Notes under the pieces: model-generated | What the model saw: the letters and a program-made list of their open reading frames with translations, nothing else | Told to the model about the DNA's origin: nothing | Database searches by the model: none | Program-made: the position numbers and the translations under genes | In this document: positions 1 to 25,476 of the stretch, one piece after another | How the letters are laid out: every line of letters starts with the position of its first letter | How positions within the stretch are numbered: position 1 is the stretch's first letter | Origin: Thermodesulfobacteriota bacterium | GTDB lineage: Bacteria > Desulfobacterota > Desulfobulbia > Desulfobulbales > SURF-16 | DNA length: 25,476 nt | Reading direction: 5' to 3' | Assembly (NCBI GenBank): GCA_040755455.1 | Contig: JBFMAY010000049.1 | Span: 1 to 25,476, forward strand

Positions 1-439
1 GTAATTACTTGCACAATAAAAGAAAACATCACCAGAATCAAGCATTTTACTAAAAAAACAACAAGTCGATTGTGTTTCATCAACTTAATTCGTCAGGACA
101 AAATGCGTAAGTCCGACAGGCTCCTAGCGGAACAACAGGAGTGCAATGCCAGACGCAATATTTTTCGAACAGCGTACTTAATCCGTTAGTTTCTCAAACA
201 ATGTTTATTATAAAGATATATAGGGGTATATTCGGTATGCTTGACTTTATATGGATTTGCTTGATTTCAAATGAACAAATAAAATTGATTCGGTAATCAT
301 AATCATATGAAAACCGGATGATTTATGAGTTATAACGAATTAGTTGCTATCGATATTTGGAAGGATCAGGGAATTTTGTAAAAGTGATAATGATATGATG
401 TATTTCTTGCATACTGTCAAGATTTTTTAATGAGCCGTT

Positions 440-1060
440 TCACTTTTTTCCCCACAGAATCCTCCCCAGATGCTGCAGCTGCAGGGATGTTTCCACCCAG
501 CTTCCACTGTTATCGACGACATGGCCGGCCAGCAGCGCCTTTTTCATTAACGGCCATTGCGCCGCCATGGAATTTTCCGCCTCGGCTGCTGAAATGTGAT
601 CCCGCATCATGAGCCGCGCAACACATTTTCCCCGTGGAGCATACACCACAATGATGTGGGCGAACATGTCCTGCCAGTTTGCCTCATAAAGAAGCGGCAC
701 TTCGATGAGAAAAAGTTTCCGCCCGTTCACCCCGGCCTCATGCCGAATTTTTTCGAGCAGCTTCTGGCGGACAATGGGATGAATCTTTGCGTTGATCTGC
801 TGCCGCAACGACGCATCGGCAAACAGGGCCTGCCTCAGCAGTCGCTTATCGATTGTCCGGTCCTGCCGGACGAAACCGCTGTCAAGCTCTGCGATCACCT
901 GCCAGCACTCCTGGCCAGGCTGCATGAATTCATGCACAACCGCATCGGCATCCAAACAGATGACAGGAAACCTGCGGCACAAAAATCGAGCAGCGGAGCT
1001 TTTCCCCGAGCCCATACCGCCTGTCACCCCCGTCAGCACATACGTATCAGACAACCTCAT
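440..1060 (-). CDS. coaE: Dephospho-CoA kinase
   Basis: 206 aa; N-terminal GVTGGMGSGKS P-loop, DADAVVH, IHPIVR, EVPLLYE and VVDNSG motifs typical of CoaE. Confidence 0.93.
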   Translation of the reverse strand: MRLSDTYVLTGVTGGMGSGKSSAARFLCRRFPVICLDADAVVHEFMQPGQECWQVIAELDSGFVRQDRTIDKRLLRQALFADASLRQQINAKIHPIVRQKLLEKIRHEAGVNGRKLFLIEVPLLYEANWQDMFAHIIVVYAPRGKCVARLMMRDHISAAEAENSMAAQWPLMKKALLAGHVVDNSGSWVETSLQLQHLGRILWGKK

Positions 1061-1233
1061 CTCCTTGTTCCCTATTCCCTATGCCGGGTCCTCCTCGCTA
1101 TTATAGTGTACTTTCACCAGGAACAACACCAGCAAATTGCGGAAGAAATGGCGTATTGTCGCTAACAGTGGTAAGCTCTGCCGGGCAAGAAAAATCCTCA
1201 AACCACCCCAAGCAAAACCCGCAAGGACTTACA

Positions 1234-1512
1234 ATGGCTGACGTACCGGAGTTGACTCTGCAGTGTATTTACTGCGGCGGCAGGGCGGAAATCAGCGGCC
1301 GCTGAAGCAATGCCTCAGTAATCTGCACGGCGTGCGGAATGCAAGCAGCGGTTGGCGCTTACCAGGACCAGATCGAACAATGGCAAAACAGAGCATATGC
1401 CTATCTCACCTGCCCTCAACCGGCCGAACCATCAGCCAAGAAGGGGAAAAAGCTGTTTGAGCCCATTGGCAATAAATTCAACGCCAATGGCGGCCATGAA
1501 AAGCCCCATTAA
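1234..1512 (+). pseudogene. Small zinc-ribbon-like protein interrupted by an in-frame TGA (1303-1305)
   Basis: AAGGA RBS at 1223-1227, ATG 1234; hand translation MADVPELTLQCIYCGGRAEISGR*SNASVICTACGMQ...; two CxxC motifs in one frame on either side of the TGA; frame open to TAA 1510-1512. Confidence 0.5.
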
Positions 1513-2070
1513 TCTGGTGAAAACGTTGATGCCGGTTTTCCCCAGCATCTTGGCCACGCCGGGCGCCATCCGGAAACAGAGCCAGGTCAGAAAGGCCAGC
1601 AGGATAATCCCGGCCAGCAGGATAATATAATGCAGGCTGGAAGAGTAGCGCTGGGCATACAAAATTACCGTACTGATGGCGCCGGGCCCGGCCAGCAGCG
1701 GCGTGCCCAGGGGCACGACACCGCCGGTATCCCGGTCGGCGAAATCGTTTACTTCCTCTTCGGTCTGCTTTACCTGACTCACCCTGGCATGCAGCATGGA
1801 AATAGCCATGAGCAGGATGAGAATGCCGCCGCCCACCCTGAATGAACCAACGGTTATGCCGAAAAAGTCCAGCACCGCCTCGCCGGTAAAAAGAACCACA
1901 ACAAGAATAACCGCCACGGAAACAGCGGCCATCATCCCGGTCTTTCTGCGTTCCTCCTCCCGTTGGTCGGCAGTCAGGTTGATGTAGATCGGAATGGCCC
2001 CTACCGGATTGACAATGGCAAGGAGCGCGGCAAAAAATTTCAGATATTCGTTCCAGCTTCCAGTTTCCAT
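1432..2070 (-). CDS. MarC family integral membrane protein (YchE-like)
   Basis: AIVNPVGAIP, FRVGGGILI, VPLGTPLLAGPGAIS and TRLMGL motifs; start set at ATG 2070 (METGSWNEY) because the upstream extension in the ORF track does not resemble MarC. Confidence 0.9.
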   Translation of the reverse strand: METGSWNEYLKFFAALLAIVNPVGAIPIYINLTADQREEERRKTGMMAAVSVAVILVVVLFTGEAVLDFFGITVGSFRVGGGILILLMAISMLHARVSQVKQTEEEVNDFADRDTGGVVPLGTPLLAGPGAISTVILYAQRYSSSLHYIILLAGIILLAFLTWLCFRMAPGVAKMLGKTGINVFTRLMGLFMAAIGVEFIANGLKQLFPLLG

Positions 2071-2367
2071 CGGTACTGTGGGATTCTCAGCATTTTTTTG
2101 AGTTGTGGCGCGCCAAGTCCGCTTCGGATGATGGCACAGCAATTTGTCCTCTTCCCTGCCTGCGCAACGCATGATTTCATCGGCATTTTTTTTACCGAAC
2201 ACGCAACCGGCCAGGAAAGGGATAGCGGTGATCATACCACCAACCAGGTTTTGCAGCAATTTTTCCTATTCCATGCCCTGCAAATTTGCAATTTGGCCAT
2301 GGCGGACACAGAGGCGGCAAAATCATTTCAACAGACAGCATGACCAGCTCGCACCAGCCGGAGCGGC

Positions 2368-2988
2368 TCAGGCCTCCTGCTGTTTTCCCCCTTCAATGAT
2401 GCCTGCCGTCATCACGAACTGCATGGCTTTTTCCAACGGCACGTCCAGTGGCTCCACGGCAGACAGCGGCACCAGCGCCGTATACCCGCCTATCTGATAG
2501 CTCATGGGAAGATAGACCGCCACCCTCCCATCATCTAAACCTGCGCCAAACAACGACAAATCATTGCGCGTCACAAAGCCGACAAGCTTGATATCCGTCT
2601 GCCCTACCCGCACCATGACTACCTGACGCGGGTCTCTATTTTTCCCTTGGGAGAGAAAGGTAAGAAAATCACGTACCGCCCGGTAGATGCTTTTAATCAG
2701 CGGAACCCGGTAGATAAGGCTTTCTACTTTTTCAACCACTTTACGGGCGAAAAAATTCTCCATTACGAGGCCGATAAGAAAGATCATGACAACGCCGGCC
2801 GCAACGCCCATGCCCGGCCAGTACCAGCCCTCAGGCAAGGAAAACTTCAGCACCCCGCCCAGAACATCCTCAGCCGCGGTCATCAGCCAGACAAGCAGGT
2901 AAAACGTAGCCGCAATCGGCATAACAGCAATCAGACCGGTCAAAATTATTTTATTTAATCTACGGGAATAACTCATAAAAAATTTCAC
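2368..2988 (-). CDS. DUF502 domain membrane protein
   Basis: Two TM segments, RVPLIKSIY, GFVT and AVYLPMSYQIGGYT motifs; start could be ATG 2976. Confidence 0.85.
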   Translation of the reverse strand: MKFFMSYSRRLNKIILTGLIAVMPIAATFYLLVWLMTAAEDVLGGVLKFSLPEGWYWPGMGVAAGVVMIFLIGLVMENFFARKVVEKVESLIYRVPLIKSIYRAVRDFLTFLSQGKNRDPRQVVMVRVGQTDIKLVGFVTRNDLSLFGAGLDDGRVAVYLPMSYQIGGYTALVPLSAVEPLDVPLEKAMQFVMTAGIIEGGKQQEA

Positions 2989-3051
2989 TTAACCCTTACA
3001 TTAAAAAAACAAAGATGTAAAAAAAGCTGCTCATTCGAACATGCAACCATG

Positions 3052-3120
3052 GGCATTCCGGGCAAGGGAAGCTCGACCCGGAATCCATGGATTTTCTGGA
3101 TTCCCGCTGTCGGGAATGAC
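3052..3120. repeat. REP/dRS3-like composite palindrome
   Basis: ATTCCGGG(3055-3062)/CCCGGAAT(3077-3084), GGAATCCA(3080-3087)/TGGATTCC(3097-3104), ATTCCCG-ctgt-CGGGAAT(3100-3117), ending GGAATGAC. Confidence 0.65.
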
Positions 3121-3496
3121 ATGATTGCGCCATCTTGATTGCGAACTTGAATCAATAGCCAGCGGTTCCCCCATTATAATCGCAATATCGGTTACCGATA
3201 AAAATTATTTTAGCGCTCCATTTTATTTACAGAAGAAACAAACACGGGAAAGCTATCACATCGCCACACAGGTCAAAAGCTGCGGGCAAAACGACCAGTG
3301 TAGCCGAAACCGGCAGCAAATCCTTTGCCTGAACATGGAAGAAAGCTTGCAGTGATACGGGAATTAGTGTAAAAAAGGCAGTAATTTTCAGCGGAAATAA
3401 AGGCGCATTACTTTTATAACATCCGGCCTCCAGTAACAGTCGGCAACAACTCAATCAATATGCCGACCAGCAGACAGCTGGGAATATATCCCAAAA

Positions 3497-3572
3497 GCCC
3501 TCGTAGCTCAGTGGATAGAGCACAGGATTCCTAATCCTGGTGCCGCAGGTTCGATTCCTGCCGGGGGCACCA
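3497..3572 (+). tRNA. tRNA-Arg(CCT)
   Basis: 76-nt cloverleaf: GCCCTCG/CGGGGGC acceptor stem, AGTGGATA D-loop, CAGGA-TTCCTAA-TCCTG anticodon arm (CCT at 3530-3532), GCAGG-TTCGATT-CCTGC T arm, encoded CCA. Confidence 0.97.
3527..3572 (+). repeat. attL core (3' half of tRNA-Arg)
   Basis: 46-bp direct repeat with 5852-5897, one mismatch (G3560/A5885). Confidence 0.92.
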
Positions 3573-3620
3573 ATAATTTCAATTAGTTACATCATCACTA
3601 TAAGTGCGCCTTTGGACAAT

Positions 3621-3654
3621 TGGGTACGATTTTGGAACGATTTCCGTACCGAAA
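3621..3654 (+). repeat. GGGTACG repeat block, copy 1 (candidate integrase arm-type sites)
   Basis: TGGGTACGATTTTGGAACGATTTCCGTACCGAAA; 32/34 identical to 4607-4640. Confidence 0.85.
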
Positions 3655-3687
3655 AGCACCAGGATTTTTAGTTCTGGTGCTTTTTTT
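3652..3687. terminator. Bidirectional intrinsic terminator-like hairpin (unit 1)
   Basis: AAAAGCACCAGGA-TTTTTAG-TTCTGGTGCTTTTTTT, with A and T tracts on both sides. Confidence 0.75.
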
Positions 3688-3688
3688 A

Positions 3689-3834
3689 TGGCAGGGCAAG
3701 GATTTGCACCTTGCATGACAAGCGATTTGCTCCTACTCCCCTACTTGGATGACCTTCGGGTTTTGCATACGGCTTTTTGTCATCATTGAGAGCTTGCCTT
3801 CCCAGTTCATGCGTCTACCTATTCCGCACCTGCC
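3689..3834 (-). ncRNA. tRNA-like ncRNA with a ~90-nt insert replacing the anticodon arm (possibly skipping-rope motif class)
   Basis: Minus strand: GGCAGG-T-GCGGAATAGGTAGACGC-ATGA...TCAT-G-CAAGG-TGCAAAT-CCTTG-CCCTGCC-A, giving acceptor-, D- and T-like arms, followed directly by the terminator. Confidence 0.72.
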
Positions 3835-3846
3835 TCAAATTATATT

Positions 3847-4077
3847 TTATTCCAATTCCTTAACAACACAGCTTTCTGTCTCTGTATCAACAATTACTGT
3901 CAAATACTCACCATACTCAAACCATTTCCCACATAATTCCATAATACTTTCTTTTCTCTTTTTCTTGATAACCTCTATTTCTTCTTCGTTGACACCGCTT
4001 ACCTGTAGTTCTTCAAGGGCGTAGTCAATGGCATCATATAAAACATCGGGGTCTTTTAATGTGATTTCAATTTTCAT
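3847..4077 (-). CDS. Small acidic hypothetical protein, phage-like (76 aa)
   Basis: Clean ATG ORF directly downstream of the conserved TTGACA promoter. Confidence 0.75.
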   Translation of the reverse strand: MKIEITLKDPDVLYDAIDYALEELQVSGVNEEEIEVIKKKRKESIMELCGKWFEYGEYLTVIVDTETESCVVKELE

Positions 4078-4086
4078 AAATTTTTA

Positions 4087-4143
4087 TTTAATAATTATAT
4101 CTTTATGGTAGCATACTCCTACTAACTGTCAATGTGGACAACT
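4087..4143 (-). promoter_or_regulatory. Conserved 57-bp block, copy 1: DnaA-box-like TTGTCCACA, TTGACA-N16-TACCAT with extended -10 TG
   Basis: 52/57 identical to 4925-4981. Confidence 0.8.
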
Positions 4144-4159
4144 TTTGAGGAGAAGAGAA

Positions 4160-4603
4160 ATGAAAAGGAGATCGTTTTTTGTTTTTTTGATTGCTTTTGT
4201 GTTTGGTTTTTGTGTTTCCCAAATTAAAGATGCAAATGCCTCGGTCAGTGAGAAAGAGGCAATATCAAATTCGTCTTATTGGGGATTTATAAAAAACTAT
4301 GATAAGAAAAAATATGACAGTGAAAAAACAAGAGGCCTGACTGTGTTCCATGAGGTTGTTTATACAACTGGCAATGTAAGAAACCTAACTATCGTTTATG
4401 ATGAGATTTGGGAAGCGGATGACGCAGCATTTTTAACACCTGCTGAGATTCAAAAATATAAAAACGATTTGAATCATATAAAAATCTATTGGAAAAATGA
4501 CAAAGTTCAAGCTTATGTCATCGAAAGAAAATACACATCGACAGGAGCCCATGAGGTTACAGACATTTTTGATAGAGCCTATATTTTAAAAAATATGCGA
4601 TAA
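4160..4603 (+). CDS. Secreted hypothetical protein (147 aa)
   Basis: GAGGAG RBS, ATG 4160; MKRRSFF-hydrophobic-ANA signal peptide; stop codon lies 1 bp before repeat block 2. Confidence 0.8.
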   Translation: MKRRSFFVFLIAFVFGFCVSQIKDANASVSEKEAISNSSYWGFIKNYDKKKYDSEKTRGLTVFHEVVYTTGNVRNLTIVYDEIWEADDAAFLTPAEIQKYKNDLNHIKIYWKNDKVQAYVIERKYTSTGAHEVTDIFDRAYILKNMR

Positions 4604-4604
4604 C

Positions 4605-4640
4605 TCTGGGTACGATTTGGGTACGATTTCCGTACCGAAA
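4605..4640 (+). repeat. GGGTACG repeat block, copy 2 (junction between units)
   Basis: TCTGGGTACGATTTGGGTACGATTTCCGTACCGAAA; first 21 nt identical to copy 3, 3' part identical to copy 1. Confidence 0.88.
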
Positions 4641-4641
4641 C

Positions 4642-4681
4642 AAAAAAAAGAGCACAGGATTCCAAGTTCTGTTCTCTTTTT
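4642..4681. terminator. Bidirectional terminator-like hairpin (unit 2)
   Basis: AAAAAAAAGAGCACAGGA-TTCCAAG-TTCTGTTCTCTTTTT. Confidence 0.7.
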
Positions 4682-4738
4682 CATTTTGTTTTTCTATGTC
4701 GGCAAAATACTGGGTATATCAACGTGTCTACCCATTTC

Positions 4739-4915
4739 TTATGCAAGGTATTCCCTTATTTCTTCAAGCACACCACTAATTTCGTAAAACACTTTTGCTG
4801 GTTCATCGCCATACCCAAAGCTAACAATAAACCCGTTAGACGCTTTATTTACTGTAACACTTGTTCTTTTTGGCTTAGATTCAGCTAAGCCTGTTGTGGT
4901 AGTATCTTCTCCCAT
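4739..4915 (-). CDS. 58-aa hypothetical protein (absent from the ORF track)
   Basis: Hand translation MGEDTTTTGLAESKPKRTSVTVNKASNGFIVSFGYGDEPAKVFYEISGVLEEIREYLA*; ATG at the same distance from the conserved promoter as the unit-1 ORF. Confidence 0.7.
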   Translation of the reverse strand: MGEDTTTTGLAESKPKRTSVTVNKASNGFIVSFGYGDEPAKVFYEISGVLEEIREYLA

Positions 4916-4924
4916 ATTTTTTTC

Positions 4925-4981
4925 TTTAATAATTATACATTTATGATAGCATACTCCTATTAACTGTCAATGTGGATAACT
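4925..4981 (-). promoter_or_regulatory. Conserved 57-bp block, copy 2: perfect DnaA box TTATCCACA, TTGACA-N16-TATCAT with extended -10 TG
   Basis: 52/57 identical to 4087-4143. Confidence 0.8.
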
Positions 4982-4992
4982 GGAGAGTACAC

Positions 4993-5235
4993 ATGGATAG
5001 CAAAACATGGAAAATAGTTGCTGCTACTTGCACCGTTATAGGTTTGTTTCTTGGTTTTTTAGAATTATATTTCCGACCAAGTGTGCTTTTGTTGGAAAAT
5101 TCTAAAACTTATCCTGATTGGGCAAAATGGTTCAGGCTTGTGATGACGTCAGTAGCCCCAATTGCATACATTATTTTGGATGTTTTTGAGCACAAAAAAT
5201 CTAAAAAAAATAAACAGATTTCTGATAATCAATGA
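4993..5235 (+). CDS. Small two-TM membrane protein (80 aa), paralog A
   Basis: GGAGAG RBS before ATG 4993; two hydrophobic segments; shares APIAYIIxDVFEHKK with the next ORF. Confidence 0.8.
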   Translation: MDSKTWKIVAATCTVIGLFLGFLELYFRPSVLLLENSKTYPDWAKWFRLVMTSVAPIAYIILDVFEHKKSKKNKQISDNQ

Positions 5236-5471
5236 CCAAACGAGACCTGAAAATTATAACTGGGACACTAACTGTTGTCGGAATTATAATGGCAGTCTTG
5301 GAGCAATATTTTGCACCTGATTATTTAACATTCGGAAGTTCCCCGTTGGGTAAACCTTGGTTTATTTGGTTAAAACTGGCAATAACTTCTCTCGCCCCTA
5401 TCGCATATATTATCGTAGATGTTTTTGAGCATAAAAAAGGCAATATGGAGAAACGACATGAAAAGTACTGA
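5232..5471 (+). CDS. Small two-TM membrane protein (79 aa), paralog B
   Basis: ATGA overlap with paralog A; collinear similarity over its whole length. Confidence 0.8.
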   Translation: MTKRDLKIITGTLTVVGIIMAVLEQYFAPDYLTFGSSPLGKPWFIWLKLAITSLAPIAYIIVDVFEHKKGNMEKRHEKY

Positions 5472-5712
5472 ACAGGTTATGCCTGTCATCAAAAAAATCT
5501 ATGAAGAAAAATTACACAAAAATCAAAACGAGATTATCAAGTTAATAATTGACAAGAATCATAACTATATCGTTTTAAAAGATGACTGGAAAACGACAAT
5601 CCTAAGAAAAGACATTGATGATTACTTTGACCCACAAAAGGAAACAAAACAGAAAAGAGCTGCAGAACTCAAAATCATTCACGCCCTAGAAAACTTCGAG
5701 AAGATAGATTAG
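5458..5712 (+). CDS. Hypothetical soluble protein (84 aa)
   Basis: GGAG RBS, ATG 5458; TAG stop directly abuts repeat block 3. Confidence 0.7.
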   Translation: MKSTEQVMPVIKKIYEEKLHKNQNEIIKLIIDKNHNYIVLKDDWKTTILRKDIDDYFDPQKETKQKRAAELKIIHALENFEKID

Positions 5713-5733
5713 TCTGGGTACGATTTGGGTACG
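5713..5733 (+). repeat. GGGTACG repeat block, copy 3
   Basis: TCTGGGTACGATTTGGGTACG, identical to 4605-4625. Confidence 0.88.
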
Positions 5734-5851
5734 GAAAAGTTGGGAAACTATCGAAAATGAGGAAAAACAAGGGAAAGATTAGAAAGGAATTTTTATAATA
5801 TTTTTAATCATTTAAACGATTTTAGATAGTTACAAAAAAGGGTTAGTGGGA

Positions 5852-5897
5852 ATTCCTAATCCTGGTGCCGCAGGTTCGATTCCTACCGGGGGCACCA
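5852..5897 (+). repeat. attR core (duplicated tRNA-Arg 3' half)
   Basis: ATTCCTAATCCTGGTGCCGCAGGTTCGATTCCTACCGGGGGCACCA; starts just before the anticodon loop. Confidence 0.92.
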
Positions 5898-5903
5898 AAA
5901 AAC

Positions 5904-5955
5904 AATAAGGGACTTGCAAGCGAAATCAGCTTGTTGGTCCTTTATTTTGTTTTTT
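5904..5955 (+). terminator. Probable original tRNA terminator, now after attR
   Basis: AATAAGGGAC..CAAGC-loop-GCTTG..GTCCTTTATT hairpin followed by a T-rich tract. Confidence 0.55.
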
Positions 5956-6218
5956 ATGGAATCAGCACGACTCTCCAGATCATCAATAAAGCAAAAACCA
6001 AAAAATCGACAACTCTTTTGCTGGATCAGCGCAAAGAGATTGACATAAACTTGCGGTTTCATAACGCATTCCCTTTCGTACTTTGGCCAGGCAGCAAATC
6101 TGTCTTTGACATCTCCGTCTTTTTCTGCTTTGTTTGTAGCGGCGTAACTGATCAGGTCGACAGTCTGAAAAGAGCCGACTGACCAGGGAAAAGCGCAAAC
6201 AGGGAAGGTGGTCACCAC

Positions 6219-6911
6219 ATGCTGCTGCAATGCCTGAACATAACCTATCGCTATCCGCAGGGTGACGCGCTGATTTTTCACGATCTCAACTGCGGTCTGG
6301 CTGATCCCGGTTTTCATGGCCTGTTCGGCCCGTCGGGGGTGGGAAAAAGCACCCTGGCCAGGATCATCGCCGGCGAGATCAGCGGCTTTGCCGGCGAGAT
6401 CAGGCGCCGGGACAGGGCCGACATCCTCTATTCCAGCAATACCGAGCGGCTGCCCGGCTGGTCCAGTGTGGGCGATCATCTGACCAAGGTGACCCCCGCG
6501 GCCAACCTGCCGCTGCTACAGGAACTGATCAGGGCCTTTGACCTCGGCTCCTGCGTTGACTCCCGCTTCTCCCAGCTCTCCCTGGGCCAGAAAAACCGGG
6601 CCAATCTCACCCGCTACCTGCTGCAGGATTTCGACCTGCTCATCATGGACGAAAGCCTGGCCAATGTGGATGAGGCCACCAGGAAACAGATCATTGTCAC
6701 CATCAAGCAGATCTTTCCGGACAGATATTTCCTCTATATTTCCCACAGCGTGGCGGAGGTTGCCACCTTCTGCGCCCGCATTCTCGTGCTGCGCGACATC
6801 CACAAGTCGCCGCAGCTCATCGAGGTGGCCGGCCGCGACCACCATGGCGATACGTCCCTGGACAGAACGGCCCTGGAACGGGCCATGCTGGAGATCGTCC
6901 ATGCTGCATAA
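6219..6911 (+). CDS. ABC transporter ATP-binding protein (NitT/TauT type)
   Basis: Walker A GPSGVGKST, signature LSLGQ, Walker B LLIMDE, H-loop ISH. Confidence 0.9.
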   Translation: MLLQCLNITYRYPQGDALIFHDLNCGLADPGFHGLFGPSGVGKSTLARIIAGEISGFAGEIRRRDRADILYSSNTERLPGWSSVGDHLTKVTPAANLPLLQELIRAFDLGSCVDSRFSQLSLGQKNRANLTRYLLQDFDLLIMDESLANVDEATRKQIIVTIKQIFPDRYFLYISHSVAEVATFCARILVLRDIHKSPQLIEVAGRDHHGDTSLDRTALERAMLEIVHAA

Positions 6912-7665
6912 ACGGCTTTCCCAGTTTCTGATCATCTATTTTCTCGGCCTGGGTCTGCTGCTGGCTGTCAAATACTGCTTCGGCCTGTCAGATTATGTCA
7001 TTCCCGGCTTCACTGATATGCAAAACACCGCGCAAGCAGTCGCCGCGGGTTATCTGCGGGCGGTGCTCGATACCCTGGGCGTGGCCGTCATCGGCCACTT
7101 GCTGGCCATTGCCCTGGCCACCGTGGTGGCCATTGTCGGCAGGCCGGACAACCTGTTGGGCACCATGATCAAAACCGCCGCCTACAATCTGCAGGCCTAT
7201 CCCATCGTCGCGGTGGCGCCGATTATTTTCATTCTCCTGGGCGACGGACTGCCGAGCCGGCTGCTGATTGCCGCCATCATCTGCTACTTTCCGCTGCTCC
7301 TTTCGTTCATCGGCATCCTGAGCGAACCGGTGGCCGGCATCGAACATTTCTATATCGTGACAGGCAGGATGCGCTGGCAGCTCGAGGTCAAGATCCGCGC
7401 CTTTGAAAACATCCACAAGCTGATTACCGTGGTCACCGGCAGCGCCACCCTGGCCATGGTCGGCACCATTGTCGCCGAGTTCATCGGGGCGGACAGCGGC
7501 ATTGGCTACAGCCTGCGCATCGCCCTCTACCAGAGCGATATCGCCAAGGTGCTGGTGGCCCTCTTCCTGATCGGTGTTTTTAATTCGCTCTATCTGGTCG
7601 GGCTCGAACTGCTCGGCCTGGCCGTGCGGAAAAGAATGGGAGTTGAACAGAGGATACAGCAATGA
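6901..7665 (+). CDS. ABC transporter permease (SsuC/TauC/ThiX-like)
   Basis: Start set at ATG 6901 (MLHKRL), overlapping the ATPase; multiple TM segments; PIVAVAP and IVAEFIGADSGIG motifs. Confidence 0.88.
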   Translation: MLHKRLSQFLIIYFLGLGLLLAVKYCFGLSDYVIPGFTDMQNTAQAVAAGYLRAVLDTLGVAVIGHLLAIALATVVAIVGRPDNLLGTMIKTAAYNLQAYPIVAVAPIIFILLGDGLPSRLLIAAIICYFPLLLSFIGILSEPVAGIEHFYIVTGRMRWQLEVKIRAFENIHKLITVVTGSATLAMVGTIVAEFIGADSGIGYSLRIALYQSDIAKVLVALFLIGVFNSLYLVGLELLGLAVRKRMGVEQRIQQ

Positions 7666-8660
7666 ATTGCCCCCCAGCCCGATCGATTTTCCTGCTCTGC
7701 CTGCTTTTCCTCCTTCCCCTGCTGGACGGCTGCCAGCAGCGGGACGGGGAGCCTGCGGCAGAGCTGAACTACCGGCTCAAATGGCTGTATAACATCAATA
7801 CAGCCGGCGATCTCTATGCCCTGGAGCACGGCTTTTTCACCAGCCGCGGCCTCAGGGTGGCGGTCAAACCGGGGGGGCCGGAGCGTGATGCCATCAGGGA
7901 GCTGGAGCTGGGCCGGGCCCAGTTCGGGGTTGCCTCGGCTGACCAGGTGATTCGCGCCCTGGCCAAAGGCGCGCCCATTGTGGTCATTGCCCAGCTCTTC
8001 CAGCAGAATCCCCTGCAGTGGATCCATCGCAGCGACGGGGCATGTTGCGCCGGCCCCTTGGACCTGCGCGGGAAAACCGTGGGCATCACTTACGGCGGCA
8101 ACGATGAGACGATCATGCGCGCCCTGCTGGCCAAGTACGATATCGCCCCAAACGAGGTCAACCTCTTCAGCGTGCGCTACGACTACACCCCGTTTTACCG
8201 CGGCGAGGTGGACCTGTGGCCCATCTACCGCAACGCCGAAGGCATTGTCATTGCCGAAAAGATGTCCCAGGCAGGGGAACAGACCGATTTTTTTGTCCCG
8301 GACCTCTTTGATGTGCGTTTTGTGGCCAATTCCCTCATCACCACGAGATCGATGCTGGAGGAGAACCCCGGCCTGGTGCGGAATTTCCGCGACGCCTTGC
8401 TGAGCGCCTGGCAGGAGGCCCTGGCCCCGGCCAATGCGGCCAGGACCATTGCCCTGGTGCATGCCTATGATCAGGGCACGCCGGAAGAGATCATCGCCAA
8501 ACAGCTCGACGCCTCCCGGCAACTGATGCTGCCGGAAAAGGGACGGTTCGGCAGGATTGACACTGCCGCCTGGCGGGAGACGGAACAAATCATGCTGGAG
8601 CAGGGAGTGATGGACTCCCCGGTGGGGGTGGAAAAGGCACTCTTTCCTGATGGGCTGTAA
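7662..8660 (+). CDS. ABC substrate-binding protein, NMT1/THI5 (ThiY/SsuA-like)
   Basis: Possible lipoprotein signal; RLKW, ALEHGFF..RGLRV and DLRGKTVG motifs; third gene of the operon. Confidence 0.88.
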   Translation: MNCPPARSIFLLCLLFLLPLLDGCQQRDGEPAAELNYRLKWLYNINTAGDLYALEHGFFTSRGLRVAVKPGGPERDAIRELELGRAQFGVASADQVIRALAKGAPIVVIAQLFQQNPLQWIHRSDGACCAGPLDLRGKTVGITYGGNDETIMRALLAKYDIAPNEVNLFSVRYDYTPFYRGEVDLWPIYRNAEGIVIAEKMSQAGEQTDFFVPDLFDVRFVANSLITTRSMLEENPGLVRNFRDALLSAWQEALAPANAARTIALVHAYDQGTPEEIIAKQLDASRQLMLPEKGRFGRIDTAAWRETEQIMLEQGVMDSPVGVEKALFPDGL

Positions 8661-8783
8661 GTCTCGGCTCAGGAATTAAACGCGCCCTGAGGAATGGCCG
8701 CGGATCTATTTCACCGGCGATCGGGATGGGTGCCATGAGCAAATGTGACAGGAGTGCTGATGCTGTGAAAATGTGAACTTGAC

Positions 8784-10301
8784 TTGTTGATAAGAAGTAC
8801 CGATATTAAAAAGATGAGGAAAAAGATCAGACAACAAGTCAGGACATCCGGCAGCGAAACCAGCAGACATGGCAACAATATCCCGGCCGTTAAGGAAATC
8901 CACGACAGGCAAAGCGCACCAGCAGTGAAGCAAAGAAGTCCGGGGCACCTCCATCCGGCCATTTTCCTTCTTTTCTCCTTGCTCGCTATTTTCTGCCGCC
9001 CTGCCTTAACCGCGGCGGATGACGGAAAAGCGAACCTAGCAGAAATCGAGGCCCGCATCGCCGCCGGACCAGCCATTGCCGACCTCCTTACTTTCGCCCT
9101 GCGCGGCAACCCGTCCATTGAGGCGGCGCGGCAGGGCTGGAAGGCCGAGGTGGAAGGATACCGGGTGACCAAGGCCTACCCGGATCCCAGAATTTCCGCG
9201 TTTTACCCGGTGGAAACCAGGATCGGCGCGGAAGAGTGGGGAATCACACTTTCCCAGGGCATTCCCTTCCCGGGCCGGCTATCCGCCGAGGGCGACGTCG
9301 CCTCCGCCGATATCAGCATTGCCCGGATTGGCTATGAACAGGCGATCCGTGACGTGGTGATCGAGGTCAGGCAGGCGGCCTATGAACTGCTCTATCTGCA
9401 GGAAGCCGGCAAAATCGCGGCGGGCAACCGCGAGCTCATGGGTCAGGTCATGGCTTCCGGCACCGCTGCCTATGCCCGGGACCGGGCTTCGCTCATTGAT
9501 CTGGCCAAGGCGGCGGCCCAGTCCGGGCAGCTGCAGTTTGACGAGCATCTGCTTGCGGAACTGGCAGCCACAGAGGAAACGAGGCTCAACAGTCTGCTGG
9601 GTCGCTCTCCGGCAACCGTGATCGGCACCCTGACTGCTCCGCCTTTACGCTTCATGAACCATTCCCTTGAAGAGCTCTACCTTTTTGCCGAGGAAAACCG
9701 GTCGGAGATCCTGCTTGCCAAGGCCGCCCTCGAGAAGTCCGAACGCGGCGTAACCGTTGCCCGTTACCGGACCCTGCCTGAATTTGATGTCGGCCTTTTT
9801 GTCAACAGCATCAAGGAAGCTGATCCGCTTGACGATAACGGACGAACCGGCGTCAAGGAGGTGGGCGCCACGGTTACCCTTTCCATGCCGATCTGGTTCG
9901 GCAAGAACCAGGGACAGATGGACTCAGCCCGGGCCAGGGCAGAGCAGGCACGGGCCGAGGTGCGGGCGCGGATCAACGAGGCGCGGGCTGAAGTGAGCCG
10001 CCTGTTTTTCCGCCTGCGCAATGCCGAACGGCTGGTCCGTCTTTACCGCGACGAACTCATTCCCCAGGCCGCCAAGGCGGTGGAGACGACGGAGAACTGG
10101 TTCCGGGAAGGCAAAGGCAGTCTGTCCGACTTTACCGAGACGCGAACCGTCTGGTACAACTTTCAGCTCGCCCTGGCCCGGGCCACCGCCGACTACGGCC
10201 AGAACCTTGCCGCTCTCGAAGGGCTGGTCGGCAGAACGCTGACGGAATCCGCAGCGCAAACCTCGTCTGTTTCGCCAGCGGCAGAGGAGCGAACACCGTG
10301 A
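8784..10301 (+). CDS. TolC-family outer-membrane efflux protein 1 (true start probably downstream of 8784)
   Basis: AYPDP, SQGIPFPG and two OEP-like helical repeats; first gene of the RND cluster. Confidence 0.85.
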   Translation: MLIRSTDIKKMRKKIRQQVRTSGSETSRHGNNIPAVKEIHDRQSAPAVKQRSPGHLHPAIFLLFSLLAIFCRPALTAADDGKANLAEIEARIAAGPAIADLLTFALRGNPSIEAARQGWKAEVEGYRVTKAYPDPRISAFYPVETRIGAEEWGITLSQGIPFPGRLSAEGDVASADISIARIGYEQAIRDVVIEVRQAAYELLYLQEAGKIAAGNRELMGQVMASGTAAYARDRASLIDLAKAAAQSGQLQFDEHLLAELAATEETRLNSLLGRSPATVIGTLTAPPLRFMNHSLEELYLFAEENRSEILLAKAALEKSERGVTVARYRTLPEFDVGLFVNSIKEADPLDDNGRTGVKEVGATVTLSMPIWFGKNQGQMDSARARAEQARAEVRARINEARAEVSRLFFRLRNAERLVRLYRDELIPQAAKAVETTENWFREGKGSLSDFTETRTVWYNFQLALARATADYGQNLAALEGLVGRTLTESAAQTSSVSPAAEERTP

Positions 10302-11815
10302 TTCTCCCCTGTTCCCCCCGCCTGCTTGCGACGGCCCTGATCATAACGCCGCTGCTCACCGCCGGCTGCTCCCGTTACCCGGCGCTGCTGGCAGAATGGG
10401 AAAATGCCCGGCCCCCGGCCTATCTGGCGGACAACCGCCCGGCTGCTCAGCCGCCCCCGTCCCCTCTTCCCCCTCCGCTGCCGGACCAGGATGCGGGACA
10501 AGTACCGGAACCTTCTCTTTTCTCGCCGGACCAGGCCCGGCTGCAGGAGCTGGCCCCTGCCGCCACTGATGCCGATTTTACCGCCGCGCGGCTGGCAACT
10601 CATTTCACCCTGCCCGATTTTGAGGCCCTTGTTCTGCTCCGTAACCCCACGCTGCGCGCCGCAGACGAGGAGTTCCAGGGGGTTGTTGAACGATACAGCC
10701 AGACCCAGGCCTTAAACAACCTGCTCAGCCGCTACGCCGCCTTGACCGGCGGTCTGGAAACAGGCATCGGCGCAATGGCCCCCGGCACCAACAACGCCGG
10801 CCTCTATCCTTTCCCCGGCCTCATCAGTCTGCGGGGCGACATCGTGCGCCAGGAGGTGGCGGCCGGCCGCGAGGCGCTGGCCATTACCCGGCGCACCGTT
10901 CTCGCCGCGGCCCGCCGGGCGTTCTGGGAACTCCTCTACGCCCGCCAGGCCCATGCCATTGCCATCCGCAACTATGATGTGGTGGACAGTTTGAAAAATA
11001 CCGGGGCCGCAAGTTATGCAGCCGCTACCGGTTCATTCGTGGATCTGGTGCGGGTGGATATGGAACACGGCCTGATGAAGGAGGCGATCCCGATCCGGCT
11101 GGAAGAGCAGCGGGTCAGGGAGGCGGAGATTCGCGCCCTGCTTGATCTGCCCTCGCCGGCCACGATCGGTGCTCCGGTGGCGGACGAACAGGCGGTAAGC
11201 GCGCTGCCGGCCCCGGCGGAACTGGCAGCAACCGCCCTGGCCGCCCGGCAGGAGCTGCGCGCCCTGCGGGCCCGCATCGCCGCAACGGAACTGCTGGTCG
11301 CCATGACGGAGGCGGAGGGGCACCCCGGCTACTCTTTAAATCTTTCAGCCTTTCCGGCAAATGATGCCGCCAGGGTCATGCCCGGCGGTGCCCGACCTGA
11401 CAGTTTTCCATCCGCCATCCCCGCCGCTGAAGGGGTCGGCACGCCGCGCAATGCCTTGTATGGCGCAAATGAAGGCTATCTGCGGGAAACGCGCCGGACC
11501 TTGGCCGCCCTGCGCCACCGCCTGGCGGCCGAGGAGGCCAACACCCGGAGTCTGGTCCAGGGGGCATGGTATCAGCTTGACAAGGCCCAACGTCAGGAAA
11601 AGCTTTACCGGGACAAGGTTGTGCCCTTGGCCCGCACCGATCTCGACGCCTCCACCGACGCCTACAAGACCGGGGGGGTCACCTTTGCCCAGATGCTCGA
11701 TGCCTATTCCCGCTGGTTCGCCACCATCCTTGCCTGGCATCGGGCCCAGGCTGATCTCGGGGTGGCCCGGGCAGGCCTGGAAGAAAGCGTCGGGGCGCAG
11801 GTTGATGGACGCTAA
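10298..11815 (+). CDS. TolC-family outer-membrane efflux lipoprotein 2
   Basis: LTAGC lipobox, YPFPG motif, OEP-like repeats; GTGA overlap with the previous gene. Confidence 0.82.
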   Translation: MILPCSPRLLATALIITPLLTAGCSRYPALLAEWENARPPAYLADNRPAAQPPPSPLPPPLPDQDAGQVPEPSLFSPDQARLQELAPAATDADFTAARLATHFTLPDFEALVLLRNPTLRAADEEFQGVVERYSQTQALNNLLSRYAALTGGLETGIGAMAPGTNNAGLYPFPGLISLRGDIVRQEVAAGREALAITRRTVLAAARRAFWELLYARQAHAIAIRNYDVVDSLKNTGAASYAAATGSFVDLVRVDMEHGLMKEAIPIRLEEQRVREAEIRALLDLPSPATIGAPVADEQAVSALPAPAELAATALAARQELRALRARIAATELLVAMTEAEGHPGYSLNLSAFPANDAARVMPGGARPDSFPSAIPAAEGVGTPRNALYGANEGYLRETRRTLAALRHRLAAEEANTRSLVQGAWYQLDKAQRQEKLYRDKVVPLARTDLDASTDAYKTGGVTFAQMLDAYSRWFATILAWHRAQADLGVARAGLEESVGAQVDGR

Positions 11816-11876
11816 ACGTGCAAACGTTCCAGCGCTCCAACGCTTAAACAATTGAACGTTGCAACGCTGGAACGCC
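11813..11876. repeat. Eight degenerate 8-bp repeats (nnAACGnT) that also form an imperfect palindrome
   Basis: taaacgtg caaacgtt ccagcgct ccaacgct taaacaat tgaacgtt gcaacgct ggaacgcc; CGTTCCAGCG(11825-11834)/CGCTGGAACG(11865-11874). Confidence 0.75.
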
Positions 11877-11889
11877 TGAAGGAGGCCCC

Positions 11890-13314
11890 ATGGCAGATAA
11901 CATGACCAAAAACGAACCCGAGGGAGGCAAACGGCCCCGGCTGCCCGTCGCCGTTGTCATCCTTATTCTGGCCGTGGCCCTCGGATCAGGACTTTTCATC
12001 CGCCTGGGCGGCTGGTGGCCCCACGATCACCCTGCGGGGGAGAGCAGCGAGACGGCGACAGTGCAATACACCTGCCCCATGCACCCGGAGATCATCACCA
12101 ATGAGCCCGGCCAATGCCCGATCTGCGGCATGGATCTGGTCAAGATTGAAACCACGACACCACCGGGCGTAAAGCAACCGGCCGCGGATGCCGCCCCGTC
12201 CAAGTCACCGGACGATGATTTTTTCAGCGATCTCAAGGAGACGGGCCAGGCCGATAAAATCGTCGTGCCGGACGACAGGGTGACGATCCACGTCGGGCCC
12301 GAGGCGTTGCAGGCGTCGGGGGTGCAGACAGCACAGGCTGTGCTTGAACGCATCAGCCGCACGGTGCGGGCCGCCGGCCTGATCACCGCCGATGAGACCC
12401 GCATCCGCCATGTGCACACCAAGGTTGACGGCTGGGTCGAATCCCTGGCCGTCAATTTCAACGGCCAGCTGGTCACCGCCGGCCAGCCCATCCTGAGTCT
12501 CTATTCGCCAATCCTGCTCACCAGCCAGGAAGAGTTCCTGCGCGCCAAGGAGACTGCGGCCAAATTCAGCACCAACCAGGACGAGGTCCTGCGCAAACTC
12601 GGCCAGCAGCTCTACGACTCGGCCCGGCGGCGGCTAGAGCTTTTCGACGTGCCGAGCTCCTTTATCGATGAGCTGGAACGGCAGGGCAAAACCAGCCGCG
12701 TCGTGACCCTGAACGCCCCGGTGGCCGGTTTCGTTACCGCCAAATCCATCTTTGAGGGCCAGCAGATCGTGCCCGGCCAGGAACTCTTCACCATCACCGA
12801 TCTGTCAAGGGTGTGGATCGAGGCGAACCTGTATGAATATGAGGCTGGCCAGGTGGCGGTGGGCCAGGAGGCCAGCCTGACCCTGCCTCATGCGCCTGGG
12901 ATCAGACTGCAGGGCAAGGCCACATACATCTATCCCTTTCTGAACCCAGAGAGCCGCACCCTCAAGGTGCGCTTTGAGTTCGCCAACCAGGATTTTCTCC
13001 TCAAGCCCGCCATGTACGCCGACGTGGCCATCGACCTGGCCACCGTGGAAGGGGTCGCGGTCCCCGATTCAGCGGTTATGGACACCGGCACGCGCAAGCT
13101 GGCCTTCGTCGAGCTTGAGGCGGGAACCTTTGAGCCCCGCGCCATCGAGACCGGGGTGGCCGGCAACGGCAAGGTGCAGATCATCTCGGGCATCCGCGCC
13201 GGTGAAAAGGTGGTGGTGAAGGCCAATTTTCTCCTTGATTCGGAATCACGGCTGCGGGCCACCACCTCCCGTATCATCAACAAAGGCCACCAGAGTCACG
13301 GAGAGGGAAAATGA
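11890..13314 (+). CDS. cusB: CusB-like RND periplasmic adaptor with heavy-metal-binding domain
   Basis: GGAGG RBS; YTCPMHP..CPICGMDL domain; YSP, LKPAMYA and FLLDSES motifs. Confidence 0.9.
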   Translation: MADNMTKNEPEGGKRPRLPVAVVILILAVALGSGLFIRLGGWWPHDHPAGESSETATVQYTCPMHPEIITNEPGQCPICGMDLVKIETTTPPGVKQPAADAAPSKSPDDDFFSDLKETGQADKIVVPDDRVTIHVGPEALQASGVQTAQAVLERISRTVRAAGLITADETRIRHVHTKVDGWVESLAVNFNGQLVTAGQPILSLYSPILLTSQEEFLRAKETAAKFSTNQDEVLRKLGQQLYDSARRRLELFDVPSSFIDELERQGKTSRVVTLNAPVAGFVTAKSIFEGQQIVPGQELFTITDLSRVWIEANLYEYEAGQVAVGQEASLTLPHAPGIRLQGKATYIYPFLNPESRTLKVRFEFANQDFLLKPAMYADVAIDLATVEGVAVPDSAVMDTGTRKLAFVELEAGTFEPRAIETGVAGNGKVQIISGIRAGEKVVVKANFLLDSESRLRATTSRIINKGHQSHGEGK

Positions 13315-16300
13315 TCGCCCGCATCATTGACTTCTGCGGCCGCAACCGGTTGATCACCCTGTTCTGCGTTGGCTTCTGCTGCCTCGTTGCCGTCTATATT
13401 CTGAAACAGATCCGGCTTGACGCCCTGCCCGATCTCTCCGATACCCAGGTGATCATTTACTCGCGCTGGGAGCGGTCGCCGGACATCATTGAGGATCAGG
13501 TCACCTACCCCATTGTCACCGCCCTGCTGGGCGCGCCCGGCGTGAAGGCCATCCGGGGTTTTTCCGATTTCGGCTTCTCCTTTGTCTACGTGATTTTCCA
13601 GGACGGCACCGACATCTACTGGGCCCGTTCCCGGGTCATCGAGTACCTTTCCAAGATCACCTCGCGCCTGCCGCCGGAGGTGCGAACCGAACTCGGGCCG
13701 GACGCCACCGGCGTGGGCTGGATCTATCAATACACCCTGGTGGACGATTCAGGCACCCATTCCCTGGACGAACTCCGCTCCTACCAGGACTGGACCCTGC
13801 GCTATGCGGTCCAGTCAGTGCCGGGGGTGGCTGAGGTGGCGACCGTCGGCGGCTTTCAGCGGCAATACCAGATCACCGTTGACCCGAACCGCCTGGAGGT
13901 GTATGACCTGCCCCTTGACGAGGTGGTGGATGCGGTCCGGCGGTCAAACAACGAGGCAGGCGGCCGGGTGCTGGAGTTCGCCGGCAGCGAGTACATGGTG
14001 CGCGGCCGCGGTTATGCCAAAAACGTCGATGATTTCGCGGGCATCGTGCTCAAGGTGGGGCCGGGTGGCGTGCCGGTACTGCTGCGGGATGTGGCCCAGG
14101 TTGAGCTGGGCCCCGAGATCCGGCGCGGCGTCGCCGATCTTGACGGACTGGGCGACCATGTGAGCGGCATCGTGGTCATGCGCCATGGGGAAAACGCCCT
14201 GAACGTCATCAACCGGGTCAAGGAACGTCTGCAGGAAATTGAGCCGTCCCTGCCCAAGGGGGTGCGCCTCGTCACGGCCTACGACCGTTCCGACCTCATC
14301 ACCCGGGCACTTGACACCCTGCGGCACGAACTCATCCTGGAGATGATCATCGTCTCCGCCGTCATCCTCATCTTTCTCTGGCATATTCCGTCGGCCATCG
14401 TGCCCATCATCACCATCCCCATTTCCGTGCTGCTGGCCTTTATCCCGCTTTTCTACCTCGGGGTGACGGTCAACATCATGAGCCTGGCCGGTATCGCCAT
14501 CTCCATCGGGGTGCTGGTGGACGGGGCCATCGTCGAGGTGGAGAACGCCTACAACCGCATCCACCAGTGGCTGGAGAACGGCAGGCAGGGGGATTTTCAT
14601 CAGGTCCGTCTCAATGCCCTGAAAGAGGTGGGGCCGTCGGTTTTTTTTTCCCTGCTGGTCATTGCCGTTGCCTTTATCCCCATCTTCGCCCTGGTGGACC
14701 AGGAAGGCAGGCTGTTCAAGCCGCTGGCCCTGTCCAAAAACCTGGCCATGGGCCTGGCGGCGATCCTGGCCATCACCCTTGACCCGGCCCTGCGCATGCT
14801 GTTCGCCCGCATCGAGCCCTTCACTTTCCGGCCGCGCGTCCTGGCCCGGCTGGCCACCATGACCCTGGTGGGCACCTACTATGCCGAGGAGCAGCATCCC
14901 ATCAGCCGGGCCATCGCCCGGGTCTATGAGCCGGCCTGCCGTTTCACCCTGCGCCATCCGCGCTCGGTCATCGCCACGGCGGTGGCCATCGTCGCCCTGA
15001 GCCTGCCGGTCTACTTAAAGCTCGGTTCCGAATTCATGCCGCCGCTCAACGAGGGCACCATCCTCTACATGCCCACCACCATGCCGGGGCTCTCCGTGGG
15101 GCTGGCCCAGGAGCTGATGACCGCCCAGGACAAGCTGCTGAAATCATTCCCCGAGGTGGAGCGGGTCATGGGCAAGGCCGGCCGGGCGGACACCTCAACC
15201 GATCCGGCCCCCTTCTCCATGATGGAGACCGTGGTGGTGCTCAAACCGGAAAGCCAGTGGCGGGGCAAGGAGCGCTGGTACTCCGGCTGGCTGCCGGATT
15301 TTCTTGGTTTTCTGGTGCGGCCCATCTGGCCGGACCATATCTCCTATGAGGAGCTGGTGGCAGAGATGGACCGGGTGGTCCGCTTCCCCGGGGTGACCAA
15401 TGCCTGGACCATGCCGATCAAGGCCCGCATTGACATGCTCAGCACCGGCATCCGCACGCCGGTGGGCATCAAGATTTTCGGCGCAGATCTCGCTGAGATC
15501 CAGCGTATCGGCGAGGAACTGGAAGGCATTCTGCGCGATGTGCCCGGCACCAGGAGCGTCTTTGCCGAGCGGGTGGGCAGCGGTTTTTTCCTCGATTTCG
15601 TGCCTAAGCGCGACCAGCTCGCCCGCTACGGCCTCACCATTGATGACGTGCAACGGGTGATCCTGGCCGCGGTGGGCGGGGAGAACATCACCACCACCGT
15701 CGAGGGCCGGGAGCGCTACCCGGTGAATATCCGCTATCCGCGGGAGCTGCGGGAAAACGTCGAACAGCTGGGCCGGGTCCTGGTTCCCGGCAACGGGGGC
15801 GTGCAGGTGCCGCTCGCTCAGCTCGCCGATATCCAGCTGCTGCAGGGGCCGGCCATGGTGCGGGATGAAAACGGCTTTCTGGCCGGTTACGTCTATGTGG
15901 ACATTGCCGGCCGGGACATCGGCGGCTATGTGGAGGAGGCCAAACTGGCCGTGGCCAAAGATTTGACCCTCCCCCAGGGTTACGTTCTCCAGTGGAGCGG
16001 CCAGTACGAGAACATGCTGCGGGTGCGGGAACGTCTCAAACTGGTGGTGCCGGTCACCCTTTTTCTCATTTTCCTCCTGCTCTACCTCAACACCCGCAAC
16101 GCCTTCAAGGCGGGACTGGTCATGCTCGCCGTGCCCTTCTCGGCGGTTGGCGCGGTCTGGCTGTTTTATGTCCTGGACTACAATATCTCCATCGCCGCCT
16201 GGGTGGGCATGATCGCTCTCCTCGGCCTCGACGCCGAGACCGGGGTGTTCATGCTCCTCTTTCTCGATCTTTCCTATCACGAGGCCCGGCGGCAGGGCAA

Positions 16301-16604
16301 GGTCACTGACATGGCCGGACTGGACGAGGCCATCATCCACGGCGCGGTCAAACGGGCCAGACCAAAGATCATGACCGTGGCCGCCGCCTTCATGGGTTTA
16401 CTACCCATCATGTGGTCCACCTCGGCCGGGGCGGACGTGATGAAACGGATCGCGGCGCCGATGATCGGCGGCCTCATCACCTCGTTTATCATGGAGTTGC
16501 TGGTCTATCCGCCGATCTATAAACTGTGGAAGAAAAACACCGATCTCCGTTCATTAACCGGGGCCGGATTGCCCGCCCCACATCATATAAACAACCAACA
16601 ATAG
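13311..16604 (+). CDS. cusA: CusA-type Cu(I)/Ag(I) heavy-metal efflux RND pump
   Basis: LDALPDLSDTQVII, GPDATGVGW; Met-triad contexts LYMP, SMMET and IDML as in CusA; 1097 aa. Confidence 0.93.
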   Translation: MIARIIDFCGRNRLITLFCVGFCCLVAVYILKQIRLDALPDLSDTQVIIYSRWERSPDIIEDQVTYPIVTALLGAPGVKAIRGFSDFGFSFVYVIFQDGTDIYWARSRVIEYLSKITSRLPPEVRTELGPDATGVGWIYQYTLVDDSGTHSLDELRSYQDWTLRYAVQSVPGVAEVATVGGFQRQYQITVDPNRLEVYDLPLDEVVDAVRRSNNEAGGRVLEFAGSEYMVRGRGYAKNVDDFAGIVLKVGPGGVPVLLRDVAQVELGPEIRRGVADLDGLGDHVSGIVVMRHGENALNVINRVKERLQEIEPSLPKGVRLVTAYDRSDLITRALDTLRHELILEMIIVSAVILIFLWHIPSAIVPIITIPISVLLAFIPLFYLGVTVNIMSLAGIAISIGVLVDGAIVEVENAYNRIHQWLENGRQGDFHQVRLNALKEVGPSVFFSLLVIAVAFIPIFALVDQEGRLFKPLALSKNLAMGLAAILAITLDPALRMLFARIEPFTFRPRVLARLATMTLVGTYYAEEQHPISRAIARVYEPACRFTLRHPRSVIATAVAIVALSLPVYLKLGSEFMPPLNEGTILYMPTTMPGLSVGLAQELMTAQDKLLKSFPEVERVMGKAGRADTSTDPAPFSMMETVVVLKPESQWRGKERWYSGWLPDFLGFLVRPIWPDHISYEELVAEMDRVVRFPGVTNAWTMPIKARIDMLSTGIRTPVGIKIFGADLAEIQRIGEELEGILRDVPGTRSVFAERVGSGFFLDFVPKRDQLARYGLTIDDVQRVILAAVGGENITTTVEGRERYPVNIRYPRELRENVEQLGRVLVPGNGGVQVPLAQLADIQLLQGPAMVRDENGFLAGYVYVDIAGRDIGGYVEEAKLAVAKDLTLPQGYVLQWSGQYENMLRVRERLKLVVPVTLFLIFLLLYLNTRNAFKAGLVMLAVPFSAVGAVWLFYVLDYNISIAAWVGMIALLGLDAETGVFMLLFLDLSYHEARRQGKVTDMAGLDEAIIHGAVKRARPKIMTVAAAFMGLLPIMWSTSAGADVMKRIAAPMIGGLITSFIMELLVYPPIYKLWKKNTDLRSLTGAGLPAPHHINNQQ

Positions 16605-16612
16605 GAGTTGCC

Positions 16613-17143
16613 ATGAAAAAACGAAATCTGTTAGTTGCCTTTATCCTTGCCCTATCCTTGCTCCAACCTGTCTATGCGGCTGACGAGCATGGCGGCCACG
16701 ACATGACTGGTCACGATATGGGCGGTCATGACATGGGCAGCCACGATACGGGAACGATGGATCATGCGACCCAGATGGGTGAGCAGATCAATGAAGCCAC
16801 GGTGGAGGGCTATCGCCTGACCTACCAGCTCATCGACAACCTGGCGAATCTGGCCACGGCGCAGCAGGCGGGCAAGGCGGCAAATGTCGACCTGTCCAAG
16901 GTCAAGTCCCACCATCTCATGCTGCATATTGTCGCCGCGGACGGCGCTCAGGTTGAAAACGGCAAGGTGGGCTTTCTGATCAAAGGGCCGGACGGCGTCG
17001 AGCAGACCGTCATGACCATGTCCATGTCAGGGGGCTACGGGGCGGACATCGACCTCAGGACCCCGGGCAGCTACACCATCAAAAGCAAGTCCGCCTTGGG
17101 CGATAAAAACCTGATCGATCAGTTTACTTACACCCGAAAATAG
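16613..17143 (+). CDS. Periplasmic His/Met-rich metal-binding protein (176 aa)
   Basis: AGGAG RBS, ATG 16613; signal peptide ending VYA; GHDM repeats; SHHLM motif. Confidence 0.8.
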   Translation: MKKRNLLVAFILALSLLQPVYAADEHGGHDMTGHDMGGHDMGSHDTGTMDHATQMGEQINEATVEGYRLTYQLIDNLANLATAQQAGKAANVDLSKVKSHHLMLHIVAADGAQVENGKVGFLIKGPDGVEQTVMTMSMSGGYGADIDLRTPGSYTIKSKSALGDKNLIDQFTYTRK

Positions 17144-17396
17144 TGAAGAAGGCTCTTGTTGGGAAATAGAGATTGGGGTAATATGCCTCCAGCCCTTCCT
17201 TGTTGATATTATTGATTTTTTGGTCAAACCACCAACACCAGAAACAGAAAGGTTTTCAACTATTAAGTTCAAAAATATCAACTTGTTATCATATTTTTCA
17301 GGACAAACAGCTCACCCGGAAGGTTCAGTAATGATGCTTTTTTATTGAGATGCTCCGCTGGAGAAATAACGTTTTTATAAACAGTCATCGATAGCA

Positions 17397-18422
17397 ATGA
17401 CAGATGCAGAGCATAAAGTGAAATCCGATCAGACTGCTTTTTTTTCCAGCGATATCCCGGTCCGGCTATCGTACGTCATCATGTTTCTGGCCCTGGCCTT
17501 TGTCGGCTGGCTGCATCTGACCACCCTCATGCTTACCGGTCTGTTCGCCATCTTTGCCCTGCGGAAATTCTGTTACGGCGGCCGCAAGTGGTTATCCATC
17601 ATCCTCTGCGCCCTGCTGCTGGCCGCTTTTGGCTATGGCTTCTATCTTTTTTTCCGCAACGCGGTAACCGAGCTGCCGCAGATCGCCCGTCATTCCATCC
17701 CCGTGGTCATTGAATACGCGGAAAAAATCGGCATCGACCCCAGGTTCGCCAACTTCGCGGAGTTGAAGGGCAAGGCCCTGGAATTCGCCATGGACAAACT
17801 GGACAACATCGGCAAGTACACCCAGTTCATCCTGGTGCACCTCATCAATTTCATCATCGGCCTGGTCATCGCGGTCGGCGTTTTCCTCAGTTCCCGCCCC
17901 GCCCCGGACGAGGAACCGGCCGCCATCCGCAACAACCTGTACGACCGGACCTTTGCCGAACTGATGGCGCGGGCTCATACCTTCTACGCCAGTTTCGCCA
18001 CGGTCATGGGGGCGCAGCTCCTCATCTCGTTCATCAACTTCCTCCTGACCCTGGTGTTTCTGCTCTGGAACCATTATCCGTTTGCCATGGTGCTTTCCGG
18101 GTTGACCTTTGTCTTCGGTCTCATGCCGATTGTGGGTAATCTGATCAGCAATACGCTTATTCTCAGCGTCGGGCTGACCATATCACCCCGCATGGCGCTG
18201 TGGGCGCTTATTTTTCTGGTGGCGATCCACAAGCTGGAATTTTTCCTGAACAGCAAGATCATCGGCCATCACATCAAGAACCCGATGTGGCTGACCCTGC
18301 TTGGACTGATCCTCGGCGAAAAGCTGATGGGCATTCCGGGGATGATTATCGCGCCGGTGGTGCTCCACTACATCAAGGTCGAGGCCTCCCGTGGCACCCT
18401 GCCGGATGCCTCCGTTCACTGA
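17397..18422 (+). CDS. AI-2E (PerM/TqsA) family transporter
   Basis: Multiple TM segments; GLMPIVGN, HKLEFFLNSKIIG and MGIPGMIIAP motifs. Confidence 0.9.
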   Translation: MTDAEHKVKSDQTAFFSSDIPVRLSYVIMFLALAFVGWLHLTTLMLTGLFAIFALRKFCYGGRKWLSIILCALLLAAFGYGFYLFFRNAVTELPQIARHSIPVVIEYAEKIGIDPRFANFAELKGKALEFAMDKLDNIGKYTQFILVHLINFIIGLVIAVGVFLSSRPAPDEEPAAIRNNLYDRTFAELMARAHTFYASFATVMGAQLLISFINFLLTLVFLLWNHYPFAMVLSGLTFVFGLMPIVGNLISNTLILSVGLTISPRMALWALIFLVAIHKLEFFLNSKIIGHHIKNPMWLTLLGLILGEKLMGIPGMIIAPVVLHYIKVEASRGTLPDASVH

Positions 18423-20089
18423 GGGGTGATGTCGGGCAGCCCGGCTTGCTCCAACACGGAGAGGCCGGGCCCCTCAGTTTTTGCTGCGCTCCGGCGGACA
18501 GCCATTGGCAGGAAGGCGACCAGGGCGAGACCTTCTGCTCCCCCTGCTTCTGCATCAAGGGAAAGACTTTCAGCGCGTCTGCCCCGGCCGAATGCCACCA
18601 CCGCCTCCCACAACTCCGCCGCATGGTCCGGCGGGGCAAGGCCGATTTCCCGGCCGAAATATTCCTGCTGGTGCAAGGCCTGGGGCTTCTGGATGGCGAT
18701 GGTATACTCTGCCGCGGGGTCGATGGTGGTGGGTCCCCAATAGGCGAAGCCGGATAACGCCGTGCCGGCGCGGAGCAGATCGGTTCCTGTTCCTCTGATC
18801 AGGTACAGACTGCTGAACCCCGGATGTCCTGCCGGTTCACGCTCCACAGGGAAGGCGTCCAGAATATCCTGCTGGGTCAGGCCGCCGGTCTGCCACTCTT
18901 TCCAGGCCGCATGGCCGCTGACAAAGGCCGCATCGGCCCCCAGGGTTTCCACCGCGGCCCGGGCGGCAATGAGCGCCATGTTTTTTTTGCTCTGCCCGGC
19001 GCTGATGCTGGCGAAATCCGCGCGAATCGCCTCCTGAAAAGGGGCGAGGATTCTTTGCACCTCCCGGTCCAGCTGCGCATGGACCGGCGTCTCTCCCTCC
19101 CGGTTGTCCACCAGGACGAAACGGCCGGCAGTGATCCGTTTGTCCCGCAGATCGAAGTCGAGGTCGAACCGGCCGATTTTTTCGGCATAGGCGCCGGCAT
19201 GGATGATGGTCGTATCATTGACCCGCAGCGACTCAGTCATCATGCTATGCGTATGCCCGCCCAGAATCAGGTCGATGCCCCGGGTCTGTTCGGCAAGCGC
19301 AATATCCTCCGGCAGCCCCAGGTGGCTGACCAGCACCAGCAGGTCCACTTCCTGCCGATGCCTGGCGATTATTTCATTGGCGATGGCCAGGTAATCGAAG
19401 TCGGACCGCAGTTCAGGCCGGTCGGCATAGAAAGGGCCTTCATATTGTTCATCCTTTGCATTCCACGGCCGGGAAACCAGGCCAAAAAAACCGATTCTCA
19501 CGCAGCCCACCGAAAGCTCGGCATAGTCCACCCAGCCGGAACCGCTGCCGCTCATTTTCGTGTTGGCAGCGACCACGACGGCCTGCGGGTCATGGCTGAA
19601 GGCCAGCAGCTCCGCAAGCCCCCAGGCGAAATCGTGATTGCCCAGGGTGCGGACATCATACTGCACTGCCTGCACCACCTGCCGCGTCGTGCGCCCCTGG
19701 GAGAGTTCCTCGGCAATGGAGCCTTTTTCGTAATCATCACCGGCATTGGTGAACACGGTAAAAGGGTTTTCCCTGCGCACCTGTTCAACGAAGCCCCGCA
19801 CTCGGGCCAGCGGGCTGGACCCGTCCGGTGCAGGATTATAGCGGGCATGCACATCAGCGACATGGACGAAGGATATGGTCTGGGAGTCCGCCTCCCGGCT
19901 GCACGTGGGCCAGCGGAAGGTCGAGGGGCCGTATTCGTCCTCGATGGCCAGGCACTGCCCCGCCGTCTGGCCGCCGACCAGCAGGATAAGCAGGAAAATA
20001 AACCACGGTCCGCGCAAGCACCGGCCAACCGGGAAATCCCGACAACGCTGCACCGATGTTGACAGCTTGCATGCGATGTTCATCTGCAC
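18416..20089 (-). CDS. Exported 5'-nucleotidase/metallophosphoesterase (UshA-like)
   Basis: DVH, AGD, LGNHDF, SHLG and GGHTH motifs; AGGAGG RBS before GTG 20089 / ATG 20083; hydrophobic leader. Confidence 0.85.
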   Translation of the reverse strand: MQMNIACKLSTSVQRCRDFPVGRCLRGPWFIFLLILLVGGQTAGQCLAIEDEYGPSTFRWPTCSREADSQTISFVHVADVHARYNPAPDGSSPLARVRGFVEQVRRENPFTVFTNAGDDYEKGSIAEELSQGRTTRQVVQAVQYDVRTLGNHDFAWGLAELLAFSHDPQAVVVAANTKMSGSGSGWVDYAELSVGCVRIGFFGLVSRPWNAKDEQYEGPFYADRPELRSDFDYLAIANEIIARHRQEVDLLVLVSHLGLPEDIALAEQTRGIDLILGGHTHSMMTESLRVNDTTIIHAGAYAEKIGRFDLDFDLRDKRITAGRFVLVDNREGETPVHAQLDREVQRILAPFQEAIRADFASISAGQSKKNMALIAARAAVETLGADAAFVSGHAAWKEWQTGGLTQQDILDAFPVEREPAGHPGFSSLYLIRGTGTDLLRAGTALSGFAYWGPTTIDPAAEYTIAIQKPQALHQQEYFGREIGLAPPDHAAELWEAVVAFGRGRRAESLSLDAEAGGAEGLALVAFLPMAVRRSAAKTEGPGLSVLEQAGLPDITPQ

Positions 20090-20370
20090 AGGGTCCTCCT
20101 TGGGCAAAACTCATTTTTCCCTTCAGGCCTCGAACCTCTTTTCTCAATCACTGAATATCCTGCTTTTCTTATGCATGCCAAAAGTTAGGCTGCGATTAAA
20201 AGATGATTAAAAAAAGATTTGCTGTGGCCGGATGCAAAAAAAACGTGCTATGTTTCCCCTGCATTATTATGGTTTCGGCAACAGCATGGCCGTTGCGCCT
20301 GGGGGGGATGGCCTGCCGATGGTGATGCCGTTTACGGCCCTTTGCCGCTCCAGTATTGCCGAGATAATCG

Positions 20371-21999
20371 ATGAAGAAATCCTCAATCAATACAATCAAA
20401 ATACTGGCCGGGGCCGGGGCACTGTTGTCCGTCCTGGCCGGCTGCCAATTGTTCAGGCACGACGACGGGCCGGCCCCCGGACGCTGGCTGGCAGGGGATT
20501 TCCACAACCACACCGTGCTCACCGACGGCAGCCAGACCCCGGACGAGGTCTTCGCCCATGCCTTTCAGTTCGGCCTCGACTGGCTGGCCAACTCCGAGCA
20601 TGGCGGGGCATTTGCCCACAACCCCGCTGGTCAACCGTGGCCGGCCGCCACCGTCCTGCCCGATGCTCCGCCGGAGGGCGCCATGTGGCGCTGGCAGTCC
20701 CTGTGGCAGCACTCCTTCCCCATCGTGGCCCGGACCCGGGCTGCCTTCCCGGACAAACTCATTGTCCAGGGATATGAATGGAATGTGCCGGCCCATGACC
20801 ATGCCAGCGTCGCGATCATCGGCCCGGCCGAGCAGGAAGGCCTGGCCATTGCCCGCCACGAGTACCTGTTCGACCGGGATGACACCGGCGCCACGGCGCA
20901 CAGCCAGCTTGGCGTGGGCGGAAAGAGCACGGCAAACAATCACGACAAGGCAGTGGCCGGCGTCAGTTGGCTGGCGGCCAACTACCCGTCGAACAGCTAT
21001 TTCCTCATCAACCATCCCTCCCGCCAGCTGGCTTACCCCATCGCCGCCATCCGCGACTTCAATAACGCGGCCCCGGACGTGGCCTTCGGCTTCGAGGGCA
21101 TGCCCGGCCACCAGAAGCTGGCGGACCGTGGCGCATACAACACCGGCCCCTGGCGGGATGCCGCCGGCCGGGATGTGACCAGCAAGGCCCGCACATACGG
21201 CGGCGCGGATTTCATGCTGGCCAGAATCGGCGGCCCATGGGACGCCCTGCTCGGCGAGGGCCGCCGCTTCTTCACCTTTGTCAATTCCGATTTTCACAGC
21301 CCGGCCCACGACTTCTGGCCCGGCGAATACGCCAGAATCCATACCTTTGTGCCGGACCAAAACCATGACAACACATATTCCCCCGGCGAACTGCTGGCCG
21401 GGCTGCGCTCCGGCAACTCCTTCATCGCCCACGGCGGCCTGATCGACGGCCTGCGCTTGACCGCCCAATGTAGTGGGCGGACGATGGAGATGGGCGGCAT
21501 CCTTGCAGCCGGCGCCGGTTGTGATCTGCAGTTGACCATCCGCTTCCACAGTCCGGCGAAAAACAACAGCGGCGCGGCGATGACCGTGGATCACATCGAT
21601 CTGATCGCGGGCGAAATACGGGGCAAGGCGGCCAGGTATCTGGGGGACGGGACCACGCCCAACCCTGACTATGACAAGGACAGCAACGAAACCGCCAGGG
21701 TGGTGGCCACCTTTACGCGGCGGGATTGGCGGGAGGATGAGGCGGACACGGCGAGGCAGAACAATGGCGAAGGGCAAGGCGGCGAAGGCTGGCACACGAT
21801 CAATTACCACCTGGGCCGCCCGGACCGGGACATGTATTTCCGGCTGCGCGGCACCAATCTCGGCCGCGGCGTGGCCAATGAGACCGACGATGAGGGCAAC
21901 CCGTTAAGCGACGAACTCATGACGCCCAACACGGCGGACAGGGCCTATGCCGATCTCTGGTTCTACTCAAACCCGGTTTTTGTCCGGGTGGCGCCGTAA
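20371..21999 (+). CDS. PHP-like (CehA/McbA-type) metallohydrolase lipoprotein
   Basis: LAGC lipobox; WLAGDFHNHT..DG, SEH, INHP, NSDFH and YSNPVF motifs. Confidence 0.82.
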   Translation: MKKSSINTIKILAGAGALLSVLAGCQLFRHDDGPAPGRWLAGDFHNHTVLTDGSQTPDEVFAHAFQFGLDWLANSEHGGAFAHNPAGQPWPAATVLPDAPPEGAMWRWQSLWQHSFPIVARTRAAFPDKLIVQGYEWNVPAHDHASVAIIGPAEQEGLAIARHEYLFDRDDTGATAHSQLGVGGKSTANNHDKAVAGVSWLAANYPSNSYFLINHPSRQLAYPIAAIRDFNNAAPDVAFGFEGMPGHQKLADRGAYNTGPWRDAAGRDVTSKARTYGGADFMLARIGGPWDALLGEGRRFFTFVNSDFHSPAHDFWPGEYARIHTFVPDQNHDNTYSPGELLAGLRSGNSFIAHGGLIDGLRLTAQCSGRTMEMGGILAAGAGCDLQLTIRFHSPAKNNSGAAMTVDHIDLIAGEIRGKAARYLGDGTTPNPDYDKDSNETARVVATFTRRDWREDEADTARQNNGEGQGGEGWHTINYHLGRPDRDMYFRLRGTNLGRGVANETDDEGNPLSDELMTPNTADRAYADLWFYSNPVFVRVAP

Positions 22000-22095
22000 G
22001 CCGCTGTGAGTGAAAGAAATTCAGCAGTGCTCACCCTGAGTTTAAACAATTAGCCGTTGTAAAAAAATAATAACCAATTCACAGGAAAACCTCGG

Positions 22096-22836
22096 ATGAT
22101 CTCTGAAAAAGAAAAAAAGAGCCTCGAACAACTGCTCAGCCTGGCGGTTAACCAGGATTACGATGATCTCTCCCTGACGGAACTGCTGGGATTTTTCTAT
22201 GGAGTGGCCATCACCCCGGAGGTGATCGTGCCAAGTGAATGGCTGGCGGCATTATTCGGGGAGGAAATGCCGGAATTCCCATCGGAAAAAGAGGCAAAAT
22301 CAAGCCTTGATACGCTGTTTCTGGTATATAACAGGTACGCCAATGCCTTTCATAACGGCGAGCTGACCTTTCCCTACAATATGGCTGATCCGGACGGCTG
22401 GGAACTGGAGGAGGCCGAGGAGTGGGCCTACGGTTTTCATAAGGCCCTCATGCTGCGGCCCGAATGCTGGCTGCGGGAAGAGATACCTCTCATGGCGGAT
22501 GAGGATGGGGAAAACATGTCCTGCCTGGCAGTCATCACCGCCATTGCCGAGCCGGAAAGCGCAGGCGAGCTTTTTGCAGGGGCTCCCGGCCCTGATGAAG
22601 AGGATATTCACTTCTGGGCCGTTCTCTTTTCCTTATTGCCGGCTGCTGTCCAGTCGCTGCAGAACCATGCGGTAAAACTTGACAAGGAGCGGCAGGCCAG
22701 CCTGCAGGAGATCCAGCACCTGGGCCGGCCGGTTCATGCGGCGCAAATCAGCCGCAATGATCCCTGCCCGTGCGGCAGCGGCAAAAAGTATAAGAAATGC
22801 TGCCTCAAAGGTGAGAAGATCGTGCCGCTGCACTGA
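22096..22836 (+). CDS. UPF0149/YecA family protein with C-terminal SEC-C motif
   Basis: [20 protein letters not shown] and [17 protein letters not shown] motifs. Confidence 0.9.
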
Positions 22837-22997
22837 GGCGAGACCAACGGGGCTATCGCAGACGCCGACAGAGTACTGGAACTGCTGGAGGGGGGAGCGT
22901 CAGGCTGCTGCATACGATGGGAGAGGGCAGGTAAGTGTTGTGTCCGGAACCTGCATTATCTTAGATTCCCATTTGTAGATGAATGTTGCGTTAAGCC

Positions 22998-23873
22998 TTA
23001 TATTACTTTATTAAAGTCCACTTGATAGCCCACTGCCCTCAGTTCCTTTGCTAGATCAATCTGCCAACTTCCTGTATCCATAGAAGTGTACACAATGTCT
23101 GCAATATCATTTGGTGTTTCGACTTGTCCTTTTACCAGCGGGCAAACTCTGGAGCGCCCCAATTTCCCGATAAGAAACCCGTGTTCAAAAACAACGTTTT
23201 GCCTTGCTCTACCTTTCAAATCAGGGGGTGTTGTGGTGTTTATTGCACCAATATCGCAAGGTGTATAAATGACAATACCGAACCCTACATTTGAATATGA
23301 TTCGATTTTTTCTATTATTGTTCTACTTCCACTTGCTTGCTCATGTAAGATGATCGGCTCAAACCCTATTTTTTCAACAAACCTCGCGACTTCAAGCTTT
23401 GCAGATTCGTCGCGCCCATGAACAATAAAAATTTGATTCTCATTGAGAGTGTTAGATGGTTGAGCAGACACAAAGCCACTATTTTGTAAATTTTTCACAG
23501 GAATGAGCTCTAAACGTTCGATTATTGACTCCAACCTATGATTTTTTGTGTCTATTTTTTCATAAAATTCTTCCACTTCCTCACGAAGATGTTTCTGTTG
23601 AAACACCAAAACGGGTACTCCAACTAATGAACTGTATTGCTGGCACAGTTCTTCCGATGAAAACAATCGTTTTAGCAGCTCTTTGTTGAAATCGTCCCAC
23701 TTGTCATATTGTTTTTCTGAGTCATCAAGTTCACGGGCCGTATTTATCGCCTTTTTCCTTATTTCTTTCCCCTTCGCGATCCTTTCATTGAGCTTTGTTT
23801 CTGCTTCATTTCGCTCAACTAGCAGCTCCAATGGTATCTTTGGTTCAGGAGGGTTTGTACGTTTTCTAGCCAT
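22998..23873 (-). CDS. TIR-like nucleotide-binding domain protein (Cap12/Pycsar-type TIR) with N-terminal helical region
   Basis: IFIVHGRD, PIILHEQ, TIIEKIE and RARQNVVFEHG motifs; AT-rich; GGAG RBS. Confidence 0.88.
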   Translation of the reverse strand: MARKRTNPPEPKIPLELLVERNEAETKLNERIAKGKEIRKKAINTARELDDSEKQYDKWDDFNKELLKRLFSSEELCQQYSSLVGVPVLVFQQKHLREEVEEFYEKIDTKNHRLESIIERLELIPVKNLQNSGFVSAQPSNTLNENQIFIVHGRDESAKLEVARFVEKIGFEPIILHEQASGSRTIIEKIESYSNVGFGIVIYTPCDIGAINTTTPPDLKGRARQNVVFEHGFLIGKLGRSRVCPLVKGQVETPNDIADIVYTSMDTGSWQIDLAKELRAVGYQVDFNKVI

Positions 23874-23911
23874 GTTTGCTCCGATAATATGAAGGGCTTA
23901 TCAGTGTTTAC

Positions 23912-24076
23912 TAAGTGGAAATTTTCCATAATATCAACTCATATAGACGGACAAATTTTCCACTTATTTCAATATTAAGGCTAAAATATGGACAAAAACC
24001 CCTTTTTTTGTCCACTTATTACATTTCGTTGTGCTGGTTTCCACTTATTGCGATATTACAGGCAAAATATGGAAAA
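23912..24076. repeat. Array of TCCACTTA/TCCATA half-sites in direct and inverted orientation (res-site- or operator-like)
   Basis: TCCACTTATT at 23959, 24011 and 24040; TAAGTGGA at 23912; AATATGGA at 23985 and 24066. Confidence 0.6.
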
Positions 24077-24580
24077 CATGGAGAAGCCAGCCATAATACT
24101 GACCTGTCTGGCAGCAAGGAAGTTCAGCCCTTGATTTCCTGGCCCCTTTGCCACCCTTTCTCTCTGCCCCATTTTCCCATGGGAATCAAATAGCTGCCCA
24201 TAAAAAGCCAAACTCTAATTCATAAATTTTGCAAGAAAAAAAACTACTAAAGGATGACAGGGCGATAAAAAAGACAAACCGGCGGTATTCGATATCGCCC
24301 TTCAGTTTCCCGCCATGACTCAGGCACCATCAGCAGGAGATCCCGGCAAATGCCTGCCCCCACGCAGAGAAACCTTTCCTTAAACCTGCCAAGAACGATT
24401 CCGCACAGACAAAAAACACCAAGAAAATCATGCTTGCAATGCTCGATTTTCATGGCATCATATTGCCATGATCCTGTGAACCTCCTTCCTCGGACGCGGC
24501 ACAGCGCGGCGATGTTTGTTTCCCCCCGCAAGTTCAAGATAGGCCGCAACGTTGATGGAGCCAAAAAACATGCAGCCATT

Positions 24581-24694
24581 CCTGCCAATGTAGTGACTGC
24601 CGTGCAGGCCATTGCGGACATAAAGGATATTACTTACGATGAGGTGCGGGAAACGGTGCGGGAAAACACCCGGAAGCTGTACAGGGATCTCTAA
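24581..24694 (+). pseudogene. C-terminal remnant of a TatD-family hydrolase
   Basis: PANVVTAVQAIADIKDITYDEVRETVRENTRKLY matches the TatD C-terminal pattern; no upstream TatD motifs in frame. Confidence 0.6.
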
Positions 24695-24768
24695 AAGATC
24701 AGGAGAAGTCATGCGGCTCGGGCCTGTCGGCCCATGCGGCCCGCCGCCGCCGTGAGATTGTATGCAAA

Positions 24769-25296
24769 TCAAGCCGGGCAGCAATCAGGAAGGCAATTCA
24801 GCCATTCTTGCGGGTTAAGGTCGAGTTTCTCAGGCTGCTCATTTTTTTTCCGCTTTGCAGGCAGCTCTTTAAACATCTTGAGGACACCGCCGCAAATCAT
24901 ATGATTCGCCTGCTCTGAGGCATACATCATGTAAATTGACCGTAAAAGCCGGTCATGCGCCTCGCCAATCTCTTTTTTGCCGTTCTCCCATCTTGAAATA
25001 GTGGAAGTGGTAACGCCCAGCAGCGCCGCCAGTTCTTTCGCCTTCAGATGCAAATCCTTCCTGAGAAATTTAATTTCCGCTGCTTTCAACAGCGCTTGCC
25101 GTTTCTGGCAGATATGCGCGCCGATAAGTCTGTGAAGTTTTTGCATGTTTGGGATAGACGCATATTCCTCCCCGCATGCCGGGCAAACATATTGAGTTAC
25201 GCCATGCAAAACGACATCAAGCCCACACTCGTTGTAGTTGTATGGCTTATCTTTTATTACCCGGATGTCCTCGCCGCATGAATAGCATTTATTCAT
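24769..25296 (-). CDS. MqsA/YgiT-type zinc-finger plus XRE-HTH antitoxin
   Basis: CYSC..CPACGE zinc finger; IKFLRKDLHLKAKELAALLGVTTSTISRWENG HTH; ATG 25296. Confidence 0.88.
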   Translation of the reverse strand: MNKCYSCGEDIRVIKDKPYNYNECGLDVVLHGVTQYVCPACGEEYASIPNMQKLHRLIGAHICQKRQALLKAAEIKFLRKDLHLKAKELAALLGVTTSTISRWENGKKEIGEAHDRLLRSIYMMYASEQANHMICGGVLKMFKELPAKRKKNEQPEKLDLNPQEWLNCLPDCCPA

Positions 25297-25309
25297 TGTG
25301 TTCACCTTT

Positions 25310-25350
25310 TCACCCTAAAACCGTTATTATGACACAAGCCTGCAGACTTA
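25310..25350 (-). pseudogene. 3' remnant of a probable toxin gene (DUF4258-like C-terminus)
   Basis: ...SLQACVIITVLG* ends 13 nt before the antitoxin ATG; the frame is closed upstream, near the putative IS end. Confidence 0.45.
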
Positions 25351-25476
25351 GATCTTATTCGTAAATAAAAGCGGTTTTTTCTTTGCAAAACAGCTATAAT
25401 TCACCCCATCCAGTAAATCTTATAAAGGAGGTGAATATGGCGCGCATACAAGCATGGGAGGTCTCCGACTCTTTTT
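25349..25476 (+). mobile_element. Left end of a probable IS5-family element (truncated by the window)
   Basis: Candidate IR TAGATCTTATTCGTAAATAA, TATAAT at 25395, AAGGAGGT RBS, transposase-like N-terminus. Confidence 0.55.
25437..25476 (+). CDS. IS5-family transposase N-terminus (partial)
   Basis: MARIQAWEVSDSF after a strong RBS; resembles the WEVSD-x-x-W start of IS5 transposases; only 13 codons visible. Confidence 0.55.
   Translation, partial: MARIQAWEVSDSF

Follow-up and report, generated by a model that had tools for sequence, protein, structure and literature searches.

The window, 25,476 nucleotides of contig JBFMAY010000049.1 of a Thermodesulfobacteriota bacterium (GenBank assembly GCA_040755455.1), carries on its forward strand an intact tRNA-Arg(CCT) gene (positions 3497–3572; predicted by ARAGORN, 71.2 bits with Rfam RF00005) into which a 2.3-kb islet of low GC content (35% versus 52% and 58% in the flanks) is inserted. 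The islet occupies positions 3573–5851 of the window and is bounded by a 46-bp direct repeat, the left copy of which (3527–3572, +; the attL identity block) consists of the 3′ 46 nt of the tRNA gene, starting in the anticodon loop, while the right copy (5852–5897, +; the attR core) is a displaced copy of the tRNA 3′ half that is identical at 45 of the 46 positions, the single change breaking the T-stem. The native terminator hairpin of the tRNA (5900–5952, +; −23.2 kcal/mol) lies just beyond the right copy. In two genomes of the same genus (G008, contig C28, and G001, contig C92) the site is empty, the tRNA being followed directly by this hairpin and, more precisely, by the homologue of window 5900–5946. 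An insertion at tRNA-Arg(CCT), as presumed in the first-pass annotation, is borne out by its absence from these two genomes, although the feature does not end at 5733, as had been stated, but closes with the tRNA copy at 5852–5897. That annotation had overlooked the frame itself, i.e., the low-GC islet inside the tRNA. The other partial tRNA copies of this genome all likewise start near the anticodon loop.

Between a spacer of 48 bp on the tRNA-proximal (P′) arm (3573–3620, +) and an AT-rich spacer of ~115 bp on the P arm (5738–5851, +), the islet contains two tandem modules of ~1 kb, units A and B, each comprising a block of GGGTACG repeats, a hairpin, a leftward small ORF, a conserved block and one or more rightward ORFs. 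This layout had been recognized correctly, and the repeats are located as described: the 34-bp blocks at 3621–3654 and 4607–4640 are identical at 32 of 34 positions (94%) and the 57-bp blocks at 52 of 57, the latter similarity running on to 69 nt (61/69; 4075–4143 versus 4913–4981), while a third, shorter copy of the GGGTACG block is found at 5715–5737. The backbone parts of units A and B are 88–94% identical, and the similarity ends abruptly where the conserved blocks do. The stop codons, which had been placed 0–1 bp before the next repeat block, actually end 3 and 2 bp ahead of the next TGGGTACG.

The left block (L; 3621–3654, +) is made of three repeats phased at 11 bp (GGGTACGATTT / TGGAACGATTT / CCGTACCGAAA), whereas the right one (R; 5707–5737, +) contains two such 11-bp phased repeats (GGGTACGATTTGGGTACG) together with a conserved left context. 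The middle block (M; 4599–4640, +) is a chimera of the outer two: its first 27 nt are R-like, matching R at 25 positions and L at 18, and its last 15 nt are L-like, matching L at all 15 positions and R at three. Hairpins A (3652–3687) and B (4645–4681), each flanked by a run of A and a run of T, give good folds on both strands (on the + strand −20.5 kcal/mol with z −5.9, and −14.5 kcal/mol with z −3.8, respectively) and are predicted to function as terminators, hairpin A being a likely bidirectional one. Both have a tRNA-like sequence, insofar as hairpin A resembles positions 22–47 of tRNA-Arg (0 of 300 shuffles scored better) and hairpin B includes an exact 15-nt copy of tRNA-Arg positions 20–34. 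The conserved blocks A (4075–4143) and B (4913–4981) carry the region's two best sigma-70-like sites, both leftward, namely TTGACA-16-TACCAT in the former and TTGACA-16-TATCAT in the latter (11/12, the best of all), which suggests that the blocks are promoters; DnaA-box-like sequences are also present in both, TGTGGACAA in block A, just upstream of the rightward ORF, and the perfect TGTGGATAA in block B. An Rfam scan of positions 3300–6100 at E ≤ 1 yielded nothing credible besides the tRNA. Two public sequencing runs contained identical 151-nt pieces of unit A (X1) and unit B (X2), at a depth of only ~2 and together with many unrelated tRNAs, and among these low-depth fragments neither a circle nor an empty-site joint was seen; two apparent joints in the public reads contain foreign letters and derive from other tRNAs.

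The ORFs have the arrangement that had been reported, a leftward small one followed by one or more rightward ones in either unit. In unit A, the leftward ORF (A-left; 3847–4077, −; 76 aa) precedes a rightward ORF of 147 aa (A-right; 4160–4603, +) whose N-terminus looks by eye like a signal peptide. In unit B, the leftward ORF (B-left; 4739–4915, −; 58 aa), unrelated to A-left, precedes three rightward ORFs that together span 4993–5712, i.e., B-right1 (4993–5235, +) and B-right2 (5232–5471, +; its start overlapping the stop codon of B-right1), which encode small paralogous proteins resembling membrane proteins by eye, and B-right3 (5458–5712, +; 84 aa). None of the six ORFs has a match in Pfam, PHROG, PADLOC or NCBIfam, and neither A-left nor B-left could be assigned to a family. 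An all-against-all BLASTP of the six products identified B-right1 and B-right2 as the sole related pair (45% identity, E ~2e-23 to 3e-23); the best A-versus-B pair has an E of 0.56, so that the genes of the two units are indeed dissimilar, and the units can be regarded, as had been proposed, as siblings with different cargo and not as the outcome of a plain duplication. Within the length range searched, A-right found only itself among 5.8 billion clusters; in the ESM Atlas neither A-right nor A-left has a usable feature match, their structural neighbours not sufficing for a name, and the structure of A-right is only poorly modelled there (pLDDT 0.38). B-right3 belongs to a small unnamed family: nine of its 10 relatives at E ≤ 1e-3, all of which are without a name, are proteins of 74–88 aa, the tenth being a protein of 2383 aa matched in eight stretches. 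The homologues share the same start Met, none is encoded in the 39 family genomes, and one weak match is viral.

The GGGTACG blocks begin 49 bp past the tRNA end and finish ~115 bp before the right-hand repeat, and in integrase-bearing relatives arm repeats occur at +46 to +53 from the tRNA and at about −110 from the attR core; measured like the 48-bp P′ spacer of the islet, the corresponding spacer of such relatives is 47–53 bp long. This genome also has a tRNA-Lys(CTT) island with an integrase (contigs C38/C45), in which a two-fold direct repeat begins 48 bp past the tRNA end, inside the 3′ end of the integrase gene, and recurs ~109 bp before the attR core, with no internal copy; its attR counterparts in G008 and G001 are arranged alike. 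Furthermore, an exact 7-mer repeat is present 46–50 nt after the tRNA in nine of 14 loci encoding homologues of the tRNA-Lys integrase (two of the 14 cover one place). The motif TGG[G/C]TACGATTTGG[G/C]TACG itself was found in at least 120 metagenome stretches, part of them by chance, and 80 of these were fetched. In 24 of the 80 the motif lies 47–58 bp from a tRNA 3′ end, and in 12 of these 24 a long open frame ends just past it, as judged by an ORF test; the only one of the 12 submitted to Pfam (L084) is a tyrosine integrase. In eight of the 80 the motif is found 47–80 bp after a tRNA and in the orientation of the window, and in four, of the attR type, the T-loop of a partial tRNA lies at +139 from the motif, the corresponding distance in the window being +140. 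At six loci a reverse-strand Phage_integrase gene directly follows the motif, and one motif locus encodes an integrase that shares 33% identity (E 1e-43) with the tRNA-Lys integrase of this genome. The arm motif, in the form GG(C/G)TACGATTTGG(C/G)TACG, occurs at tRNAs for Lys, Asn, Met, His, Leu, Phe, Asp, Arg, Thr, Gly and Ser. Four of the loci (L095, L116, L146 and L147) are small islands of 1.5–3.3 kb with an integrase only.

Because sequence, 11-bp phasing and spacing all match, the GGGTACG blocks, which had been taken for a new cassette scaffold, most plausibly represent the arm-type site motif of widespread tRNA-targeting tyrosine integrases, L and R being, by position, motif and conservation, the putative arm-type sites of attL and attR to which such an integrase would bind. 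Two observations run counter to this reading: the repeats have a period of 11 bp here, whereas that of the genome's GTGTG-type islands is 12 bp (or, in two loci, 10 bp), and no hairpin is present in the 48-bp spacer behind the tRNA, where the integrase-bearing relatives have one. A search of the full-text literature with the arm-motif strings retrieved no paper.

No integrase or remnant of it is present in the islet (no Pfam match; best E 1.7 by tblastn with the tRNA-Lys integrase), nor were remnants of a relaxase or other backbone gene found there. Of the 10 PF00589 genes of the genome, none resides on the contig of the islet. The islet is, as had been supposed, non-autonomous and without a recombinase of its own. 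On the other hand, the expectation that a tyrosine integrase associated with the same GGGTACG repeats would be encoded elsewhere was disappointed, arms of this type being found at none of the 10 tyrosine recombinase genes; a cognate integrase having such arms at tRNA-Arg(CCT) was found neither in this genome nor, by pattern search, in 400 other genomes of the order, nor among the fetched loci. A partial tRNA-Arg copy of another genome (G003, contig C153), which adjoins an AbiEii gene and whose repeat (TTACG) is a different one, was rejected as a partner.

Taken together, the locus (window 3573–5851) is probably an integrase-less, CIME-like double islet consisting of two fused tandem elements. 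The islet would have entered tRNA-Arg(CCT) through site-specific recombination in the anticodon loop, the enzyme being a lambda-type tyrosine integrase from the subfamily to which the genome's tRNA-Lys island also owes its origin. Two related elements would have integrated successively at the same tRNA, each bringing small cargo genes of its own along with a terminator hairpin and a divergent promoter region, and the middle block would be the rest of their junction, an attP-like sequence (right arm, core, left arm) later deleted via the directly repeated arm sites, with the resulting fusion of the two elements. Since neither element carries an integrase now, the pair would be a CIME-like relic that could at most be excised in one piece by the integrase of another element; since no core site is left between the units, single units would not be excisable by the core route. 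The order of events is one that we infer, tandem integration followed by deletion being one reading of the chimera. An intermediate with an intact internal core was not seen, and searches of phages, plasmids, metagenomes and the genome collection yielded no larger relative. The double-islet model leaves the tRNA-like sequence of the hairpins unexplained: an origin as decayed junction core, as pseudo-attB or by imprecise excision was considered by hand and none of them fits both order and spacing.

A CIME is defined as an element that has kept attL and attR and in which integration and transfer genes are absent (PMC5704250). The islet answers this description and, like the products of ICESt1-type tandem accretion in streptococci, adjoins a related element in tandem, at its target gene's 3′ end; it differs from them in being far smaller (2.3 kb for two elements), in that its internal att site is deleted and the outer pair alone remains, and in that neither an ICE nor an IME ancestor can be identified. 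With the lambda-type tRNA-Lys(CTT) island it shares the crossover at the anticodon loop, the duplication of the tRNA 3′ half and the phased direct repeats ~48 bp past the tRNA and ~110 bp before the attR core. Unlike that island, it has no integrase, excisionase or replication gene, its repeat motif is GGGTACG, recurring every 11 bp, where the island has GTGTGWG every 12 bp, and its arm block is present in one further, internal copy. Of the features by which lambda-type tRNA islands are recognized, the duplicated tRNA 3′ part, the empty site and the arm spacing are found here, whereas the internal integrase gene is not.

The tycheposon arrays of Prochlorococcus result, according to the bioRxiv preprint describing them (10.1101/2020.12.28.424599), from serial integration at one tRNA, newer elements pushing older ones inward and degenerate remnants staying behind. 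Successive integrations at one tRNA with persisting remnants are what the islet would have in common with them, but the neighbours in those arrays are parted by a partial tRNA copy, which is missing between the two units here. Integron cassettes resemble the islet in being short tandem units with variable cargo and with a conserved non-coding boundary close to the ORF end. Nevertheless, neither intI nor another tyrosine recombinase gene is present on the islet's contig, its boundaries display, by reading, neither an attC-type imperfect palindrome nor GTTRRRY, each unit has a promoter region of its own, and the boundary element is an integrase arm site beside a tRNA core. The promoter-stem-loop cassettes of T4-like phages belong to a phage genome context in which early promoters and stem-loops flank small genes; the islet has no phage similarity by blastn. 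The islet is a genomic scar of a kind already known, not a novel type of mobile element, and the candidate new family of tRNA-targeting mini-elements proposed in the first-pass annotation was an overstatement, the layout being that of decayed, accreted, CIME-like integrative elements.

Among the alternatives, a single decayed element, whose backbone was duplicated by unequal crossing-over between its own arm repeats and whose genes were replaced later, would equally yield backbone parts as similar as those observed. The arm repeats are direct and, being identical over 18 nt, similar enough to recombine, and an L × R crossover between sister copies gives exactly an M-like R/L chimera. This process would, however, leave the two units with identical cargo, whereas no protein of unit A is related to any of unit B; the cargo of both units would have to be replaced while short non-coding parts were kept, and such sharp similarity edges point to two different elements that share a backbone. 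We regard this origin as unlikely.

Still less probable is an active family of non-autonomous mini-elements, the ~1-kb units of which would move singly through the GGGTACG block, with the tRNA-like hairpin as core, in an integron-like array acted on by a recombinase whose gene lies elsewhere. The scaffold does have diverged relatives, namely in G004, again at tRNA-Arg(CCT), and in G036, at tRNA-Leu(TAA). The G004 unit and the two units of the window have in common the block and the tRNA-like hairpin and carry three different cargos, whereas in G036 the promoter block is found between similar blocks of another sequence, at that other tRNA. In addition, the hairpin adjoining the block resembles the anticodon arm, the target of the integrase, and the stop codons abut the next block. 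Against this, the block is an ordinary arm site of tRNA integrases and has, on either outer side, the usual distance from a tRNA core, the middle block combines the two outer ones and is not a third complete site, no partner recombinase was found, and the scaffold has no second copy in its own assembly (3.98 Mb, 87 contigs) and is very rare outside it. Indeed, the islet gave only two short blastn matches against 60 relatives, of which that in G036 is real and the other (L003) an AT-rich chance match. An 18-mer of the promoter block, searched in 401 genomes of the order, retrieved the window, G036 and three one-mismatch matches, these last lying in coding sequence and occurring at the rate of the reversed control. 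The promoter pattern had one match in the genome collection, the record of G036, and none in metagenomes. The hairpin pattern is mismatch-free in two of 40 family genomes, the present one and G004; two further matches with three mismatches each are at control level (nine in all in the reversed control). The suggested occurrence of the scaffold elsewhere thus holds for the diverged relatives in G004 and G036 but not for the genome itself or, as far as the promoter pattern goes, for metagenomes, and nothing supports the idea that the 1-kb units move independently.

Finally, the remnant of a small iteron-type replicon, in which the 11-bp repeats would be iterons and TGTGGATAA a DnaA box, is highly improbable, for in spite of the 11-bp phasing of the repeats, the DnaA-box-like 9-mers in both conserved blocks and the recurrence of the same 17-mer in a cluster of three DnaA-box-like repeats of a viral contig (L021), none of the islet ORFs is Rep-like or otherwise a replication gene, both the position and the sequence of the repeats agree with integrase arm sites, blastn gave no match to plasmids or phages, and the 12 matches of the 17-mer in viral contigs correspond, by a rough estimate, to the number expected by chance. 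Ten of these 12 look like chance while L019 and L021 share 20 nt; the set was judged uninformative.

As a fused double islet, the element is probably dead, a small double remnant at a tRNA with six small cargo genes, though it may possibly still be mobilised as one piece by a foreign integrase. A more far-reaching view, which seems to us rather doubtful, is that the promoter-carrying, integrase-less backbone (arm repeats, tRNA-like hairpin and divergent promoter block) constitutes a hitch-hiking lineage that swaps cargo and borrows the integrases of visiting elements with the same arm specificity, fusion through the arm repeats giving rise to a gene-capture array at the tRNA site; if this were true, the hairpin resembling the anticodon arm would be a functional pseudo-target and not a relic. 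The islet as such is ordinary, but the arm motif and the fusion route may interest specialists. Because the arm motif is common to elements residing at many tRNAs, arm specificity apparently persists as the specificity for the core (tRNA) diversifies, and the direct arm repeats on both sides would offer tandem elements a simple route to fuse or delete, a route that may explain how tRNA islands become mosaics.

The source genome is a draft assembly of 3.98 Mb (87 contigs, 92% complete), whose contig C49 (25,476 bases) carries a tRNA-Arg(CCT) gene on the forward strand at 3497–3572 (tRNA prediction; Rfam, 71.2 bits) and, at 5852–5897, a 46-bp copy of its 3′ half, which begins in the anticodon loop and is identical at 45 of 46 positions. 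The GC content is 35% across the 2,279 bp that separate the tRNA from its partial copy and 52% and 58% in the flanks, while in two genomes of the same genus (G008, contig C28; G001, contig C92) the homologue of window 5900–5946, a strong terminator hairpin by fold computation, lies directly 3′ of the tRNA. The tRNA-half repeat, the GC contrast and these empty sites therefore identify the whole islet (3573–5851) as a site-specific insertion in the tRNA gene; to its right lie the native tRNA 3′ half and terminator, displaced by the insertion. Three more tRNA/partial-copy pairs, all beginning near the anticodon loop, occur in the source genome, at tRNA-Pro(CGG), tRNA-Lys(CTT) and tRNA-Leu(GAG).

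A second small tRNA-bounded segment of this genome (C1:93246–95165) has tRNA-Pro(GGG), a 44-bp, 91% identical copy of whose 3′ part follows 1.8 kb on; between the two lies one long ORF of normal GC content, and integrase-like arm repeats are absent there. In genome G003, whose tRNA-Arg locus looks unoccupied, the 3′ half of tRNA-Arg(CCT) is present as a further, detached 46-bp copy adjoining an AbiEii toxin-family gene (locus L049, G003 contig C153, 11950–11995). Elsewhere in the window, a short GC-rich repeat of about 55–130 bp at 3027–3157, between a DUF502-like gene and the tRNA, has three more copies in the source genome and many in each of the other eight genomes of the genus; it resembles a REP- or MITE-type element. 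The first 400 bases of the contig are AT-rich (33% GC), and positions 1–127 match the end of contig C21 exactly (69514–69640, opposite strand), which is probably an assembly-graph overlap.

The GGGTACG repeat blocks lie at the left end (L), middle (M) and right end (R) of the islet, L starting 49 bp past the tRNA end and R ending 115 bp short of the right-hand tRNA half. The same geometry is found in the tRNA-Lys(CTT) island of the source genome, where a 360-aa tyrosine integrase (Pfam PF00589) adjoins the tRNA and a two-fold direct repeat, GTGTGTGAATCTGTGTGTGA, begins 48 bp past the tRNA end, preceded by a hairpin and lying within the integrase 3′ end; a second GTGTGTGAATCTGTGTGTGA repeat lies on contig C45, about 109 bp left of the displaced tRNA-Lys half, and no further copies occur in the genome beyond the two island ends. 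The attR ends of the sister tRNA-Lys islands in G008 and G001 are arranged alike. Furthermore, an exact 7-mer repeat with a 10–12-bp period is present 46–50 nt past a tRNA (Lys-CTT, Arg-TCT, Arg-ACG or Arg-TCG) at nine of the 14 loci of the family having homologues of the tRNA-Lys integrase, two of the 14 covering one place, and visual inspection showed similar repeats at Asp-GTC and Glu-TTC. Two other integrase-bearing islands of the source genome, at tRNA-Leu(TAA) and tRNA-Leu(GAG) (C17:46303–47593 and C39:33833–35145), have phased direct repeats of their own (GGAACAAAAAT twice; AAAAGTGCGCCC twice), about 118 bp past the tRNA and just upstream of the integrase start.

A pattern scan with the arm motif TGG[G/C]TACGATTTGG[G/C]TACG matched at least 120 metagenome stretches, 80 of which (L082–L161) were fetched. 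Among these 80 of at least 120 matches, the motif lies in the window orientation 47–80 bp past a tRNA 3′ end at eight loci (Asn, Asp twice, Lys, Arg-TCG, Leu, Gly and Thr) and 108 bp past tRNA-Ser at four more, and on the other strand 47–58 bp from a tRNA 3′ end at 24. An ORF search detected, at 12 of these 24, a long open frame that stops immediately past the motif; these sequences translate, by eye, to a C-terminal ...GYDLAT, and the sole one run against Pfam (L084) is a tyrosine integrase. A reverse-strand Phage_integrase gene directly follows the motif at six of the 23 loci whose ORFs were run against Pfam; at three others (L102, L119 and L150) an integrase is found farther inside, with intervening ORFs. 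At four of the 80 fetched loci, closely related to one another, the T-loop of a partial tRNA is at +139 from the motif, as compared with +140 from the R block of the window, and the integrase of motif-bearing locus L143 (tRNA-Arg-TCG) shares 33% identity (E 1e-43) with the tRNA-Lys integrase of the source genome. From these sequence comparisons we conclude that L and R are arm-type sites, in attL and attR respectively, belonging to an element of the tRNA-Lys integrase subfamily. In the lambda paradigm integrase binds arm-type sites, and by analogy the L and R blocks may be bound likewise. The first-pass annotation had taken the GGGTACG block for part of the scaffold of a candidate new family of mini-elements; this main claim gives way, motif and tRNA spacing being those of a standard integrase arm site and movement of single units being unlikely, and what survives is the description of the two units as sibling, non-autonomous remnants at a tRNA.

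The 19-nt motif is common to integrative elements at many different tRNAs and often lies within the final integrase codons; a full-text literature search found its strings in no paper. Tiny motif-bearing islands, 1.5–3.3 kb from tRNA to partial copy, are present in L095, L116, L146 and L147.

Units A (left) and B (right) have the common layout claimed for them, namely repeat block, hairpin, leftward small ORF, conserved block and rightward ORF(s), one in A and three in B. The 34-bp block is indeed present twice (3621–3654 and 4607–4640, 94% identical), with a third, shorter copy at 5715–5737, and the 57-bp block, identical at 52 positions, is the core of a longer 69-nt similarity (4075–4143 and 4913–4981, 88% identical). 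The stop codons, placed 0–1 bp before the next repeat, are actually 3 and 2 bp from the next TGGGTACG. The genes of A and B are unrelated as stated: when the six products were compared with one another by all-against-all BLASTP, every A-versus-B match was weaker than E 0.5, and B-right1 and B-right2 (45% identity) formed the sole related pair.

No islet ORF has a family match in Pfam, PHROGs, PADLOC or NCBIfam. A-right (147 aa) has a signal-peptide-like N-terminus by eye, and a search of 5.8 billion clusters over a limited length range revealed no relatives; ESM Atlas gave no usable match for A-right or A-left. B-right3 (84 aa) is probably a real gene, judging from its ten relatives at E ≤ 1e-3, nine of them small unnamed proteins of 74–88 aa and the tenth a 2383-aa protein matched in eight stretches; 39 other family genomes contain none. 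Of the sigma-70-like sites in the region, whose total is no higher than in shuffles, the best two lie in the conserved block and point leftward (TTGACA-16-TATCAT, 11/12; TTGACA-16-TACCAT, 10/12). The block also contains TGTGGAYAA, a match to the DnaA-box consensus. The rightward ORFs start 17–12 nt past the block, with good Shine–Dalgarno sequences.

The hairpins following L (−20.5 kcal/mol, z −5.9) and M (−14.5 kcal/mol, z −3.8) have A and T runs on their sides. The element-borne 3′ half would rebuild the tRNA, and with the native terminator displaced, hairpin A would become the first terminator downstream, which may be why each unit carries a hairpin near its tRNA-proximal arm. These two hairpins and their counterpart in G004, a genome of the same genus, are significantly similar to tRNA-Arg(CCT) positions 20–47/56 (scores 15, 17 and 15, reached by 0/300, 0/300 and 1/300 shuffles), unit B having a 15-nt exact match (repeat family D7); the tRNA-like stretch includes about 10 nt 5′ of the att identity block. 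The terminator-like hairpins beside the arm blocks at window 3652–3680 and 4649–4671 and at L050:216–255 resemble the anticodon arm of tRNA-Arg(CCT), bases 5′ of the att repeat included. None of the histories constructed for the islet accounts for the tRNA-like hairpins.

The M block is an R/L chimera: its first 27 nt, 8 of which are context containing the stop codon of the preceding ORF, match R at 25 positions and L at 18, whereas its last 15 nt match R at 3 and L at all 15. Two elements integrated successively at one tRNA would give an attP-like joining segment ordered R block, ~115 bp, tRNA half, ~48 bp, L block, and recombination between the 18-nt direct arm repeats flanking it would remove the core, with exactly M remaining. 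An internal arm copy is no normal part of such elements, because the autonomous tRNA-Lys island has none. An R/L chimera would also result if one element underwent unequal crossing-over and both of its cargo sets were then replaced, but this history leaves the lack of similarity beyond short backbone parts unexplained, and we consider it unlikely.

Taken together, the two units retain a complete attL and attR, and a matching integrase could in principle excise them as one 2.3-kb circle; none was found in the 92% complete source assembly, which has ten PF00589 genes, none on C49. In the source genome clustered GGGTACG repeats occur at the islet only. A tblastn search of the islet with the tRNA-Lys integrase gave nothing stronger than E 1.7.

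A relative of the scaffold is present in G004, where tRNA-Arg(CCT) is followed by a hairpin, GGCTACGATTTGGCTACG at +48, a homologue of hairpin A and a leftward ORF that is different, then the contig end. In G036, a MAG from another genus of the family, a ~400-bp segment adjoining tRNA-Leu(TAA) has the phased repeat GGCTAAAATTTGGCTAAAG 49 bp past the tRNA end, one 44-aa ORF, a second repeat block and an 18-mer identical to one in the promoter block (blastn, 77% over 65 bp); in G032, closely related to G036, an integrase-bearing island occupies tRNA-Leu(TAA) instead. Beyond the window, G004 and G036, blastn detected no scaffold in 60 relatives; the 18-mer led to no further scaffold in 400 additional genomes of the order, nor did promoter patterns in the genome collection, metagenomes and viral contigs, and phages and plasmids gave no blastn match. 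Adjoining the G036 segment (L005, G036 contig C86, 953–1147 of the displayed strand) is a ~198-bp element with at least 10 copies (84–86% identity) in the related genome G016. Viral contig L021 (1490–1585) has three copies of TGTGGATAAC within 75 bp, two of them in an 18-nt repeat common to the G036 promoter block, a cluster that may be an origin-like group of DnaA boxes.

The islet differs from an integron in having no intI and, by reading, no attC-like boundary, from a replicon in having no Rep gene, and from an autonomous integrative element in having no integrase. Tycheposons (bioRxiv 10.1101/2020.12.28.424599) likewise integrate in tandem at tRNAs, pushing older elements inward and leaving degenerate remnants, but a partial tRNA remains between neighbours. 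Of the known categories, the cis-mobilizable element (CIME) comes closest; the islet belongs to a known kind, and its interest is modest.

Follow-up and report, generated by a model that had tools for sequence, protein, structure and literature searches.

Hairpins resembling the anticodon arm in an integrase-less islet at tRNA-Arg(CCT): putative terminators of probable attachment-site descent

A low-GC islet in the anticodon-loop region of tRNA-Arg(CCT)

That tRNA genes harbour islands is textbook knowledge. The window analysed here, a stretch of 25,476 nucleotides from a Thermodesulfobacteriota bacterium (contig JBFMAY010000049.1), holds an integrase-less, low-GC islet of 2.28 kb inserted in the anticodon-loop region of a tRNA-Arg(CCT) gene (Table 1). 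The insert is 2279 nt long with 35% GC overall, and GC content ranges from 0.32 to 0.36 within it versus 0.55 to 0.67 outside. The left copy of the direct repeat that bounds the islet starts one base 5' of the anticodon loop, which identifies the attachment site as anticodon-centred. In three related genomes (G008, G016 and G023), alignment reveals empty sites, where the tRNA is followed directly by a terminator homologous to the native one displaced in the window. The integrase family PF00589 has no match on the contig and 10 genes elsewhere in the genome (assembly 91.8% complete); the six ORFs of the insert have no Pfam match, so the islet holds no integrase gene. The locus thus displays the rebuilt tDNA and displaced direct fragment of a tRNA-gene genomic island in the Islander sense, minus the internal integrase, and, as in a CIME, a cis-mobilizable element whose integrase has been lost, attL and attR are kept and the recombination genes are lost. 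A 16-nt inverted repeat (3316-3331 / 3692-3707) is also present and is likely due to chance.

Table 1. Coordinates of the tRNA target, the islet and its features in the window
Feature	Position	Strand	Context or evidence
tRNA-Arg(CCT) gene, rebuilt target (attL)	3497..3572	+	ARAGORN; Rfam tRNA 71.2 bits
tRNA anticodon arm CAGGA-TTCCTAA-TCCTG	3523-3539		within tRNA-Arg(CCT)
50-nt direct repeat, left copy	3527..3576	+	96% identity to 5852-5901
Repeat block A: two direct 11-nt units and one inverted; candidate arm-type (P') sites	3621..3654	+	48 nt behind tRNA
Hairpin A (putative terminator)	3656..3688 (aligned match 3655-3680)	.	between tRNA (+) and 76-aa gene (-); folding, tRNA similarity
76-aa ORF, small conserved phage family, motifs KDPD and KWFEYGEYLTV	3847..4077	-	protein relatives
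Unit 1 conserved promoter and 5' leader block	4075..4143	.	minus-strand -35/-10 match: TTGACA, 16-nt spacer, TG-extended -10
147-aa ORF, signal-peptide-like N-terminus	4160..4603	+	no Pfam match
Repeat block B, chimera at junction of two units	4605..4640	+	sequence comparison with blocks A and C
Hairpin B (putative terminator)	4649..4696 (aligned match 4649-4671)	.	between convergent 147-aa (+) and 58-aa (-) ORFs; folding, 15-nt tRNA identity
58-aa ORF	4739..4915	-	no family match
Unit 2 conserved promoter and 5' leader block	4913..4981	.	11/12 promoter match with TG
Paralogous small ORFs, two-TM-like by eye	4993-5235 and 5232-5471	+	75% over 72 nt; no Pfam/PHROG match better than E = 0.013
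Third small ORF	5458-5712	+	no Pfam/PHROG match better than E = 0.013
Repeat block C: two direct units without an inverted unit or hairpin; candidate P-arm sites	5713..5737	+	repeat search
Displaced 3' fragment of tRNA gene (attR), T-stem mismatch	5852..5901	+	repeat search, alignment
Native tRNA terminator, now 2.3 kb off gene	5903..5950	+	-22.4 kcal/mol; homology to relatives' hairpin

Two cassette units in tandem

The insert is built by two cassette units in tandem, approximately 1.0–1.2 kb each, with a repeat block and a hairpin at the tRNA-side end of each. The promoter blocks of the two units (4075-4143 and 4913-4981) are 88–90% alike and the repeat blocks that adjoin the hairpins (3621-3654 and 4607-4640) are 94% alike, despite which the cargo genes of the two units are unrelated. 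The block pattern occurs three times in the genome, always inside the insert, and block C, the third of them, begins 138 nt ahead of the right att copy. Block B is a chimera: its left part (4605-4625) is identical to 5713-5733 of block C over 21/21 nt, and the next 15 nt match block A at 15/15 positions and block C at 3/15. The tRNA fragment expected at a junction of tandem insertions is absent between the units, and the chimeric block takes its place. Since the middle block is chimeric, an internal att copy was probably lost by deletion between the arm repeats. The islet may then be read as a decayed, CIME-type accretion array of two related cassette units, each of which would begin on the tRNA side with a conserved P'-arm module, an 11-nt-periodic block followed by a hairpin, the blocks being probable arm-type sites of an integrase.

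One cargo gene encodes the 76-aa protein. It has 28 relatives at E <= 0.01 among 31 candidates, 27 of which were aligned after the weakest (62 aa) had been left out, and with the protein modelled by AlphaFold at pLDDT 86, nothing in the PDB matched at E <= 0.001. Relatives of the gene lie at 2 genomic, 44 viral and 163 metagenomic loci. A comparison set of 126, comprising the genomic and viral loci and 80 of the 163 metagenomic ones, was searched with the islet by blastn: only the 76-aa gene matched, and the hairpins and blocks never did. The closest of these loci (L061) was examined as a possible relative of the islet and proved to be an unrelated phage fragment. Among 54 scanned neighbour ORFs (84 were listed), 14 have a Pfam match, including DnaB, SSB, YqaJ, methylase, YopX, HNH and Cpn10, and none matches an integrase. 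For the 147-aa ORF, the search for relatives returned only itself among 19 candidates.

The hairpins resemble the anticodon arm of the target tRNA

The core of hairpin A reads CAGGA-TTTTTAG-TTCTG (3660-3676) and that of hairpin B CAGGA-TTCCAAG-TTCTG (4655-4671). The sequence-only reading from which this work started had noticed that the tRNA and both units share CAGGA-N7-TYCTG, that 4649-4663 equals tRNA 3517-3531, that 3656-3666 is the reverse complement of tRNA 3533-3543, and that each hairpin lies beside a repeat block. All four observations hold on the window, the second as an identity over 15/15 nt and the third as an exact 11-nt match on the minus strand. Aligned at greater length, hairpin B is identical to the anticodon arm at 20/23 positions (4649-4671 against 3517-3539) and hairpin A at 21/26, with one gap.

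The motif CAGGA-N7-TYCTG has 29 sites on both strands of the genome (3.98 Mb) versus approximately 16 expected; the 2279-nt insert alone contains two, against an expectation of 0.004 from insert composition or ~0.017 from genome density. Local alignment of the tRNA with the insert scores 31 for B and 25 for A. In 500 dinucleotide shuffles a score of 31 was never reached, 25 was reached four times as the best score, and a second score of at least 25 never occurred; a version of the test covering both strands likewise gave 0/500 at 31 or above. The resemblance between the hairpins and the anticodon arm is therefore real and non-random, and it is tied to the architecture of the attachment site.

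The pattern of identities also carries information on the origin of the two copies. The 3' half of hairpins A and B is AGTTCTG, a shared derived state, against AATCCTG in the tRNA; B retains the tRNA's 5' half (15/15), and A retains its 3' flank, GGTGC. Combining these states leads to an ancestor identical to the tRNA at about 26/28 positions, counted by hand. The two hairpins would thus be paralogues of one ancestor, itself a near-exact copy, ~28 nt long, of the anticodon arm. Most likely, they descend from a copy of the att core and represent evolved leftovers of an attachment site.

Hairpin stability and a putative terminator role

Hairpin A can be drawn as a 10-bp stem with a 7-nt loop, by the earlier split, or as the predicted fold of 11 bp with a 3-nt loop. 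Its RNA folding energy is -15.3 kcal/mol on the plus strand and -10.3 on the minus strand; hairpin B reaches -9.8 kcal/mol on the plus strand and a weak -4.8 on the minus strand. The extended palindrome of the tRNA gene itself is bulged (-10.9 kcal/mol), and the two copies have departed from it by different routes. In A, a C inserted on the 5' strand removes the bulge and brings the fold to -15.3 kcal/mol; in B, the 3' flank has changed to pair with an unchanged 5' strand, giving the -9.8 kcal/mol fold. The outer stem positions of A and B thus differ, yet pair in both, a signature of selection on a hairpin rather than on a protein half-site. Regional fold z-scores are -4.0 and -3.4 for the two hairpins.

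Both hairpins combine a stable stem-loop with a U tract, as intrinsic terminators do, and both sit between convergent genes. An A run comes before hairpin A, and after it comes T7 on the plus strand and T4 on the minus strand; hairpin B is preceded by A8 and followed by CTTTTTC and more T runs on the plus strand, and by T8 on the minus strand. A rule-based consensus scan for terminators listed neither of them. At a guess, the scan missed A on account of a stem extensible into the flanking A/T runs, and B on account of a C-T mismatch and few G-C pairs.

Our preferred reading, to which we assign a probability of roughly 0.55, is that A and B are putative bidirectional intrinsic terminators that trace back to an att-core copy, and not working recombination sites. 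Within the islet, each copy would have evolved a stronger stem, with A and T runs on its flanks. Hairpin A would take over from the displaced native tRNA terminator and also stop the convergent 76-aa gene, and hairpin B would part the convergent genes of the two units. Four points may count against termination: the copy in a related genome described below is unstable, the half-sites would suit a protein site, the scan was silent, and B is weak on the minus strand.

A related sequence behind the same tRNA in a congener

One congener (G004) carries the same tRNA, followed after 46 nt (48 nt in the present genome) by two direct repeat units and a sequence like the hairpins. The latter is identical to hairpin A at 19/22 positions, with the same loop, a score reached in 1/1000 shuffles. 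It does not form a stable hairpin (-1.9 kcal/mol) and is not followed by a T run, so what is conserved across the two species is the sequence and not a terminator structure. Both repeat units of the congener have changed GGGTACG to GGCTACG, and the 46–48-nt spacer in front of them is unrelated between the two genomes. The 3' half of the copy overlaps the end of an open frame, possibly a coding end. The distance between block and hairpin varies, with a 9-base insert in B relative to A and ~13 bases fewer in the congener. Shared derived states conflict among the copies, with TTCTG common to A and B and the loop and inserted base common to A and the congener, and some homoplasy or gene conversion must therefore be assumed. 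The whole comparison rests on three copies in two genomes. The congener contig (C490) stops 180 nt into the element, and no continuing contig was found.

When islet DNA was compared with 41 genomes, including its own, 32 matched; outside its own genome every match fell on the tRNA 3' copy, bar one of 38 nt (E 6.9e-4). Exact repeat-block patterns had 0 matches in viral_contigs and 0 in genome_contigs. A looser block pattern matched 8 among 401 genomes of the order, of which only the congener and the present genome are real; in the other six the matches fall in sequence that resembles genes, and no tRNA lies near them. Run on 40 genomes of the family, a covariance model trained on A, B and the congener copy recovered only its training sequences and one match at E = 0.07, which was rejected as a coding-looking locus without a tRNA. 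The hairpin pattern matched five times in viral_contigs, always at the end of a conserved sequence from one sample that was judged to be coding, and the sole contig of that set with the tRNA 3'-half pattern (L160) has att identity from CAGGA and lacks the blocks. Another pattern search based on the congener was poorly designed and produced noise (16 matches versus 7 in the control).

Alternative readings of the hairpins

The sequence-only reading proposed that the hairpins, as apparent terminators, may also act as core-type sites of an integrase and left the conservation of their motif to be examined across elements. The core resemblance stands, as do the 11-nt-periodic blocks at the positions expected of arm-type sites and the recurrence behind the same tRNA in the congener; the proposed present-day use as secondary att sites or for cargo capture is not supported. 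The congener matches hairpin A as described, and the half-sites of the tRNA, A, B and the congener copy all fit MCAGRA (8/8). In their outer stems A and B are unlike in sequence, each pairing within itself.

These observations could also be accommodated by a working protein-binding site in the P' arm, a core-type-like pseudo-attB beside the arm-type repeats, to which the cognate integrase or its excision factor would bind, with a role in intasome architecture, regulation or sequestration and only a secondary role in termination. The sequence is conserved in two species while the adjoining spacer is not, the congener copy neither folds stably nor has a T run, and the uniform half-sites would suit a binding site. 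The concerted change in both repeat units of the congener is what a co-evolving binding protein would produce, and a 7-nt loop between palindromic stems is the layout of tyrosine-integrase core sites in the available text of PMC8371274. A fixed geometry is lacking, however, given the variable distance from block to hairpin, and A and B show covariation in their outer stems, the behaviour of a folded hairpin. Three copies of shared ancestry, moreover, cannot separate constraint from recent common descent, and the 3' half of the congener copy may overlap a coding end. We regard such a binding site as unlikely.

A bolder extension of the same idea would be a tRNA-Arg(CCT)-targeting family in which the integrase binds a minimal pseudo-attB of altered overlap beside the arm repeats, allowing integrase-less, promoter-bearing 1-kb cassettes to dock and pile up. 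This would amount to an integron-like platform running on a heterobivalent phage-type integrase, with docking sites that double as terminators, and we consider it improbable.

Active recombination at the hairpins themselves, which would serve as secondary att sites with heterospecific overlaps for an integron-like capture or exchange of ~1-kb cassettes, is very improbable. The units are modular, combining a common promoter block and end module with unrelated cargo; the hairpins lie at the unit boundaries, and both have the geometry of an att core, a 7-bp overlap between inverted core-type half-sites (CAGGA-N7-TTCTG). Productive recombination by tyrosine recombinases needs homology in the overlap. 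Compared with the anticodon loop TTCCTAA, the loop of A differs at 3/7 positions and that of B at 2/7, and A and B differ from each other at 3/7, so no productive recombination is expected between these pairs. Each hairpin occurs only once in the genome, with no partner of identical overlap. The left and right halves of each hairpin are co-adapted and do not form a recombinant junction, which argues that the hairpins are not recent hybrids. Mapped relative to the 7-nt loop, the unit junction is the chimera within a repeat block, outside the loop, and the direct repeat indicates that the entire islet made use of the tRNA core. The contig carries no integrase, the repeat block has no copy elsewhere in the assembly (91.8% complete), and a cognate integrase was not found in it. 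Public runs listed with part of the stretch comprised two DNA runs, each containing a small share of it, and no RNA run; contigs from the two yielded tRNA pieces of other organisms and three exact 151-nt contigs; two apparent joints were discarded as evidence of excision, having foreign letters between short sides. The lack of informative joints in these runs weighs little, as their cover is sparse. Present activity of A and B as secondary att sites is accordingly the less likely interpretation.

The hairpins might instead act as RNA, mimicking an anticodon stem-loop at transcript 3' ends and titrating or decoying an anticodon nuclease or a tRNA-modifying enzyme. All copies retain T, T and A at the loop positions that correspond to tRNA 32, 33 and 37 and vary at the three 'anticodon' positions, the hairpins would form the 3' ends of the tRNA precursor and the cassette mRNAs, and the cargo includes a gene of a phage family. 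Predicted folds, though, close the loop to 3 nt through U-G and U-A pairs, the congener copy does not fold stably, the few loop substitutions fit drift, and Pfam and PHROGs recognise no nuclease or defence gene in the islet, all of which makes this reading highly improbable. Lastly, terminators and anticodon arms are alike short, GC-containing hairpins with small loops, but a coincidental likeness between two ordinary terminators and the tRNA has next to no chance given the exact 15-nt identity, the shuffle results for the best and second-best scores, the motif excess in the insert and the same sequence behind the same tRNA in the congener.

Should the hairpins be relics that now terminate transcription, as we prefer, they would clearly illustrate how att DNA can be put to new use as a terminator, and how one imperfect palindrome can be perfected along two independent routes. 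If they are bound by an integrase, the architecture of attachment sites would gain a new element, and cassettes might accrete by this route.

Comparison with known systems

Three features fall outside the usual description of tRNA islands: a mini-array of ~1-kb, integrase-less cassette units; arm modules that hold a second copy of the att core; and the apparent turning of that copy into a terminator that would replace the displaced native one.

Like integron cassettes with attC, the units are small and modular and each ends in an imperfect hairpin. They differ in having their own promoters and an array bounded by tRNA att repeats, with no tyrosine recombinase of the IntI type on the contig; by inspection only, no conserved end motifs of the attC kind were seen. 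Bidirectional intrinsic terminators share the A run upstream, the T run downstream and the position between convergent genes, and the islet hairpins depart from them in a stem-loop that appears to derive from a tRNA anticodon arm and in going uncalled by the consensus scan. The open-access literature searched nowhere described a copy of the anticodon arm lying inside an att arm, nor a terminator originating from such a copy.

Williams reportedly set out, in 2002, the anticodon-centred (class A) sites at which tyrosine integrases integrate into tRNA genes. As such sites are presented in the available text on the Islander database (PMC4383910) and in PMC8371274, the islet conforms to them: it is bounded by a rebuilt tRNA and a displaced 3' fragment, its repeat begins at the anticodon loop, and the 7-nt loop with its palindromic stem corresponds to an overlap plus core-site layout. 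Additional anticodon-arm copies inside an arm of the islet are absent from that description as available. Without an integrase gene, the islet would be rejected by the Islander filters as given in that text, and island-finding pipelines that depend on an integrase gene and on a tRNA fragment for each unit miss such arrays.

The arm sites of heterobivalent integrases, exemplified by lambda Int and by IntS of KplE1 at argW (PMC2951348, as far as its available text goes), are likewise short direct repeats one helical turn apart. In the islet such repeats lie 46–48 nt from the tRNA end on the P' side, counting the congener, and, on the P side, about 115–138 nt from the core; concerted repeat change between related elements is a further point of comparison, and the islet blocks are only candidate arm sites. 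KplE1 uses the 3' end of argW, in contrast to the anticodon loop used here. A core-like copy directly beside arm sites was not found in the available portions of the open-access literature searched.

A framework for the array as a whole is that of CIMEs and of integrative elements that accrete in tandem (Pavlovic 2004; Bellanger 2011; both as cited in PMC5704250). Relative to the available text of that source, the islet differs in its units of ~1.0–1.2 kb, in an internal att replaced by a chimeric block, and in a cargo that is phage-type and not conjugative, with mobilisation putative. It resembles CIMEs in keeping attL and attR without integration genes and in bringing together two related units at one tRNA gene.

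A two-unit insertion in the tRNA-Arg(CCT) gene

The 3' part of the tRNA-Arg(CCT) gene is present in two copies, the direct repeat beginning one base ahead of the anticodon loop, and GC content is 0.32-0.36 between the copies versus 0.55-0.67 in the flanks. In three related genomes (G008, which is of the same genus, as well as G016 and G023) the tRNA is immediately followed by a long hairpin, the homologue of window 5903-5950. From this empty-site order, the intervening 2.28 kb can be identified as an insertion of the anticodon-centred type, which pushed the native tRNA 3' fragment and the native terminator rightward. A rebuilt tDNA with a displaced fragment is an arrangement described for tRNA-gene islands (PMC4383910), and the palindromic stem and 7-nt loop fit core sites around an overlap, as the overlap is defined in PMC8371274. 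No integrase gene was found in the insert; PF00589 has 10 matches genome-wide and none on this contig. Low GC (0.35-0.40) also occurs at 23000-24250, where a 291-aa ORF lies on the minus strand (22998-23873), and at 1-500, the contig being otherwise at 0.55-0.67; both stretches may be other foreign inserts.

The insert comprises two units of one design, with cargo genes that are unrelated between the units. Minus-strand promoters, near consensus and extended at the -10 element, lie in both promoter blocks. The right att copy starts 138 nt past the start of block C.

Features of the insert and its borders
Feature	Position	Strand	Remarks
tRNA-Arg(CCT) gene	3497-3572		ARAGORN and Rfam
Direct repeat, left copy	3527-3576		last 46 nt of tRNA and 4 flanking bases
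Unit 1 spacer			48 nt between tRNA and block A
Block A	3621-3654		unit 1, then hairpin A
76-aa ORF		minus	unit 1, after hairpin A
Promoter block, unit 1	4075-4143
147-aa ORF		plus	unit 1; signal-peptide-like
Block B	4605-4640		unit 2, then hairpin B
58-aa ORF		minus	unit 2
Promoter block, unit 2	4913-4981		88-90% identical to that of unit 1
Three small ORFs		plus	unit 2
Block C	5713-5737		right end of unit 2
Direct repeat, right copy	5852-5901		one mismatch to left copy, in T stem

None of the six small ORFs has a Pfam match. The 76-aa ORF is a member of a small conserved family with occurrences in 44 viral contigs and 163 metagenome stretches, where it lies among phage early or replication genes and away from integrases; of 54 neighbours scanned, 14 have a Pfam match, none of them to an integrase. 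Its predicted structure is confident (pLDDT 86), and a PDB search with the model gave nothing at E <= 0.001. The 147-aa ORF matches only itself. Two adjacent, overlapping ORFs of 80 and 79 aa (4993-5235 and 5232-5471) are paralogous, with a two-TM appearance by eye, a common C-terminal motif DVFEHKK and no family match. The 165 nt from hairpin A to the stop of the 76-aa gene (3682-3846) appear by eye GC-richer than the rest of the islet and hold no convincing ORF. This stretch could be what is left of a gene, a small RNA or a long 3' UTR; within it, 3692-3707 forms a 16-nt inverted repeat (14/16) with 3316-3331, upstream of the tRNA.

Repeat blocks and the chimeric block B

The blocks are built of an 11-nt unit. 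With at most one mismatch, GGTACGATTT has five copies in the insert and one more in the rest of the window (1.0 expected), and none of 100 shuffles reached six; the longer block pattern occurs genome-wide only at the three blocks of the insert. The left flank and first 19 nt of block B match block C (21/21 between 4605-4625 and 5713-5733), the left flank having 6/8 matches to C versus 1/8 to A, and the next 15 nt match block A at 15/15 positions versus 3/15 for C. Block B is, by these alignments, a chimera of blocks C (left) and A (right). Most simply, the insert can be read as a tandem array in which the internal P-core-P' junction would have lost its tRNA fragment when the left unit's P-arm block recombined with the right unit's P'-arm block; two elements sharing one site could give the same product by unequal crossing-over. 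CIMEs, decayed integrase-less elements that keep their att sites, and tandem accretion are described in a review (PMC5704250).

Hairpins A and B resemble the anticodon arm

The sequence-only reading held that the two hairpins mimic the tRNA anticodon arm, and its observations are exact: the strings quoted for the tRNA and both units are present in the window, 3517-3531 of the tRNA equals 4649-4663 over 15 nt, and 3656-3666 is the reverse complement of tRNA 3533-3543. Hairpin B matches the tRNA at 20/23 positions and hairpin A at 21/26, with one gap. The 3.98-Mb genome, counting both strands, contains CAGGA-N7-TYCTG 29 times (~16 expected); two of these hits are in the 2279-nt insert, for which its composition predicts 0.004. 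Local alignments of tRNA to insert score 31 and 25; among 500 dinucleotide shuffles of the insert, none reached 31, four reached 25 and none had a second match of at least 25. The likeness is real and beyond chance.

In place of the tRNA's AATCCTG, both hairpins have the derived 3' half AGTTCTG, and they are therefore paralogues. The tRNA 5' half is kept exactly in B and the tRNA 3' flank in A, pointing to an ancestor that, by our own count, would have matched the tRNA at ~26/28 positions. Such an ancestor would have copied the att core, bacterial-side half included.

The same tRNA in related genomes

Nine relatives' loci were inspected downstream of tRNA-Arg(CCT), and the module of block plus hairpin was found in G004 (same genus) only. 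There, a short hairpin is followed by two direct units TGGCTACGATTTGGCTACGAT, 46 nt from the tRNA end, and then by a sequence 19/22 identical to hairpin A with the identical TTTTTAG loop. Its score against hairpin A was reached by only 1/1000 shuffles, and its score of 19 against the tRNA arm by 20/1000. The contig stops 180 nt further on, and a search for its continuation found none. The G004 spacer is close in length to that of the window (46 versus 48 nt) and unrelated in sequence, and both G004 units depart from the window's units by the same base, as expected of arm-type sites whose distance from the core is fixed; the units are candidate arm-type sites. The hairpin directly 3' of the G004 tRNA (L006, 1548-1592) has the native-terminator stem of four related genomes and an unrelated 12-nt loop; possibly the element brings along a mimic of the host terminator.

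Three of the nine loci are the empty sites. Two (G005 and G006, of the same genus) hold a different element with another short direct repeat, ATTACGCC, an ORF starting at the repeat that looks integrase-like by eye, and no anticodon-arm copy (scores 12-13); the first ~250 nt 3' of the tRNA (L007 and L013) contain its own terminator and two direct copies of the repeat. Three others have unrelated sequence, with no convincing anticodon-arm copy (best scores 12-14). Within the genus, the tRNA-Arg(CCT) gene is a hot spot of integration.

A second, 77-nt tRNA-Arg(CCT) gene in G004 (L158, contig C116, 1900-3397) is distinct in the acceptor and T stems and is flanked on both sides by tyrosine-recombinase-like frames; its terminator loop also has TTTTTAG. 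With G004 contamination at 7%, this locus may stem from another organism. On a viral contig (L160, 2480-2540, minus strand), a tRNA-Arg(CCT)-like att segment has identity from CAGGA, the precise start of the anticodon stem's 5' strand, to CCA, and is a textbook case of an attP or att junction centred on the anticodon.

Hairpins as putative terminators

The extended palindrome of the tRNA gene is bulged (-10.9 kcal/mol). In hairpin A the bulge is gone through a C inserted on the 5' strand (-15.3 kcal/mol); in hairpin B the 3' flank is rewritten and pairs with the unchanged 5' strand (-9.8 kcal/mol). Outer stem positions differ between A and B and are paired in both. A and B have reached a better stem by two different routes, the pattern left by selection on a folded hairpin. 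Each hairpin is preceded by an A run and followed by a T run, in line with the sequence features of intrinsic terminators, and each lies exactly between convergent genes: A between the tRNA and the 76-aa gene, B between the 147-aa and 58-aa genes. With the native terminator now 2.3 kb off, hairpin A would be the first terminator 3' of the tRNA. On these grounds, we read A and B as putative bidirectional intrinsic terminators that arose from a P'-arm copy of the att core.

Several findings weigh against the terminator reading and favour a putative protein-binding site, a rival that we rate as unlikely: a rule-based terminator scan lists neither hairpin, B is weak on the minus strand, all eight half-sites fit MCAGRA, and the G004 copy keeps the sequence with a fold of only -1.9 kcal/mol and no T run. 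The 3' half of the G004 copy overlaps an open-frame end, which could constrain the sequence.

The proposal that the hairpins mimic an att core holds for likeness and geometry and finds no support for use as active secondary att sites: tyrosine recombinases need overlap identity, the two loops depart from the anticodon loop at 3/7 (A) and 2/7 (B) positions and from each other at three, a genome-wide search found no second copy of either hairpin, the tRNA core was the site used by the islet itself, the junction of the units falls in the repeat block outside the 7-nt loop, and the 91.8%-complete assembly contains no cognate integrase and no further blocks.

Comparison with known systems

In the open-access papers searched, neither an anticodon-arm copy within an att arm nor a terminator of such origin is described. 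Although it lacks an integrase, the islet resembles a tRNA-gene island; although it lacks an internal att site, it resembles a CIME array.
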